Below are positions 1 to 64,000 of a stretch of DNA of 64,000 nucleotides, piece by piece. Numbering within the stretch: the first letter of the stretch is position 1; each line of letters starts with the position of its first letter. Source of the stretch: Thermoproteota archaeon (GTDB taxonomy: Archaea > Korarchaeota > Korarchaeia > Korarchaeales > JAOZGB01); contig JAVCBU010000012.1 in assembly GCA_037917685.1 (NCBI GenBank), forward strand, positions 320,001 through 384,000, in the 5' to 3' direction. The notes below the pieces were generated by a model. That model made no database searches and was not told the DNA's origin. It saw only the letters and a list, made by a program, of their open reading frames with translations. The position numbers were made by a program, and so were the translations under genes.

Positions 1-2
1 AA

Positions 3-332
3 TACTTAACACTATTCTTCTTTGATAGAACCGTGCCCAGAGAGCTATATTATAGTATCCAGAGGAGACTGAACATTATGGGTATTGGAGCGGTATGGCA
101 GCCAAATTCAGCTGTTAAGAATGTAAGAAGCTACGAAAAGATAGTAGAGTACTGTATTAGAAGAAACATAAGAATAATAGCTACCTTTGACAAGAAATTC
201 AAATATGACACTGCAAACACAGGAAAGAAGATTAAAATCTTAAGATTGAAGGGTGGAAGACAAAAGACTGTAAATAAGATCATTGGTAAGCTGTTTCAGG
301 CATACCATTCCCTGAACCAGGTCAAAAACTGA
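3..332 (+). CDS. PIN-like (DUF5615/Mut7-C-type) protein, 5' end probably outside the window
   Basis: Frame is open from base 3 (YLTLFFFDRTVPREL...). FFFDRTVP...RIIATFDKKF...ILRL resembles the hhDENhP...RhhhTxDKDF...hLR pattern. Confidence 0.45.
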   Translation, partial: YLTLFFFDRTVPRELYYSIQRRLNIMGIGAVWQPNSAVKNVRSYEKIVEYCIRRNIRIIATFDKKFKYDTANTGKKIKILRLKGGRQKTVNKIIGKLFQAYHSLNQVKN

Positions 333-393
333 TTTATCCTATTACCACTTGAGTCTAGAAACCTAAATAAATAATTACAAGATAAGAGTACCT

Positions 394-2181
394 GTGCTAA
401 ATCTCAAAGCCATCTTTTTGATTCCCTTTGTAGTACCAATAACCCTACTGCACCCAACTGGGGAGGTTACGGTGTTAGGTGTTGTCCAGGGGCCTGTTGT
501 CTATCATCACTGTGGGATATCCGGAGTATGTTGGCTTGAATTTCCAATCCTCGTGGTTGACGTTATCTCAGGTTCAGGTGTAGTGGAAGGTGGCACTATT
601 AATGTTCTCTACGTCTCGGATGACACTCTAAAGGTTAAGGAGATAGTGAGAATGGGTGGATTATTCGATGGAGAAAAAATAATAGTCGACACGAGATACG
701 GTGGATATCTTAGACATGAAGGGTTTTATTTTGAACCTTTAGTTTTTGCGTGGGCCGAGAAGAATGTTGTAAAGGTCGGCCAGAAGGCTAAGATTTACTA
801 CATGCTTAATGCATCATTCAACTGTCAGGTTCAAGCCTATGTGTACAAGCCGGATGGAAAAACTGAAAAAGTATATGAAAAATGGAATGTAGCACCAGGA
901 GAGGTGGCCGCGTTTACTGATACCCCAGAAATGGAGGGTGGATATACCTATGTAATAGAGGCTTACGATGGTATTTCAACATCTAAAGCTTCACTACAAA
1001 TAGCTGTCAAATCCGAGGAGCCTCCACCACCTGGTAAAGAGAAAAAGTATTATAATGTTACATTCAGGGTTGAGAGCCTTACAGGTATACCTATAGAAGG
1101 TGCCGAGATTTACCTAAACGATGCTTACATCGGCGCCACTTCGGAGAATGGCACATTATATGTTGAGAACATAGAGGAGGGTACATATAGTTTAAGGGTG
1201 ACAGCTAATGGATACGAGGAATACTCTAAGGTCATAACTATAAGCTACGACCTTGTAGCTATCACTTTGAAAGTTGAAGAGCCTGATGTAGAGGTTAAAG
1301 TAAACCCCTCGGAACTCTGGATTATGGCAGGGGAGCCCTTCGATATCAAAATTCAAATCGAAACGTCAGGCCCCCCAATTTTGATAGAAACTCTCGAGTA
1401 TTACACCACCAAGGGTGTGAATATCATTAATAGAAGCATAATTGAGAACCAGATACTACAAAACAGGGATATAACAGTTGTATATGAAGGGTCTGCGGAG
1501 GCAGAGGGTTCCTTTAAAATTACATTCACACTACGATATCAGCTGATAAATGGAGAACGCAGAGAGATAAGTAAAACAGTAAATGTACATTGTACCGGGT
1601 TTTCAGCTAGTTATAAGCGATATATAGAGTTGGAAATACACATTCCAAATGGTAACGGCACTCTAAGGTTTTACTATCCTGGTGTAGACATGAATTTGAT
1701 TAACTCTATGTCTAAATATCTCAAAGATGAAAGCCGAAACTTGCTTAACAACGTGTTTGGCGAGTATGATGCAATTAAGGACTACACCGGTTTCGAGGGG
1801 AAAACCCCATACTATGCATTTAATTTCCGTATCAATATAACTGCAAACAAAGTAAAAATAGGAGAGATATTCGTTTCCTCCGATACAACCGTGTTCAGAG
1901 TTATTGTGAAGCTGGAGCAGGGATATATGTTAACAAAGTATCCCCAATATTTTTCTATTTATGAAGAGAATGGTTTAACAGCAATAGCTGAGTTTTCTGC
2001 TTCGACACAAGGATTTACGATTGTATACAGAGAGGAGGAGAAGCCCCCAAGTAGAGGTAAAGAGAATAGAATTGTGAAAATATTACCTTATGCGGGTATA
2101 TTAGCTGCTATTATAGTGGGTACTATGATCTACCTAAAGAGCCGCCCGAAGTATTATAGACCTTCTCGACGATTCCGATAG
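394..2181 (+). CDS. Secreted, membrane-anchored protein with PEGA/carboxypeptidase-regulatory-like domain
   Basis: Hydrophobic N-terminus; PIEGAEIYLND..IGAT..NG...IEEGTYSLRVTANGY PEGA-like motif; C-terminal TM helix and basic tail. Confidence 0.7.
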   Translation: MLNLKAIFLIPFVVPITLLHPTGEVTVLGVVQGPVVYHHCGISGVCWLEFPILVVDVISGSGVVEGGTINVLYVSDDTLKVKEIVRMGGLFDGEKIIVDTRYGGYLRHEGFYFEPLVFAWAEKNVVKVGQKAKIYYMLNASFNCQVQAYVYKPDGKTEKVYEKWNVAPGEVAAFTDTPEMEGGYTYVIEAYDGISTSKASLQIAVKSEEPPPPGKEKKYYNVTFRVESLTGIPIEGAEIYLNDAYIGATSENGTLYVENIEEGTYSLRVTANGYEEYSKVITISYDLVAITLKVEEPDVEVKVNPSELWIMAGEPFDIKIQIETSGPPILIETLEYYTTKGVNIINRSIIENQILQNRDITVVYEGSAEAEGSFKITFTLRYQLINGERREISKTVNVHCTGFSASYKRYIELEIHIPNGNGTLRFYYPGVDMNLINSMSKYLKDESRNLLNNVFGEYDAIKDYTGFEGKTPYYAFNFRINITANKVKIGEIFVSSDTTVFRVIVKLEQGYMLTKYPQYFSIYEENGLTAIAEFSASTQGFTIVYREEEKPPSRGKENRIVKILPYAGILAAIIVGTMIYLKSRPKYYRPSRRFR

Positions 2182-3718
2182 CCCTTGTTCTTCCCTCCCT
2201 TAGGACTATTTTATCACCTTTGGTAACGTATAGAGGTCTATATAGGAATTTTAACCTGACAGTGGCGGTATCCCCGGTTCTTAGGGGCTCCTTAGACATT
2301 TTAACAAACTTTACGGTCCGCCTAGCTGACATTATATGTGCGACGGCTTCGTATCCTCTTCTAATCATTGTAGGATGATTAAGAATAAACAAGTTAACAT
2401 CCACGGCGTAAATAGCTTCAGGCTTTATCTCCGTATCTAAAAGTGACATCCCCTTTTCTATTTTCTTATATTCTATATTTTTAAGGGCTAGGCAGGCATG
2501 CTTCCCAGCCACCGCCCTATCTACTTTAACTCTGTGGACTTCTATAGATTTAACTTTAACCATTTCAAAGCTTCCATCGCTAAGGGGCCCTATGTACACA
2601 TCATCTCCAACCTTTACTGAGCCCTGAAGAATTAAACCATGCACAACCGGCCCTATTCCTGTAATATTGAATTTTTCCTCAACGTACATCTTGAAGGGCC
2701 TATCAACCTTGTCAGCCCACTCATTCCTCGGGGGAAGCAGGTTTAGGAAGCTTGACAGAAGATCTAAGCCGCGCCCTGTTTTATTAGAAACTAGGAATAT
2801 GGGCATAATTCTGCCGCTTGTCATATGTCTGGCGGATACGGCAACATCATCCATTCCTCTAACCAAATAAGGAATCTTATTGACCGATGGAAGTTTAGCT
2901 ATCTTTGAAACCTCCTCTACCGTTCTGTTAAGCCTTGGCTCTGAAGCCAGATCTATCTTGGTGACAACGCAGAATATTGGAATTCTAAGGGAGACTGCTA
3001 CACCAAATTGCTCTCTAGCCATACCTATAGGTCCGGCGTTAGCTGCAACAACAAACATCGCATAATCGGGTTTGTACGCGCATACGCCCCTAAGTGACGT
3101 CTTAAAGTATTTCTCGTGACCGGCAAGGTCAACGAAACACACTATTTTTGAACTCCTAATGTAAACTTCATCTTCGCTTGGTGTTGGAATAAGCTTATTC
3201 ACGATTTTTCCATTTTTATCGAAGCCAACAAGAGTTGTAGAGATGGCTGATGTTCTCCCACTCACTATTTCATGCGGGTGTCTGGCTATTAGGGCCATCG
3301 CTGAACCTCGCCCATCGTCAAGGATATTGTACGCTAGCACCCCTATCAATGTTGACTTGCCGCTATCAACATTACCTATCGTTGGAATGGTTATTATTGG
3401 AGGATCTCCAGCTATTCTCCTTACGTAAATTTCATAGACAAATCTATCTTTAACTTTAATTTTCCTTATAATTTTCAGAGAGGCGGGGATGAGGCTTGCC
3501 GCTTTCTTGAGGTTTTCAATACTTTTTATAGCTACCTCCTGAGATATACCTACCGGTTCTCCGTCATCAGTCACCCCCAACTCATACCACGCTTCCCCTC
3601 CACCCTCGTTTAGTCTATACTTCATCTGGGAAGCTATCTTTTCAATCTTATGTGGGTCGTCTACTCTAAGCTTGTACTCTACCGGCCCTGTTTCGCTTTC
3701 CCCACCGAACTTTTTCAT
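2123..3718 (-). CDS. Translational GTPase, GTPBP1/2 family (archaeal GTPBP)
   Basis: GPVEYKL...QMKYRLNEGGGEAWYELGV N-terminal domain; GNVDSGKST, DLAGHEKY, TKID; EF-Tu-like domains II/III ending REGRTRAIG. Start moved to the ATG at 3718. Confidence 0.9.
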   Translation of the reverse strand: MKKFGGESETGPVEYKLRVDDPHKIEKIASQMKYRLNEGGGEAWYELGVTDDGEPVGISQEVAIKSIENLKKAASLIPASLKIIRKIKVKDRFVYEIYVRRIAGDPPIITIPTIGNVDSGKSTLIGVLAYNILDDGRGSAMALIARHPHEIVSGRTSAISTTLVGFDKNGKIVNKLIPTPSEDEVYIRSSKIVCFVDLAGHEKYFKTSLRGVCAYKPDYAMFVVAANAGPIGMAREQFGVAVSLRIPIFCVVTKIDLASEPRLNRTVEEVSKIAKLPSVNKIPYLVRGMDDVAVSARHMTSGRIMPIFLVSNKTGRGLDLLSSFLNLLPPRNEWADKVDRPFKMYVEEKFNITGIGPVVHGLILQGSVKVGDDVYIGPLSDGSFEMVKVKSIEVHRVKVDRAVAGKHACLALKNIEYKKIEKGMSLLDTEIKPEAIYAVDVNLFILNHPTMIRRGYEAVAHIMSARRTVKFVKMSKEPLRTGDTATVRLKFLYRPLYVTKGDKIVLREGRTRAIGIVEKVYNTSGGSLGRS

Positions 3719-3791
3719 TTTGAATTCCTGCCTGATTATATTATGGTGTGACTGGAATAAAAAATTAAGAGGAAGCACGGATTAGCAGAAT

Positions 3792-4994
3792 GTGAAATTG
3801 AGGAAGTTTTATGTTGTTTCTGAAGAGGAAATAAAGAAAGGAAAGGTTACGGATGTCTACTTTACAAGAACCGTCGAAGTTCTTAAGTCAAAAGGTTTGG
3901 ACAAGGTAAATGTTTCAATGGAGATTTCGGCACACAGCATTCCTCGAGGATGGAGTTGGGGTGTACTCGCAGGTGTAGAGGAATTTGCAAACCTGCTTGA
4001 AGGCATAGAGGTAGACTGCTACTGTATGGAGGAGGGGGAAATTTTCACTCCTGAAATACCTGTAGCATTAATAAAGGGACGGTATGGGAAGTTTGCGGTG
4101 TACGAAACATCGATCCTCGGCCTCTTAAGTCAACCATCCGGAGTAGCAACAACAGCTGCCCATGTTAAGTTAGCTGCCCGAGGGAAACCTGTGGTAAACT
4201 TTGGCATCAGAAGGATGCACCCAGGGATAAGTTTATCCATAGAGCGAGCAAGCATAATCGGCGGATGCGATGGTTCCTCCGGGATATTGCTCGAGGAGCT
4301 TGGACTGAAGCCAGTAGGAACCATGCCTCACGCCTTAATACTAATATTTGGAGATCAGGCCGAGGCATGGAAGGCGTTTGACGAGGTTCTCCCTAAAGAC
4401 ATACCTAGAGTGGCGCTTGTTGATACTTATTGGGATGAAAAAACGGAGGCTATCCTTGCCGCTGAAACCCTCGGAGATAGGTTATATGCTATTAGGCTCG
4501 ATACTCCAAGATCTAGAAGGGGAAAGATGGTTGACATTGTGAAGGAAGTGAGGTGGGAACTGGATAGCAGGGGTTTCCAAAATGTTAAAATATTTGTCTC
4601 AGGTGGTTTGGATGACAAGAAAGTGAGAGAGCTGTCGGAAGCCGGTGCTGATGCTTTTGGGGTTGGAACATTCATAACAAACGCTGAAACTGTCGACTTT
4701 GGGATGGATATAGTAGCGGTTGAAGGTAAACCTAGATCCAAGAGAGGGAAACTTTCAGGTGAAAAGCAGGTTTACAGGTGCCCAAGGTGTTTTAGGACTG
4801 TTGTGACCAAATGGGAAAGTAAAAATATTGTCTGTGAGCAGTGTCGAGTCGAGATGGAGGCTCTACTTAGACCCTTGGTAATACAAGGTAAAATTGTGAG
4901 AGAAAAACCTAACATTGTCAAGGTTAGAAGTAGAGTTTTAGAGAAGATCAAGACATTGGAAGGGAGAGAGATTAAGGTCATATATGAGGCATAG
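3792..4994 (+). CDS. pncB: Nicotinate phosphoribosyltransferase
   Basis: TDVYF, FGIRRMHP, GTMPHAL, LVDTY, IRLDTP, SGGLD, FGVGT motifs; C-terminal Zn ribbon. Confidence 0.92.
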   Translation: MKLRKFYVVSEEEIKKGKVTDVYFTRTVEVLKSKGLDKVNVSMEISAHSIPRGWSWGVLAGVEEFANLLEGIEVDCYCMEEGEIFTPEIPVALIKGRYGKFAVYETSILGLLSQPSGVATTAAHVKLAARGKPVVNFGIRRMHPGISLSIERASIIGGCDGSSGILLEELGLKPVGTMPHALILIFGDQAEAWKAFDEVLPKDIPRVALVDTYWDEKTEAILAAETLGDRLYAIRLDTPRSRRGKMVDIVKEVRWELDSRGFQNVKIFVSGGLDDKKVRELSEAGADAFGVGTFITNAETVDFGMDIVAVEGKPRSKRGKLSGEKQVYRCPRCFRTVVTKWESKNIVCEQCRVEMEALLRPLVIQGKIVREKPNIVKVRSRVLEKIKTLEGREIKVIYEA

Positions 4995-5012
4995 GTGTAC
5001 CGGGCTTAGAAA

Positions 5013-5849
5013 TCAGGTTTTAATCCCAAGTTCCAGGTTTGCTAGTTCATAGTGTTTTTTAAGGGTTGAGACTGAAACGTGAGTGTAAATTTGTGTAGTA
5101 GCTAGGGAGCTGTGGCCAAGAAGTTCTTGTATATATCTAATATCTACGTTTCTGTCGAGGAGATGCGTGCTAAATGAGTGCCTTAGTTTGTGGGGGGTAC
5201 ATCTTTTCTGCCAATCTGATATGCCGGCCTTTCTTCCAGCTTTTTTAATCATTCTCTGAACATTTAGCGGCCTCATCCTTCGGCCTACCTTGTTGATAAA
5301 TAGGGGCCCGGTTTTCCTCTGCCCTATGTATTGCCGTATTAGATCGGCGGCCTCTTTTGTAAAGAAGGATATACGGTCTTTCCGCCCCTTTCCACCCCGC
5401 ACCCTAACTATTCCCCTTTCGAGATCTAAATCTTCGACGTTAAGGTTGCAAAGTTCTGAAACCCTCAAACCTGAGGTATATAGTAATAGTATAATTGCCT
5501 TGTCTCTTAATCGGCCAGCGGCCTCCACCATTCTCCTTATCTCTTCTGGCGTGAGAACTTCAGGTAGTTTCCTCCCGATTCTTGGAGGTCTTATAGATTC
5601 ATAGTCTGTTCTTCCAGCCCACGAAAGATACCGTCTTAGTACAACGGTATGAATGTATAGGGTTGAAATGTTGTATCCGCTTCTCCTCCTTTCAAGGAGA
5701 TAGTCTTTAATCTTTTCAATACTACAGTCAGCTGGGTCTCGCCCAACTATATTAAGAAAAGTGTTGAGTATGCTTTTGTAGGTCTTAATAGTGTATTTGC
5801 TTTTCCCCTCTAATTCAAGTTCTGCTATGAAGCGCTCTATTCTATTCAT
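5013..5849 (-). CDS. xerA: Tyrosine recombinase XerA
   Basis: SGLRVSEL, GKGRKDR, TPHKLRHSFSTH, LGHSSLATTQIYTH (complete R-K-H-R-H-Y set); size typical of XerA. Confidence 0.88.
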   Translation of the reverse strand: MNRIERFIAELELEGKSKYTIKTYKSILNTFLNIVGRDPADCSIEKIKDYLLERRRSGYNISTLYIHTVVLRRYLSWAGRTDYESIRPPRIGRKLPEVLTPEEIRRMVEAAGRLRDKAIILLLYTSGLRVSELCNLNVEDLDLERGIVRVRGGKGRKDRISFFTKEAADLIRQYIGQRKTGPLFINKVGRRMRPLNVQRMIKKAGRKAGISDWQKRCTPHKLRHSFSTHLLDRNVDIRYIQELLGHSSLATTQIYTHVSVSTLKKHYELANLELGIKT

Positions 5850-6672
5850 TCTTATCCTCGAATATCATTCCTCTTATATTCAGAGAGGAAAACATTTGGT
5901 TAAAATATTCTTTATCTATAGGGCCTGTCATATCCAGTTTAATTGGAGTTATAGATATAGCCTTCTCCACCTCAAGCGAGTAAAGATCCGTACCTTTCTC
6001 AATATCTGTTGTAACAGTCCCTCCTAGCCAGTAGTATAACTTACCTTGAGGGTCTCTTCTTTCTATGATGTAATTTTCGAATTTCATCCTCGCAAGCCTT
6101 GTAACATGAATCTCCATATCCTTAGTGATTACCATTGGGAAGTTTACATTTAACAAATCTACCCCGGTAGGCAGCCCTTTATCCCCCACCCACTTCACAA
6201 TGTCCGCGGCTATCTTGGCGGCTTTATCAAAAAGCTTTGTATATTCAGATTCTCTTACAAAATAGTCGTGTGGAATTTTCATTGAGAAAGCTACGGAGGG
6301 AACCCCTAATAGTGATGCCTCAATCGCAGCAGCTACTGTTCCGCTGGTAAGGAGCGTGTCAATAGTTGTGTTATCTCCAGGGTTTATCCCAGAGACGACT
6401 ATATCCGGCTCCCGACTTAGAACCTTATGGAAAGCCATTTGAATAGCATCCCCTGGGGACCCTGAAACTATGTATGCAGTACCAAGGCCGGCGACATTCA
6501 TCCTATTAAGCCTTAATGGTTTGTGTAATGTCAGGCTTTTTCCCGTAGCGCTTCTCGGCTGTTCAGGAACTACAACAGACACTTCCGAAACTTCTTTAAG
6601 CTCTCTCCAGAGGCTTCTAAGCCCATGTGAGTATAAGCCATCATCATTCGTCAACAAAACTTTTAGCGGCAA
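5842..6672 (-). CDS. surE: 5'/3'-nucleotidase SurE
   Basis: LLTNDDG, SGINPGDN, SGTVAAA motifs. Confidence 0.95.
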   Translation of the reverse strand: MPLKVLLTNDDGLYSHGLRSLWRELKEVSEVSVVVPEQPRSATGKSLTLHKPLRLNRMNVAGLGTAYIVSGSPGDAIQMAFHKVLSREPDIVVSGINPGDNTTIDTLLTSGTVAAAIEASLLGVPSVAFSMKIPHDYFVRESEYTKLFDKAAKIAADIVKWVGDKGLPTGVDLLNVNFPMVITKDMEIHVTRLARMKFENYIIERRDPQGKLYYWLGGTVTTDIEKGTDLYSLEVEKAISITPIKLDMTGPIDKEYFNQMFSSLNIRGMIFEDKNE

Positions 6673-6675
6673 CTT

Positions 6676-7104
6676 TCACACCCCATATACTATTACATCC
6701 ACTCTCCTGTTCCTAGGACCGTCAAGCTCGATAAAAAGAATAGATTGCCAAGTACCAAGCACTAACCTGCCATCGTAGAATGGAATGTTTATTGAAGGAT
6801 TTAATAAGCAGTTAAGGATATGGGCGTGCGCATTTTGCTCAGTAGGTACACTTCCATATTTCAAGTTGTGTCTGTACTTTGCATTTATTGGTACAAGCCT
6901 GGTTAAGGCTTCTAGAATATCATTCCATAAGTCAGGGTCCGGCTCATTTACAGCTATAGTAGCAGTCGTATGAGGTACAAAAAGAATAGTGAAACCATTT
7001 TTAAATCCAGACTCTCCTATTATCTGAGAAATCCTGCTTGTAATGTCTATAATCTGTAGTTTAGAAGTAGTCTTCAACCTGATTTTAGCTTTGTGCAGGT
7101 TCAC
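6676..7104 (-). CDS. yjbQ: YjbQ/UPF0047 family protein
   Basis: HTTATIAVNE, NAHAH, LGTWQSILFIELDGPR. Confidence 0.93.
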   Translation of the reverse strand: MNLHKAKIRLKTTSKLQIIDITSRISQIIGESGFKNGFTILFVPHTTATIAVNEPDPDLWNDILEALTRLVPINAKYRHNLKYGSVPTEQNAHAHILNCLLNPSINIPFYDGRLVLGTWQSILFIELDGPRNRRVDVIVYGV

Positions 7105-8899
7105 GCTTTTTCACCAGTTTAAAAGCAATAATTACCAATATTATAGCTACAAGAGTCAATGCTATAGATACTATAATATGTCTCTCAGACCTGTGAGAAC
7201 CTGCTACTACTTCTACTTGCCTACTGTTTTTCCTATCTATTCCAGGAACATAGTCATACGGGTCTACAATTATCTCTGTAGGTCTCGTGGCCAATGTAAT
7301 GTTGAATTCTATTCTAGAATCATTTACCCATACTGTTGATAGCTTCTCTCCAGACTCTGTTTTGATTAGTATCGGGACCAGATTAATATATCTGGAGTTC
7401 GACTGATAAATTGAGAAATGAAGCACATATTTGCCCTTTTCAGTAAGAGCATAGGCATCTTCGATCTTAAAAGCGGTATTTCCTGCATCGAAAAGCCATT
7501 CATTAAAGAACCATTGGAGGCTGGATCCATACACCTTTTGACAGGTGTCTATGAAGTCCTGGATTCTTATCAGCTTAAACTTTGACCTTTCAAAATGCAA
7601 CCTTAAGGCTTCGAAGAATTTTTCATCGCCCATAACAAATCTTAATAGTCTAAGTACACAGGCTCCCTTGTCGTATATCATCGTGTAATAGGCGTTGGTG
7701 TCATCTCCAAAGGACCAGACCGACTCTGACAATGGATACTCCTTCTTTCCAGAGTTAAGGTACCTATGATACGAGGAAAGAATGTATCTTTCAAACATCT
7801 CATCGGCTACTTCAGGACCATATTCCCATTCGTAATATAATATCTCGGAGTACTCTGCAAATGCTTCGTCAAGCCATGGTTCGTCATTTTCATCATTCCC
7901 CGCCATGCAGTACCACCATTGATGCGCAGTTTCATGAGCTACTACTAGCTCTAGGAAGTCGGCTGACTCTGCAGTGTACAGGGAGGAGGATATCATAACG
8001 AGATTTGGATACTCCATTCCGCCAAACCAACCATAGGTCTCAACAATTCTATACTCCGGGTAGGGGTACATCCCAAAATGTTCAGAAAAGTGTGTTAAAG
8101 CCTTGACACCCCACTCTAAAGCTTTAATGCCATATTCGCTGTGTTCAGGCAAATAGTAGGAGTAAACAGTAACATTTCCAACTGTTTGTTTGGAAACCTC
8201 GAAATTATTGCCGAAAACTATGACGAACTCCCTAACAGGATTAGCCCTCCATATAGTCGTCTTTAAGCCGTCAGTAATCATTTTATTTATTAGGACACCT
8301 GTTGCAGCTACAATATAGTTTAGGGGACATTTTACTGTAACCAGGTAAGATGCGAACTCGCTGTTAAAAGATTCCCCGTAGGGATAGTAGGGATCATTAT
8401 TCCACCCCACCTCGTCCTCGTAAACAGAGGCTATCGGTAAAGCATTGCCTAAGCAGTAGATTCCGGATTTATACCCGAATCTATCAGCAACGTTCGGAAT
8501 TTTAATTCTGAAATCTATGGTTACATTCACAGCATCTCCGGGTTTTAATGGTTTAGTAAGGATTGTTCTTAGAATCGTTTCATCTTCGCCTTCCACTGTA
8601 AATCTGAGACTATCACCTTCTGTATTTTTAACCTGTAAGATATCGATGTATCCTCCTTTAGACTTAAAGGCGTTAGGATAAATGTGAAAACACAGGTTAT
8701 TTAAGGATTTACTAGCATGGTTAACGTATCTCATATTCAATGTTCCTGTAACCGTTGCGTTAGCCGGCTCGAAGGATAAGGTAATGGTATAACTGTGCAT
8801 TTCTGAATTTTGGGCTGTGACATTAAAAGTTTCCGGGAAGTTTACCGTTGAAAGGACTAATATCAAGATAATTATTATGTTCCGCTTCATTTCCGGCAT
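7085..8899 (-). CDS. Secreted, membrane-anchored M1 family Zn aminopeptidase
   Basis: GGMEYP, HETAHQWW...WLDEAFAEY, YDKGA; signal peptide and C-terminal TM helix. Confidence 0.92.
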   Translation of the reverse strand: MPEMKRNIIIILILVLSTVNFPETFNVTAQNSEMHSYTITLSFEPANATVTGTLNMRYVNHASKSLNNLCFHIYPNAFKSKGGYIDILQVKNTEGDSLRFTVEGEDETILRTILTKPLKPGDAVNVTIDFRIKIPNVADRFGYKSGIYCLGNALPIASVYEDEVGWNNDPYYPYGESFNSEFASYLVTVKCPLNYIVAATGVLINKMITDGLKTTIWRANPVREFVIVFGNNFEVSKQTVGNVTVYSYYLPEHSEYGIKALEWGVKALTHFSEHFGMYPYPEYRIVETYGWFGGMEYPNLVMISSSLYTAESADFLELVVAHETAHQWWYCMAGNDENDEPWLDEAFAEYSEILYYEWEYGPEVADEMFERYILSSYHRYLNSGKKEYPLSESVWSFGDDTNAYYTMIYDKGACVLRLLRFVMGDEKFFEALRLHFERSKFKLIRIQDFIDTCQKVYGSSLQWFFNEWLFDAGNTAFKIEDAYALTEKGKYVLHFSIYQSNSRYINLVPILIKTESGEKLSTVWVNDSRIEFNITLATRPTEIIVDPYDYVPGIDRKNSRQVEVVAGSHRSERHIIVSIALTLVAIILVIIAFKLVKKREPAQS

Positions 8900-8955
8900 T
8901 GTTATTTAGGAGGGATGGGTAATTTTAAACTGTTAGTGTTTCCCTATGTTATGGC

Positions 8956-9651
8956 GTGAACATAAAAGTTACTGTTGACATAAGAGATAAACATTTAATA
9001 TCTCTTTGTAAGAAAATTTTCGAAAATGTCGAGGTTAAACAGCTCGCAATAGGAGATCTCCACATATATAAGGATGAACATGTTATTTTATTAGAGAGAA
9101 AATCTATCAGAGATCTTTTCCAATCGATAGTTACTAATAGACTCTGGGACCAGCTTGCAAGGATGCTTGCAACAGATGAGATAAAAGGTTACACTGTTAG
9201 AAGAAGAATACTGATGATTCATGGTAGTTTAAAGAGTTTTGTCATGGAGAAAGCGTGGTGGGGAGGCAGAGACTCGTCAACACTTTGGGCTCAGCTTATG
9301 GGGGCGCTTCAAGAAATAGTTTTTGTCTACGAAACAGCTGTTTTTATAGCCGAAAATGATGATGCCGAGATACAGTTCATTAGAATTCTCGTTAAAAGGG
9401 AATCTGAGGGGAAAAATGATAAAATGCCTGAGCCTATATGGTTTAGAAGAAGCAAGCCAGCCATACCGTCAAAAGACGCAAAAATCTATCTTTTATCGTC
9501 GATCCCCCAGGTTGGAGATAAACTTGCTAGACAGCTTCTAGAACATTTCGGAACTATAGCGAGGATTGCTAACAGTAGGCCTGAGGAACTTATGAGAGTT
9601 CCCTTAGTGGGAGAGAAAAAGGCGAAAGTGATATATGAGATCTTTCATTAA
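8956..9651 (+). CDS. xpf: Short XPF/ERCC4 structure-specific endonuclease
   Basis: VDIRD, GDL...ERKS..DL nuclease motif; tandem HhH (IPQVG...VPLVGEKKA). Confidence 0.85.
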   Translation: MNIKVTVDIRDKHLISLCKKIFENVEVKQLAIGDLHIYKDEHVILLERKSIRDLFQSIVTNRLWDQLARMLATDEIKGYTVRRRILMIHGSLKSFVMEKAWWGGRDSSTLWAQLMGALQEIVFVYETAVFIAENDDAEIQFIRILVKRESEGKNDKMPEPIWFRRSKPAIPSKDAKIYLLSSIPQVGDKLARQLLEHFGTIARIANSRPEELMRVPLVGEKKAKVIYEIFH

Positions 9652-9695
9652 AGGTTTAAAATTAAACATGGGAACCACCTATGAAGTGAATAAAG

Positions 9696-10394
9696 ATGAT
9701 GCCTATCAGAGATGAGAATCCCAGCGGTATTACCCCTGTCGTAACCTACACAATAATTGCAATCAACGTAGCAGTGTTTTTCTGGCAACTTATCTACGGG
9801 CTTGAAAAATCTGTTTACGAACATGGTTTTATACCATATCTAGCTCAAGTTGATATTGAAGGCAGCTTTTACAGGTTTTTAACATCTATGTTCCTCCACG
9901 GAGGTTTTACACATATCTTCGGAAACATGCTTTACCTATACATATTTGGAGACAATGTTGAGGCTGCCTTCGGCAGGGTGGGATACAGCATTTTCTACCT
10001 TGCAAGTGGATTAGCGGCTAGCATCGCACATATGATGTTCAATCTAGGTTCAAGAATCCCTGCTGTCGGTGCTTCGGGAGCCATAAGCGGGGTTTTAGGG
10101 GTATATTTGGTGTTATACCCAAATGCAAACATCATAACCCTTGTATTCTATCCATACGGGTTTGCAGCGACATATAAGATCAGGAGCGTCTATTATTTGG
10201 GTTTCTGGTTTATATATCAACTTATCCCCGCATTTCTGGGTGAAACAACCGGAGTAGCGTACTGGGCGCACATAGGAGGCTTCGTTCTCGGGGTTCTCGT
10301 CGCCTTACCGTTGAGAAGCAAGCTTAGGAGGAGACGCAGACATGTTATGCCTGTACCATGGTATGAGGAGTGGAGATACGAAGTCTACGTATAG
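9696..10394 (+). CDS. Rhomboid intramembrane serine protease
   Basis: SMFLHGG..HIFGNM, GASGAISG, AYWAHIGGF. Confidence 0.95.
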   Translation: MMPIRDENPSGITPVVTYTIIAINVAVFFWQLIYGLEKSVYEHGFIPYLAQVDIEGSFYRFLTSMFLHGGFTHIFGNMLYLYIFGDNVEAAFGRVGYSIFYLASGLAASIAHMMFNLGSRIPAVGASGAISGVLGVYLVLYPNANIITLVFYPYGFAATYKIRSVYYLGFWFIYQLIPAFLGETTGVAYWAHIGGFVLGVLVALPLRSKLRRRRRHVMPVPWYEEWRYEVYV

Positions 10395-10397
10395 GAG

Positions 10398-11078
10398 TTG
10401 CCTATGTACCGTGCTATCAGCTTCGACGTAGACGGAACGATTACAGACGAAAAATTACACCTTAACCTCGAAGCTGTGGAGCTTATCAGAAAGCTTGTCT
10501 CTAAAGGCGTAATTATGATTATAAACACTGGGAACGCAACTCCTATTGCCTACTGCCTTGCCAGATATATAGGCTGCAACGGCCCTGTTATTGCTGAGAA
10601 CGGGGGTGTGATAGTTTATAAAGGGTTAGTCCGAATACTTGCTGACAGGAGTCGAGTATTGGACTCCTACGCTGCTCTTAAGAGAATGTTCCCGAACAAG
10701 GTAAAAGAGACCATCACAAACAGGTTTAGACTTGCAGACGTATCCATCAAGACAGATATACCAGTCGAATTAATAGCTAGCTTTCTAAGAGGCACCGGCG
10801 TGGTTGTTTACAATAGTGGGTTTGCGGTTCATTTGATGGATGGAAGATGGGATAAGGGTAAAGCTTTGAGGCTTGCTCTCGAATTTGTAGGTGTCAAGAG
10901 GGAGGAAACAGTTTCGATAGGAGACTCGTTGCTTGATATGGAGATGTTTAAGGCTTCCGGATTTTCCATCGCCCTCGCTAATGCACCAGAAAGATTAAGG
11001 AGCATCGCTGATATGATTGTTGATACCCCAGGGGGCGCCGGCTTCTGTAAGGCTTTAAGATCCCTATTCGGAATTTAA
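10398..11078 (+). CDS. HAD phosphatase (archaeal phosphoglycolate phosphatase, Cof/SPP-like)
   Basis: DVDGTIT, TGN, AENGG, DKG, GDSLLD. Confidence 0.88.
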   Translation: MPMYRAISFDVDGTITDEKLHLNLEAVELIRKLVSKGVIMIINTGNATPIAYCLARYIGCNGPVIAENGGVIVYKGLVRILADRSRVLDSYAALKRMFPNKVKETITNRFRLADVSIKTDIPVELIASFLRGTGVVVYNSGFAVHLMDGRWDKGKALRLALEFVGVKREETVSIGDSLLDMEMFKASGFSIALANAPERLRSIADMIVDTPGGAGFCKALRSLFGI

Positions 11079-11596
11079 CCATTCTTTCCCAATGCTCTAA
11101 TAAGTTCACGGCAGAAGTATGGTAGATCTTCTGGTTTTCTAGATGAGATTAAGTTTTTATCCACCACTACCGGCTGGTCTATGTAACTCGCGCCCGCTAG
11201 CATTACATCATCCTTTATTGCTGGGTGGCAGGTTATCCTTCTACCCTTTAATACTCCGGCTGAGATCAAAACCTGCGGACCATGGCATATGGTGGCCACA
11301 GTTTTGCCAGCAGCCATGAGATTTCTGGTTATCCTAAGGGTTGACATGTCAAGCCTGAGTTTTTCCGGAGACCTACCACCTGGTATAATTAAAGCCTCGT
11401 ATTTCTCGAACTCTACATTCTTAGTAGGTATTTGAGGCATAACGGTATAGCCATGTTTTCCGGATACTACTTTTATCTCGGTTGAGGCAACATCAACAGT
11501 GAAGCCTTCTTCGATAAGTCTGAAATATGGTACGAAGTATTCTATATCTTCAAAGTCTTCTTCGAGAAGTATAAGGATTCTTCTGGTAGATCCCAT
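11075..11596 (-). CDS. pfpI: PfpI/DJ-1 family protein
   Basis: FEDIE, IPGGRSPE, ICHGPQ, SSRKPEDLP. Confidence 0.92.
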   Translation of the reverse strand: MGSTRRILILLEEDFEDIEYFVPYFRLIEEGFTVDVASTEIKVVSGKHGYTVMPQIPTKNVEFEKYEALIIPGGRSPEKLRLDMSTLRITRNLMAAGKTVATICHGPQVLISAGVLKGRRITCHPAIKDDVMLAGASYIDQPVVVDKNLISSRKPEDLPYFCRELIRALGKNG

Positions 11597-11650
11597 CAGT
11601 TATGAGATATTTGAGGAATATTTATTATCGTTTAGATAGAATTAATAATT

Positions 11651-13147
11651 GTGAAAATCAGGGTTCTAATTCTAATAGGAATATTTGTTTGGGCTTTGAT
11701 ACCACTTATTAGAACCTCTAGATGCCAGCTTATATCATGGACTGTTTTACGGGCAAACGTTTACGATGAAACCGATGAATATTGGGTTTTAGGGGAGCAA
11801 AACGATTTGGTACTCTACTTCACAAACTATATTTTCAAAGCAGCTGTGAGAATCTACCTCAATGTGTCGATACATGAAAGTGGATACAATTTCGTGGAGG
11901 TTAGGTTTAACAACAAGGTTGAGGCCTCGCTTAAGGTTGAAGGTCAAACAACTGAGTATTGCATAGATGTTCCTATTGAACATGTAAATAAAGGGAGTAA
12001 TTACGTTCAGTTTCTAACAACCAGGGGAGATGTGAAGGTGAGAATATATAAGACGATACTAATGGGTTATCTTCCTGATCCTGATATTACTACTGTCGAG
12101 TATCCAGCTAAAGTTGAGTATGACGAAGAATTTGTCATTAGAATCGAGGCTATAAATAAGGGAGGCGCCGCTTACGGAATGCTAGAAGTTTCATTCCCCT
12201 ACCTGGGGGTTGAAATAATAGACTATAAATCTTCTATGAATACTAGGTTTTACGAGCCTGGCCACAGCTACTGGGGACCCGAGAAGCTTATGGCATGCTA
12301 CGGGACTGAGGAGGCCACGTTGAGATATCCTATCATAGTGGCTGTCGGGTATTTAAGCAATCAGAGATCCTGCTACCTTGAAGTTAGGCTTCGAATGAAA
12401 AATTGGGGGAGTATCAGGTTTTACACTAAGTTCAAATGCGCCGACTTCAGAGGATACTTTTCACCCGAGCTTAGCGACCCAGAATATAGCAGTGTAAGGG
12501 ATCAACTTAACGAGTACGTTTACTCCTACACCATATCAACATCTGAAATCCAGCCTTCCGGAACGCCACAGCCATCCTATAATGTTATACTGAAATGTGA
12601 AGTTCCCAGCAATTTGCAAGTTAACTCAACATCTTACGCTATACTTACGGTAAAAAACCCTTTTGCAAATCCAGAAACATTTAAGATTGTTCTGAAATCC
12701 TTCAAAAAATCGGATGTTAAGGGAACCTCCGCAACGGTAAGCCTAAACAGTTTTGAAACCAAAACTGTTAACATGAGTTTTACGCCACTTGTAGATGGCT
12801 ATATCACTTTAACATTCCATGTTTACAGGGGGATGAGTAAAATCCAGACGTATCACAAACCAATAAATGTGAAACCAGCCAAGAGCCAAGGTGTGGGTAA
12901 CGCCACGGGGGGAGAAACCGGCAATCAAACCATACCTGGAGGTAATCAGACGGTGCAACAGGGAAATGTTAGTAGCAACAATGTTACCGGTCCGCCCCCA
13001 CCAGTTAACTCTACCACCCCCTATACGACCCCACCCCAGACCCCTGTTGAAACGCCTAGAGAGATCGTCCTTCTAAGGTGGCTTCTCTTAATACTGGTAG
13101 TACTACTTATGGCTACACTGATAGTTTTATTTAGGAGAAGGAGCTAG
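11651..13147 (+). CDS. Cell-surface protein with Ig/CARDB-like domains, P/T-rich linker and C-terminal TM anchor
   Basis: Signal peptide; beta-rich segments; N-x-T sequons and PPPP/TTP linker; LLLILVVLLMATLIVLFRRRS anchor. Confidence 0.7.
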   Translation: MKIRVLILIGIFVWALIPLIRTSRCQLISWTVLRANVYDETDEYWVLGEQNDLVLYFTNYIFKAAVRIYLNVSIHESGYNFVEVRFNNKVEASLKVEGQTTEYCIDVPIEHVNKGSNYVQFLTTRGDVKVRIYKTILMGYLPDPDITTVEYPAKVEYDEEFVIRIEAINKGGAAYGMLEVSFPYLGVEIIDYKSSMNTRFYEPGHSYWGPEKLMACYGTEEATLRYPIIVAVGYLSNQRSCYLEVRLRMKNWGSIRFYTKFKCADFRGYFSPELSDPEYSSVRDQLNEYVYSYTISTSEIQPSGTPQPSYNVILKCEVPSNLQVNSTSYAILTVKNPFANPETFKIVLKSFKKSDVKGTSATVSLNSFETKTVNMSFTPLVDGYITLTFHVYRGMSKIQTYHKPINVKPAKSQGVGNATGGETGNQTIPGGNQTVQQGNVSSNNVTGPPPPVNSTTPYTTPPQTPVETPREIVLLRWLLLILVVLLMATLIVLFRRRS

Positions 13148-14376
13148 CATACTTTGTACTTACCAACGGCTAGATCCATACAGAACTTATCAATTGTGGA
13201 AAGTTCCTTCTCCACTATATCCTTTATTAGCGGGCTTATACCTTTTACATTCACACTTTTCATTGGTACTATCTCAACAGCTGCTAGCTTAGGCTTATTA
13301 ATAGGCACGCCTATCTGACTTAGCAGCCATACGTAGACTTCTTTTACTCCAGACACATTTTTGTATATTTCATCAGCTATTCTAAACGTTAGTATGTTAT
13401 ATATTTTCCCTACGTGACTCACAGGGTTCTTCCCCGCTGCTGCCTCAGATCCCGTAGGCCTGTTCAAAGGTATAACGCCATTTACCATGTTTCCTCTACC
13501 CACCTGGCCACTATCTCCATCCTCAGCTGAAGTGCCAGTAACGGTTAGGTAGAGCCCGCTTATCCCCCTTCCCTTTTCGTCCAATGTGTTAAGGCTGAAT
13601 TCTATTTCAGCATCCCATTCCTCTGCCGCCTTAAACTCTTTAATGTAGTTTTCTATCTCACTTACAACTTCCCCCTTCCTCTTAAAGTATGAATCCTCAT
13701 TCGGAATGTATCGGTCTATCAAAGGCATAGCAATAGTTAAAGTGACTTTTTCCTTAATCCTGCTACACATTATTTTTATATCTTCACCTGTCTCAGGATA
13801 CTGTTTCTTAAATTGAGGACTATTAAGCCAGTTCTCAAGGTTAAAGACAAGTTTTTCCGATTTACTCATTGGGGCATATCCTACTGATGCTGAAGTATCG
13901 TTAGCCCCAAGGATTTCGGATGGACCCCTCTTGAATATGTCTACAAGGGCTGCCGCCCCCTCCTTTATTTCAACCTGGTATTTAACATGCTTTTCCGGAT
14001 CCACAAATCTCAGGTTCTCCCTAATCCATTTCTTTGCGGAGCTTACTGCTATTTCCCCAACCGGTATTTCGTCACCGTTGACTTTGAATGTAGCTCTATC
14101 CCCGAATACTATCAGCATAGGCTGAACTATTTCTCCTCCGCCGAAGCTCACTTTGGCCTTTCCGGCCGCAAGGAGGCCTTTATCGATATTGTGGTGAAAT
14201 ATCCTGCCGTATCTCTTCAGGTATTCTTTTGACAGTTCTATTGAGACTCTATCCATTATTGAGTCACATATGGTGTCAGGATGCCCTTTCCCCTTCCTTT
14301 CAACTATTTCGACAGGCTGTTCGTCCATTGGTAGATTTGCCGCTCTCTTTACAACAATCTCCCCCATCGTAATCAC
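13144..14376 (-). CDS. mat: Archaeal S-adenosylmethionine synthetase
   Basis: VERKGKGHPDTICD, HHNIDK, ANDTS, GEDIKIM, GKNPVSHVGKIYN. Confidence 0.96.
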   Translation of the reverse strand: MITMGEIVVKRAANLPMDEQPVEIVERKGKGHPDTICDSIMDRVSIELSKEYLKRYGRIFHHNIDKGLLAAGKAKVSFGGGEIVQPMLIVFGDRATFKVNGDEIPVGEIAVSSAKKWIRENLRFVDPEKHVKYQVEIKEGAAALVDIFKRGPSEILGANDTSASVGYAPMSKSEKLVFNLENWLNSPQFKKQYPETGEDIKIMCSRIKEKVTLTIAMPLIDRYIPNEDSYFKRKGEVVSEIENYIKEFKAAEEWDAEIEFSLNTLDEKGRGISGLYLTVTGTSAEDGDSGQVGRGNMVNGVIPLNRPTGSEAAAGKNPVSHVGKIYNILTFRIADEIYKNVSGVKEVYVWLLSQIGVPINKPKLAAVEIVPMKSVNVKGISPLIKDIVEKELSTIDKFCMDLAVGKYKVC

Positions 14377-14476
14377 ACTCTGCTTACATCCGGAGTTTAG
14401 TGTTTGAAAAATATAATAATCATCATCTATTTAACCGGATGAAAAGGATTAAACCTTTAACCGTAGAATTCTGAAT

Positions 14477-15922
14477 TTGATGGATACAGACCTAAGGATA
14501 TATGAACACCCCATCCTACATTTTGCAAGAGGGAAAACCGTTTTTTTCACCTTTAATAATATGAAAATAAAAGGATACGATGGAGAATCAATAGCTGCAG
14601 CGCTCTTAGCGGCTGGAATCAGAGTTTTCAGGAGAAGCATGAAGCTTAAGAGACCAAGAGGATTCTACTGTGGAATAGGGAAGTGTTCCTCTTGTCTAAT
14701 GCGTGTAGATGGCATCCCAAACGTTAGAACATGTATTGAGCCCGTAAGGGAGGGGATAACAGTCGAAACACAAACATGGGAACCAGATCTGCCTAGCAAG
14801 ACAGAATTTGATATTGAACGTGAGAAGGTTGATGTCGACATAGCTGTAGTAGGAGGAGGTCCAGCAGGCTTAGAGGCGGCCATTACGGCATCAAAGCTAG
14901 GTGCTTCAGTGGCTATAATAGATGAGAACTATAAGGCTGGCGGCCAGCTTATAAAGCAAACACACAAGTTCTTTGGATCTGCAGAGGCATACGCCGGAGT
15001 CAGAGGTATAAATATAGCTAAGAAGCTTCTATTAGAACTCAGAAAGACTAAGGTACATTGGATAACGGGAAGTAGTGTATTCGCTCATTACCCCGGCTCG
15101 AGCGAAAGTTTACTAGCTTATGGAGGTGGACGTTACTATAAGATTAGGGCCAAGAAAGTGGTATACTCCACCGGTGCTATGGAAAACATGCTATTATTTC
15201 CTAACAATGATCTTCCAGGCGTTTATGGAGCAGGGGGTGTCCAGACAATAATGAACGTATACGGTGTTAAACCGGGCAATGACGCCCTTATAGTAGGGGC
15301 TGGAAATGTCGGTTTAATCCTGGGATATCAGCTTCTTCAGGCTGGAGTCAGGGTTAGAGCTGTTGTAGAGATAATGCCAAAAATCGGTGGATACAAAGTA
15401 CACGCAAACAAGCTTATGAGGCAGGGTGTTCCAATATTAACATCTCACACGATTAAGGAGGTACATGGGAAGGAGTGGGTTGAAGGTGCCACCATTGTTG
15501 AGGTAGATAGCAACTTTAACATGATAAAGGGCAGCGAGAGAAGACTTGACGTTGACCTAGTATGTATAGCTGTTGGATTATCCCCTTCAATCGAGCTTCC
15601 CGCACAGGCCGGGGCAAAAACAGCCTATATTCCAGAGCTTGGTGGATTCGTCCCTATACATGATAGATTTCTAAGGACAAGCCTTGAAAACGTGTATGTT
15701 GCTGGAGACGCCTCTGGAATAGAGGAAGCTACCACAGCAATGTTTGAAGGGAGGATAGCTGGTGCAGAGGCGTCAGCAAGCCTAGGATATGATGCCCAGA
15801 GTGCAAAAACTATAGTAGATGATACAATACACCAGCTTGAAATGTTCAGGAAAAGCCCGTTTAGTAGTAGAGTGGTTAGAGGAAAAATGAAGATTTATAG
15901 AATGATGGGTGATCTTGCATGA
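14477..15922 (+). CDS. pdhA: Dye-linked L-proline dehydrogenase / sarcosine oxidase-like alpha subunit
   Basis: N-terminal 2Fe-2S (RGFYCGIGKCSSC...RTC); GGGPAGL FAD site; GQLIKQTHKFFG; GAGNVGL. Confidence 0.85.
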   Translation: MMDTDLRIYEHPILHFARGKTVFFTFNNMKIKGYDGESIAAALLAAGIRVFRRSMKLKRPRGFYCGIGKCSSCLMRVDGIPNVRTCIEPVREGITVETQTWEPDLPSKTEFDIEREKVDVDIAVVGGGPAGLEAAITASKLGASVAIIDENYKAGGQLIKQTHKFFGSAEAYAGVRGINIAKKLLLELRKTKVHWITGSSVFAHYPGSSESLLAYGGGRYYKIRAKKVVYSTGAMENMLLFPNNDLPGVYGAGGVQTIMNVYGVKPGNDALIVGAGNVGLILGYQLLQAGVRVRAVVEIMPKIGGYKVHANKLMRQGVPILTSHTIKEVHGKEWVEGATIVEVDSNFNMIKGSERRLDVDLVCIAVGLSPSIELPAQAGAKTAYIPELGGFVPIHDRFLRTSLENVYVAGDASGIEEATTAMFEGRIAGAEASASLGYDAQSAKTIVDDTIHQLEMFRKSPFSSRVVRGKMKIYRMMGDLA

Positions 15923-16353
15923 ATGAGTTCATTTTGGCAGCATCCAAGGGACCTAAAGCTCTCATAGAGTGTGATGAAAGCATCCCGTGCGACCCATGTG
16001 TACATGCCTGCCCGGTAAATGCCATAGAGAAGGATAGTCTAGTATCCCCTCCTAGAGTCTTGCTTGAAAAATGCACCGGCTGCTCACTATGTGTAGGGGT
16101 ATGCCCTGGCCTAGCTATCTTTGTGGTTGACTTGTCTGGAGATAAAGGAAAGATCACACTACCCTACGAGTTCCTGCCGGTACCTGAAAAAGACGAAATC
16201 GTGGAGGTTCTAAACTCTCAAGGTAGGAAGCTTGGAATGGGGAAAGTCTTAAGGATTACGGCTGGACGTGAAAAAACTATGTTAGTCACTGTTGAGGTAG
16301 ATAAACGGTACACCCTGAAAGTTAGGAACATTAGGGTGTTGAAAAATGAGTGA
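15919..16353 (+). CDS. 4Fe-4S ferredoxin subunit of the dehydrogenase complex
   Basis: C..IPCDPCVHACP and CTGCSLCVGVCPGLAIF. Confidence 0.85.
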   Translation: MNEFILAASKGPKALIECDESIPCDPCVHACPVNAIEKDSLVSPPRVLLEKCTGCSLCVGVCPGLAIFVVDLSGDKGKITLPYEFLPVPEKDEIVEVLNSQGRKLGMGKVLRITAGREKTMLVTVEVDKRYTLKVRNIRVLKNE

Positions 16354-16624
16354 TGTCATCGTGTGTAGATGTAGGGATGTGACCTTGGAAATGGTTGAGA
16401 AGGCTATAGATGAAGGATATGAGACTGTTGAAGAGCTAAAGAGAAAGCTTAGACTCGGGATGGGCCCATGCCAAGGGAGAACGTGCATGAGGCTACTAGT
16501 AGGAATACTTAGAAGAAAGGCAAGTTTGAAACCTGAAGTCATAAAACAACACAAGATTAGGCCCCCGGTGAGACCCGTTCCAGTAGGTGTATTGGAGGCT
16601 GAGAAGTATGAAGGAGAGGACTAA
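16346..16624 (+). CDS. BFD-like [2Fe-2S] small subunit
   Basis: VCRCRDVT...GMGPCQGRTC, RPPVRPV. Confidence 0.88.
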   Translation: MSDVIVCRCRDVTLEMVEKAIDEGYETVEELKRKLRLGMGPCQGRTCMRLLVGILRRKASLKPEVIKQHKIRPPVRPVPVGVLEAEKYEGED

Positions 16625-17753
16625 AGTGCTGATCATTGGTGGAGGTGTTAATGGGTGCGCGCTAGCCTACTACCTCGCTGAACGGGGAGCCGATGTTACT
16701 CTACTAGAAAGGGGGTATATTGCATGCGGCTCTTCTGGAAGGAACGCTGGGGGGATAAGACAACAATGGAGCACGAGGGAGAACGTTAGACTTGCAATGG
16801 GGAGCGTTAAAATATTTGAGAGGCTTGACGAAGAACTTGGATGTGAGACAGACTATAGACAGGGGGGATATTTAATCCTTGCCCACACGGAGGAGGAGGT
16901 TAAACAGTTCAAGAGAAATGTTTCCATGCAGAGATCGGAGGGGCTTAAGGTCGAGTATCTGGAACAAGATGAGATTAACGACATCGTCCCTGAACTAAAT
17001 GTTGAAGGCATTGGTGCTATAGGCGCTACATGGTGCCCAACAGACGGGCATGCAGACCCTATAAAGGTAACTATTGGCTATGCCGAGGCAGCTATGAAAA
17101 AAGGAGCTCAGATTTACAAGTACACAGAAGTCTTAGGTTTTAGAGTAAAGGATAACGAGATAGTTGAAGTTAAAACAAGCAAGGGGAGCATAAAAACGGA
17201 TTACGTTGTGAATGCAGCAGGAGCCTATTCAAGGGAAATCGCAAAACTTTTGGGGGTACAGCTGCCAAACAAGCCTTACAGGCATGAGATTCTCATAACA
17301 GAGCCTGTAAAACCGTTTTTCACACCTATGATCATATCCTTCCATGACAATTTCTACTTCAGACAGACACCTGAAGGCCAGATTATTGGGGGATGGGGAA
17401 ACCCCAAAGAAGAGCCGGGGTATAATTATGAATCAAGCTTAACCTTCGCTAAGAACATGGCAAGGCTCTTAGCAAGATATATGCCAAAACTCAGACACAT
17501 AAACATTCTTAGACAATGGGCTGGACTCTACGATGTAACTCCTGATGCCCGCCCGATTCTCGGCCCGGTGGAAATGGTTAGAAATTTCATACAAATGAAC
17601 GGTTTCAGCGGCCACGGCTTCATGGTTGCTCCAATGACAGCAACGCTGATTTCACAGCTAATTATGGGTGAAAAGACCACTCTACCCATCGAAAACCTTT
17701 CACTTGAAAGGTTTAGGGGGGAAGTAACAAGAGAGGTCTCAGTTGTGGGCTGA
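16608..17753 (+). CDS. pdhB: Dye-linked L-proline dehydrogenase / sarcosine oxidase-like beta subunit (DAO family)
   Basis: IIGGGVNG, SSGRNAGGIR, WAGLYDVTPD, GFSGHGFM. Start set at ATG 16608 (MKERTK). Confidence 0.85.
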   Translation: MKERTKVLIIGGGVNGCALAYYLAERGADVTLLERGYIACGSSGRNAGGIRQQWSTRENVRLAMGSVKIFERLDEELGCETDYRQGGYLILAHTEEEVKQFKRNVSMQRSEGLKVEYLEQDEINDIVPELNVEGIGAIGATWCPTDGHADPIKVTIGYAEAAMKKGAQIYKYTEVLGFRVKDNEIVEVKTSKGSIKTDYVVNAAGAYSREIAKLLGVQLPNKPYRHEILITEPVKPFFTPMIISFHDNFYFRQTPEGQIIGGWGNPKEEPGYNYESSLTFAKNMARLLARYMPKLRHINILRQWAGLYDVTPDARPILGPVEMVRNFIQMNGFSGHGFMVAPMTATLISQLIMGEKTTLPIENLSLERFRGEVTREVSVVG

Positions 17754-17818
17754 AGCGTTATATCTTTATTTGCAAACACATCTCAATCTATATATTTTAA
17801 TGGAACTGTAACGAGGGT

Positions 17819-18502
17819 GTGTCAATGGAGATAGTGGTAGCCAAAGATGTACAAGAGAGACTAAAAGGAGTCCAGGTAGCCTCTGCCATTATTAGAGGAT
17901 GCAATAACACGCTCAGCAGGCCAAAGGAATTTTACAATGTTGAGTCAGAGGTTGTAAGCTATGTGAGACGAAGATACTCTGAACCACCAGAGATCACAAA
18001 AGACATTAGAATAAGGGTTTATAGAGACTTTTACTGGAAACTTTTAGGTTTAGACCCTACAAAAATAAGACCGGCAAACGAGGCCTTGATTAGACGAGTT
18101 GTCCAGGGGGAATCTATACCAAGCATAAACCTCATAGTGGACCTTTATAATCTTGCAAGCTTAAGAACAGGGTTACCCATGAGTGCCTACGATCTTGACA
18201 AGATAAGGGGTGAGAAGCTCGTAATAAGGTATGCTGATAAAGGCGAGGTTTTCCATCCTATCGGAGGGAACCCTGAGATTTTAACAGGTAATGAACTAGT
18301 AATTTCAGACTCTGAAGGACCTATCAGCATATATCCTTATAGGGACTGCCTAAGAACAAGGGTTGACGGAGACACTTCAAACGTGTTACTCCTTGTTTTT
18401 GGAGTTCCAGGTATTGCTCCGATTACGCTCCTCTGGGGATTAAAATACGCATGTAAGTATATTACGATGTTTACCGGGGGTAGGGCGGAACTGCTGATAT
18501 AG
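17819..18502 (+). CDS. Stand-alone B3/B4 (PheRS-beta editing-like) domain protein
   Basis: YRDFYW..GLDPTKIRPANEALIRR, IN.IVDLYN..S, YDLDKI, YPYRD. Confidence 0.88.
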   Translation: MSMEIVVAKDVQERLKGVQVASAIIRGCNNTLSRPKEFYNVESEVVSYVRRRYSEPPEITKDIRIRVYRDFYWKLLGLDPTKIRPANEALIRRVVQGESIPSINLIVDLYNLASLRTGLPMSAYDLDKIRGEKLVIRYADKGEVFHPIGGNPEILTGNELVISDSEGPISIYPYRDCLRTRVDGDTSNVLLLVFGVPGIAPITLLWGLKYACKYITMFTGGRAELLI

Positions 18503-18511
18503 GGTGATAAT

Positions 18512-19975
18512 ATGGTTAAGAAGCCGAAGCTTTTGCCTCCCAAGTCTAATTTTCCTGAATGGTTAGACTCAGTAATGTTCCTTGCCGAAATTGCCGACTT
18601 CACATATCCCTTAAAGGGTTGTGGTGTATGGCTTCCATTCGGATGGGAACTTAGAAACAACATATTCAACATTATGCGGAGGCTATTAAAGGAAACAGGG
18701 CACGGTGAGGTGTATTTTCCCCTGCTTATCCCCGAGAGCATATTTATGAAAGAGGCTCACTTCATTAAAGGCTTTGAAGACGAGGTTTACTGGGTTACTC
18801 ATGGTGGTTTAAAGGAACTCGACGTTAAACTCGCACTAAGGCCAACCAGCGAAACGCCTATGTATTATATGTTTTCTAAGTGGATAAGGTCTCACGCTGA
18901 CCTTCCATTAAAAGTGTGGCAACTTGTAAACATGTTTAGATATGAAACGAAAGCCACAAGGCCCATGTTCAGGCTGAGAGAGGTGACTTCATTTAAGGAA
19001 GCACATACAGTGCATGCAACGGAGAAGGAAGCGCTAGAACAGGTAGAGCAGGCTATAGAAATATACAAGAGGTTCTTTGACGAGTTATGTATACCATATG
19101 TAATATCGAAGCGGCCACCATACGACAGGTTTCCAGGGGCAAAGGAAAGTATAGCATTTGAAACAATACTTCCTGATGGTAGAACCCTACAGATAGGTAC
19201 TGTCCACTATCTCGGTCAAACATTCTCCAAAGCCTTTGACATAAAATTCTTGGATAGGGATGGGATTGAAAAGTACGCCTATCAAACCTGCTACGGCGTA
19301 TCAGAGAGAGTGGTAGGTAGCGTCATAGCTCTACATGGAGACGACCATGGCCTAGTATTACCTCCAGACATCGCTCCAGTACAGGTTGTAATAGTCCCAA
19401 TAACATTTAAAGAGATTCCTGGTGTCGAAGAATACAGTAAAAAAGTCTATGAAAAGCTGAAGGACCATTTTAGAGTGGAACTCGATCTCAGAGACAAGAG
19501 ACCTGGGGAGAAATATTATCATTGGGAGGTTAGGGGGGTACCTGTTAGAGTTGAAGTAGGACCTGAGGAGATGCGGAGTAGATTAGCAACATTGGTAAGG
19601 AGAGATACGTTAGAAAGGGTAAAGGTAGAGCTAGACAATATAGTTGAAGAAGTTGAAAAACTATTTGACGATATTAAATCTAATATTAGAAACAAGATTA
19701 CCAACTGGTTCAAGGAAATGGTTAAAAGAGCAGAGACATTCTTATCTCTAACAGGAGATAAGAAGGACGTAGTGTATCATCTCATAGACGAAGATGGGGA
19801 ATTTAAAGGGGGAATAGTAGAGATACCCATCTGTGAAAACGTCGAATGTGAAATCAAGATAAGCAGGTTTATCGATATCTTGGGAGAGCCCTGGGATATG
19901 ACTGAAGAGGCAAGGGGGACATGTATCTGTGGAAGACCAGCAAAGAGAATAGTAAGGGTATCAAAACAGTACTAG
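18512..19975 (+). CDS. proS: Prolyl-tRNA synthetase (archaeal type)
   Basis: LALRPTSET, FRYETKATRP..R.RE, QIGTVHYLGQTFSKAF, YQTCYGVSER; C-terminal Zn domain. Confidence 0.97.
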   Translation: MVKKPKLLPPKSNFPEWLDSVMFLAEIADFTYPLKGCGVWLPFGWELRNNIFNIMRRLLKETGHGEVYFPLLIPESIFMKEAHFIKGFEDEVYWVTHGGLKELDVKLALRPTSETPMYYMFSKWIRSHADLPLKVWQLVNMFRYETKATRPMFRLREVTSFKEAHTVHATEKEALEQVEQAIEIYKRFFDELCIPYVISKRPPYDRFPGAKESIAFETILPDGRTLQIGTVHYLGQTFSKAFDIKFLDRDGIEKYAYQTCYGVSERVVGSVIALHGDDHGLVLPPDIAPVQVVIVPITFKEIPGVEEYSKKVYEKLKDHFRVELDLRDKRPGEKYYHWEVRGVPVRVEVGPEEMRSRLATLVRRDTLERVKVELDNIVEEVEKLFDDIKSNIRNKITNWFKEMVKRAETFLSLTGDKKDVVYHLIDEDGEFKGGIVEIPICENVECEIKISRFIDILGEPWDMTEEARGTCICGRPAKRIVRVSKQY

Positions 19976-19984
19976 AAATTTTAG

Positions 19985-20006
19985 GAGAAATAAAAAATAA
20001 GGGAGT
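19985..20006 (-). terminator. T-rich terminator-like tract after the 20007-21260 gene
   Basis: Minus strand reads TAA-ACTCCCTTATTTTTTATTTCTC; the same ACTCCCTT+T-run follows the paralog at 22671. Confidence 0.5.
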
Positions 20007-21260
20007 TTAGGGGTGAACGATGATTTCTACGGTGTCGAATGGGTCGTACCTTCCATTACCGTTAACATCCGTCCATTTAAGTATGTAAACGCCACATTTG
20101 CTTAACTCTGATAAGTGATTCCTTATGAAGTTCGCTGCCGCTTCTGTGCCGTATCTTGTGCAACCCTCTACCAGGAAGATAAAGCTTCCATCAGAATGAA
20201 TGGCACCTAAGACAGCATAGTCTTCCGACTTCCATATCGGTTCGTACGTAACTCCATTGTAGATAAGCTTAAATCCGTCCCATGAGATGCCAAGCATGTC
20301 GTTGTAGGCGGTCACATACCTGTTAGCTATAGGACCTCCTACTAGTAAGGTGGACTCTCCAGGTGTGGGTACTGGCTTCTCTACAAGCTGTTTGAGGTGT
20401 CTCTCAAACCTATCCTTCAAACCTTTGTCCGGTGCTCCAGGGGCCACATATCCTACGGTTTTGTCACTTACAAAGAGGAAGTACCCCATTGAAACGATAT
20501 CTGTATTATCTGCTCCTGGGTAACTTAAGGTTATTTCATAGTAGCTTATGTATCCGTTACTCTCCCACTTCCAAGATTTTTCAGTAGCAGTGTCAACATG
20601 AGGAGGTTTCTCCTCGCCGCTATCATGTATAGCCTTTGCTTCGACAAATGTAACGCCGGGGCCTGCGTAGAATGATGGATAGTCTAACCAGAAATCTGGG
20701 CTTTCAAGATGCCACGGATCCCAGAACTTAAACTTCCATGTATCTGGGCCTACCTTCTCCCAGAAGTTGCCGTATGTTGATACTTCATCTCCTTTTGCAC
20801 CTAAGAGCGGCCAGTAAACCAGATATGAACAGTAATATCTGTGGTGCTCGTCGTCAAACCGGAACCCAAGGAACTTAATAGCTAGCCATCTTGTTTCATT
20901 ATCTACTGCAAGTGTATGCTCAGCAGATATCATGTCGTAGATCGTGGCCCCAACGTAGAACAGCCATGTTTCATCCATTCTTCCCGTCATTAATGCTTTA
21001 AAGGCCTCCTCTCTCTCGCTCTTGAATTGTTCCCACTCTTCATCTGTTAATGGTGTCTCACTTCCTATTTCCCCCTTCCATATTTCTTCTCCCACATCGT
21101 ACCTGAACGTATGATTTGCATAGAAGGTTATAGCCCAATACCCGTATCTAATGTACTGTGCTTCAGTTCTCATGACTCTTATAGTGCCTAGAAATAGCCC
21201 TGCAGTCGAAAATGATAGTAATACACATTGCAGGAGCGATATCAACTGTCTACCTGTCAT
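20007..21260 (-). CDS. Secreted surface protein, paralog A; W/Y-rich N-domain plus C-terminal S-layer-like domain
   Basis: Signal peptide; LLVGGPIAN...EDYA...VEGCTRYGTEAAA...WTDVNGNGRYD; clearly paralogous to 21430-22668. Confidence 0.8.
   Translation of the reverse strand: MTGRQLISLLQCVLLSFSTAGLFLGTIRVMRTEAQYIRYGYWAITFYANHTFRYDVGEEIWKGEIGSETPLTDEEWEQFKSEREEAFKALMTGRMDETWLFYVGATIYDMISAEHTLAVDNETRWLAIKFLGFRFDDEHHRYYCSYLVYWPLLGAKGDEVSTYGNFWEKVGPDTWKFKFWDPWHLESPDFWLDYPSFYAGPGVTFVEAKAIHDSGEEKPPHVDTATEKSWKWESNGYISYYEITLSYPGADNTDIVSMGYFLFVSDKTVGYVAPGAPDKGLKDRFERHLKQLVEKPVPTPGESTLLVGGPIANRYVTAYNDMLGISWDGFKLIYNGVTYEPIWKSEDYAVLGAIHSDGSFIFLVEGCTRYGTEAAANFIRNHLSELSKCGVYILKWTDVNGNGRYDPFDTVEIIVHP
20020..20093. 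repeat. 74-bp inverted repeat, left copy (73/74 identical to 22582-22655)
   Basis: Reverse complement reads GGCGTTTACATACTTAAATGGACGGATGTTAA(c/t)GGTAATGGAAGGTACGACCCATTCGACACCGTAGAAATCAT. Confidence 0.95.
20355..20411. repeat. 57-bp perfect inverted repeat, left copy (partner 22264-22320)
   Basis: Reverse complement = AGGTTTGAGAGACACCTCAAACAGCTTGTAGAGAAGCCAGTACCCACACCTGGAGAG, identical to 22264-22320. Confidence 0.95.
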
Positions 21261-21364
21261 TTTTACCCATAAATTTCCCCTACAATTATTTTTAAAACTT
21301 TAACGTTTAACGATGACTGGATAGTTAAATAATTTAATTTTGTAACCAGTGCCCTACAGTAAAC

Positions 21365-21385
21365 TCGAACTTAGCTAAGTTTCGA
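21365..21385. promoter_or_regulatory. Palindromic putative operator in the divergent promoter region
   Basis: TCG-AACTTAGCTAAGTT-TCGA with a perfect 14-bp core at 21368-21381, in the AT-rich spacer between the paralogs. Confidence 0.4.
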
Positions 21386-21429
21386 TTTCGAGACTAAGAT
21401 TTTTAAGCTGCCCAACTAGAAGTGTATCT

Positions 21430-22668
21430 TTGATAAAAATGAGGCTTTCCGTAAAAGCTACGTTAGTACTCATCGGATCAGCTGTACTACTACTTTCAAT
21501 CGTACCTGCAACCATAACGGAGGAAGCCCAAGAAGGCTGGATATGGAAGGGTTTCTGGGAGATATACTTCTGGAACAATAACACAATAACCTTTAAGAGC
21601 AAGAGAAAAGTGTACTGGGGAACCCTAGGTGAAGCGAGAGAGATAACGGACCAGGAATGGGAGCAGTATAAAGCTGAGCACCAGGACGAGTTTGAGGAGC
21701 TGGCTAGAGGCGCAACATATTACGACGTCTTCCACTACATTGGTGCGGCTATAGAAGATCCTATTTCACAGGAATATACGATGGTTGTACCTGATGAAAT
21801 CCTAGACATGATCGTGTACTACAAAGGCCTGTTCATAGAGGATGAAGAACACGCATACGGCCAAGAATGGAACATCTACTGGCCACCGCTTGGAACAGAA
21901 GACCAAAGTAGATGGTCCAAGGTTTCATCTGATACCGTAGAGTTTATCTTTGTAGACCCCTGGCACTTTGATACTGTAGATGCATGGCTTGACTACCCAT
22001 ACTTCTTCGCCGGGCCAGGCGTAACATTCGTTGATGCTTGGGCTGAACACGACTCTGGTGAACACATAGCCCCCCACCATGACGAACCCAACTTTAAAGG
22101 GTGGGACTGGGAGTCAAACGGGTACATTTACTGCTACCACATAACAATTTCATACAGCCAGTTAGAAAACCTCGATATGTCATCAATGCAGGCAATGCTC
22201 CTCGTATGGAACGAAACAACAGGATTCGTTGCACCAGGAGCTCCCGATAAAGCATTAAAAGACAGGTTTGAGAGACACCTCAAACAGCTTGTAGAGAAGC
22301 CAGTACCCACACCTGGAGAGCCGACAGTACTTGTAGGAGGCCCTATAGCTAACAGATTCGTAACCACCTACAATGATAGGGTTGGAGTCTCCTTCGACGG
22401 GTTCAACCTAATCTATGACGGCGTGACCTACTCCCCAGTATGGCAAAGTGAGGATTACGCAGCTGTCTTCGCTATATGGGACAATCCTGGATGGGTATTC
22501 GTAGTAGAGGGCTGCACGAGATACGGCACAGAAGCAGCGGCGAACTTCATAAGAAACAACCTCGAGGAGCTTGATGCTGGAGGCGTTTACATACTTAAAT
22601 GGACGGATGTTAATGGTAATGGAAGGTACGACCCATTCGACACCGTAGAAATCATAGTAGAGCCATAA
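21430..22668 (+). CDS. Secreted surface protein, paralog B; W/Y-rich N-domain plus C-terminal S-layer-like domain
   Basis: Signal peptide; shares DPWH...WLDYP.F.AGPGVTFV...HDSGE...WESNGYI and the whole C-terminal domain with 20007-21260. Confidence 0.8.
   Translation: MIKMRLSVKATLVLIGSAVLLLSIVPATITEEAQEGWIWKGFWEIYFWNNNTITFKSKRKVYWGTLGEAREITDQEWEQYKAEHQDEFEELARGATYYDVFHYIGAAIEDPISQEYTMVVPDEILDMIVYYKGLFIEDEEHAYGQEWNIYWPPLGTEDQSRWSKVSSDTVEFIFVDPWHFDTVDAWLDYPYFFAGPGVTFVDAWAEHDSGEHIAPHHDEPNFKGWDWESNGYIYCYHITISYSQLENLDMSSMQAMLLVWNETTGFVAPGAPDKALKDRFERHLKQLVEKPVPTPGEPTVLVGGPIANRFVTTYNDRVGVSFDGFNLIYDGVTYSPVWQSEDYAAVFAIWDNPGWVFVVEGCTRYGTEAAANFIRNNLEELDAGGVYILKWTDVNGNGRYDPFDTVEIIVEP
22264..22320. repeat. 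57-bp perfect inverted repeat, right copy
   Basis: Identical to the reverse complement of 20355-20411. Confidence 0.95.
22582..22655. repeat. 74-bp inverted repeat, right copy
   Basis: 73/74 identical to the reverse complement of 20020-20093. Confidence 0.95.
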
Positions 22669-22670
22669 TC

Positions 22671-22690
22671 ACTCCCTTTTTTATATTTTA
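22671..22690 (+). terminator. T-rich terminator-like tract
   Basis: ACTCCCTTTTTTATATTTTA immediately after the stop codon; mirrors the 3' flank of paralog A. Confidence 0.5.
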
Positions 22691-22745
22691 TAAGTATTAG
22701 GGATAGACAGTACGATTAATAATTATATGCACTAATAACACATTA

Positions 22746-23171
22746 ATGGTGGAAGACGTAATCCATATCCTTACTGGAGTTAGAGATATAAGCCGAGGTG
22801 AAGGATTAGAGCATTTCTTTCTGAAAATTTATAGCCTCCTATTCTTGAGGAGCCTTGGATACACGATGATAATGTTTGAGCCTGAGATCTTCGGGCTTAG
22901 ACCTGACATACTCGCGGTTAAAATATTAGAAGGTCATGCCGAAATAGCGTGGGTTGAATGTGGGGGAATGCACAAGCCCTATGCTGAGGTTAAGAAGGTG
23001 TTGGATAAGTTGAGGTATCTTTTGAGAAGAAAATTAGATGTGAAATACAAGATATTCAACGTCAGCATGAGACGGGTGAACCTTCCCGAGTACGTGGATG
23101 AAATAGAGGTAAGCGATTACGTGATGAAACTATTATACGATATTTATAGTATGTTTAGGCTGAGTGTCTAG
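22746..23171 (+). CDS. Small PD-(D/E)xK-fold nuclease-like protein
   Basis: EH..LK.....L...GY.....E.....RPDILAV......WVECG pattern. Confidence 0.5.
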   Translation: MVEDVIHILTGVRDISRGEGLEHFFLKIYSLLFLRSLGYTMIMFEPEIFGLRPDILAVKILEGHAEIAWVECGGMHKPYAEVKKVLDKLRYLLRRKLDVKYKIFNVSMRRVNLPEYVDEIEVSDYVMKLLYDIYSMFRLSV

Positions 23172-23195
23172 TTTTATTATTACTCAACAGGGAAT

Positions 23196-24830
23196 ATGAT
23201 ATGTCGGATGAGGCATAATAGACTTGGGTTAGGTTTAGCATTCGCCCTTTTGGGCCTCCTCCTCATTTACAGTCGCGAATATATTTTAGGGGTCTTAGGA
23301 TTATGGTTTATTTTTTCCTTAACTCCATCTTATATTCTTCATTCTAGTTTAAACGACTTGAAATGGAAGATTGCCTTCTCAAGCCTCGTCTTCTTTTTCT
23401 TAACGGTGTTATTGGATAGTCCGTTGGGTCTAATTCTATCAGCAGTTTGTAGTTTTGCCCCATTAAAGTATAATCTGGCTTATCTCTTAAGTAAAAGGTC
23501 AAGTAGAGAAGTCGTAGCAGAGAGTGAAGGGTTAGACGCTGAAAGGGATAAAAAAACTTTTATTATGAGTTTTCAGGCGTTTGCCTCCAAATGGAGGCCT
23601 AGTTTCTATCTTATCTCCGATGGGTATGCCATAGGTGCTAACTTCCTTGAAAGAATCATCTGGTACTTATTGAACATGGGTTTTAAAATGCTTATCATTG
23701 ACCAATATGGCCGCTTTAAGAGACTTGTAGAGGCGCCGAGCACTAAGGGTAGGGTTAAAGTTGTTCCTGTCGCCTCTATAGACCTTTTGGAATATGAAGG
23801 AATTGACATCAGAGATTTTTCTGCGATGGCAGCCTCCCTGCTTCTAGGGATAAATGGTAACCCTCCACTTGGACCGTTGTCGAATTCTATAAGGGTGGCT
23901 GTGAACGAGGCTCCTGGGTTGAAGATCTCATCGCTTGCTTCATCAGACTTGATTGTTGGATACGAGAATGTTAGGGCTGTCTTGGAGGGGATTGCTATAA
24001 AACAAGCCGAGTATGAGGTTAGTAGATTAGAAAACTACATAAATGATGCTCCATCATGCCTTATCATCGATGTTTCAATGTTTAGAGATGCATCTATAAA
24101 GGAAACAGCTACGCTCCTGACTCTTCTCCAGGTCTATAGGCTTTGTATACTAGGAGTCCAGGACAGGGTCACAGTTTCAACCCTCCTTTGGAGTATGGGT
24201 ATACAAGGGTTTAGAATCCAACCCCAGTTTAAGGGTGTTTTGAGAGATCTTATACATGAGATTTCGAGGTACGGGTTAATACTTGGTTATGGTCCAAGTT
24301 TAGATGTTGAATTCTTAGGAGCGGTTAATATGGTACTGATATCTCGGACTGCGGGCTTAGAAGCTAATCTCCCCCTGATAAGGGTTTTGAGTAACATCTC
24401 AAGAGATTTGCCCCAAAAGATAAAGAAACTTGAAGTTGATAGAGTTATAAAAATTGACTGGACTTCGGAGGATGTCGAGGGTGAAGTGGTTATACCTCCT
24501 CCCGTTGAACTCGAAGCTTTGCCTTACATTAGGAGAGAAATGATTGAGGAGGTAGAGGATATTGTAAAGAGGCTAAAGACAACAGGTAACTATGAAAGAT
24601 ATGTTAAAGCTTTAAGCATTGTCAGTAGAGTTGGAAAAATAGCCTCTGGAAAGGCGACAAGTCTTCTCAGAGGTGAGAAGCCACTTAGAATTTTTAATAC
24701 GCTGTGTGAACTTGGACTTCTTGACTGGGAGCCCGAGATTAGATATAGAGGGAAAGGTTTTGAGACAGTTGTTTACTATTTCATTACAAAGAAAGGTCTA
24801 AAAGTCGCTGAAAGACTAGGTATAACTTAA
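23196..24830 (+). CDS. Membrane-anchored degenerate HerA/VirB4-like (FtsK-HerA superfamily) protein with C-terminal wHTH
   Basis: About 4 N-terminal TM helices; GFKMLIIDQYGRF, LIIDVS, EISRYGLILGYGPSLD resemble HerA motifs but Walker A GKS is absent; YFITKKG wHTH wing. Confidence 0.55.
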   Translation: MICRMRHNRLGLGLAFALLGLLLIYSREYILGVLGLWFIFSLTPSYILHSSLNDLKWKIAFSSLVFFFLTVLLDSPLGLILSAVCSFAPLKYNLAYLLSKRSSREVVAESEGLDAERDKKTFIMSFQAFASKWRPSFYLISDGYAIGANFLERIIWYLLNMGFKMLIIDQYGRFKRLVEAPSTKGRVKVVPVASIDLLEYEGIDIRDFSAMAASLLLGINGNPPLGPLSNSIRVAVNEAPGLKISSLASSDLIVGYENVRAVLEGIAIKQAEYEVSRLENYINDAPSCLIIDVSMFRDASIKETATLLTLLQVYRLCILGVQDRVTVSTLLWSMGIQGFRIQPQFKGVLRDLIHEISRYGLILGYGPSLDVEFLGAVNMVLISRTAGLEANLPLIRVLSNISRDLPQKIKKLEVDRVIKIDWTSEDVEGEVVIPPPVELEALPYIRREMIEEVEDIVKRLKTTGNYERYVKALSIVSRVGKIASGKATSLLRGEKPLRIFNTLCELGLLDWEPEIRYRGKGFETVVYYFITKKGLKVAERLGIT

Positions 24831-25436
24831 CGATTCAACTCGAGACTTATGTATAAACCCAAACACCAATCCAACTAGTAGGCCTGCAGCATGGGCTGCA
24901 ACATTTACGCCAGCCATTCCCATGCCTAAAACCCATATGAGTATAGTAACTATTTCGCTAATTGAGACTTTTCTTGAAATTATGTCTAAACTTAAGACTA
25001 GCCCAACATAACCAAATATTGCCCCTGACGCCCCCACTGTTGGAGTATAAGATGGTAGAATGATTAAAGATAGTATGTCAGACCCGAACAAGGAGGATAT
25101 GTATAGGATAGCTGCTTTAACGCTTCCTACATAATTTTCACATATAGAACCGAAAATGTAGAGCGCATACATGTTAAGAAACAGATGAAGTAAATTGGCA
25201 TGAATAAATGCTGAGGTTATGAGGGTCCAGTATGCGCCTGCTTTAATGTTTGACATACTTAAACCATATTTTAGGGCTATTCCCATATCAACTTGAATGA
25301 AACCATTGATAGATGTTGTTAAAAGATACGTAAATATGTTAGCTGCAAGTATGGCTCCAGTTGTCACATATTCCCTTCTAAGAAGTAAGCTAAAGGCTAC
25401 AAGAGAGAAGGATAAGGCTATAAGGAATCGAAGCAT
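24816..25436 (-). CDS. Rhomboid intramembrane serine protease
   Basis: WTLITSAFIHANLLHLFLNM, VGASGAIFG, AHAAGLLVG. Confidence 0.93.
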   Translation of the reverse strand: MLRFLIALSFSLVAFSLLLRREYVTTGAILAANIFTYLLTTSINGFIQVDMGIALKYGLSMSNIKAGAYWTLITSAFIHANLLHLFLNMYALYIFGSICENYVGSVKAAILYISSLFGSDILSLIILPSYTPTVGASGAIFGYVGLVLSLDIISRKVSISEIVTILIWVLGMGMAGVNVAAHAAGLLVGLVFGFIHKSRVESLSYT

Positions 25437-26602
25437 TCTTTCATCACCGTTAAAGCATCAGGCTTATTTTTAAACGCCTGAATTAGCCTAATCGTGGTTT
25501 CAAGCCCGAATCTTGAAACCAAAAGTCTAATAATGAAATTAGCCTGGGAATCAACGTTGAATCGGCTTTCTACAAAAGAATCCATTTTACATCTTTTTGC
25601 AGTAAAAAGTATAGTATCATAGGCTTCTTCAGGTAAATTTTCAAGAATACATCTTAAATACCTCCCTACTAAACGCTCAAATCTATAGATTTTGTTGAAC
25701 TGAGATTCATAGCTTAGGAGGTAACTATGATTTTCTGTGAGTAAGTATTTTGATATGCTTCTAGAAGCGATCTGAGATGCTATTGAGAGGGGAAGAATCC
25801 CCCCTCTGCTTATGGGTTTGATCTGGCCGGCGGCATCTCCAACGAGCAATACCCTATTTCTAACGATTTTAGCCGGGGGAAGCCTTGGTATCTGGCCAGC
25901 TTCGAACTTTGACACCTTACACCTGGGAAATCTGGTATTTAATAGTTTTTTGAGCCTCTTTATAGGTTTAGACTGGGTTATCAGCCCTATTTTCATGCCT
26001 TCGGTTGAAGGTGCAACCCATGCAAAAGATACTCCTGGAAGTCCAAATATTAGTTCTATTACTGACGTGGTTTGTCCGTGTATAACTGCTTGAATCCCAT
26101 ACTCTAGGGGAGTAAGGATTTTGAAATATTTGTTTCTTAAGAAGGAGATAGCTCCATCAGCCCCTACAATCACTCTTCCTCTTTCAAAGTGAGCACCGGA
26201 CAATTTCTTGAAGTGTATATGAACTCCCATATACCCTCTTCCTTCGCGTACTGAGGTTACTCTGGCATCTGTTACTATTTCAACTCCTGCCTTTCGCGCC
26301 TTCTTAGCTAGTAATTTATCTAAAATCTCTCTGTTGACTACGTTCAGGGGTGTTCTTAAATTGTAAACATGTGAGAAGTGAGGAGTTGAAATTTTTAGTT
26401 TAAATATCTTCGATATCAATGCCTTTTCGATGTTGACTGGCAGAAGACTTACTGCTTTGCTACCGAGTATTCCGGCGCAGTGTACCGGCTTGCCTATTTC
26501 TTTATGTTCCTCGTAAACTACAGTCTTAAACCCTTGTTTCGCTAAATAATAGGAGGTTAGGAGCCCCGCCGGGCCAGCCCCTACAACTATAATGTCATAC
26601 AT
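25418..26602 (-). CDS. Geranylgeranyl reductase family FAD oxidoreductase
   Basis: YDIIVVGAGPAG, GKPVHCAG, GADG, LVGDAAGQIKP..GG. Start set at MYDII (26602). Confidence 0.85.
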   Translation of the reverse strand: MYDIIVVGAGPAGLLTSYYLAKQGFKTVVYEEHKEIGKPVHCAGILGSKAVSLLPVNIEKALISKIFKLKISTPHFSHVYNLRTPLNVVNREILDKLLAKKARKAGVEIVTDARVTSVREGRGYMGVHIHFKKLSGAHFERGRVIVGADGAISFLRNKYFKILTPLEYGIQAVIHGQTTSVIELIFGLPGVSFAWVAPSTEGMKIGLITQSKPIKRLKKLLNTRFPRCKVSKFEAGQIPRLPPAKIVRNRVLLVGDAAGQIKPISRGGILPLSIASQIASRSISKYLLTENHSYLLSYESQFNKIYRFERLVGRYLRCILENLPEEAYDTILFTAKRCKMDSFVESRFNVDSQANFIIRLLVSRFGLETTIRLIQAFKNKPDALTVMKECFDSL

Positions 26603-26879
26603 CCTCGAGGGCCTGCTTAACTGCTTCTTCAAGCTTTTCACGGTCGGGAAGTCCGGATGCTATAAGTTTTCTATCAATTAGGATGGAGGGTGTTTTGGAT
26701 AAGCCGAGTCTTCTAGCAATTCTGAAATTCCTCCTATTTATGAGAGGGATCTCCACAAGTTCTAACCCAAATTTTTCTGCTATCTGTTTACATATTGGTA
26801 TAGCCTTTTTAGAGTACTTATCAAATGGGTTTACAAATACAACAAGTTTTCTAGCTCCATGGCGCTGTTTTGAATACAT
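26595..26879 (-). CDS. Thioredoxin/glutaredoxin-fold protein lacking CxxC
   Basis: LVVFVNPFDKYS...ARRLGL..TPSILID......G.P..E.L pattern; DKYS occupies the CxxC position; start uncertain. Confidence 0.55.
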   Translation of the reverse strand: MYSKQRHGARKLVVFVNPFDKYSKKAIPICKQIAEKFGLELVEIPLINRRNFRIARRLGLSKTPSILIDRKLIASGLPDREKLEEAVKQALEDV

Positions 26880-27384
26880 ATTTGGCTGGCTTTCCCTCAA
26901 CTTTCTCAACATAGTTATTTTTTAATAACTCTTTAAGATATCTCTTCACCGTTGTGGCGCTTTTCTGCATTTTATAAGCCAGTTCGACGACGGTTAGGCC
27001 ATCGCTATATTCTTCTAGGATAGATAGGGCCATATAGACAGGTTTCTTGCATAGAATCTCTTTTAAATGCTTTTTGATTGTTCTGCATCTGGCTAGATCT
27101 TTAACGTCGTCTGAAATAGACAGTAGAGTGTTTTCCACAACTCTGCTCATGGATTCTAGTATGAGGCTGGTTAGGTCGCTTATGGCCATCTCAAGATTTC
27201 TTTTGTAATGTGTCGAAATCTCGAGTACTAAAGCTGAGTTGGTTGGGTTTTGATTTATGAGATCTTGCTCTAGTGTTTCCATTTTCTTCATGTATTTTTC
27301 TTTAAGCTTCGGCATCTGAGCCATAAAAGCTCTGGTGACGTTGTATATTATTCCTTGGATTTCAGCCTTAAAAGGGTCTTCCAA
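26851..27384 (-). CDS. Helical N-domain plus C-terminal winged-HTH protein
   Basis: GLTVVELAYKMQKSATTVKRYLKELLKNNYVEK...PAKY wHTH. Confidence 0.65.
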   Translation of the reverse strand: MEDPFKAEIQGIIYNVTRAFMAQMPKLKEKYMKKMETLEQDLINQNPTNSALVLEISTHYKRNLEMAISDLTSLILESMSRVVENTLLSISDDVKDLARCRTIKKHLKEILCKKPVYMALSILEEYSDGLTVVELAYKMQKSATTVKRYLKELLKNNYVEKVEGKPAKYVFKTAPWS

Positions 27385-27558
27385 TTTCTCATCACCAAAT
27401 TATCATTGGGATGTTTAAACTCTCATGGATTTGACTTGTAATGCCCTTATGCGTGAGTGACCTGTTCAAATATTAAAGTTTTATGATAGGCGCAATAGGA
27501 AAGTTTGAATCTTATAGTAACTCATGAAATGTTGAGGTGCTCGTGTTTTCTGGACATG

Positions 27559-28401
27559 TTAAACCTTGCATACTTGAAAGTCTATTCTTACTTTCCACAC
27601 CCTTGGAGAGTATTGGGACACCAATCTTTTCCTTAAAATTTTAGCATCGTATCCCTTTATACCGGTCTCCTCCAATATCTTCTCAATACCTTGTTTGAAT
27701 GGATCCGGCTCGGCACCCCAGTTATAGAAGTGAATGGTGCCGCCATCCCTAATCTTTTCTAGAGCTATGTTAAGGTAGACTTCAGCACCTTTGGGTAGTG
27801 GCATCACTATCCTATCAAAGTTTATGTCGAATTTTGGACATATGTCTTTCACATCTCCGAGGAACGCTTTTACTTTGCCTTCTAACCTGTTGAGCTTAAT
27901 ATTTTCTTGAAAGAAATCGAAAGCTGCCTTGTTTATCTCAACTCCGTAAACGATCCCAACATTTGGCTGCTTTTTGGCTATAGCTATACAGTATGGTCCT
28001 ACTCCTGCAAACATTACTAGAACCTGCTCTCCTGGTCTAACCTGACTTGCTACCCGCATTCTTTCTTCTGCTTCTCTTGGAGAGAAATATACTTTAGTTG
28101 GGTCTAATTTGAGAAAGTACCCGTACTCCTTATGAATAACAGTTGTATCAGGGTCACCGGCCAGAAGAGCGTATTTTCTTAGTCGTTCCACTCCAGCTCT
28201 TGGAGAAACCTTGGCAAGGACTGACTTTATGCTCTTGTGTCTTTTTAAGATCTCAGCCGCTATTAAGTGTCTTAAGTTCCATTTGTCATCTGGAATTTCT
28301 ACGATGGCCACAGCTTTGCCTCTGGAACCTATGATGTCAAAGGATCCTATTTTAACTCTCGAAGTCGTATCCCGCGATGCCTTCGACCTTTCCAACTTCA
28401 A
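27559..28401 (-). CDS. Trm5/Tyw2 (Met-10+) family tRNA methyltransferase, short form
   Basis: SFDIIG, HKEYG..LKLD..KVYFSPR...ER, MFAGVGPY, FDRIVMPLPK; start uncertain (50-bp overlap with upstream gene). Confidence 0.85.
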   Translation of the reverse strand: MKLERSKASRDTTSRVKIGSFDIIGSRGKAVAIVEIPDDKWNLRHLIAAEILKRHKSIKSVLAKVSPRAGVERLRKYALLAGDPDTTVIHKEYGYFLKLDPTKVYFSPREAEERMRVASQVRPGEQVLVMFAGVGPYCIAIAKKQPNVGIVYGVEINKAAFDFFQENIKLNRLEGKVKAFLGDVKDICPKFDINFDRIVMPLPKGAEVYLNIALEKIRDGGTIHFYNWGAEPDPFKQGIEKILEETGIKGYDAKILRKRLVSQYSPRVWKVRIDFQVCKV

Positions 28402-29107
28402 CTTTAATCTCTTCTCTCTTTCTAATTTTTTCTATTTTTCCGTCCCTGATCCATACAACCCTATCAGACACATCTATCATTTTGGGATCGTGGGTAGCAG
28501 TTATAACGGTTGTCTGCTTTTCAACACTGAGTTTTTTCAGAAGATGGATGATGTTCAACCCAGTGGTTAAGTCTAGGTTCCCTGTTGGCTCATCTGCAAG
28601 TATTATAGCTGGATCGTTCGCCAAGGCCCTAGCTATGGCAACTCTTTGCTGTTGTCCACCAGACAGTTCTGTGGGTCTATGGTTTACCCTATCTCCTAGG
28701 CCAACCGCTTCGAGTAGCCTCTTCGCCTTCTCTATTCTCTCTTCCTTTTTGACACCTGCAAAGACCATAGGTAGAGCAACATTTTCAAGAGCTGTTAGAA
28801 CAGGGATCAAATTAAAAGTCTGGAAGATATAACCTATATAATGACAGCGGAACCATGCTAGCTGCTCTCTTCCAAGCTTATTTAATTCCAAACCTTCAAC
28901 GTAAACTTTACCTTCTGTGGGTGTATCTAGAGCACCTATCATGTTGAATAATGTGGTTTTTCCAGAGCCGCTTGGCCCCATTATGCTTAGATATTCGCCT
29001 CTTCTAACTGTTAGGTTGATTCCATCTAATGCTTTAACTGTTTCCCCTTTAAGGAAGTAGTATTTCTTAAGGTCTATGACTTCTACGACTGTATCACTTG
29101 AGGTCAA
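28352..29107 (-). CDS. ABC transporter ATP-binding protein (LolD/MacB-like)
   Basis: GPSGSGKTT, FQTFNL, LSGGQQQRVAIARAL, LADEPTGNLD, TH. Confidence 0.95.
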   Translation of the reverse strand: MTSSDTVVEVIDLKKYYFLKGETVKALDGINLTVRRGEYLSIMGPSGSGKTTLFNMIGALDTPTEGKVYVEGLELNKLGREQLAWFRCHYIGYIFQTFNLIPVLTALENVALPMVFAGVKKEERIEKAKRLLEAVGLGDRVNHRPTELSGGQQQRVAIARALANDPAIILADEPTGNLDLTTGLNIIHLLKKLSVEKQTTVITATHDPKMIDVSDRVVWIRDGKIEKIRKREEIKVEVGKVEGIAGYDFES

Positions 29108-29159
29108 CGTTTACACCAGGACTTGCAATGTTTAAGATTAGTTTTAAATTTTAATCGGT

Positions 29160-30434
29160 TTAGACCTTGTAGCTCACACCAAGCTTCGGCTCTATACCTT
29201 CAACGTCCATTGTTTCAGAAAGCTCTTTGGCAAACTTATCTGTCTCCTCACCGTGTATGCAGAACACGGTTCTGGGGGAAAGTGTTTTAATAAAGTTTAA
29301 AAGTCTCGGCCTATCCACGTGAGCTGAAAGGTTTACCCTTTCTATTCTTAGGGACGGTTTGTACACAGCATCTTCTATCTCAATCTCTCCTGTCTTCAGA
29401 AGGATGTTGCCCTTGCTACCCTCAACCTGGAATCCGGTTATCAAAAGGCTACTGTTCTCCGAATCGTACAGTTTGGACAGATAGAATAATACCGGCCCGC
29501 CTTCCAGCATTCCGGACGTTGTGAGAATAATGCTCGGCTTCTTCAGTATTTTCTTTCTCATTTTTTGGGACGTCACGTAGGCAACAGTGTTTAATGCTGC
29601 TTCAAATAGGAGTTTGTCCCTAACGGTACCATGCTTCCTGATTATGTCTGTTGCTGTCCTAGCCATGCCGTCGAGATAGAGCCTGCATTTGGTTTTACTC
29701 TTTCTAAAGATCGCTATCATCGCCTCATTGAGCCTTGCAACAGCGAAACCTGCTATTAGAGCCGTCCCTCCAGCTTTGCATGTTTCTGTAACTATTTGTG
29801 CCAGTCTTTTTTCTTCCCGGGATCTCGGAGGGTGTTCTCGAGTAGAGTATGTAGACTCTGTTATGAGTATGTCCACTTTGGGCATGTCAAGATCTACACC
29901 CTCGACGAGTTGAGTGTCTATGTATTTATAGTCTCCAGTGTATAGGATTCTCCGGTTTCCAACTTCAAGGAGGTATGAAAGACTTCCTGGAATATGTCCT
30001 GCATGGAACGCTTTGACTTTAATGCTGCCGACTTTGAATTTGCTACCTGAAGTTATATTACGGTAATTTTTGTAGAACATCTCAACTTCTTTTTCCCCAA
30101 ATTCGATAGGGTAATTCTCTATTTTTGCAACTTTTATTGAATCGTAAAGAAGTAGTTCCGAAAGATCCCTAGTTATAGGTGTCCCATATACTTTTAATGC
30201 TGGATTCGAGTTGTACAATGTTGGAATCGCACCGCTATGATCTAGATGGCAGTGTGTTAGTAGAACAGCGTCGATCTTCGAATCTGGTTTTATAGGCATT
30301 TCAGGGGGTTGGTGTGGCTTGATTTTTATACCATAGTCTAGAAGTAGCCTGGTACGTTTGTATTCTATCAATACCCCTGCCCTTCCAACCTCTCTGCATG
30401 CTCCTAGAAAGCTTATTTCTACCATAGAACTCAC
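29160..30434 (-). CDS. MBL-fold beta-CASP ribonuclease (aCPSF2-like)
   Basis: FLGACREVGR, THCHLDHSG, AGHIPGS, YTGD, ESTY, SGMLEGG, SAH, HGE. Confidence 0.92.
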   Translation of the reverse strand: MSSMVEISFLGACREVGRAGVLIEYKRTRLLLDYGIKIKPHQPPEMPIKPDSKIDAVLLTHCHLDHSGAIPTLYNSNPALKVYGTPITRDLSELLLYDSIKVAKIENYPIEFGEKEVEMFYKNYRNITSGSKFKVGSIKVKAFHAGHIPGSLSYLLEVGNRRILYTGDYKYIDTQLVEGVDLDMPKVDILITESTYSTREHPPRSREEKRLAQIVTETCKAGGTALIAGFAVARLNEAMIAIFRKSKTKCRLYLDGMARTATDIIRKHGTVRDKLLFEAALNTVAYVTSQKMRKKILKKPSIILTTSGMLEGGPVLFYLSKLYDSENSSLLITGFQVEGSKGNILLKTGEIEIEDAVYKPSLRIERVNLSAHVDRPRLLNFIKTLSPRTVFCIHGEETDKFAKELSETMDVEGIEPKLGVSYKV

Positions 30435-30443
30435 CTGTATATT

Positions 30444-30710
30444 TTATATTGATGGTAACTCGTAACCTACGACCTTTACTTTAGCCTCAGATACTCCGTC
30501 CACTTCTTCAGCTGCCTTCTTAGCCATAGCAAGTATTAGATTCATAAGAGGACAGAAGGGAGTTGTTAAGGTCATTTCAATGGTCACTTTACCATCATCT
30601 TCTATAATTATATTTTTGACCATGTTAAGGTCAACGATACTCCTCCCTAATTCAGGGTCGTATACCTTTCTGAGATTTGTGAGAATTCTTTCTTTTAGTT
30701 TTTCTGACAT
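30444..30710 (-). CDS. DUF59/SufT Fe-S cluster assembly factor
   Basis: VYDPELGRSIVDLNMV, TLTTPFCP. Start set at MSEKLK. Confidence 0.9.
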   Translation of the reverse strand: MSEKLKERILTNLRKVYDPELGRSIVDLNMVKNIIIEDDGKVTIEMTLTTPFCPLMNLILAMAKKAAEEVDGVSEAKVKVVGYELPSI

Positions 30711-30851
30711 CAGTAATCTGATAGTTATAGCTTTGAGGATGTTTATAATGTTGTGCATTTAGCCAGTTAGTTGAGGGGTTTATAGTTATATATTGCATCA
30801 CTAAGATAGCGCATTTGGGTTAGAATCGCAGACCATCAAACTAATAAATAT

Positions 30852-33221
30852 ATGGAAGGAATAAAGATGGTCGGAAGTATGGAGAAGGCTGGAAAGTTTA
30901 AGCCTAAGATTGAGGTCTTAAGATGGACCCCTAAGCTCGAAGAGGAGATGCTTGAGCTTCATAAGGGTCTTTACAAGTTTAATCCTAACTCTGGAAAACC
31001 ATTATACGCTATCGACATGCCTCCACCTTACGCTAGTGGCAGATGGCATATAGCGGCTTCCATTCACTACACTCAGATAGATATGATCGCTAGGACAAGA
31101 AGAATGCAAGGCTATGAGGTCTTATTCCCTATGGGGATTGATCGTAATGGACTTCCTGTAGAAGTTCAGGTTGAAAGACATTATAATATCCAGATGCATG
31201 AGTACCCGAGAGAAGAGTTTCTAAAATTATGCAGGGAGTTCCTCGACGAGGCTGAGAAGGACATCCTATCTCTTACAAGAAGACTTGCCTTAAGCTGTGA
31301 TGTAGATAACTACTATCAAACAGATTCCGAAAAGTGGAGGGCTATCACACAGGCGACGTTTATTGAACACTGGAATAAAGGCCATATCTACGAGGATTAC
31401 AGGCCTTCAAACTATTGCCCAAGATGTAAGACGGTCATTGCCGACGCTGAGATAGAATATAAGGAAAAGGAGACGGTGCTTGCATATGTGAGATTTAAGA
31501 TTGAGGGTGGAGAGGACATAGTAATAGCTACAACAAGACCTGAACTTCTTGCAGGCTGCGCACTCATAATTTACAATCCAAAAGATGATAGGTACAAACA
31601 CTTAAATGGTAAAAATGCAATCGTCCCTATCTACAATAAGAGGGTTCCTATCCGTGAACACCCATATGCTAACCCGGAATTCGGTACCGGCCTTGTCATG
31701 ATATGTTCTTATGGGGATACCAGCGATGTCAGGCTTTTTAAGGAGTTAAATCTGGAACCTACAATTTTAATAGACGAAGATGGAAAAATGACTGAGAATG
31801 CAGGTAAGTATGCAGGATTAGAAGTTGGAGAAGCTAGGAAAAAGATAATCGAGGACTTAAATAACATGGAACTTTTAGAAGAAGTTAGAAAGACTGTTCA
31901 TAGAGTACCTTCTTGCTGGCGATGTGGAACAACCATTGAGTTTGTACCAATGAGGGAATTCTACCTACGCCAGCTACCATTTGTTGATGAAATAAGAAGA
32001 ATGGTTCTTGAAGGAAAGATAAAGTTCCATCCTGAAAGCTCTAAAGTTATTCTCCTGAACTGGTTGGATTCAATTACAACTGATTGGCCCATATCAAGAC
32101 GGAGGTATTATGGGACAGAGTTGCCTATATGGTACTGTAAGTCTTGCAAGAAGCCAGTACTCCCCCAAAAGGGCAAGTATTATAGGCCGTGGAAGGAAAA
32201 TCCGCCTTTCGATAAGTGCCCAATATGTGGATCAGACAAGGGTTTTGAGGGAGAAACTAGAACCTTTGACACATGGATGGATTCGAGTATTACGGAAGCC
32301 GTCTATTGCGGGTATGATTGGGACATGAACCTCTTTGAAAAGCTTTATCCATGCTCTATAAGGCCCCAAGGGAAGGACATTGTTAGAACATGGCTGTACT
32401 ATACCCTTCTCAGGGGATATTTACTTTTTGGGAAGCCAGCTTTTAAAGAAGTGTGGATCTCAGGAATGGGCCTGGACGAACATGGCAGAGCCATGCATCG
32501 CCATTTAGGTAACGTAATATACCCATGGCCAATGATAGAAAAGTACGGATCTGAGGCTATAAGATTTTTCGGGGCATTTGAAACTAATCTCGGCTCTGAT
32601 TTTAGAATATCAGAACAACGGGTTAGGGGAACGCTCAAGTTCTTGATAAAAGTGTTGAACGTTGCACGATACATTTCAATGTTCCCATATGTTGACAAAG
32701 AACCTCAACTGAGAAAGACGGATCTATGGATTCTTGGAGAGGCAAACAAGCTTATTAGAAGATGTATGGTGGGATACAACGAGTTAAACTTCTTCATCCC
32801 TGCAAGAGCCATAAAAACATTTGTAAAGGACTTATACGCCCCACACTATATTGAAATGAGCAAGAAACGTGCCTACGAGGAATCTAATGGAGCGGAGTCA
32901 GCGTGGTATACTCTGCACCAGACACTTAGGATTATACTCCTTTTGATGGCGCCTATCACACCATTAATCACAGATTACATTTGGAGAAAGATATATGGAG
33001 GTACAATTCACCGCATGACATTCCCGGAACCGGTTGAGAAGTGGGACAGCAAGCTGACAGATCTCACAGAGAAGCTCAAAGAATTTAACCAGCAGGTATG
33101 GAGGATGAAGACTGAAATGAAGTTATCACTTAAGGACGAGATTGAGATAGAAATTCCAAGTGAGCTTAAGCCGTTTGAAGAGGACCTTATAGCCCTTCAC
33201 AATATAAAAAGGAGGGATTAA
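30852..33221 (+). CDS. valS: Valyl-tRNA synthetase with atypical signature motifs
   Basis: DMPPPYASG, GIDRNGLPVE, IATTRPELL, FGTGLVMICSYGD, DWPISRRRYYG, DTWMDSS, RPQGKDIVRTW. Confidence 0.93.
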   Translation: MEGIKMVGSMEKAGKFKPKIEVLRWTPKLEEEMLELHKGLYKFNPNSGKPLYAIDMPPPYASGRWHIAASIHYTQIDMIARTRRMQGYEVLFPMGIDRNGLPVEVQVERHYNIQMHEYPREEFLKLCREFLDEAEKDILSLTRRLALSCDVDNYYQTDSEKWRAITQATFIEHWNKGHIYEDYRPSNYCPRCKTVIADAEIEYKEKETVLAYVRFKIEGGEDIVIATTRPELLAGCALIIYNPKDDRYKHLNGKNAIVPIYNKRVPIREHPYANPEFGTGLVMICSYGDTSDVRLFKELNLEPTILIDEDGKMTENAGKYAGLEVGEARKKIIEDLNNMELLEEVRKTVHRVPSCWRCGTTIEFVPMREFYLRQLPFVDEIRRMVLEGKIKFHPESSKVILLNWLDSITTDWPISRRRYYGTELPIWYCKSCKKPVLPQKGKYYRPWKENPPFDKCPICGSDKGFEGETRTFDTWMDSSITEAVYCGYDWDMNLFEKLYPCSIRPQGKDIVRTWLYYTLLRGYLLFGKPAFKEVWISGMGLDEHGRAMHRHLGNVIYPWPMIEKYGSEAIRFFGAFETNLGSDFRISEQRVRGTLKFLIKVLNVARYISMFPYVDKEPQLRKTDLWILGEANKLIRRCMVGYNELNFFIPARAIKTFVKDLYAPHYIEMSKKRAYEESNGAESAWYTLHQTLRIILLLMAPITPLITDYIWRKIYGGTIHRMTFPEPVEKWDSKLTDLTEKLKEFNQQVWRMKTEMKLSLKDEIEIEIPSELKPFEEDLIALHNIKRRD

Positions 33222-33430
33222 CGCTCTACGAGGAACGTTATTTTGACTCTAGCCCTATACTCCTTTATCTCGTCTCCTTCCACTATTGCGCTATAGCCTA
33301 GCACCTTTATCCTTCGGATATTCCTCAGTGTTTTCTTTGCCTCGTTAAACGCTGCATATACGGCATCCTCCCAGCTTTTTGTTGATGAACCTACTAGCTC
33401 TATGTTTTTGGCTACAGGCATTTTAACCAA
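33218..33430 (-). CDS. Dodecin family flavin-binding protein
   Basis: IELVGSS.KSWEDA...A...A.KTLRNI...EYR..VKITF. Confidence 0.9.
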   Translation of the reverse strand: MVKMPVAKNIELVGSSTKSWEDAVYAAFNEAKKTLRNIRRIKVLGYSAIVEGDEIKEYRARVKITFLVER

Positions 33431-33460
33431 ATATACTTCTCTTTAATATTTTTTATTAAG

Positions 33461-34306
33461 CTATCGTCCAGCAATGTTAAAATATATTTTCTTTAGCTTT
33501 ACTGCGTCCTCGTCGAGAAGGGGGGTTTCACAGATTATGGTGGGGGAGAGGTTCCACTCATGGATTATCTCGGCAAGGGGTTTAAAGTCGGGTCCGTATC
33601 CTGAGCCTATGTCGTGATGCCTTCTTTCTCCATAACCTTTCTTAGTCATTTCTATCTCTGAAAAATGAATTAAGAGGTTATTCACGGTTTTTCCTAGTTT
33701 ATCTTCAACATAGCTTAGTATTCTTTCATAATCTTCCCTTTCTTTGATTGTACCTCCTTCTCTCGCATGTAAATGGGCGAAATCTATGGTGGGAACCACG
33801 TAGTCCAGCTCCATGCTAAGATTTACAACCTCACCTAAAGACCCAAACTGGCTAGGTTTACCTGTAGTCTCGGGGGAAACCTCAATTTTTATTCCCTCCG
33901 CCTTTAAGCGCTCAATAATCCATTCTAGGCTTTCTTTTACCCGTTGGTAAGCTTCTTTACGTGATAGTTTGCCGTAATATCCAGGGTGAAATGTCACATG
34001 ATTCGCCCCTAACCATGTAGCCACGCGGCAAGCATTGAGAAGCCTTTCTCTGCTAGCAGCAAGCTTAGTTTCGTCTTCAGAGCATAGGTTTATTGCATAG
34101 GGAGCATGAAGAGATAATTTAACATCGTGTTCAACCGCGGCTAATCCTATCTTTTGTAAGGGCTCCTTTTTGGTAGGGAGCCTTCTTACAGCCTGGTACT
34201 CCATTGCATCGAGGCCTTTCTCTTTCAGATAAATTATTGCTGCTTCTCCTTTTAGCCCCGACACGGGAAAACCAGCAGGTCCAAATCTAACCCTGCCCAA
34301 GCTCAC
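33461..34306 (-). CDS. nfo: Endonuclease IV (AP endonuclease family 2)
   Basis: RFGPAG, SLHAPYAINL, FHPGYY, ETTGK..QFG, IDFAHLHAR, HFS, ICETP. Confidence 0.9.
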   Translation of the reverse strand: MSLGRVRFGPAGFPVSGLKGEAAIIYLKEKGLDAMEYQAVRRLPTKKEPLQKIGLAAVEHDVKLSLHAPYAINLCSEDETKLAASRERLLNACRVATWLGANHVTFHPGYYGKLSRKEAYQRVKESLEWIIERLKAEGIKIEVSPETTGKPSQFGSLGEVVNLSMELDYVVPTIDFAHLHAREGGTIKEREDYERILSYVEDKLGKTVNNLLIHFSEIEMTKKGYGERRHHDIGSGYGPDFKPLAEIIHEWNLSPTIICETPLLDEDAVKLKKIYFNIAGR

Positions 34307-35656
34307 CTACCCATATGCTACAAGTTCTACTTCGTCGATGCTTACCCTTCTATTATTATCTCTATCAAACCATCTAACGACAATAATATTTTTCCCTTGA
34401 AGATCATCCCAATATTCTATCAGAAACTTCGTGATGGCCTCAGTTCCATACCGTGTGCATCCCATCAGCATTAGTACGGATCGTCTACCCCAGTTATCAT
34501 AGGCTATTGTTGCAACACCATAATCCCCTTCGGCCCAGTTTGAGGAATTGAATGTGAATGTTTCATTTTCTACTTCAACCCATGATCCTGAACGGTTGAC
34601 GTGTATTAAGCCATAAATTCTAAGCTCTATCTTACCGTCTGATTTATCGAAATCTACAGGTGCTCTTTCTATAAATTGCCTGGATGCTGGATTTGATAAT
34701 GGGCCTCCAATGGCTACGAGGTCGTGTACCCCAGGGTAGGTCCCTACGTATACTCTGCCCTTAAAGTTAAATTTAGCTTGAAAGGTATTAGCCAGCTTTT
34801 CTTCAACACCAGTCGTGCTAATTGAGGCCTCTCTGTGGAACTTTAGGAATCTATACACCGTTTTAACCTCAGCTTCCCCGCAAAGGGAGCATGCCGACTG
34901 TATAACGTATCCGTTTTCGTCATATACTGCTGCAACTGCCCTTAAATTTGAAGGATTTGAATCCTGGGATATTTGCCAGGATCCGTGTAAAATAACTCCG
35001 TTACCTGTTAGAACTGGGATATGCTCCTCTAACGCGAGACCTCGAAATATGGAATCGAAGGTTTTAGTCTCTCTTAGTACATACACATAGTCTTCCACGT
35101 TATCTTCAACTATATATACCACAGCTTGTAGATTATAGATCGCACTGGACTGGTCAAGATCTACATACAAGGTTACGTCCACTTTACCACTCTTAACTTC
35201 AAAGTTTAATCTTAGTCTTACCTTAGGAACCTCTCTTTGCATCGATTTCCAAAGCAGGTATTGGTATTCATCTTTAATATTCTCAGAAGAACCGTCTTTC
35301 CTCTCGTATCCCCCATCAAATAAGACTATCGGGGCTGAAACATCTGAATATCCGCCTATGGCCTTTGCTTTGTTAACTCCATATTCTGTCTCAAGCGAAT
35401 CCTTAATTTCCTCTGAAGTTGAGACCCTATATATTACTAAGTGCCATTCGTGATACTCGTTTTCGCTCCAAAGTTCTTGGATAGCTGGATCACACGAGTT
35501 CATACAATGAGGGCAAGTCTCACTGGTAAACACTTCAACAAGCACGGAATGCGTGGGTTCACCGCCCTCTACACTATAGGAAAACAGAGCTAGAGAAAGG
35601 GTTAAGAGTACTAAAGTTAGCTGTATCGTTAATATTGGATACGGACTTTTATCCAT
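34307..35656 (-). CDS. Secreted thioredoxin-like (CxxC; Omp28-like) protein with C-terminal S-layer-like domain
   Basis: Signal peptide; VLVEVFTSETCPHC; C-terminal AIGGPLSN...DYG...MGCTRYGTEA...WFDRDNN. Confidence 0.65.
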   Translation of the reverse strand: MDKSPYPILTIQLTLVLLTLSLALFSYSVEGGEPTHSVLVEVFTSETCPHCMNSCDPAIQELWSENEYHEWHLVIYRVSTSEEIKDSLETEYGVNKAKAIGGYSDVSAPIVLFDGGYERKDGSSENIKDEYQYLLWKSMQREVPKVRLRLNFEVKSGKVDVTLYVDLDQSSAIYNLQAVVYIVEDNVEDYVYVLRETKTFDSIFRGLALEEHIPVLTGNGVILHGSWQISQDSNPSNLRAVAAVYDENGYVIQSACSLCGEAEVKTVYRFLKFHREASISTTGVEEKLANTFQAKFNFKGRVYVGTYPGVHDLVAIGGPLSNPASRQFIERAPVDFDKSDGKIELRIYGLIHVNRSGSWVEVENETFTFNSSNWAEGDYGVATIAYDNWGRRSVLMLMGCTRYGTEAITKFLIEYWDDLQGKNIIVVRWFDRDNNRRVSIDEVELVAYG

Positions 35657-35713
35657 AGGTCTTGTATCTCCCTATTATAGTTTAACTGTTGTTTAACGCA
35701 CGTCGAACCCTAC

Positions 35714-36157
35714 TTAGATTCCCCTCTTCTTTGCATCTTCAATGGCAAACCTGCGGTATTCTTCAGGACTCATTAATTCTTTAGTCTCTTGATCTATATT
35801 ACTTGGTTCCAGTACTGCTATCCACCCCTTACCGTATGGATCAGAGTTCAACAATCCGGGATTATCTTCCAAGTCCGTATTTACTTCAATAACTTTACCT
35901 GAAATGGGACATTTAAGTTCTCCCGACCATTTTCCGCTTTCTATAAGGCTTAGGGGGTCTCCTTTGGAGAGCTCATCTCCTTCCATGGGTAGCTCGACAT
36001 ACACTATTTTCTTTGCAAGGTACTGGCCGTAATCTGTAAGCCCTACTCTAGCTTTCCCGTCTTCTATCTTTACCCACATGTTATCTTTGCTATAATATAG
36101 CCCCTCAGGGGTTTTAAACCTGGTTTCCGACATTTCACCTTCCACCTTGCTTATCAA
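35714..36157 (-). CDS. gcvH: Glycine cleavage H-like lipoyl-carrier protein
   Basis: YSKDNMWV, VGLTDYGQ, IESGK (lipoyl Lys), PISG, NSDPYGKGWI. Confidence 0.88.
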   Translation of the reverse strand: MISKVEGEMSETRFKTPEGLYYSKDNMWVKIEDGKARVGLTDYGQYLAKKIVYVELPMEGDELSKGDPLSLIESGKWSGELKCPISGKVIEVNTDLEDNPGLLNSDPYGKGWIAVLEPSNIDQETKELMSPEEYRRFAIEDAKKRGI

Positions 36158-36186
36158 CCCAGGTTTTTTATTAATATGTGTGAGAG

Positions 36187-37851
36187 CTACACTGCTATTG
36201 CGATGATTTGAGAGGAGGAATGTCGGAACTCGCAGGGAGGTAACAGGATTTTTGCTTTAAATATGAAATGGTCATTTTTATCCACGACCGCCGCTATTTG
36301 TCCGGATCTTAGATCCGGATCGTAGTCTTCGACCTGGTTTCCCAAAACTATTCGATCCCTTGGGAGAGTATTCACTATTAATCTGCCAAGTGGGGGCTTA
36401 TTTGTGGATATTAAAATTCTAAATCCTTCATCAGTAAGTATAGGTAGGCCATCAGAGTCTATATACCCTATTTCCCTGTTTTTGAGGATAAATATTATTT
36501 TATTCTCGTGTTTCTTGGTTTTTAAGCCTGCTATGTCTATATTGTAATAGTATTTTAACAGTTGCCTCGCTGTTTCCAGCGGGGTTAGTTCATCTTGAAT
36601 TTTAGATTTTTTAAGCTGTTTGAGTGGATACGTTTGGAGGAGGCCGGCAGGTATCACCCCTAGCCCCTTGACGTAAACATGTTTGCCGGGATACCTTCTT
36701 GGCATTCTAAGTCTTATCCTCGCTATTTCCGGCCTGAGCCAGAACTCTACTCCAGCGTATCTTGGGGGGTTATCTTTAATTATTGGCTCGTATTTCTCAA
36801 TCCATCTAGAATGTTTCCTTAATAGGAGAATTAATGCTTCTAAAAATCGCGGGTGCGATCTAGCTCTTAATTGAACGAGATTTAAGAGCTCCTGGTTTTT
36901 TATGGCAGTCTTTACAATTTTCAACTCTTCAAAAGTTACGAAAAGATTGTGTCTTGCTAGTAACTCCATTCTCTCTTTCTTGTCCATCTCTAAAAGTTCC
37001 TGAGGTGTGTATTTTACACAAACTGGGCAACTGCAAGGAAATTCTTCTATTTCCATTAATTTTAGTGTGCCGAAGGCTGTTAAGTATCTGTCTTGCCTTG
37101 CTGCGATACTGTACATAGCTGAATCAAATAGGTCGCAACCTAAAAATGCTAGCAATGAGAATATCATAGGATGGCCTGCGCCAAAAGCATGTATAATTTT
37201 GTCTGGAATAGTCTTTTTGATAGCTATTATTATGTCGCATATTTCTTTATAGTTGTAACTCATAAGGTAGGGGGCTAGGCCTCCGATAGCATATATATTT
37301 CCCACGTTTCTGAGGGCTATGGCGGATTTTACTCTCAGATCAATATGGGTCCCTCCTTGTAATGGAATAAGGTATTCTCTCCCGCTTGGGATTATTCTTT
37401 TTGAACTTATAACTCTACGTATTGTTTCGTCGACTTTACTCTCTGCTTCTTCTCTACTGTCTTTGGGTAGTACAAAATAGTCTAAAGGAGTAATTATGTC
37501 TGATCCTATCTCTACTTGGAATTTAACGATTGTTTCTGGATCTACACCCTTTATTCCCCTAGAGTACATTTGGTACGCTCCTGAATCGGTCATTATGATC
37601 CCATGAAAGTTCAACATTCTATGGAGCTTCTCTTCCTTAGCTTTTTCCCTCAGAGAAGGAGTATTACCAATTATGTAGGCGTTTGTTATCAGTATTTCTG
37701 CTTTAAACTGGTTTCCAAGCTCTACTGGGCTAATAATCAGCTTATTAGGATTTACGACTATAGCTATGTTTGGCGTTTCAACCTTTTTCCCCGCAACGTT
37801 TAGAACAGAGATTTTCGCAAGTCCATCTCTATATTTTATCTCCCTCTCCAA
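36187..37851 (-). CDS. tgtA: Archaeosine tRNA-guanine(15) transglycosylase
   Basis: ETP...ITNAYII, MTDSGAYQ, QGG, HAFGAGHP, DLFDSAMY, CSCPVC...RHNL Zn site; C-terminal PUA-like region. Confidence 0.92.
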   Translation of the reverse strand: MEREIKYRDGLAKISVLNVAGKKVETPNIAIVVNPNKLIISPVELGNQFKAEILITNAYIIGNTPSLREKAKEEKLHRMLNFHGIIMTDSGAYQMYSRGIKGVDPETIVKFQVEIGSDIITPLDYFVLPKDSREEAESKVDETIRRVISSKRIIPSGREYLIPLQGGTHIDLRVKSAIALRNVGNIYAIGGLAPYLMSYNYKEICDIIIAIKKTIPDKIIHAFGAGHPMIFSLLAFLGCDLFDSAMYSIAARQDRYLTAFGTLKLMEIEEFPCSCPVCVKYTPQELLEMDKKERMELLARHNLFVTFEELKIVKTAIKNQELLNLVQLRARSHPRFLEALILLLRKHSRWIEKYEPIIKDNPPRYAGVEFWLRPEIARIRLRMPRRYPGKHVYVKGLGVIPAGLLQTYPLKQLKKSKIQDELTPLETARQLLKYYYNIDIAGLKTKKHENKIIFILKNREIGYIDSDGLPILTDEGFRILISTNKPPLGRLIVNTLPRDRIVLGNQVEDYDPDLRSGQIAAVVDKNDHFIFKAKILLPPCEFRHSSSQIIAIAV

Positions 37852-39175
37852 TTAACTCCCTCTTTAAGATGGTCTTTAGCCTTTCCACTGCTAGAGGATG
37901 GGCAACTGCTGGTTTAAAACTTTCTTCAACTATCTTACTATAAGTTTTATCGTCGATAACTTCAATTAGTTTTAGCTGTGTTCTTTCGAATGCTATTCTT
38001 ATAGCTTTGATTGTTTCTGAATCAGGCCTAAAATATGCTATATACTTTTTGTAATGGTCTGAGTGAGCTCTAAGATATTTTTCCACCCTTACACTGGTTA
38101 TCTCTATGTATTGCTTTTTTATCTCTTGAGTTTCCCTCCATTCCTCCCAGTCGTAGTGGGAGAATGGATAATATCTTATGTACTCGTATGGAATTACACC
38201 TGGGGAACTCACAGCTACGATATGTATCTTTCTGAAAAAGGGAAAACCAGATATTCCTGATAGTATGGCCTTCCACGTCTTAGACTTTGTGTAGGGTTTT
38301 TTATACGCGCATGGTAGGAAAAGGAGGTATATCTTTCCTTTAGGTGGACTATAAAATCTTAGAAAGTAGTCTTGCCACACTTCATAGTAGGGATGCCTTA
38401 GATACTCTATGCCTACACCTTTGAGTTTTACTCTTTTCTCTGGTGGGAATCTAGGTACAAAAGCAAAATTGTTAAAGTCAAGTTCCACCTTAGGGTTGCT
38501 TCTCCACTTACCTACTAGTTTTTCGAACTGTTCCTTATCTAGCGGCCTCCATGCTCCTCTGATATAATCATTCCAGAGCTCTGAATCTACGTGGGGGTAA
38601 GTGTTTATGATTACAATGCTGTCGGAGTATTTTAATGCTAGTTCAACGGTCCTATGGAGTATCCCTTGTTGTAAATTAATGTCCTTAAATATTGGGTGAG
38701 GGTTAACAAGGATGTATGTTCTTACCCCTAATCCCTTTTCTCTCAGTTTTACGGCTGCTCTTATGTATTCTTCCACTGTTTGACCCTTTTTTAGTAGTTC
38801 AAGAATCTTATTATCTGCGACTTCGAGGCCCATTGCAATGGTGACCTTTAATCCGTCTACTATTAAGTCGTCAAGGCTGTTTTGAAGAACGTGTCCTACC
38901 CTTGACTCAATTACGACCTCTTTAACTCCAGCATCTCTTATTATCTGAAGCATTTCCTTTAGAATCCATCTGGGGAACTGTCTTTTGTCAAGTAGGCTAC
39001 CAGATGAGAATATCTTTAGTTTTTCGACTCCTTTATTTTTATCAAGAAATCTTCGGAGTTTATCTATCAGTTCCTTGGGGGTGACATTTACTTCTCTCTT
39101 CCCCCAACCACAAAAATAGCATTTCCCCCAGCTACACCTGCCACTTTCAAGAATTATGGAAGCTTCATTACTCAA
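37829..39175 (-). CDS. Fusion of RaSEA-type radical SAM domain and ArcS-type (DUF5591-like) domain
   Basis: N-half: CSWGKCYFC, KIFSSGSLLD, VIESR, MGLEVA, TYILVNP. C-half: YSPP...LFLPCAYKKPYTKSKT...SSPGVIP.E....YP..HYD. Overlaps tgtA by 23 bp. Confidence 0.82.
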   Translation of the reverse strand: MSNEASIILESGRCSWGKCYFCGWGKREVNVTPKELIDKLRRFLDKNKGVEKLKIFSSGSLLDKRQFPRWILKEMLQIIRDAGVKEVVIESRVGHVLQNSLDDLIVDGLKVTIAMGLEVADNKILELLKKGQTVEEYIRAAVKLREKGLGVRTYILVNPHPIFKDINLQQGILHRTVELALKYSDSIVIINTYPHVDSELWNDYIRGAWRPLDKEQFEKLVGKWRSNPKVELDFNNFAFVPRFPPEKRVKLKGVGIEYLRHPYYEVWQDYFLRFYSPPKGKIYLLFLPCAYKKPYTKSKTWKAILSGISGFPFFRKIHIVAVSSPGVIPYEYIRYYPFSHYDWEEWRETQEIKKQYIEITSVRVEKYLRAHSDHYKKYIAYFRPDSETIKAIRIAFERTQLKLIEVIDDKTYSKIVEESFKPAVAHPLAVERLKTILKRELIGEGDKI

Positions 39176-39763
39176 CTAGACACCTATAAGCCCATTTACC
39201 TTTAACCATGTGCTTGCGCCTTTTAAAATGAGCTCTATTGCTATGGCTGCTAGCAGAAGCCCCATAACTTTCACTATTATTCTGACACCACGCTTACCTA
39301 TTTTGCTGAGTATTTTAGGAGACAATCTCAATATTACATATGAGAGGGACATGCTTATTGCTAGGGCGATTATTACGGTTGTGTGATTGTAGCTTCTCAT
39401 AAGAATGATCGATAATGTTATAGCTCCTGGACCTGCTAGAAGTGGGGTTCCGATAGGCACAGCTGCAAATTCGTCAAGTGAAATCTTAGGCTCCACGTAT
39501 TTGATGAACTCGAGTGCTAAGGATAGAAGCATTATTCCACCGGCGATCATAAAGCTGCAAAGTGAGATGTCAAGAGCCCTGAGCAATATATCTCCAAGGA
39601 TTGTGAAAAATAGTAGAAGACTGAAGGCTACGATAACTGCGTCTCTGGCCACTTGATTAACCTTTCTTCTATCAACCATGGAGAATATTGGCACAACGTT
39701 AAATGGATCTATTATAAGGAAGAGTTGTATGAACACTTTCAAGATTTCAGTCATCATCACCAC
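39176..39763 (-). CDS. MarC family membrane protein
   Basis: IIDPF.VVP.F, IAGGIML, VPIGTPLLAGPGAIT, MGLLLAAIA. Confidence 0.93.
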   Translation of the reverse strand: MVMMTEILKVFIQLFLIIDPFNVVPIFSMVDRRKVNQVARDAVIVAFSLLLFFTILGDILLRALDISLCSFMIAGGIMLLSLALEFIKYVEPKISLDEFAAVPIGTPLLAGPGAITLSIILMRSYNHTTVIIALAISMSLSYVILRLSPKILSKIGKRGVRIIVKVMGLLLAAIAIELILKGASTWLKVNGLIGV

Positions 39764-39783
39764 CGGTCAGGATGAAAGTGAAG

Positions 39784-39913
39784 TGGGGCTGGTGGGATTT
39801 GAACCCACGATTCACGGGTTTCTCCAGCTCCAGAGCGTCTTCATCCCTGGATTGTCAGAATCTGACATAGGGGCTCTGGAGCCCGCCGCCCTACCAGGCT
39901 AGGCTACAGCCCC
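39784..39913 (-). tRNA. trnW: tRNA-Trp(CCA) with 56-nt intron at position 37/38
   Basis: Acceptor GGGGCUG/CAGCCCC-A; anticodon stem GCGGG/CCCGU with loop CU-CCA-G^A; T-arm GUGGG-UUCAAAU-CCCAC; intron 39820-39875. Confidence 0.95.
39820..39875 (-). ncRNA. tRNA-Trp intron, putative box C/D-like guide RNA
   Basis: Contains CUGA, a box C-like AUGAAGA and GCUCUGGAGC, which is complementary to the pre-tRNA's own GCUCCAGAGC. Confidence 0.6.
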
Positions 39914-39943
39914 ACTTAAGATATGTATAGATGCGATTAGGAT

Positions 39944-40234
39944 TTAAATTTTATTATCGAGCTTGAATGTGACTATATGGGTAAGATTAGGTTCCTCTTT
40001 GACTTTTAAGATTCTGAATTTTAGATTTGCACGATCTAATAGGTCGTAGATTAGGTCTTCAAAGTAGTCGTATATTCCACAGGTTCTGCAATACGTACCT
40101 GTAAATTTGACGATTATGGTATCCTCAGTGATTCTTAGAAGTTCTGCTTTAGCTTCGGGGCTTCTATACTTGTTATATTCATCTATCCCCTTTTTAATTA
40201 GTTTTTTGAAACGTTCTGAGCTTATGTCAACCAT
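39944..40234 (-). CDS. Small hypothetical protein with CxxC (NifU C-terminal-like)
   Basis: YNKYRSPEA.A......VKFTGTYCRTCG..DYFED. Confidence 0.6.
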   Translation of the reverse strand: MVDISSERFKKLIKKGIDEYNKYRSPEAKAELLRITEDTIIVKFTGTYCRTCGIYDYFEDLIYDLLDRANLKFRILKVKEEPNLTHIVTFKLDNKI

Positions 40235-40289
40235 TTCTACCTAAACTATTTTATGATAGTGGAATCTCTAAAAATAAGTCATATCGGAT

Positions 40290-42353
40290 ATGAGAGATCA
40301 TGTGCTTATAATCGCTGAAAAGGAAAAACAAGCGGAGCAGATAGCTGGTATACTGTCGAATGGGAAGTATGAGCGCAAGAACATCGGAAGAGTTCGATAT
40401 TACGTATTTAAACGTGATGGGGTAAACATTACGGTTGTACCAGCCAGAGGCCATATATACCAGTTGGAAACAAGAGACAAAGGCTATCCTACGTTTAACG
40501 TTGAATGGGCTCCCACGAGGGGTGTGAGAGGGATCAAATCATATATTAAGGCTATAAAAGGGCTTTACAATGGCGGAAGGATCGTATTAGCTACGGATTA
40601 CGACATGGAGGGGGAGGTTATCGGTGGTAACATTATAGAATTCACACTTGGAATTAGAAACGTCGATAGCATTGATAGGATGATTTTCTCTAGCCTTACA
40701 AGAGAAGAAATTACAAGGGCGTGGGAAAACCCTTCTAAAGTTGATGTAAAGCTTCTGGAGGCTGGCAGGGCAAGGCATGAGATGGATTTCATGTGGGGGG
40801 TGACATTTTCGAGAGCTTTAATGGAAGCTGTTAGGATAGCGGGAGGTCTCAGGAGGCATCCGCTCAGTGTCGGGAGGGTTCAAACCCCAATGCTTGCTGC
40901 AGTAGTCGAATTAGAGAGGAAAATACAGAATTTCAAGCCGGAACCCTACTGGGAGTTGGTGGCTAAGGTTTTGATTAATGGGAAGTGGTACACAGCGCAG
41001 TATGTTGGAAATCCGATTAAAAACAAGGAGGAAGCCGAGAGATTACTAGAAAAGGCAAAGGGAGGGAAAGCAATCGTTAAAGATGTTAAAACTAGTAAGA
41101 GTGTCAGGAAGCCTCCTGTTCCCTTTGACACTACAGAGTTGCAGAAAGAGGCGTCAAGATGGTTTGGCCTATCACCACAACAAACCATTAATCAAGCTGA
41201 AGGTATTTATCTAGAGGGCGCCATCTCATATATTAGAACGGATAGCCAGGTCTATCCTAAGGATTTAGACCATAAAAGCTTGCTATCTAAACTGTCGGGT
41301 ATATCTAAGGAATACAGAGAATTCGCAGAAGACCTACTGTCTAAGGGGAAGCTCAAACCTTCTTCTGGAAAGAAGGGCGGTAAGGAGTCTGCCCACCCAG
41401 CTATACACCCCACCGGGAAGAAACCCAGACAACTTAATAAGAGGCAATGGAAGCTCTACGATCTCATCTGCAGGAGATATTTCGCCACGCTTGGGGACAA
41501 TATGGTTAGGGAAACAAAGAGAATAACGATAGATATAAATGGTTTGACATTTAAACTCTCGGGAACAAGAACTGTGGATATAGGGTGGGGGAGATACTAC
41601 AAGCCATACCTGGATTTACAGGAGATAGACTTTGGCCCTGTAAAAGCTGGCGACGAACTTAGATTTAATGTAGACTTGGTAAAGAAGATGACTAAACCCC
41701 CACCGAGGATGACACCGATGAAACTTGTACTTTGGGCTGAGAAGAATGGTATAGGAACTAAGGCCACCAGGGGAGAGATGATTAAAAAACTGCTTGACAG
41801 GAGATATCTTGAAGTTGAAAAAAGAGCTTTGAAGCCCACAAAGCTAGGCTTCTGCGTAGCGGAGGTCATAGAGGAGAGGATACCTATCCTACTAAGCGTA
41901 GAAATGACTAGAAAGTTCGAGGAACAACTATTCCTTGTTAAAAATGGTAGGATAACGAGAGAAGAGCTTTTGGAAGACGTTAAAGAAGAGATATTAAAAC
42001 TTACTGAGGAATTTAACGAGCATATAGAGAGAATAGGCAAGGACCTGCGCAGAAAATTATCGGAAACTATAGAAAACACAATAGGTGTATGTTCAAAGTG
42101 CGGTAAGCCTTTAAAGCTGATAAGGAGAAGCGACGGAAAACGTTTTATATGGTGCACTACTCTAAATTGCACATATTACCCACTCCCACAGAAGGGTAAG
42201 CTGACAATAATAAACAGCAGAAGGTGTATAAAGTGCGGTCTGAAACCTATAAAGGTATCTCAAAGGGGGAAAAGATCATGGGAGCTCTGCGTAGCCTGCG
42301 GGATCTGCTTCAAGTGTGAGCTTTTCAAAGAATGTATACAACAATCCCGGTAG
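40290..42353 (+). CDS. topA: Type IA DNA topoisomerase (archaeal TopA/TopoIII)
   Basis: IIAEK, RGH, ATDYDMEGE, SVGRVQTP, ISYIRTD (catalytic Tyr), AHPAIHPT, GIGTKATR; C-terminal Zn ribbons. Confidence 0.95.
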   Translation: MRDHVLIIAEKEKQAEQIAGILSNGKYERKNIGRVRYYVFKRDGVNITVVPARGHIYQLETRDKGYPTFNVEWAPTRGVRGIKSYIKAIKGLYNGGRIVLATDYDMEGEVIGGNIIEFTLGIRNVDSIDRMIFSSLTREEITRAWENPSKVDVKLLEAGRARHEMDFMWGVTFSRALMEAVRIAGGLRRHPLSVGRVQTPMLAAVVELERKIQNFKPEPYWELVAKVLINGKWYTAQYVGNPIKNKEEAERLLEKAKGGKAIVKDVKTSKSVRKPPVPFDTTELQKEASRWFGLSPQQTINQAEGIYLEGAISYIRTDSQVYPKDLDHKSLLSKLSGISKEYREFAEDLLSKGKLKPSSGKKGGKESAHPAIHPTGKKPRQLNKRQWKLYDLICRRYFATLGDNMVRETKRITIDINGLTFKLSGTRTVDIGWGRYYKPYLDLQEIDFGPVKAGDELRFNVDLVKKMTKPPPRMTPMKLVLWAEKNGIGTKATRGEMIKKLLDRRYLEVEKRALKPTKLGFCVAEVIEERIPILLSVEMTRKFEEQLFLVKNGRITREELLEDVKEEILKLTEEFNEHIERIGKDLRRKLSETIENTIGVCSKCGKPLKLIRRSDGKRFIWCTTLNCTYYPLPQKGKLTIINSRRCIKCGLKPIKVSQRGKRSWELCVACGICFKCELFKECIQQSR

Positions 42354-42373
42354 TAAACTAACGACAGCGGGGG

Positions 42374-42395
42374 ATACTAAAGAATTCTTTAGTAT
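42374..42395. repeat. 22-bp perfect palindrome (hairpin or operator) downstream of topA
   Basis: ATACTAAAGAATTCTTTAGTAT equals its own reverse complement. Confidence 0.8.
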
Positions 42396-42528
42396 TCATA
42401 TCGTCTTACCCAAATAGAGCTCAACTGTAGAGGATTAACTGCAACCTGTAACAATTATGAATTAAGCAGTCGATAGACTATATGCACATCATTAATGCAC
42501 CAGCAAGTAACAGTATAAGGTCATAGGA

Positions 42529-43149
42529 ATGTATAACACCAGTAATAATTTTCCCGGAAAGTTTATAGCAATAGAAGGTATAGATGGTTCAGGTACTACT
42601 ACTCAGACGAAGCTTCTTTACAATTGGATGAGAAAAAGAGGATACAGGGTTTATTTTACAAAAGAGCCTACCGGGTTTCTATTAGGGCAGATAATAAGGC
42701 TAGCATTAAAAGGGGAGCTTAAATACAGCGATAAGGTGTTAGCGCTGCTCTTTGCAGCCGACAGGGTGCTCCACACCGAGAAAGTTATAATACCAAAACT
42801 TAGACAAGGTGTACACGTTATCTCAGACAGATATGTTATGTCGTCTATTGCTTACCAGGGTTCCTTAATAGATAAAGAGTGGGTTAAAACCATTAACAGA
42901 TTTTCTCTACTGCCTACCCTAACCATATATATAGACGTTCCTGTTAGAGTCTCACTTGAAAGGATAATGACAAAGAGGCAGAAGCAGAAAGAAATATACG
43001 AAAAGCCACATATCCTTGAGAAAGTAAGGGAAATGTATATCGAAGAATGCATGCGTAATAAGGAAAGATGCATAGTCATAAATGGTGATAGAAACGTAGC
43101 CGACATCCACTCAGATATTTTAGAGGCAGTGAAAACTATTCTAGATTAA
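42529..43149 (+). CDS. tmk: Thymidylate kinase
   Basis: FIAIEGIDGSGTTTQ, KEPT, LLFAADR, SDRY..SS.AYQ. Confidence 0.93.
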   Translation: MYNTSNNFPGKFIAIEGIDGSGTTTQTKLLYNWMRKRGYRVYFTKEPTGFLLGQIIRLALKGELKYSDKVLALLFAADRVLHTEKVIIPKLRQGVHVISDRYVMSSIAYQGSLIDKEWVKTINRFSLLPTLTIYIDVPVRVSLERIMTKRQKQKEIYEKPHILEKVREMYIEECMRNKERCIVINGDRNVADIHSDILEAVKTILD

Positions 43150-43210
43150 TGTCATTTGCCGATAGACGTTAAGCTTAACAGCTTACTCCTAAGAGTCTTT
43201 ATAATATTAG

Positions 43211-44752
43211 ATGACACCTTCTATTGCTAGAGCCATGAAATCCCATATAGCAGTGACAACAATCACAATAATATTACTTCCATTCATAGCCACCATAAAC
43301 CAGGGCTACGTAGATCTTGGGAACATAGTAGAAACCCTATCAATAGATGGGTCCATTAGGGTTATGATCATATACGGAAGTACAGCCGCTGAATTAGATG
43401 TTAAATCAGCATGGATGTTATATGACTATTTATCATCTTTCGACGGGGATGTAAAAATTCTAGCTGACAACAACGTAACTGTCGATCAACTTACAAAGTA
43501 TAATCTAATAGTAGTAGGAGGGCCAGTCGCCAATACTATAGCTGCAAAGTTAAACAACGAGTTTAAGAGTGCGAAGTTCGAGTTTACCTCGGGTAAATGG
43601 TATCTAAAGTTTGACGGAGTAAAATACTTCGGGGACGACTATGGATTCTGCGTATTAGAAGAAAATCCATACTCAAACGGACTTTACGCGATCTGGATAG
43701 CCGGCACCACTAGATACGGAACAAAAAACGCTGTATATTTTCTTAAGGACCAGCAAGATTCACGTTTAGGAGTTGGGTTTCTTGTAAAAAGTTTTAGACT
43801 TATAAGGATTATAGTACCTGAGGAAGCAACCGTCGTAATCAAGAAAGATAGAGAAATAAACTTTGTCTTAATCAATAATCCTGATCCACAATTACTCTCC
43901 ATGGAAAATATAACTAAGTGCTGGATAATACCCACAAATCTTTCAGGGTGGAACATTATTGAAGCTCCTAACCTTTCATACTTACCGTTTGCAGGAAAGT
44001 ATAACGCTCTCTATATAATTAGAGGGTTCCAGATAAGGGAAGTATTGGATAATTTAAGCATTACCGTCGGTCTCGGTGTTTATATCATTTGTAACGGTTC
44101 CCAGTGCACATACAAACTGCCTCAAAACAGCCAATTCATATTAGAATACGAAAACAAATCTAGAACTTTCAAATTCGTAGCGGGACCCTACTTCATACCT
44201 ATTAACGAACAATTTGACATTCCTTGGACTCAAAGAAATGTTACCATAACGGTTGACGAGATTTACTCGAACTGCACAGCATTAATTGAGATGAGTGTGA
44301 AAGGGAAACGTGTTGCAAGGACAAAAATCAATGGTTCGGGAGATATAAGCTTTGACTTAGGGGGGGATGGTAACCTGACTACTTTAAAAATTAACATAGT
44401 CAGAGCTACACAAAAAGTTGGAGGCTGGTTTAAATTTACAGTAGAATTTGAAGATACGTCTATTCTGAATTTGACGAACAGAAAGGCCATCGGAGACGAT
44501 TTAAACTTAACATTATATGGTACCTACGTGGAATATAGCAATGGCACCCTTTGGATCCTTAAAACCGACACTCTTGAAGTTCCTGTTTCCACAACGATTT
44601 ACAGATATTACATTGAAATGAAAAAGGCGGAATTTGAGGGTGAATTTGATAAGGTTCAGGAGTACTTGGAGTTAATGACAAAAGAGGTCTCAGAAATTCA
44701 TGTTAAGTTCGACGAGCTGAACTGGCTGGTAGCGGCACTAGTTGAGTTTTAA
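43211..44752 (+). CDS. Surface protein with N-terminal S-layer-like domain
   Basis: Signal peptide; IIYGSTAAELD...NLIVVGGPVAN...DYG....ENPY...IAGTTRYGT; many N-glycosylation sequons. Confidence 0.65.
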   Translation: MTPSIARAMKSHIAVTTITIILLPFIATINQGYVDLGNIVETLSIDGSIRVMIIYGSTAAELDVKSAWMLYDYLSSFDGDVKILADNNVTVDQLTKYNLIVVGGPVANTIAAKLNNEFKSAKFEFTSGKWYLKFDGVKYFGDDYGFCVLEENPYSNGLYAIWIAGTTRYGTKNAVYFLKDQQDSRLGVGFLVKSFRLIRIIVPEEATVVIKKDREINFVLINNPDPQLLSMENITKCWIIPTNLSGWNIIEAPNLSYLPFAGKYNALYIIRGFQIREVLDNLSITVGLGVYIICNGSQCTYKLPQNSQFILEYENKSRTFKFVAGPYFIPINEQFDIPWTQRNVTITVDEIYSNCTALIEMSVKGKRVARTKINGSGDISFDLGGDGNLTTLKINIVRATQKVGGWFKFTVEFEDTSILNLTNRKAIGDDLNLTLYGTYVEYSNGTLWILKTDTLEVPVSTTIYRYYIEMKKAEFEGEFDKVQEYLELMTKEVSEIHVKFDELNWLVAALVEF

Positions 44753-44779
44753 ATGAGTTTGAAAACATATTATCATTAA

Positions 44780-46510
44780 ATGTTAGAAAAAGCTAGACAG
44801 CTGGCTAAACAGCTTGCACTGGAGAATGCAGCTAAATATGGAAAAGCAAGTGAAAAAGCAGTTATTGGAAAGTTACTGGCAAGGATACCGGAGCTTAAGT
44901 CTAACATAAAGGAAGCTACCGAGATAACTAGAGAGGCGGTCAGAGAAGTAAATAAGCTTTCTATGAACGAAATCCTTAAGATGGTAAAACCAATGAGGAA
45001 AAAAGTTAGGAAAAGAGAGAGGGTTTGGCCAGAACTTGAGAATGCTGACAAATATGAGAAGATTGTAACTAGAGTAGCCCCCGAACCAAACGGGTACCCA
45101 ACTCTAGGGCATGCTAAAGGCCTCTTAGTTCCATTTATCTATGCAAGGATGTATAATGGGATATTTCAGTTGAGATTTGAGGATACAAACCCGAGGGTAG
45201 AGAAGAAAGAGTACTACGACGCCATACGGGAAGAATTTGCTAAGTTACTTGAGGCAGCTGAAGACGAGTTAGGTATATCACCCGGTAGATGGGATGTTGA
45301 AATAATAGAATCCAATGATTTCCCGGTCATGTACCGTCTGGCTGAGAAACTCATTAGAGACGGTAACGCCTATGTTTGTACTTGTCCTACCGTAAAAATT
45401 AGGAATAATAGAAGATTGGGTATCGAATGCCCATGCAGAAAACGAACTGTCGAAGAGAATATTGAGTTGTGGGAGAAAATGCACTCTGAACTTAGAGAAG
45501 GCGAAGCATGTCTCCGACTCAAAACGGACATGAAGCATCCAAATCCCACAATGCGGGACCCAGCAATATTTAGAATAATCGAGGCCCCCCATCCACTCCA
45601 TGGTGACAAGTACAGGGTTTATCCTACATACGACTTCTCAATCGCCGTAGAGGATTCAAGAACAGGGGTAACCCACGCTTTTAGAAGTAAAGAGTTCGAA
45701 CCACATGTAGAGGTCCAAAAAACAATACTAAAGATGCTGGGATTGAGAACTTACGAGATGATTCAGTTTGGAAGGATAACCATTGAAGGTTTACCACTGT
45801 CAAAAAGATATATAAGACCCCTAGTAAAAACTAAAATTCTATGGGGATGGGATGACCCCCGAATCCTAACGTTAAGGGGTTTATTTAGAAGGGGGATAAC
45901 ACCAAACGCCATTGTAAGATTTATCTATGAGCAAGGTCCAAGCAAAGTCGACGCCACAGTAAGAATTGAAAATATAGCGGCTATCAACCGAAAGCTACTA
46001 GACTTAAAGGCGAAGAGGCTGATGTTTGTCCCGGATCCAATCAAACTAACAATTGAGAACACACCAGAAACGTTAGAAGCTGAAATCTCTCTACACCCCA
46101 CAGCTAAAGAATTGGGTAAACGTAAAATTGTTTTAAAGTCCAAAAACAATGAAATTGAAGTTTATATAACACAGCGTGACCTTAAGTCTTTTAAAGAGGG
46201 TGAAAACATAAGGTTAAGAGACCTTTGTAACATTCAGATACTTAGTATCATGCCGGATATGGCTCGTGCCACGTATCTACCAGGAAAAAACTTGAAGGTT
46301 CCAATAATTCAGTGGTCCCCCCCAAACGGCGTACCTGTAATCGTTTACAAGCCAGAATCAGCATACAGCTATAGAGTGATAGGTGGAATAGGTGAAAACT
46401 ACATAAAAAACCTTAAAATAGGAGAAATTGTCCAGTTTATAAGGTTTGGGTTCGTACGTATAGACAACAAGAAAAACAGCACCGTTGAAGCTATATACTC
46501 ACACCCATAG
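44780..46510 (+). CDS. gltX: Glutamyl-tRNA synthetase
   Basis: ALENA.KYG, TRVAPEPNGYPTLGH, RFEDTNP, AYVCTC, YPTYDF, THAFRSKEF, LSKR, GWDDPR, QFIRFGF. Confidence 0.96.
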   Translation: MLEKARQLAKQLALENAAKYGKASEKAVIGKLLARIPELKSNIKEATEITREAVREVNKLSMNEILKMVKPMRKKVRKRERVWPELENADKYEKIVTRVAPEPNGYPTLGHAKGLLVPFIYARMYNGIFQLRFEDTNPRVEKKEYYDAIREEFAKLLEAAEDELGISPGRWDVEIIESNDFPVMYRLAEKLIRDGNAYVCTCPTVKIRNNRRLGIECPCRKRTVEENIELWEKMHSELREGEACLRLKTDMKHPNPTMRDPAIFRIIEAPHPLHGDKYRVYPTYDFSIAVEDSRTGVTHAFRSKEFEPHVEVQKTILKMLGLRTYEMIQFGRITIEGLPLSKRYIRPLVKTKILWGWDDPRILTLRGLFRRGITPNAIVRFIYEQGPSKVDATVRIENIAAINRKLLDLKAKRLMFVPDPIKLTIENTPETLEAEISLHPTAKELGKRKIVLKSKNNEIEVYITQRDLKSFKEGENIRLRDLCNIQILSIMPDMARATYLPGKNLKVPIIQWSPPNGVPVIVYKPESAYSYRVIGGIGENYIKNLKIGEIVQFIRFGFVRIDNKKNSTVEAIYSHP

Positions 46511-46958
46511 GCTCGTACTTCTCTGGATGCTCCCTATAATCATCCTTTATCCTATAATACGCCTCTATAAGCAAATCTTTATCAACAATCCAGTTCCTCC
46601 CATTAAATGCTTTATATATAAGGACATGCGTGCCCCATGTATCCGTCTAGGGTCACAAGATATCTCCATAGAGGAATCGGTGTAATTATGGCCTCTATAA
46701 GGTTTTGTTAGCTATAGAACCTTTTATGAGAAATGTATAAGCTTCTAATCCTAACTTTTCATAGTTTATCTCAGCCCTACAGTCAGGAACACCTGATTTG
46801 TCCAACTTCTTAATCCTGTAACTGACAGTCTGTTGGCTTACACCTAGTTTTTGAGCGATTGAGGAGATGTTTCTTGGATTAGACGATATAAACAGTTTTA
46901 GTATTTTTAAATCTAGAGCATCTAATCCTACAAATTTTTCAAAAATGTATCCTACAAA
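46490..46958 (-). pseudogene. Frameshifted or truncated Lrp/AsnC-family HTH regulator (absent from the ORF track)
   Basis: Minus-strand 46934-46695 reads FVGLDALDLKILKLF....RNISSIAQKLGVSQQTVSYRIKKLDKSGV....EINYEKLGL; no in-frame start; plausible coding continues in two other frames. Confidence 0.7.
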
Positions 46959-46968
46959 TTTTCAAAAA
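46925..46968. repeat. Tandem direct repeat ATCCTACAAAT(4-5)CAAAAA x2, 24-bp period
   Basis: 46925-46945 ATCCTACAAATTTTTCAAAAA and 46949-46968 ATCCTACAAATTTTCAAAAA. Confidence 0.85.
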
Positions 46969-47018
46969 ACTTTAAAAATATTAAAGTCTACACTATAACT
47001 ATCGGTGAAACTTGTACC

Positions 47019-47738
47019 ATGGAAGGGTTGGAGAGAACACCATCGGGCATAGACGGCCTAGATATGGTAATTGAAGGCGGTTTCCCCAGAGGATCTCTGA
47101 TAATTGTCTCTGGAGGCGCAGGTGCGGGGAAAACAACTTTTGGTTTACAATTTGTATTTTATGGTTGTTCGGTTCTTGGTGAAAGTGTATTATATGTATT
47201 ACTAAGTGAAGATTCGGACTCGCTCAGGGCATCAGCTGTAAGATTTGGTTGGAATATAAATGATCTCGAAAAAAGCGGTGTCTTCAATATTTTCGAGCCT
47301 GATGAAGTTGAGCGTGAGAACGCAGGGAGGATTATCAACCAAATTATTAACCGTGCGATATCACTTGAAGCAAGAAGGATAGTAATAGATTCTTACTCCC
47401 CATTCCAACTTGTATTAGATTCTCCCACATCTAGACTACTTGTTCATCTCTTATATAAATTTAGCAAGAAATCAAGATCTAATCTTATGCTTATCATGGA
47501 GGGATTAAACCCCCTGACCATGTCAGAGTCATACGTAGCAGATGGTTTAATTCACCTTGAAGTGGAGTATTCAAGTAATACCAAAAGGCTAATGAAAATA
47601 TTTAAAATGAGGGGAACAAGGGTTAAAAAAACAACACTTAGATTTACTATTGGAAGCAAAGGTATAGAAGTACTCTCTAATCCTGGGGGTGATGGGGTTA
47701 AACATCAAGTTTCATACATAAAAATGTTAAGGAGGTGA
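47019..47738 (+). CDS. Single-domain KaiC/RAD55-like ATPase
   Basis: SGIDGLD..IEGGFP, GGAGAGKT, RIVIDS, YVADGLIHL, R...IFKMRGT. Confidence 0.9.
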   Translation: MEGLERTPSGIDGLDMVIEGGFPRGSLIIVSGGAGAGKTTFGLQFVFYGCSVLGESVLYVLLSEDSDSLRASAVRFGWNINDLEKSGVFNIFEPDEVERENAGRIINQIINRAISLEARRIVIDSYSPFQLVLDSPTSRLLVHLLYKFSKKSRSNLMLIMEGLNPLTMSESYVADGLIHLEVEYSSNTKRLMKIFKMRGTRVKKTTLRFTIGSKGIEVLSNPGGDGVKHQVSYIKMLRR

Positions 47739-47744
47739 TGTAAA

Positions 47745-47945
47745 GTGCCTAGAAGCAGGGGGGAACATAAGGAGAGGCTTATTTCCACCAGAGTTACTAT
47801 GAAGATAGCTGAGGCGGTGCAGTCTGCCGCGGACAGTGAAGGTCTAACTATATCGGAGTGGATGAGAAACCTAATAATCAAAGAGCTGAAAGCGAGAAAG
47901 CTTATAGGTGAAGGTGTAAAGCTAGGCCTCCTGAGAGGGAGGTAG
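47745..47945 (+). CDS. Ribbon-helix-helix DNA-binding protein
   Basis: LISTRVT...AEAV...A..EGLTISEWMRNLI..EL; preceded by the RBS GGAGGTGA. Confidence 0.75.
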   Translation: MPRSRGEHKERLISTRVTMKIAEAVQSAADSEGLTISEWMRNLIIKELKARKLIGEGVKLGLLRGR

Positions 47946-47948
47946 GCT

Positions 47949-49352
47949 TTGCAACCACCCGTTTTCCACTTACCACCCGAACTGGAAACCGCCCTTAGAA
48001 CACCGAGATATAGCATAGCGGTCAAGGGAGCACCGGGTACGGGAAAGTCAACGCTAGCCATGGAAATCCTCTCCTTTTTTGGCGGAGAATCAAGCCTGTA
48101 CGTGTCATCACGTGTAAGCGTAGAACAGATATATAGAGACTTCCCATGGCTTAAGGGTAAAATAAAAGGAGATAGTATAATAGACATGACAAGTTCCGAG
48201 AAAACAGAAAAAAGAAGTGAGTTTTTATTTTTTGACAAGCCAAGATTTCTATCTTACTTGCTTTCAAGAGTTAAAAAACTTAAGAAGCCTAGAATAGTAA
48301 TATTTGATAGTATAGAAGCTCTAAGATCGATTTTAGACGTTAGAGGTCAAGAGTTAGCCTTAGAACACTCGTTGATGAGTCTCATAGAGGAAGCAGACAC
48401 GAACGCGGTGTTCGTGCTCGAGAGCAGGACCGAACATAAAATTGAGTATATGGTCGATGGCGTTATCTGTCTGGAGTATAAACTTATAGATGGAAGAAGG
48501 ATTAGAAGACTTACCATAGAAAAACTGAGAGGTGTGAAAATAAAACAATCTACCTATCTATTCACCCTAAAAGATGGTAGACTTTCCTGCCCATCTAGAA
48601 TTACACTTAGGATCCCTGACTTCAAAGAAAAACACAGGGTTGTAATCGATGAGGGTAGATTCGACTTTCAGGGAAGACCCGCATACTCAACTGGTAACAA
48701 AAGTTTCGACAAGTTTATAGGTGGGGGTTACCCAAAGGGAGGCCTAGTTCTTTTTGAACTTTCAAAAGATGCTCCACCAAATATGATTACACATGTGTGT
48801 GGAGCGACGGTAGAGAACTTTTTGATGCAGGATAGACCGGTTGTGGGAATTCCTGCCCTTGTTAACACACCTCAAAAGGTGAAAAGTACTTATGAAGTGA
48901 TGGTTCATCCAGAAAAGCTTAGAAATGCTATTATATTATGGCCTGAAAAAACAGAAGATGAAACAGTTGTCTATATAACGGGCGGCGCTGAGGAGTGGGC
49001 TGAAACTACTATTTCAGAGGTTGAAAGGATTAAGAATAAAACTATGAAGCCTGTTCTGATTGTTTTCTCATGTGACACTATAATATCATCGTTAGGGGAG
49101 GAGGGAGCAAGCGAATTCGTGACAATGGTGTCCAGGTACGTCAAGGATAGGGATGACTTGCTAATACTGGTATCTGTAAAGAACTCCGTCTTTTTGGATA
49201 ACATTAGGAAAATGGCTGATATCTATATAAAGGTTACACGCGATGCAGGAGTACCACTTTTATATGGGGTTTCCCCGTGGACTCCAATTTACATGTTTAC
49301 AATCGATGTTTCCAAGCCTCACCCTGAAATTGTTCTCCTCCCTATTCTCTAA
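47949..49352 (+). CDS. GvpD-like two-domain KaiC-family ATPase
   Basis: SIAVKGAPGTGKST, YVSSRVS....Y..FPW, FDS, YMVDGVI.L, R.L.IEKLRG; second degenerate domain STG...FD...GGG..KG; LYG..PWT..Y. Confidence 0.8.
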   Translation: MQPPVFHLPPELETALRTPRYSIAVKGAPGTGKSTLAMEILSFFGGESSLYVSSRVSVEQIYRDFPWLKGKIKGDSIIDMTSSEKTEKRSEFLFFDKPRFLSYLLSRVKKLKKPRIVIFDSIEALRSILDVRGQELALEHSLMSLIEEADTNAVFVLESRTEHKIEYMVDGVICLEYKLIDGRRIRRLTIEKLRGVKIKQSTYLFTLKDGRLSCPSRITLRIPDFKEKHRVVIDEGRFDFQGRPAYSTGNKSFDKFIGGGYPKGGLVLFELSKDAPPNMITHVCGATVENFLMQDRPVVGIPALVNTPQKVKSTYEVMVHPEKLRNAIILWPEKTEDETVVYITGGAEEWAETTISEVERIKNKTMKPVLIVFSCDTIISSLGEEGASEFVTMVSRYVKDRDDLLILVSVKNSVFLDNIRKMADIYIKVTRDAGVPLLYGVSPWTPIYMFTIDVSKPHPEIVLLPIL

Positions 49353-50000
49353 GTCTTTAATTATCTGTTTACCCACAGAAAAACAGGTAGGACTATCGAA
49401 CTGAAGTGTATCGAATCTCAAAAATTTTTCTAAAGGGACTATCGGCACTCCCTTTGCATTATCCATGTTATAGACCGATAAAATTACAGGATATAATCTA
49501 AAGTGGTTTCCAGCGTATAAATTTGATAAGGCTTTAGCCCTTTCCTCTTGTTTTTCAGCGGCCTGTTTCAACTTGTATTTTCCTTTATGAAACCATTGCT
49601 TACAGTCTATTATATACATGTAGCGGAATTTCCATGCTATAAGGTCTACTTCATATCTTTTCTCACGGTATTTAAATCTAAAATTGAGAACAGTATTGAA
49701 GCCATTTTCAATTAGTATTAATGATGCTAACTTTTCGAATTCGCCCCATGTCAACCACCATGAAGCTTCGTATATGTCTAAGCCTAACTCAACCATGGTA
49801 AGCACAAGTCGAACTATATCTACAACTTTAACGTTATCCCCTACTATTTTTATACATCCATGCTGTAACAATAATTCAATCATATTCGTATCTTCTGGCG
49901 ACTTTACTATGGATGCTAAGGGTATCCATCTACCCCTATCGGCAATCAATTTTCCTAAGAGTACTTTTACTCTGCTATTTACACCATGTATGTTGCCCAC
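49260..50000 (-). CDS. Restriction-endonuclease-like (Mrr/NERD-type) protein
   Basis: LTWGEFEKL...IL..NGF....NFRF.....YEVDLIA.....YIIDCKQW. Confidence 0.7.
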   Translation of the reverse strand: MGNIHGVNSRVKVLLGKLIADRGRWIPLASIVKSPEDTNMIELLLQHGCIKIVGDNVKVVDIVRLVLTMVELGLDIYEASWWLTWGEFEKLASLILIENGFNTVLNFRFKYREKRYEVDLIAWKFRYMYIIDCKQWFHKGKYKLKQAAEKQEERAKALSNLYAGNHFRLYPVILSVYNMDNAKGVPIVPLEKFLRFDTLQFDSPTCFSVGKQIIKDLENREENNFRVRLGNIDCKHVNWSPRGNPI

Positions 50001-50410
50001 CCTTCTCTACTATGAGGTTTGATCTCTTTTCGTGGGGGGATACCAATCTGAGGAAGTGGAGGGGGAACACCGATACTTCTGGATATTAACACCGCTTCAG
50101 CAGTCGCTGCATTGATAACGGCAGCTATTATCCTTCTATCGGGAGTTTTCCTCTGCTTTTTCTCTTCGATCAACTTCTGAATCTCCTTTTCTTCTCCCTC
50201 AACAGTTACGGTGCCTTTTACTGTGATTTGCGCAATTGATGGTGTATAGTTTACGACATACACAAAAGGTATATCTACCCTGTTTTTACCTTTCTCTTCT
50301 AGACCCAAAATATTCGCGTTAACGGTTATTTTACCCTCTGCGGGGAATTCATTTGGCTTTGGGAAGAGTCTCTCCCCTGAAAGATGGGTTATGAAAATTT
50401 TAAGTTTCAT
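49979..50410 (-). CDS. Conserved archaeal protein, SecB-like pattern
   Basis: F.Y.VNY.P.IA.I..KG...EA..ISR.IGVPPP.P. Confidence 0.6.
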   Translation of the reverse strand: MKLKIFITHLSGERLFPKPNEFPAEGKITVNANILGLEEKGKNRVDIPFVYVVNYTPSIAQITVKGTVTVEGEEKEIQKLIEEKKQRKTPDRRIIAAVINAATAEAVLISRSIGVPPPLPQIGIPPRKEIKPHSREGWATYMV

Positions 50411-50493
50411 TAAGTAAAATACACCACGGTAAATAATAAAAGATTGAGATGAGATTAACCTTTAAAACGTGTATAATATAGGAAGGTGGCAAT

Positions 50494-52893
50494 ATGAAGA
50501 ATACAGCTCTAATACTATGGTTTGAGGAGACTGGGAAAGAAGATACAGCCTTAGTTGGTGGAAAGTCAGCGAATCTCGGTGAAATGTTGAAATCTGGATT
50601 CCCGGTTCCACCTGGATTCTCTGTGACCGCCTACGCCTACAAGAAATTCATAGAAGACACCGGAATAAAGGATGAGATATTTCAGATACTAAGCGAGAAC
50701 ATACGACAGGGTAAGCCTGAGGAATACGAAAAAGCATCCAAGACAATAAGAGAGCTCATAGAAACTACAGACATGCCGACAGAAATAAGAGACGAGATCG
50801 TTAGGGCTTACAGACAGCTCAGCAATAGAGTCGAGGTCCCTAACGTTCCTGTTGCAGTTAGGTCTTCCGCAACCGCCGAGGACTTGCCTGGCGCAAGCTT
50901 CGCCGGGCAACAAGAGACATACCTGAACGTTAGAGGGATAGACGAACTTATAGAAACAGTTAAGAAGTGTTGGTCAAGCCTTTTTACACCCAGAGCCATA
51001 TTTTACAGGGATCAGAAGGGATTCGAGCATGAAAAGGTATATTTAAGCGTAGCCATCCAGAAAATGGTGAACTCAAAAGCAGCGGGTGTAATGTTCACGC
51101 TGAACCCGGTCACAGGGGATAGAAATCAGATAGTAATCGAGGCAAGCTGGGGCCTTGGTGAAACAGTCGTCGGTGGGAAAGTAACCCCTGATAGGTACAT
51201 AGTAGACAAAGAAACACTTACTATTATAGATAAGGAGATTGCTGAGAAAACCATTGCCTATGAGAGAGACCCAATAACCGGAAAAACGGTCAAGGTATCA
51301 GTGCCTCCTGAGAAAGCAAATGCACCATGCCTAACAGATCAGGAAATATTAAGGCTTGCGGAACTTGCTAAAAAAATCGAGGAACATTATGGCACGCCAC
51401 AGGATATAGAATTCGCAATAGATAGAGACATGGAGTTCCCGGAGAACATATTCATCGTACAGTCTAGGCCTGAAACAGTTTGGAGCCAGCGTAAGCCTCC
51501 TAAAGCGGAGGAAAAACCAATTACGGTAAGTGAAATGAAAGTAACAATTAAGGGGCTTCCAGCCAGTCCTGGAATAGCATGGGGGAAGGCTAAAGTGGTG
51601 CTCTCCCCCGAAGAAGCTGCTGAAAGATTGAAAGAAAAGGATATACTAGTAACAACAATGACCAATCCAGACTGGGTTCCATATATGAAGAAAGCCTCCG
51701 CTATAGTGACAGACGAGGGAGGAATGACATGCCATGCAGCTATTGTTAGCAGAGAACTTGGAATACCATGTATTGTAGGAACCAAGAATGCAACAGAAGT
51801 GCTCCGTGATGGAGAAGAGTATACGGTGGACGCTAAGTCTGGAGTGGTATACGAAGGCTACGTCGAAGAGCTCGTAAAGCCGAAAGAGGAAGTAGCTGCA
51901 CCCGTGGCGAGGATATCCGAAAGACCGATAACTGCTACAAAGATTTATGTTAACCTTTCGCTACCTGAAATCGCTGAAAAGGTATTCAATGAAAGCCAGC
52001 CAGATGGCGTCGGATTGTTAAGAGCAGAGCACATGATGCTCTCGGTAGGTAAACATCCAAGATTGCTTATAGAAACAGGTGGAGAACAAGAGATGATCGA
52101 AAAATTTGCTGAGGGAATAAGGAGAGTAGCCGAAGTATTCTATCCAAGACCTGTAGTATACAGATTCCTTGATTTCAAACCAGATGAGTTCCTAACGTTG
52201 CCTGGCGGTGAAAAATATGAAAAGGAAGCTGGACATGTTGGTCCTAATCCTCTGATAGGATACCGAGGGTGCTACAGGTACATAAGGGAACCAGACATAT
52301 TTAGGCTAGAATGTAGAGCAATAAAGAAGGTTAGAGAAGAGTATGGTTTAAAAAACGTATGGGTAATGATACCATTCGTTAGAACCATAAGAGAGTTTAG
52401 AATAGCAAAGAGAATAATGGAGGAAGAAGGACTCATCAGAGATCCGGACTTTAAACTGTGGATCATGGTTGAAGTTCCAAGCACTGTAATCCTTATAGAT
52501 AAGTTCATAGAGGAGGGAATAGACGGAATCTCATTTGGTACCAATGATCTTACAATGTTAATAGCAGCAATAGACAGGAATGATGCGATGGTTCAAGGTG
52601 TCACCGATGAGAGGGACCTTGCAGTCCTTAGGGCTATGAGCCATGTCATTAGGGTCTGCCGCAAGCATGGTGTTACGACGAGCATATGTGGCCAAGCGCC
52701 TTCAAACTACCCAGAGGTAGTGGAATTTCTAGTTAGAGAGGGAGCGACCAGCATTTCGGTTAATCCCGACAAGGTCGAAGAGACGAGGAGACTGGTGGCT
52801 GAGATAGAAAGGAGAATCATGCTAGAAGCTGCAAGAGAGATGAAAAGATCTAAGCCTATATGGTCGCCTGAATGGTCGAAGGAACTGGAATAG
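50494..52893 (+). CDS. ppsA: Phosphoenolpyruvate synthase
   Basis: VGGKSANLGEM, AVRSSATAEDLP.ASFAGQQET, GGMTCHAAIVSRELG, GVGLLRAE, SFGTNDL, SICGQAPS. Confidence 0.97.
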   Translation: MKNTALILWFEETGKEDTALVGGKSANLGEMLKSGFPVPPGFSVTAYAYKKFIEDTGIKDEIFQILSENIRQGKPEEYEKASKTIRELIETTDMPTEIRDEIVRAYRQLSNRVEVPNVPVAVRSSATAEDLPGASFAGQQETYLNVRGIDELIETVKKCWSSLFTPRAIFYRDQKGFEHEKVYLSVAIQKMVNSKAAGVMFTLNPVTGDRNQIVIEASWGLGETVVGGKVTPDRYIVDKETLTIIDKEIAEKTIAYERDPITGKTVKVSVPPEKANAPCLTDQEILRLAELAKKIEEHYGTPQDIEFAIDRDMEFPENIFIVQSRPETVWSQRKPPKAEEKPITVSEMKVTIKGLPASPGIAWGKAKVVLSPEEAAERLKEKDILVTTMTNPDWVPYMKKASAIVTDEGGMTCHAAIVSRELGIPCIVGTKNATEVLRDGEEYTVDAKSGVVYEGYVEELVKPKEEVAAPVARISERPITATKIYVNLSLPEIAEKVFNESQPDGVGLLRAEHMMLSVGKHPRLLIETGGEQEMIEKFAEGIRRVAEVFYPRPVVYRFLDFKPDEFLTLPGGEKYEKEAGHVGPNPLIGYRGCYRYIREPDIFRLECRAIKKVREEYGLKNVWVMIPFVRTIREFRIAKRIMEEEGLIRDPDFKLWIMVEVPSTVILIDKFIEEGIDGISFGTNDLTMLIAAIDRNDAMVQGVTDERDLAVLRAMSHVIRVCRKHGVTTSICGQAPSNYPEVVEFLVREGATSISVNPDKVEETRRLVAEIERRIMLEAAREMKRSKPIWSPEWSKELE

Positions 52894-53348
52894 GGCTTCT
52901 TCTTCCAAAGCACAAAAAATTGATAGAGTACATAGCAAAAAAGTACTGGTGGACAAACAAAATAGCTGAACTTGGAGTGGGGTTTTACCCTTTACCCTCT
53001 TGTTTGTTAGAGAAACTTACGAAGAAACAGATAATGGTAGTAGACAATAACAGGGAAGCCTTGGAGTACGCATTAAAGCACTGTCCGAATTTAGTGGCTG
53101 TCTACGATGACATTGTGAGGCCAAACCTGCAGATTTATCGGGGGGTGGAACTCCTATACTCTATAAGACCGAACGAAGAACTTGTTCCTTATATGGAAGA
53201 TTTAGCCTCTAAGATAAATACAGACTTAATAATTTCTCCCATGGAATATATCGACATGCCTGAGGAATGGAAAATGGTTAGATCGGAAGGATATGTATTT
53301 TACGTGAAGTCATTCTCTAACAATCCAAGTTCCAGTTTTCCCTTCTAA
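52872..53348 (+). CDS. UPF0146 family protein
   Basis: KIAELGVG, DDIVRPNLQIY.G..LLYSIRP..EL. Confidence 0.8.
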   Translation: MVEGTGIGLLLPKHKKLIEYIAKKYWWTNKIAELGVGFYPLPSCLLEKLTKKQIMVVDNNREALEYALKHCPNLVAVYDDIVRPNLQIYRGVELLYSIRPNEELVPYMEDLASKINTDLIISPMEYIDMPEEWKMVRSEGYVFYVKSFSNNPSSSFPF

Positions 53349-54284
53349 TGCCTCCATAGCCCTATCAAGTGATGTTATAATTGCATATTTTCCCTTCGTT
53401 TTCTCGAGAAATCTTATACATGCCTTTACTTTAGGGCCCATGCTTCCTGGTAAAAAGTGTCCTTCTTCTAAGTATTTCTTTGCTTCATTTACCGTCATCC
53501 TATCGATATCCTTTTCATCGGGTTTACCATAATTAAGCTTAACCTTTTCCACGTCTGTCAGTATAAGGAATATGTCAGCATCGATTACCTCCGCCATTCT
53601 TTCTCCCGCTAAATCCTTGTCAATAACTGCTTCTACACCTTTCAAAAATCCGTTCTCTTCAATTACGGGTATTCCGCCTCCTCCCGAGGCGATTACAATT
53701 ACCCCGTTGTCTACAAGTATTTTAATAGGTTTCTGTTCAATAGTTTTAATCGGGTCAGGAGAGGGGACAACCCTTCTATACGGCTTGTTACCTGTAGGTT
53801 TAACTTTTCTGATGGTGTATCCTTTCTCCTTGACGAGACGCATAGCCGTCTCGTAATTGTAAAAAGGCCCCACAGGTTTATGTGGATCTTTAAAGTCTGG
53901 GTCGTCCTTGTTTACTAGAACCTGTGTGACAACTGTGGCGACAGGTATGTCTAAGCCTTCTTTCCTGAGTATGTTTAGGAGGGTTTGTTGAAGCATGTAT
54001 CCTATTTGACCCTGGGTCATAGCCCCACATACATCCATCGGCTGAGGTGGCACAATATTCTTTGCTTCTTCTTGTTGTATCAGTAGCGCACCGACTTGAG
54101 GCCCGTTCCCATGTGTTATAGCCACCTTATAACCTTTCTTAACTATCCTAACGATGCTCTTGCATGTTTTTCTTATATTTTTCATCTGCTCCTCGTATGT
54201 ACCTTTCTCATCTGCCTGTTTGATAGCATTTCCACCTAGGGCTATTAAAACTTTTTCTCCTGGCATATCGAACACCTTGGCCAT
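53310..54284 (-). CDS. arcC: Carbamate kinase
   Basis: IALGGNAI, THGNGPQVG, KPVGPFY, RRVVPSP, GGGGIPV, EAVIDKD, GSMGPKV. Confidence 0.96.
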   Translation of the reverse strand: MAKVFDMPGEKVLIALGGNAIKQADEKGTYEEQMKNIRKTCKSIVRIVKKGYKVAITHGNGPQVGALLIQQEEAKNIVPPQPMDVCGAMTQGQIGYMLQQTLLNILRKEGLDIPVATVVTQVLVNKDDPDFKDPHKPVGPFYNYETAMRLVKEKGYTIRKVKPTGNKPYRRVVPSPDPIKTIEQKPIKILVDNGVIVIASGGGGIPVIEENGFLKGVEAVIDKDLAGERMAEVIDADIFLILTDVEKVKLNYGKPDEKDIDRMTVNEAKKYLEEGHFLPGSMGPKVKACIRFLEKTKGKYAIITSLDRAMEALEGKTGTWIVRE

Positions 54285-54369
54285 CTCTCATCCGTTAAAA
54301 AATTTAATCATTGTCCTCCGCTAAACAACTAGATTTATATGGAACATGGATTAACATTCATGAACCAAG

Positions 54370-55260
54370 TTGAAAATAGGGATTTTAGTTTCTAGCAAGA
54401 GAAGAAGGATATGGCCTGCTAAAGAGCTTAAAAAAACAGCATTGAATATGGGGTACAAGGCTGTAATTTTAGATCCAGCTGAACTGACTATAACTATTAA
54501 GGGAAGTCTAATTGATGTAACCCATAATAGAACAAGAAAAAGCTTAATAGGGGGGGATTCCGTTTTCTTGTTAAGAAGACCTGACTATGCTAATCCTGAA
54601 CTCTTATTTTATAGAATCGACGTTATAAGAGCACTAGAGCTTTCCGGAAAGACTGTAATAAACAAGATCGAAGCCTTTCTAAAGGCTGTAGATAAGATAA
54701 GAACATCTTTACTTCTAGCTAAGTATGGAATTCCAACACCTAACACAGTCGTATCTGAAGAGGAGCCCCCTGCTATGAGAGCACATATAGAATTTGGGCG
54801 GTCTGTTGTTAAGCCTATTTTCGGCTCTCAGGGTAAGGGATCAGTACTCATAGAAAATATAGATAGCGCATGGCGTGTATTTAGGCTGCATAGGTATTAC
54901 AGAGTTCCAATATATGTACAGTCGTTTGTTGAGCATAGAAACAGGGATATAAGGGTGTTTGTCCTAGGTGAAAGAATATTGTCAGCGATGTATAGGGTTT
55001 CAGACAGTTGGAAAACAAATATTTCTCAGGGGGCGAAGCCTATGCCTATAAAGCTGACCAGCGAACTTGAGGAGATAGCTTTGAAGTCGGCTAGGATAAT
55101 TGGAGCTGAAATAGCCGGAGTAGACATCGTAGAGAGTAAGGAGGGGCCTCTGGTTTTGGAGGTTAACGCGTGTCCAGAGTGGAGAGGGCTACAAAAAGTA
55201 ACTAAAGTAAATATTAGTGAGGAAATCATAAGATATGTTATCTCACAAGCTAAAAGATAG
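54370..55260 (+). CDS. RimK/MptN/LysX family ATP-grasp ligase
   Basis: DKIRT, GIPTPNT, VKPIFGSQGKG, DIRVFV, WKTNISQG, AGVDI, LEVNACP.W.GL. Confidence 0.9.
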   Translation: MKIGILVSSKRRRIWPAKELKKTALNMGYKAVILDPAELTITIKGSLIDVTHNRTRKSLIGGDSVFLLRRPDYANPELLFYRIDVIRALELSGKTVINKIEAFLKAVDKIRTSLLLAKYGIPTPNTVVSEEEPPAMRAHIEFGRSVVKPIFGSQGKGSVLIENIDSAWRVFRLHRYYRVPIYVQSFVEHRNRDIRVFVLGERILSAMYRVSDSWKTNISQGAKPMPIKLTSELEEIALKSARIIGAEIAGVDIVESKEGPLVLEVNACPEWRGLQKVTKVNISEEIIRYVISQAKR

Positions 55261-55938
55261 AAGAGAAATCTTTCTTTTAAGTATAAAGGTTAAAAAGCGG
55301 AAAGCATCTTTTACTGGGTTTATTTTCGAATCTTTTCTGTCATATATCGTCATGATTTCGACTTCCCTTATCCTCAGATTGTGTTTTTTAGCTTCTATAA
55401 GCAATTCGCTTTCGATATTAAACCTATTTTCCTCGAGTTTGAGTTTTGAGAATGCCTTAGGATTAATGGATCTATATCCACATTGGCTGTCTCTCACCTT
55501 CACATTAAACAGTAAGTCAAGTAAAAATGAGGTTAATTTATTACTTATAACCCTAAATATCGGCATACCCGCCTTTGTGGAGATATTCCTGTACCCGCAG
55601 ACGAGGTCAGCTTCCCTATTTATAATTGGATTTAACAGTTTTGGAATATCTTCAGGGCTATGCTGCCCATCAGCATCCATAAGAATAACTGCTTCAGCAT
55701 CAAATAGTTTGAGTATCTTTTCGAATCCTTTCCTTATAGCTGCACCTTTACCCATATTTTGACGATTAATAAATAGAAAAGCACCCCCTTCCAGTGCTTT
55801 TAAACCTGTTATATCCTTAGAGCCGTCATCTACAACCATAACATAAGTAACATATTTCAAAGCCCCTTCAACTACAGTATATACAGTGTTCTCCTCATTA
55901 TATGCGGGTACCAGGGCAACTGTCTCCATGCCAATCAA
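55243..55938 (-). CDS. GT2 glycosyltransferase (Dol-P-Man synthase-like)
   Basis: PAYNEE, VDDGSKD, GKGAA, MDADGQH, DSQCGYR. Confidence 0.92.
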   Translation of the reverse strand: MIGMETVALVPAYNEENTVYTVVEGALKYVTYVMVVDDGSKDITGLKALEGGAFLFINRQNMGKGAAIRKGFEKILKLFDAEAVILMDADGQHSPEDIPKLLNPIINREADLVCGYRNISTKAGMPIFRVISNKLTSFLLDLLFNVKVRDSQCGYRSINPKAFSKLKLEENRFNIESELLIEAKKHNLRIREVEIMTIYDRKDSKINPVKDAFRFLTFILKRKISLLSFSL

Positions 55939-56007
55939 CTCCTCTACTAATAAGATCCAGAACTATAATGTTAAAAGCTTGCGTCCGCCAAGAAATATGG
56001 AAAGCAT

Positions 56008-57264
56008 ATGCATGAGTACAGAATCAAAGACATAAGAATGGCTGAGGAGGGTGAAAGACTTATCTATTGGGCTGAAAGACACATGCCTGTTCTAGAAATG
56101 ATAAAAGAAAAGTTCAAAGAAGAGAAGCCTCTCAACGGATTAAAAATAGCTGCTTGTTTGCATGTAACTAAAGAGACAGCTGTATTAATAAAGACACTCT
56201 TAGAAGGAGGTGCAACGGTATCCTTATCTGCGGCAAACCCACTTTCCACCCAAGATCCGGTGGCAGCTGCTCTAGCTTCTATAGGAGTTTATGTGTACGC
56301 ATGGAAAGGAGAGTCCACTGAAGAGTATTATGAAAACATCGATAGAGCTCTCAGCATTGAGCCTGATGTAGTTCTAGACGATGGGGGCGATCTTAACGTT
56401 AGAGTTCATAGTACTATGCCAGAATTGGCTGCTAAGATCATTGGGGGATGCGAGGAGACGACAACAGGAGTAATAAGAGCATTAGCTCTACAGAAAGACG
56501 GACTTTTAAAGTATCCTTTAATAGCTGTCAATGAGGCGACTACGAAATCTAGATTCGACAATGTCTATGGTACAGGACAAAGTACGATTGACGGTATTAT
56601 TAGAGCAACGAATGTATTATTTGCAGGGAAAACAGTTGTGGTTGCAGGATATGGAAGATGTGGATATGGAATTGCATGGAAAGCTAGAGGTCTCGGTGCA
56701 AACGTTGTTGTAACGGAAGTTGATCCTGTTAAAGCTCTAATGGCGGCCATGGATGGATTTAGAGTCCTACCTATGAAAGAAGCGTGTAAGATAGGTGACA
56801 TATTCATAACCGCAACTGGTAATAGAGATGTGATCAGAGGAGAGCATATTGCAATGATGAAAGAGGGAGCAATCCTCGCTAACGCCGGACATTTTAATGT
56901 AGAAATATCGGTTGATGATCTTAACAAGTTAGCAGTTGAGAAACGACGCATAAGACCTTATGTTGATGAGTATTTGCTTGAAAACGGGAGAAAGGTTTAT
57001 TTGCTTACTGAGGGAAGAGTTGTAAATCTAGTGGCTGCCGAAGGGCATCCAAGCGAGGTCATGGATATGAGTTTTTCAAACCAAGCCCTATGTGTAGAGT
57101 ACCTAGTGAAGAATCGTGGTACGTTAAGTGTAGGAGTTCATAAAGTTCCGGTTGAGGTTGATATGATGGTTGCGAAGTTGAAACTTCAAGCTATGAACAT
57201 TGTTATCGATAAACTTTCTGAAGAGCAGAGAGAATACCTTAAAAGCTGGGGCGTCGGAACATAA
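56008..57264 (+). CDS. ahcY: Adenosylhomocysteinase
   Basis: CLHVTKETA, NPLSTQD, EETTTG, FDNVYGTGQS, NAGHFNVEI, GHPSEVMDMSF. Confidence 0.97.
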   Translation: MHEYRIKDIRMAEEGERLIYWAERHMPVLEMIKEKFKEEKPLNGLKIAACLHVTKETAVLIKTLLEGGATVSLSAANPLSTQDPVAAALASIGVYVYAWKGESTEEYYENIDRALSIEPDVVLDDGGDLNVRVHSTMPELAAKIIGGCEETTTGVIRALALQKDGLLKYPLIAVNEATTKSRFDNVYGTGQSTIDGIIRATNVLFAGKTVVVAGYGRCGYGIAWKARGLGANVVVTEVDPVKALMAAMDGFRVLPMKEACKIGDIFITATGNRDVIRGEHIAMMKEGAILANAGHFNVEISVDDLNKLAVEKRRIRPYVDEYLLENGRKVYLLTEGRVVNLVAAEGHPSEVMDMSFSNQALCVEYLVKNRGTLSVGVHKVPVEVDMMVAKLKLQAMNIVIDKLSEEQREYLKSWGVGT

Positions 57265-57279
57265 GTTTTACTTAAAGCA

Positions 57280-58062
57280 TTAATTAAGAAAATTTTCAAT
57301 TGATTTTTCAATTAATTTCCTACCATTTTCTGATCTGAATATTGGGGGCTCCCAATCTACTGTCAGTTTTCTCCGATAAGTTACAGCTTCCCTTTTCTCA
57401 AGAGGGTTGTAACCATGTTTTTCCTCGATGAGATATCTTATCAATATTCCCCTTCTCTGCCAAGTGGGTGTATTTGAAAGATTAATACCTGAAGTCTTGT
57501 ATACCAATTCATGTAGCTGGTCTGTTTTTAAGCCTTTAAGCATTCTTGAAGCTTCTTTAGGAGTATAACCTTTATCTATTAAAGTATAGTAGGCGTAGGA
57601 GTTGTTATGATTCCTCCAGGCTTCAGCCTGCCTAAATGTGAGATACGCTGGCAAAAGTTCCCTATTTAGGATTATCATTCTCGCATCAAATGATACGATC
57701 TTCTTTACCTCAAGTTTCTCCCTAAGTCCAAGAGAAAAGGTTGAGGATAGCACACCTGAAACTACAGAGATTATTTTTTCCACACGGCCGTTGAAAGGTA
57801 GCCTTAGAAGTAAAATGTTCACCTCATCCGAAAATATATATGCTAGGCATGGATTAAAGCCGCTTCTAAAAACTTCGACGGTAGCATTAACCATTAACTC
57901 TGCAAATCTTACATCATATGGTTTTCGAAAGCCACATTCACCTGTTAATCTGTGAAAATTGCGACCATCGCATCTTACTACATAAAATCCGTACCTAGGG
58001 AGTCTCAAACCACTAAAGATTTCATGCTCCTTCCACGGATAACCGACTGGTTCTGGTTCCAT
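57280..58062 (-). CDS. Thg1-like tRNA(His) guanylyltransferase / 3'-5' polymerase
   Basis: VRCDGRNFH, KPYD..F, FSDEVN, GRVEK, FDAR, RQAEAWRN, WQRRG. Confidence 0.93.
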   Translation of the reverse strand: MEPEPVGYPWKEHEIFSGLRLPRYGFYVVRCDGRNFHRLTGECGFRKPYDVRFAELMVNATVEVFRSGFNPCLAYIFSDEVNILLLRLPFNGRVEKIISVVSGVLSSTFSLGLREKLEVKKIVSFDARMIILNRELLPAYLTFRQAEAWRNHNNSYAYYTLIDKGYTPKEASRMLKGLKTDQLHELVYKTSGINLSNTPTWQRRGILIRYLIEEKHGYNPLEKREAVTYRRKLTVDWEPPIFRSENGRKLIEKSIENFLN

Positions 58063-58063
58063 T

Positions 58064-59029
58064 TTAAATATAGTTGTTGATTGACTCTAATATATATCTT
58101 AGCGGGTTTTCCAAAATCCCTTTTAGATGCTGTGGGTCAAACTTGTGCTTTGCGGGTTCTCTAAGTATCTCTTTTATTTTGTCCATTTCTAGCCATATTG
58201 GAAATCCTTTAGAGATCAGATAATTTATTGACTTCTCCTCTAACCCTATATATATTGTGGGGGTTCCGCTTAAAGCTGAAGATCTCGCTATCAGAGGATC
58301 AGCTGTTATAGTCAAATCTGAGTAGGCTAATACTGAATATACATCGTATGTGTATTTCTTTTGAATCCTAACTCTTCTCCAGGCTATTAAACCTTGCTTA
58401 CTTGTCGAATCTATAAATATCTTCTCATATAGGCTGAAGTCTCCCATTATTTTCTTTAGTTTCGGGAATAACGTGGATGGCGAGATTGTTATGGTAATAT
58501 TTTCTGGATTTATCCCTAGCTGAGTTATTATTGTTGGACGCAGTTTCCTTTCCAAAATTAGCTCGGGTATGCCGTCATAGGCAATAATTTTTTCTTCAGC
58601 GATATTGAATTTTTCAATTATAGTTTTAAGATAGGATTTAGGTGATATTATCCTGTCGGAAAGGGGAAGTATCATCTTTAACCTTTTTTCAGGGTATCCT
58701 GGAATGAATATTGTTATTATTGGTATCGCTAAGCCGAAAGCTGTTCTAACGGATGAAGGCGAGCTAAAGGCAATGTGTACCTTAGGTTTCTCTCGGCTAA
58801 TTAGTGGTAGTAACTTTTGAACTATTTTTGCGTGTGCTTCTATACTCTTCCACGGGGGTTCATCTACTTCTGGGGGGACTCTGTAAGTCTTCCATCTGTT
58901 TAAAGCCCATATAACCGATTTTTTATTGTCTGCAGTTATAATTATACTCTCGCCTAGCTCTTTCTGCATGTAAAGTGTCATTAAGGCTTGGTGTATGTCA
59001 GAAACGTGTATCCATACTGGTCCTTTCAA
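58064..59029 (-). CDS. DUF354-like (GT-B fold) protein
   Basis: VWI......, SSPSSVRTAFGL.IP.I, YDGI.E, SAL.GTPTI; divergent. Confidence 0.55.
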   Translation of the reverse strand: MKGPVWIHVSDIHQALMTLYMQKELGESIIITADNKKSVIWALNRWKTYRVPPEVDEPPWKSIEAHAKIVQKLLPLISREKPKVHIAFSSPSSVRTAFGLAIPIITIFIPGYPEKRLKMILPLSDRIISPKSYLKTIIEKFNIAEEKIIAYDGIPELILERKLRPTIITQLGINPENITITISPSTLFPKLKKIMGDFSLYEKIFIDSTSKQGLIAWRRVRIQKKYTYDVYSVLAYSDLTITADPLIARSSALSGTPTIYIGLEEKSINYLISKGFPIWLEMDKIKEILREPAKHKFDPQHLKGILENPLRYILESINNYI

Positions 59030-59031
59030 GT

Positions 59032-59757
59032 TTACCCCACATATTCAGGTGGAGTCCTTGAAGATCTCACCATTGACACAATATCTAGCTCACGGATGTT
59101 TCTGTCCAGTGATGAAAAGTCTACACCTAGATTAAGCCACTTGTCAAGTAGATAGAGGATTTTTCTCGTTGCTCTAAGGTCATATACTTCGTTCTCTGTA
59201 ACTGCTGTAAGTGATACATGGCTTATTCCTCTCAACCTAGCTACCGCGAGTATTACTCCTGCAGCCCCGATTATTGATTCTACTATCCTCTCGTCTGTTG
59301 CACCAAGTTTTAACAAGTGTTCAACATACTTTGTTTCACCTGTCACTAAAACTTTGCCGGCAATATCGGGCTTGTAAAATCCGCTTAGACTAACTATTAA
59401 CCTACAGTTGTATCTTTCGAGAACCTCTACTAATTTATCTAATACTGTAAATTGCGCCCAGGGTGCAGGTTGAACACTGCTTGTAACTATTATGAGATTA
59501 TTCTTTTGTCTTTGAATAAGATACGCCTGTATAGAGGGTAGCTCTAAGAGGCCGTTTCCTCTCACTATCACTCCGAGGGATGATCCTGGCAGATATAGGT
59601 GTTCAGAGTATAAATCAAAGATTTTAACCGGTTTAAATACATCAATAAGGTATGTGGCTACGTTTCTTCCTACAGAACCTATGCCAGGGAATCCTAAGAC
59701 TGCTGTTGATTTGTCTACATCTATTTTTTCATACTGCTTTATATGTATCCAGCCCAA
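59032..59757 (-). CDS. PAC2 family proteasome assembly chaperone
   Basis: GFPGIGSVG..A.YL, YS, QP, I.GAAG, D..A; C-terminal YVG. Confidence 0.85.
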   Translation of the reverse strand: MGWIHIKQYEKIDVDKSTAVLGFPGIGSVGRNVATYLIDVFKPVKIFDLYSEHLYLPGSSLGVIVRGNGLLELPSIQAYLIQRQKNNLIIVTSSVQPAPWAQFTVLDKLVEVLERYNCRLIVSLSGFYKPDIAGKVLVTGETKYVEHLLKLGATDERIVESIIGAAGVILAVARLRGISHVSLTAVTENEVYDLRATRKILYLLDKWLNLGVDFSSLDRNIRELDIVSMVRSSRTPPEYVG

Positions 59758-59789
59758 AGTATCCCCCTAGTAATTGCCTATTGTTAGTA

Positions 59790-61031
59790 TTAAAGTGGAG
59801 CTATTTCGACGAATTTTTTAATTCTTCCTATACCTTCCCGTATCTTATTTGTTTCTAACACTAAAGGAGCGAAGGATAACCTTGTCCATCCCTCAAGCCC
59901 GAAATCTAATCCTGGCGCCAATGCGATCTGCATTCCTTCAAGGAGCCTTCTACAGAATACCCTGGAATCTCGTATAAATTTTTCATGGTTAAAGAATATA
60001 TAGAAACCACCCATAGGTTTAATAGGGGTGAATATGGGGATTTCCTTTCTAAGAAGTTTATACGTCTCTTCTGCAACGTTCCTGTATAGCTCTCTACCCT
60101 TTTCATAGAAACTGCGAATCTCGTTAAGGGATTGTTCATCTAGTAAAAGGGTGGCTAAGACTTCTTGCTGAAGGCTGGCGGGTGTAAGATTCCGGGCTTG
60201 TTCTACGGTTTCTACAGCTCTTACTAACTCTTCGTCGGCTATCATATATCCTACTCTCCATCCTGGGATCCTAAGTTCTTTAGAGAACGTGCAGATATGT
60301 ACTTCGTTTTCAGACGGTGGAGAGTGCAGGTATTCAGGGTCTAACTCGTATGTAAACATTCTGTATGCTTGATCTAGAATCACAAGGATCGATTTCTCAG
60401 ATGCTAATTCAACTATCGCGTTATACATTCGTTGATCAAATATCTGGCCGTCGGGATTGCCTGGTGAGGTTAAAATTAGGGCTTTAGTTTTAGCACTTAT
60501 AAGGTTGTATAGTCGTTCAAGCTGGGGGTTAAATTCATTGTCCTCTATTATACTCCAATATTTCACCTTAACTTTAAGATTTGTTTCTATTTCAATTTGC
60601 CTTTTATAATTCAGATAGCCGGGGGAAGTTATCACTATTTCGTCTCCCTCATCTAGAATAGATTTGAGTAAAGCTGACGTGAGGTCTGTGCTGCCTAACC
60701 CTACGATTATCTGCTCTTTAGATATTTTTCTACCTAAAATCTTGTCTTCATAGTTGACAATCGCATCTATAAATTCGGGGATCCCTCTAGTAGCCCCATA
60801 CCTTACCGAAATAGTGAACTTCTCTTCGTCATCGAGCACCTTAAGCATGGCGTCTTTTAATATCCCAGGGGGGTTGTCTTGAGGCCAACCTCCGCCTAGG
60901 TATATTAGTTCTCTAGGATATTTTTCAGGATGCAATTTGTAGTCTGTGACAACTGTCATTATTTCTCTTATAGAACTTGGGTTATCTACTGCGAATTTAG
61001 CAACAGATGATAATTGAACCATCCGAATCAT
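59790..61031 (-). CDS. PLP-dependent aminotransferase class I/II
   Basis: YG.T.G, SPGNPDG, DQAY, TFSKELRIPGWRVG, P.GGFY, R.SF. Confidence 0.92.
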   Translation of the reverse strand: MIRMVQLSSVAKFAVDNPSSIREIMTVVTDYKLHPEKYPRELIYLGGGWPQDNPPGILKDAMLKVLDDEEKFTISVRYGATRGIPEFIDAIVNYEDKILGRKISKEQIIVGLGSTDLTSALLKSILDEGDEIVITSPGYLNYKRQIEIETNLKVKVKYWSIIEDNEFNPQLERLYNLISAKTKALILTSPGNPDGQIFDQRMYNAIVELASEKSILVILDQAYRMFTYELDPEYLHSPPSENEVHICTFSKELRIPGWRVGYMIADEELVRAVETVEQARNLTPASLQQEVLATLLLDEQSLNEIRSFYEKGRELYRNVAEETYKLLRKEIPIFTPIKPMGGFYIFFNHEKFIRDSRVFCRRLLEGMQIALAPGLDFGLEGWTRLSFAPLVLETNKIREGIGRIKKFVEIAPL

Positions 61032-61808
61032 AGAGGATTAAGAAGGGTAAATGTAAAATATTTTTCCGTAGATGTACTCTTTGTGAAGCTAAAAAGTATA
61101 GTTTCGAAGGTAGCCGTGACGGGCGAAAATGTCCAACTGGGGGTTGCTTCGATTATTTTAGGGAGAAGTAAAATTGGAGGCGGATGTTACATCGGGTCCT
61201 TTAGCATTATAGGATACCCTCTGCGGAAAACTCTTATAGAATCATTTGAAAAAGGTATTGATATCTTTGAAAGATACGTGAACGGCGAAGGTCTAGGCTC
61301 AGTCTTAGGTGAGAGTTGTATTATTCGAAGCCACTCTATAATCTATGAAACCGTTGTTATCGGAGATTACGTTGAGACAGGTCATTCGATTATGATAAGG
61401 GAAGGGGTTAAAGTGGGATCTAACTCCAAAATAGGTTCACATACCATTATTGACGGCAATAGCTCTATAGGTAGAAACGTAAACATCCAATCCGGAAACT
61501 ATATCCCTCCGGGATCTAATATAGAGGATGATGTTTTTATGGGACCCTGTGTCACTGTAACTAACGATAAGTATCCCGTTAGTAAAAGATTAGCAGGTGT
61601 ATCAATAGGTAGGGGTGCAGTCATAGGGGCAGGCTCTGTGTTAATAGCTGGAGTCACAATAGGTAGGGGTGCAGTCATAGGGGCAGGCTCTGTAGTTACA
61701 AGGGATGTCGATGATGAAACCGTTGTTTATGGTTGTCCAGCTAGGTTTAGGTGTACACGGGAGGAGTATGACCTAAAAAGATCGTTGTACGAATCCGGAG
61801 AATCCTAA
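61014..61808 (+). CDS. Hexapeptide-repeat (left-handed beta-helix) acyltransferase
   Basis: Repeated IG..x motifs, IEDDVFMGP..T.TND.YP, IGAGSVVTRDV......G.PAR; true start probably near 61083. Confidence 0.88.
   Translation: MNHPNHRGLRRVNVKYFSVDVLFVKLKSIVSKVAVTGENVQLGVASIILGRSKIGGGCYIGSFSIIGYPLRKTLIESFEKGIDIFERYVNGEGLGSVLGESCIIRSHSIIYETVVIGDYVETGHSIMIREGVKVGSNSKIGSHTIIDGNSSIGRNVNIQSGNYIPPGSNIEDDVFMGPCVTVTNDKYPVSKRLAGVSIGRGAVIGAGSVLIAGVTIGRGAVIGAGSVVTRDVDDETVVYGCPARFRCTREEYDLKRSLYESGES
61603..61693 (+). repeat. Exact 37-bp direct repeat, 54-bp period, inside the acyltransferase
   Basis: CAATAGGTAGGGGTGCAGTCATAGGGGCAGGCTCTGT at 61603-61639 and 61657-61693. Confidence 0.9.
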
Positions 61809-61815
61809 TGAAGGC

Positions 61816-62802
61816 CTATGCTTCGATTATTCCCTTCTCCGTTATCAATACCTCTACTTCGCCTTCAGGTAGATATGGGCTTTTCATAAGCCTTATCACT
61901 CTAACCCCTTTCTTACCCTTTCTTATGTAGAGTCTCATTGTCACACCGTGACCAAGGATATGTCCACCCGCTGGTCTAGTCGGGTCTCCATAGAAAGTTG
62001 ACGGGTCAGCTAACACTTGATTTGTTACAAGTACCGCGGCATTGTAAACAGTTGCAAGCTTTAGGAGCTTATGCATGTAAAGGTTGAGCTTCTGCTGCCT
62101 TACAGCAAGCGTTTCTCTCCCTACATATTCCCCCCTAAAATGGCTTATCAAAGAGTCTATTATTACTAATCCTATGTTTTTAGGTCTCATCAGCGCTTCA
62201 GCCTTTTCTGTTATCAGCATTTGATGGTCTGAAGTGAAAACTCTTGCATACCAGATCTTTTTCAGTGTTTCAATCGGGTCTAGGCCGAACGCCTCAGCTA
62301 TTTGTGCTATTCTCTCAGGCCTAAACGTGTGTTCGGTATCTATATAGAGAACCCCCTTTTCATACCCGCCTTTTTCTATCGGAAGCTGTGTTGTAACAGC
62401 AAGCTGGTGAGCGAGTTGTGTCTTCCCTGAACCATATGGGCCGTATATCTCTGTTATTGTTTGAGTTTCTATCCCTCCTCCAATAAGGGAATCCAAAGAG
62501 CGGACTCCCGTCGTTATCTTAACTATGTTTTTCCTTTTCAGGTAGTAGTCATAGGCTGTTTCTACTCCTATTTTCAATCTTTTCCTCGCGGAAGCTATTA
62601 TCTTTGAAGCTGTTGTCTCGCTTACTCCTATGGATGCCGCTAGTTCAGCGGGAGACGCAACCGCTATAGATTCAAAGGTGGCATAACCCATAGAAGCGAG
62701 TTTTCCAGCTGTTTGAGGGCCCACTCCTTCAAGTTCTGTAAGATCAACCGTCGTAGGCTCAGTATCAGCCTCAAGATCCTCCACAGATTTTTTCCTGGGC
62801 AT
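61816..62802 (-). CDS. radA: DNA repair and recombination protein RadA
   Basis: N-terminal HhH; GGGIETQTITE.YG.YGSGKTQL, YIDTE.TFRPER, IDS..SHFR.EY.GR..LA.RQQKL, TNQV. Confidence 0.97.
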   Translation of the reverse strand: MPRKKSVEDLEADTEPTTVDLTELEGVGPQTAGKLASMGYATFESIAVASPAELAASIGVSETTASKIIASARKRLKIGVETAYDYYLKRKNIVKITTGVRSLDSLIGGGIETQTITEIYGPYGSGKTQLAHQLAVTTQLPIEKGGYEKGVLYIDTEHTFRPERIAQIAEAFGLDPIETLKKIWYARVFTSDHQMLITEKAEALMRPKNIGLVIIDSLISHFRGEYVGRETLAVRQQKLNLYMHKLLKLATVYNAAVLVTNQVLADPSTFYGDPTRPAGGHILGHGVTMRLYIRKGKKGVRVIRLMKSPYLPEGEVEVLITEKGIIEA

Positions 62803-62842
62803 AAACTCACTATAATATTAGGCCAGTATAGAGTTATTTAAT

Positions 62843-64000
62843 TTACCTGTTGTAATACATGCGATACATACGAGGCTTTGAAGACGTTTTAATGCCATAC
62901 TCTTCCGCCCGATCAGCCGCATCTAGGACTAAGGGCATGATGTCTAATCCTCTAATGAATCCTAACCCACCCATGATTGCAGATACCTCATCAAAGCTTT
63001 TAACTTCGTCAACCCTGACTCCCCCGTGGAAGAGTATTGGAACAGGATCTCCAGTATGCATTCCAGTGATGCATGACGTCGAATGGTCGCCGGTTAGCAC
63101 GATTAATACGTCATCAGAACTAATATTATTTATGATTTCTATCCCCCGATCTATTTTTTCAATTAATTCTACTTTTAATAGTGGTTTCATATCGTGAGAG
63201 GCTATGTCTGTGGCCTTGATATGAACAAATACAAAATCGTATTCTCTGACAATCCTCGCAGCATACTTAAATTTAGAGTTGAAGTTACTGTTCACCCTAC
63301 CAGTTGCTCCTGGTACATTCACAATATCCATCCCCAACGCTGCCGCTACACCTTTGTAGAGAGGCCCCCCAGCTATGCAGGCCGCTTTGAAACCCCATCT
63401 CTCATGAAAACTTTCGAGAGAAGGTTTTACTCCTGCGCCACGGATAATAATGATGTTAGCAGGGGGTTTCCCTTTTATAATTCTATTTTTATTTACCTCA
63501 GATTTGTGTAGCACATCTTTGACATGTTTCAGATATTTATTAATGGCCTCTGCTGTTCTAATGGCATTCTCAGGGTTAGAAGCAGCCTCAAGAGGTTTAC
63601 ATTTTAAAGGTGGAACGCCTGTAACGTGAGGGTCAGTGTCGGTGATCTCAGATGATACTTTCGATCCGGAAACTAGAAGAATACCCCTGTGATCTAATGT
63701 ATTTATCAATTTAAATTTGAAACCGTCTATGGTCCCTATTTTCATGTTTACTTCGTCAGCAAGCTGTGAAGCGTACTCACTTTCTATTCTACCAGCTCTT
63801 CTATCAATTATAACATCTCCAGATAATGTTGCGAAGTTGACTCTAAATGCGATTGTCCCCTCTTCGATTTTTATCCCATACCCTAGAGCTTCTAAACTAC
63901 CTCGGCCGGGGTTTTCGATGTTTGGATCATATCCGAAATATGATAAATGAGCGCTGTCACTACCTGGTGGGACCCCAGGTGAGATTGGATGCACTAATCC
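62843..64000 (-). CDS. apgM: 2,3-bisphosphoglycerate-independent phosphoglycerate mutase (archaeal), 5' truncated by the window edge
   Basis: PGSDSAHLS.FGYDP, GRG.LEA.G, DRRAGRI, TDP, H.KATD.ASHD, TGDHST, HTGDPVP. Confidence 0.93.
   Translation of the reverse strand, partial: GLVHPISPGVPPGSDSAHLSYFGYDPNIENPGRGSLEALGYGIKIEEGTIAFRVNFATLSGDVIIDRRAGRIESEYASQLADEVNMKIGTIDGFKFKLINTLDHRGILLVSGSKVSSEITDTDPHVTGVPPLKCKPLEAASNPENAIRTAEAINKYLKHVKDVLHKSEVNKNRIIKGKPPANIIIIRGAGVKPSLESFHERWGFKAACIAGGPLYKGVAAALGMDIVNVPGATGRVNSNFNSKFKYAARIVREYDFVFVHIKATDIASHDMKPLLKVELIEKIDRGIEIINNISSDDVLIVLTGDHSTSCITGMHTGDPVPILFHGGVRVDEVKSFDEVSAIMGGLGFIRGLDIMPLVLDAADRAEEYGIKTSSKPRMYRMYYNR

Follow-up and report, generated by a model that had tools for sequence, protein, structure and literature searches.

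A RaSEA–ArcS fusion encoded with tgtA in a korarchaeal genome: a probable one-chain archaeosine synthase

The closest described system to the protein we discuss here is the euryarchaeal ArcS–RaSEA complex, as in Thermococcus kodakarensis, in which a lysine transferase (the alpha subunit, ArcS) and a radical-SAM lyase (the beta subunit, RaSEA) follow ArcTGT in the pathway to archaeosine (G+). The T. kodakarensis ArcS is reported to be active only when complexed with RaSEA, and ArcTGT was not co-purified with the pair (PMC11298593). ArcS is also reported to accept a 5'-P-preQ0 nucleoside, so that it can do without the L-shape of tRNA (PMC11298593); together with the absence of ArcTGT from the purified complex, this implies that no tRNA-binding partner is needed. 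Structural studies of ArcS–RaSEA are, according to the same source, still needed. The lysine route is not the sole possible chemistry, since the ArcS of Methanocaldococcus jannaschii reportedly works with NH4+, Asn or Gln (PMC11298593), and the ArcS2 of Vibrio phage nt-1, which consists of the C1 domain only and has no RaSEA encoded alongside, is reported to make dG+ (bioRxiv 10.1101/2023.04.13.536721). Most Crenarchaeota are described as lacking arcS (PMC11298593; PMC5485725), and the same step, preQ0 to G+, is carried out there by QueF-like or Gat-QueC (PMC5485725).

Our window is a stretch of 64,000 nucleotides from contig JAVCBU010000012.1 (GenBank assembly GCA_037917685.1, positions 320,001 to 384,000 of the forward strand), from an archaeon placed by GTDB in the Korarchaeales. 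At 37829..39175 on the minus strand it carries an ORF of 448 aa, with a TTG start and a TAG stop, in which the first-pass annotation, made from the letters alone, had seen RaSEA and ArcS joined in one chain. The ORF is indeed single and uninterrupted, and every motif quoted from it (CSWGKCYFC, KIFSSGSLLD, VIESR, MGLEVA, PCAYKKPYTKSKT, SSPGVIPYE and YPFSHYD) can be read in the translation. Its TTG directly follows the TAG stop codon of a gene for a marC-family membrane protein (39176..39763, minus strand; Pfam MarC, 128.8 bits), and its 3' end runs into tgtA, the gene for ArcTGT (36187..37851, minus strand; 554 aa). The claimed overlap of 23 bp (37829..37851, minus strand) agrees with both the ORF coordinates and the junction sequence, because the tgtA ORF ends at 37851 and that of the fusion begins at 37829 in forward numbering. 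The TTG start of tgtA thus falls within the last codons of the fusion; the purine-rich stretch GAGGGAG precedes it by 4 nt. The three genes are co-directional and abut or overlap. Next downstream, separated from tgtA by 29 nt and read in the same direction, is gcvH, for the glycine cleavage H protein (35714..36157, minus strand; Pfam GCV_H, 137.8 bits), probably a mere neighbour of the array, even if the order marC–fusion–tgtA–gcvH recurs at the locus of the nearest relative (L009). The operon is present in two DNA sequencing runs, which may be the source samples; no RNA run was among those listed.

The N-terminal half (aa 1-240; 38456..39175, minus strand) is a radical-SAM domain of RaSEA type. 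Pfam's Radical_SAM model matches aa 13-157 (40.8 bits, E 3.3e-10; its cut-off is 29.5), and the top NCBIfam family, as the first-pass annotation had predicted, is RaSEA, TIGR01210, with 96.1 bits (E 2.3e-27, aa 5-163); the runner-up radical-SAM family reaches about 27 bits. The curated equivalog cut-off of TIGR01210 is 212.15 bits, which the fusion misses, and the match covers profile positions 16-183 of 313. We therefore regard this half as a shortened RaSEA-like core, the point at which it departs from canonical RaSEA. A phmmer search with aa 1-245 against 1.84 billion representatives gave 447 matches at E <= 1e-3, of which the top 24 or so rows are for the most part fusion-type proteins of full length, together with fragments. 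The next tier holds proteins of 300-340 aa that are canonical RaSEAs, at 309-358 bits against the cut-off of 212, an identification that rests on the four proteins scanned (P0145, P0146, P0148 and P0151). On these comparisons canonical RaSEA appears as the outgroup closest to the N-halves of the fusions. Among solved structures the best match is to the queuine lyase QueL (6p78_A; Z 19.1, rmsd 3.0, 211 of 230 residues aligned by VIA-align), which the family profile also finds in the PDB (E 1.6e-13). QueL is, like the N-half, a compact radical-SAM enzyme, and it acts on a 7-deazaguanine side chain; in sequence, however, the N-half belongs to the RaSEA family and not to that of QueL (NCBIfam). 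QueL is bacterial, works on free queuine in salvage and is not known to be fused to an ArcS domain. The presumed [4Fe-4S]/SAM cluster ligands, C14-X4-C19-X2-C22 (39110..39136, minus strand), were located in the translation and the family alignment, and all three cysteines are kept in 119 of 119 family members.

The C-terminal half (aa 245-448; 37832..38443, minus strand) is the C1 core of ArcS, known to Pfam as DUF5591 (aa 267-407, E 1e-13, 51.9 bits against a cut-off of 26). Two ArcS-alpha models lead in NCBIfam, NF053620 with 50.7 bits and NF040592 with 47.4. Both scores are far below the equivalog cut-offs (600 and 440 bits) because only one ArcS domain of four is there, matching positions of about 261-412 of 575 in NF040592. 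Pfam sees just these two domains in the whole protein, with no TGT, TGT_C2 or PUA, in line with the proposal that both late steps sit in one polypeptide stripped of ArcS's TGT-like N-terminal and PUA domains; the pairing of modules emerges alike from Pfam, NCBIfam, the PDB profile search and structure. The single strong structural match in the PDB is AF0587 of Archaeoglobus fulgidus (2q07_A, annotated as of unknown function; Z 15.4, rmsd 2.4, 138 residues aligned, 21% identity by VIA-align), followed by a chain at Z 6.9, and the family profile finds 2q07 as well (E 8.5e-14). AF0587, which we take to be the C1-C2-PUA piece of a split ArcS, shares the fold of the C-half, and its PC..KPY segment aligns in sequence, but it has no counterpart of the radical-SAM domain. 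The ArcS signature reads P288-C289-X3-K293-P294-Y295-X2-S298-X2-W301 in the translation (38273..38314, minus strand), and C289, K293, P294, Y295 and S298 are kept throughout the 119 members. Position 301 is another matter. The published motif, PC-X3-KPY-X2-S-X2-H (as given in bioRxiv 10.1101/2023.04.13.536721), ends in His where this protein has Trp, and the alignment counts 85 H, 32 W, 1 Y and 1 F.

AlphaFold2 folds the chain into a single compact two-domain model (mean pLDDT 95.7, pTM 0.91; pLDDT 96.6 for the C-half modelled alone). Foldseek with the whole model against the PDB listed radical-SAM matches only; it was VIA-align that brought the C-half match to the surface. Set beside the T. 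kodakarensis complex, the fusion has the same two catalytic modules and the same place in the pathway, after ArcTGT, but ArcS and RaSEA are two proteins of about 575 aa (the NF040592 profile length) and about 300-340 aa, and the fusion is one chain of 448 aa; canonical ArcS has TGT-like N-terminal, C2 and PUA domains, which the fusion lacks. We consider it the known ArcS–RaSEA system, probably, in a changed architecture.

We put at about 0.75 the probability that the fusion is an archaeosine synthase in a single chain, completing G+15 in tRNA once TgtA has acted. Its chemistry, its use of lysine and tRNA as its substrate would all follow by homology with the two-protein enzyme. TgtA, from the overlapping downstream gene, would first replace G15 by preQ0. 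The C-half, through Cys289 and Lys293-Pro-Tyr, would then join the epsilon-amino group of lysine to the nitrile of preQ0, giving preQ0-Lys, and the N-half, with its cluster on C14, C19 and C22 and SAM, would cleave the C-N bond of the lysine to leave the formamidine of archaeosine. The fusion would make the association of ArcS with RaSEA permanent.

Could the C-half do the job by itself, skipping the lysine adduct and making archaeosine straight from preQ0-tRNA with ammonia or glutamine, while the radical-SAM half is structural or serves other chemistry? The amine donors of M. jannaschii ArcS (PMC11298593) speak for this, as does the finding that the C1-only viral ArcS2 and DpdA2 alone gave dG+ in E. 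coli (bioRxiv 10.1101/2023.04.13.536721). Set against them is the N-half itself: besides the cluster cysteines, S58-G59-S60, E90 and G116-L117-E118 are kept in all 119 members, an invariance which argues for a working radical-SAM enzyme, and the nearest outgroup is genuine RaSEA. We judge such a direct route unlikely. A 7-deazaguanine other than G+, made with another amine donor or by another radical cleavage in the Trp301 clade if not more widely, strikes us as distinctly improbable, even granting that 32 of the 119 members, this one included, have Trp for His in the motif, that the RaSEA core is shortened, and that the closest N-half structure, the queuine lyase at Z 19.1, performs a different C-N cleavage on a 7-deazaguanine. 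The His and Trp forms are one alignable family, 41-61% identical and with the same invariant residues, and the fusion-bearing genomes we chose hold no other candidate G+ enzyme among those searched for (canonical ArcS and RaSEA). One-chain synthesis of archaeosine by way of lysine remains our preferred reading.

What of the neighbouring transglycosylase? The tgtA product scores above the TIGR00432 cut-off (422 bits against 350) and in the PDB is most similar to Pyrococcus horikoshii ArcTGT (1iq8, E 2.4e-92), and its D89 (in TDSG), D240/D243 and zinc site C273/C275/C278/H301 are invariant in an alignment of 37 rows. Pfam gives it no C2 or PUA match even at E <= 1, and its aa 217-544 align weakly, at 28% identity, with a paralog that does bear C2 and PUA. 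These results matter for the possibility that the fusion modifies DNA and not tRNA, as part of a Dpd-like transglycosylase and ArcS2 system. The precedent is viral: the ArcS2 proteins of Vibrio phage nt-1 and Sulfolobus virus STSV-2 are likewise cut to the C1 core, with a partly degenerate motif, and the C1-only protein works with DpdA on viral DNA (bioRxiv 10.1101/2023.04.13.536721). Those proteins, however, have a DpdA partner, a DNA target and no fused radical-SAM domain, whereas the fusion adjoins a bona fide, tRNA-type TgtA between the housekeeping genes marC and gcvH, and we hold DNA modification to be extremely improbable. The proposal in the first-pass annotation that the co-translated TgtA holds the tRNA for the fusion is weakened by the T. 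kodakarensis results given above; a complex prediction pairing the 554-aa TgtA with aa 1-440 of the fusion, on our own alignments, scored 0.00, which is uninformative either way on binding.

The rest of the genome, estimated at 95% complete, bears out the expectation that the fusion stands without the usual enzymes: our searches found no separate ArcS, RaSEA, QueF-family or Gat-QueC gene. The fusion is its sole DUF5591 gene; profile search found no canonical ArcS; the second TIGR01210 match is Elp3 (675 bits) and not a separate RaSEA. QueF-like and Gat-QueC are unrelated in fold and use ammonia or glutamine chemistry. Neither PF14489 nor TIGR03139 matched, and PF14489 found nothing in the phylum either; both models were silent in archaeal control genomes too, which leaves their sensitivity for archaeal QueF-L unproven. 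The QueC-like matches in the genome are ThiI and NadE; with no true QueC there is no Gat-QueC. No QueD was found, and no QueC scored above cut-off in the 43-genome phylum, from which preQ0 is probably scavenged in this lineage. Since QueC and QueD are missing and yet a transporter of the Vut_1/YhhQ type is encoded, the preQ0 used by TgtA would probably be imported. The description of the locus as a minimal pathway is weakened accordingly, both by this lack of preQ0 synthesis and by a second locus, whose 469-aa product derives from a TGT and has TGT_C2 and PUA domains.

Scavenging invites the thought that the fusion works on a free base or nucleotide in 7-deazaguanine salvage, away from tRNA. 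QueC is missing from the genome and the whole phylum, the Vut_1 transporter is there, Pfam sees no RNA-binding domain in the fusion, and ArcS is reported to take a preQ0 nucleotide in vitro (PMC11298593). Canonical arcTGT, however, is reported to be unable to use the G+ base (PMC5485725), leaving free G+ base with no known route into tRNA, and tgtA is linked to the fusion repeatedly, within 6 kb at 24 of 80 loci and in two distinct arrangements. Salvage is therefore, to our mind, very unlikely. If the fusion acts on tRNA as we propose, G+ formation in this lineage would depend on scavenged preQ0. Within the 43-genome phylum the fusion is confined to this genus, and 38 of the 40 genomes with TgtA have neither the fusion nor any other G+ enzyme searched for. 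Because TgtA evidently persists in them without such an enzyme, G+ may not be obligatory.

Further afield the fusion proves to be genuine and widely distributed among uncultured archaea. A survey of the kind the first-pass annotation had proposed found it in 150 species-level genomes across TACK, Asgard, DPANN and Altiarchaeota, and in the cultured Ignicoccus pacificus. We chose 30 fusion-bearing genomes (G000 and 29 reached via 29 of the 80 loci): a TGT-type gene is present in 29 of these, canonical ArcS is above cut-off in 0 of 30, and TIGR01210 scores run from 82 to 134 bits, so that canonical RaSEA is above cut-off in 0 of 30 too. There is even an independent fusion in the reverse order, P0177, with DUF5591-C2-PUA followed by RaSEA. 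The suggestion that the fusion had gone undescribed stands in so far as we found no published description, in a literature search that stopped short of the key primary papers, and the words "fusion" and "fused" have 0 occurrences in PMC11298593. Nor is this fusion unique, being one of a large family. If the protein is active, the ArcS/RaSEA lysine route would reach TACK, Asgard, DPANN and Altiarchaeota, well beyond Euryarchaeota, and the minimal catalytic unit would come down to a C1 core plus a radical-SAM core of reduced length, free of TGT-like, C2 and PUA domains. For structural biologists it is a natural single-chain construct with which the arrangement of the ArcS–RaSEA active sites might be solved.

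Which brings us to ancestry, and back to the 469-aa protein. In our trees (quick ones, with rows of our choosing and no bootstraps; long-branch artefacts are possible) the fusion groups with TACK and Asgard homologs (SH-aLRT 99), and the tgtA of the window, atypical for its phylum, joins a set that is largely DPANN (SH-aLRT 99), at the end of a long branch (1.54) and apart from the TgtAs native to the phylum. These placements do not show that the operon was transferred laterally as a unit. The 469-aa protein is 37-38% identical to the phylum's own TgtAs (233-255 bits), compared with 28% to the TgtA of the window (114 bits), and groups with the former (SH-aLRT 96, long branch); it looks to be a decayed copy of a phylum-type TgtA. 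Its best NCBIfam match is ArcS (114.7 bits), and we rejected "ArcS minus C1" as a description because the phylum's own TgtAs are closest to it and group with it. A word-based search for its relatives returned 3 proteins only. One tentative and rather doubtful idea is that the genus rebuilt its G15 modification, a foreign or very divergent fusion–tgtA operon now providing catalysis and the relic of the native TgtA serving as a non-catalytic, tRNA-binding subunit. The native enzyme would then have lost its catalytic N-half and been kept as a 469-aa protein of zinc site, C2 and PUA. Its partner might be TgtA, which would make it an archaeal counterpart of QTRT2 in eukaryotes; or its partner might be the fusion, in which case it would restore, in trans, the Nt-C2-PUA scaffold found in cis in canonical ArcS.

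The fusion gene (37829..39175, minus strand) is one uninterrupted ORF of 448 aa with a TTG start, followed on the same strand by the tgtA ORF (36187..37851, minus strand, 554 aa), with which it has 23 bp in common. Everything that the first-pass annotation had read at this locus, namely the ORF, its motifs and the overlap with tgtA, was recovered in our ORF listing and translation. At the junctions, the TAG of an upstream marC-family gene directly abuts the TTG of the fusion, and the TTG of tgtA is embedded in the final codons of the fusion, preceded at 4 nt by GAGGGAG. The three genes, marC, fusion and tgtA, therefore form a co-directional array in which neighbors abut or overlap; gcvH follows 29 nt downstream. 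Gene order is identical at L009, the sole close relative (83% identity) for which flanks were available. Divergent from the array lies a 687-aa ORF (40290-42353, plus strand) with a Cys-rich C terminus, which to the eye, from its translation, looks like a type IA topoisomerase. Downstream of gcvH is a 449-aa ORF (34307-35656, minus strand) with a hydrophobic N terminus and a CPHC motif.

What are the two halves? Profile searches agree with the original assignment, RaSEA for the N-half and ArcS for the C-half. In Pfam, Radical_SAM (aa 13-157) and DUF5591 (aa 267-407) each exceed their gathering scores. In NCBIfam, the RaSEA model TIGR01210 leads for the N-half at 96.1 bits, the runner-up radical-SAM family scoring about 27 bits, and two ArcS-alpha models, each with about 50 bits, lead for the C-half. 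None of these NCBIfam scores reaches its equivalog cut-off, as either half corresponds to just a portion of the canonical protein. A filter-free phmmer search with residues 1-245 against 1.84 billion representatives returned 447 matches at E <= 1e-3, 86 at <= 1e-10 and 17 at <= 1e-30. The 24 or so best are mostly fusion-type proteins and fragments; below this tier, scores fall to proteins of about 300-360 aa, four of which we scanned and found to be canonical RaSEAs (309-358 bits; cut-off 212), making RaSEA the nearest outgroup of the N-half. Against the PDB, a profile of 34 family members matched AF0587 (2q07) through the C-half (E 8.5e-14) and, with similar E-values, queuine lyase 6p78 (E 1.6e-13) and Elp3 (E 6e-13) through the N-half.

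The AlphaFold2 model of the fusion, built from 119 sequences, is confident and has two domains (pLDDT 95.7, pTM 0.91). When compared with 48,161 chains using VIA-align, residues 1-238 match queuine lyase 6p78_A first (Z 19.1, rmsd 3.0, 211 aligned) and residues 265-443 of the whole model match 2q07_A (Z 15.3). Predicted alone, the C-half (pLDDT 96.6) has 2q07_A as the sole chain with Z >= 8 (Z 15.4, rmsd 2.4, 138 aligned, 21% identity), the next scoring Z 6.9. Conservation picks out residues in both domains. C14, C19, C22, S58-G59-S60, E90, G116-L117-E118 and K130 of the radical-SAM half are invariant in 119 of 119 aligned rows, as are C289, K293, P294, Y295 and S298 of the ArcS half. The published ArcS motif, PC-X3-KPY-X2-S-X2-H (bioRxiv 10.1101/2023.04.13.536721), is retained in the fusion save for the last residue, which is Trp at position 301. 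Across the 119 rows this position is His in 85, Trp in 32 (the window's protein among them), Tyr in 1 and Phe in 1.

The source genome (G000; 1.81 Mb, 22 contigs, 95% complete) yielded no separate ArcS, RaSEA, QueF-family protein or Gat-QueC, a check proposed in the first-pass annotation. Its single DUF5591 match is the fusion gene itself. The one further TIGR01210 match is Elp3 (675 bits on its own model), and the two QueC-like matches proved to be ThiI and NAD synthase; with no QueC there is no Gat-QueC. The QueF-family models had no match in G000; they matched no archaeal control genome either, and their reach for QueF-like proteins is unproven. PTPS/QueD likewise had no match in G000. The genome does encode a Vut_1 (YhhQ-type) membrane protein (115.8 bits), outside the window on the plus strand of contig 1 (L006:2366-3088, 9779-10243 region of the contig), with no NCBIfam match. 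Members of the Vut_1/YhhQ family are preQ0 and preQ1 importers, and this protein is a candidate preQ0 importer. Since QueC and QueD were not found and a Vut_1 protein is present, the organism probably scavenges preQ0.

Sequence, fold, conservation and genome context thus all lend good support to the core of the original proposal, that the fusion is a single-chain enzyme, RaSEA plus ArcS core, predicted to carry out the final steps in making archaeosine. By homology, the C-half would add lysine to the nitrile of preQ0; radical-SAM cleavage of this adduct by the N-half would follow, leaving the formamidine. This follows the scheme reportedly set out by Yokogawa in 2019, in which alpha is the lysine transferase and beta the lyase. 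We found no experimental test of the fusion in the literature covered. The first-pass annotation had envisaged tRNA being held by the co-translated TgtA. According to PMC11298593, lysine transfer is performed only by the ArcS-RaSEA complex, free ArcS being inactive; ArcTGT and ArcS do not co-purify; and ArcS accepts a 5'-phospho-preQ0 nucleoside, the shape and sequence of tRNA not being essential. On these three statements, two cores fused without any RNA-binding domain are a plausible arrangement; tRNA may still be tethered through TgtA, but need not be.

In architecture the fusion is a variant of the known two-subunit enzyme and, judged from sequence, a widespread one. A homologue search gave 246 clusters at E <= 1e-3. 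Among the 120 rows listed, 119 are 400-490 aa long (the remaining one is a 315-aa fragment), 104 carry PF04055 and PF17884 together and the other 16 are annotated with PF17884 alone; their sources call them nothing more than 'DUF5591 domain-containing protein', 'radical SAM protein', 'archaeosine synthase' or 'hypothetical'. A survey of phyletic spread, proposed in the first-pass annotation, took one genome per species and gave 172 pattern matches, with a relative encoded in 150. The best 80 of these 150 loci, retained for locus analysis, span Thermoproteota (Culexmicrobium, Methanomethylicia, Thermofilaceae, Thermoproteales, Desulfurococcales, Thermodiscus and the cultured Ignicoccus pacificus DSM 13166), one Asgard archaeon, many DPANN lineages and Altiarchaeota. 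Thirty fusion-bearing genomes were chosen, G000 and 29 reached via 29 of the 80 loci. In none of the 30 did canonical ArcS or canonical RaSEA exceed its cut-off; 29 have a TGT-type gene, the exception (G027) having the fusion only. tgtA lies inside the fetched flanks at 24 of the 80 loci, which, given the many short contigs, is a lower bound. At 23 of the 24 the gene occupies the opposite strand, in an upstream position (immediately head-to-head in 8), and among the 80 only L009 has the window's overlapping, co-directional layout.

Within its own GTDB phylum the fusion is rare, occurring in 2 of 43 genomes, G000 and G035 of the same genus. TgtA is present in 40 (over cut-off in 39), DUF5591 in three, and QueF and over-cut-off QueC in none of the 43. 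TgtA is therefore kept while preQ0 synthesis is missing, with no searched-for G+ enzyme outside G000's genus, and the phylum seems to insert a scavenged 7-deazaguanine. The third DUF5591 protein is a stand-alone 256-aa ORF in G066 (2.9 Mb, 6% contamination), where, on contigs 115-116, it adjoins a 357-aa TGT-like frame with one TAA and has radical-SAM ORFs of about 390 aa nearby. The region may belong to a Dpd-like or viral module, or may be contamination.

G000 has a second TGT-family match, a 469-aa ORF outside the window (minus strand; L008:787-2196, about 334.7-336.1 kb of contig 6) adjoining a F420-0:gamma-glutamyl ligase gene. Its domains are a partial TGT, TGT_C2 and PUA. From residue 112 to its end it aligns to residues 205-575 of a phylum-type TgtA (38% identity, 255 bits), against 28% identity and 114 bits with the window's TgtA. 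The first 111 residues lack similarity to phylum-type TgtA, and DIIATDG stands in place of the DxFDS active-site segment; the Zn-site Cys/His are retained. On these alignments it is a decayed paralog of the phylum-type TgtA. Two full-length relatives at 71-74% identity make it look maintained rather than dead, and it may serve as a non-catalytic tRNA-binding subunit. Two findings weaken the possible 'minimal pathway' of the first-pass annotation, namely this TgtA relic with its PUA domain and the probable reliance on preQ0 taken up by scavenging.

Both families were placed in quick IQ-TREE trees whose sole branch support is SH-aLRT. Sampled for the TgtA tree were ten genomes of the phylum's 43, ten fusion carriers from TACK/Asgard, the two G000 proteins and, out of the 24 tgtA-adjacent loci, 16; the fusion tree took G000 and 26 loci, the same genomes minus the ten fusion-less ones of the phylum. 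The 469-aa protein clusters with the phylum's TgtAs (support 96, branch length 2.43), and the window's TgtA sits with L009 on a long branch (1.54) within a mostly DPANN set (support 99). The G000 fusion clusters with TACK/Asgard homologs (support 99). Lateral gain of the fusion, of tgtA or of both is a possible history; another is loss elsewhere together with fast evolution.

Other RaSEA-containing architectures turned up among the phmmer matches. P0177 has the reverse order, DUF5591-TGT_C2-PUA and then the RaSEA domain, and in P0137 about 200 aa are inserted between the halves. In P0141 and P0246, N-terminal regions of 240-315 aa with no Pfam or NCBIfam match precede the RaSEA-type domain. 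Ten of the 30 fusion-bearing genomes (G002, G004-G007, G009, G010, G012 and G025, all TACK/Asgard, plus G029, labelled Woesearchaeota) have stand-alone ORFs, 133-191 aa long, whose match to the ArcS profile is confined to its C2-PUA end, which suggests split C2-PUA modules. The TgtAs of these ten genomes are 501-567 aa long (418 aa in G029).
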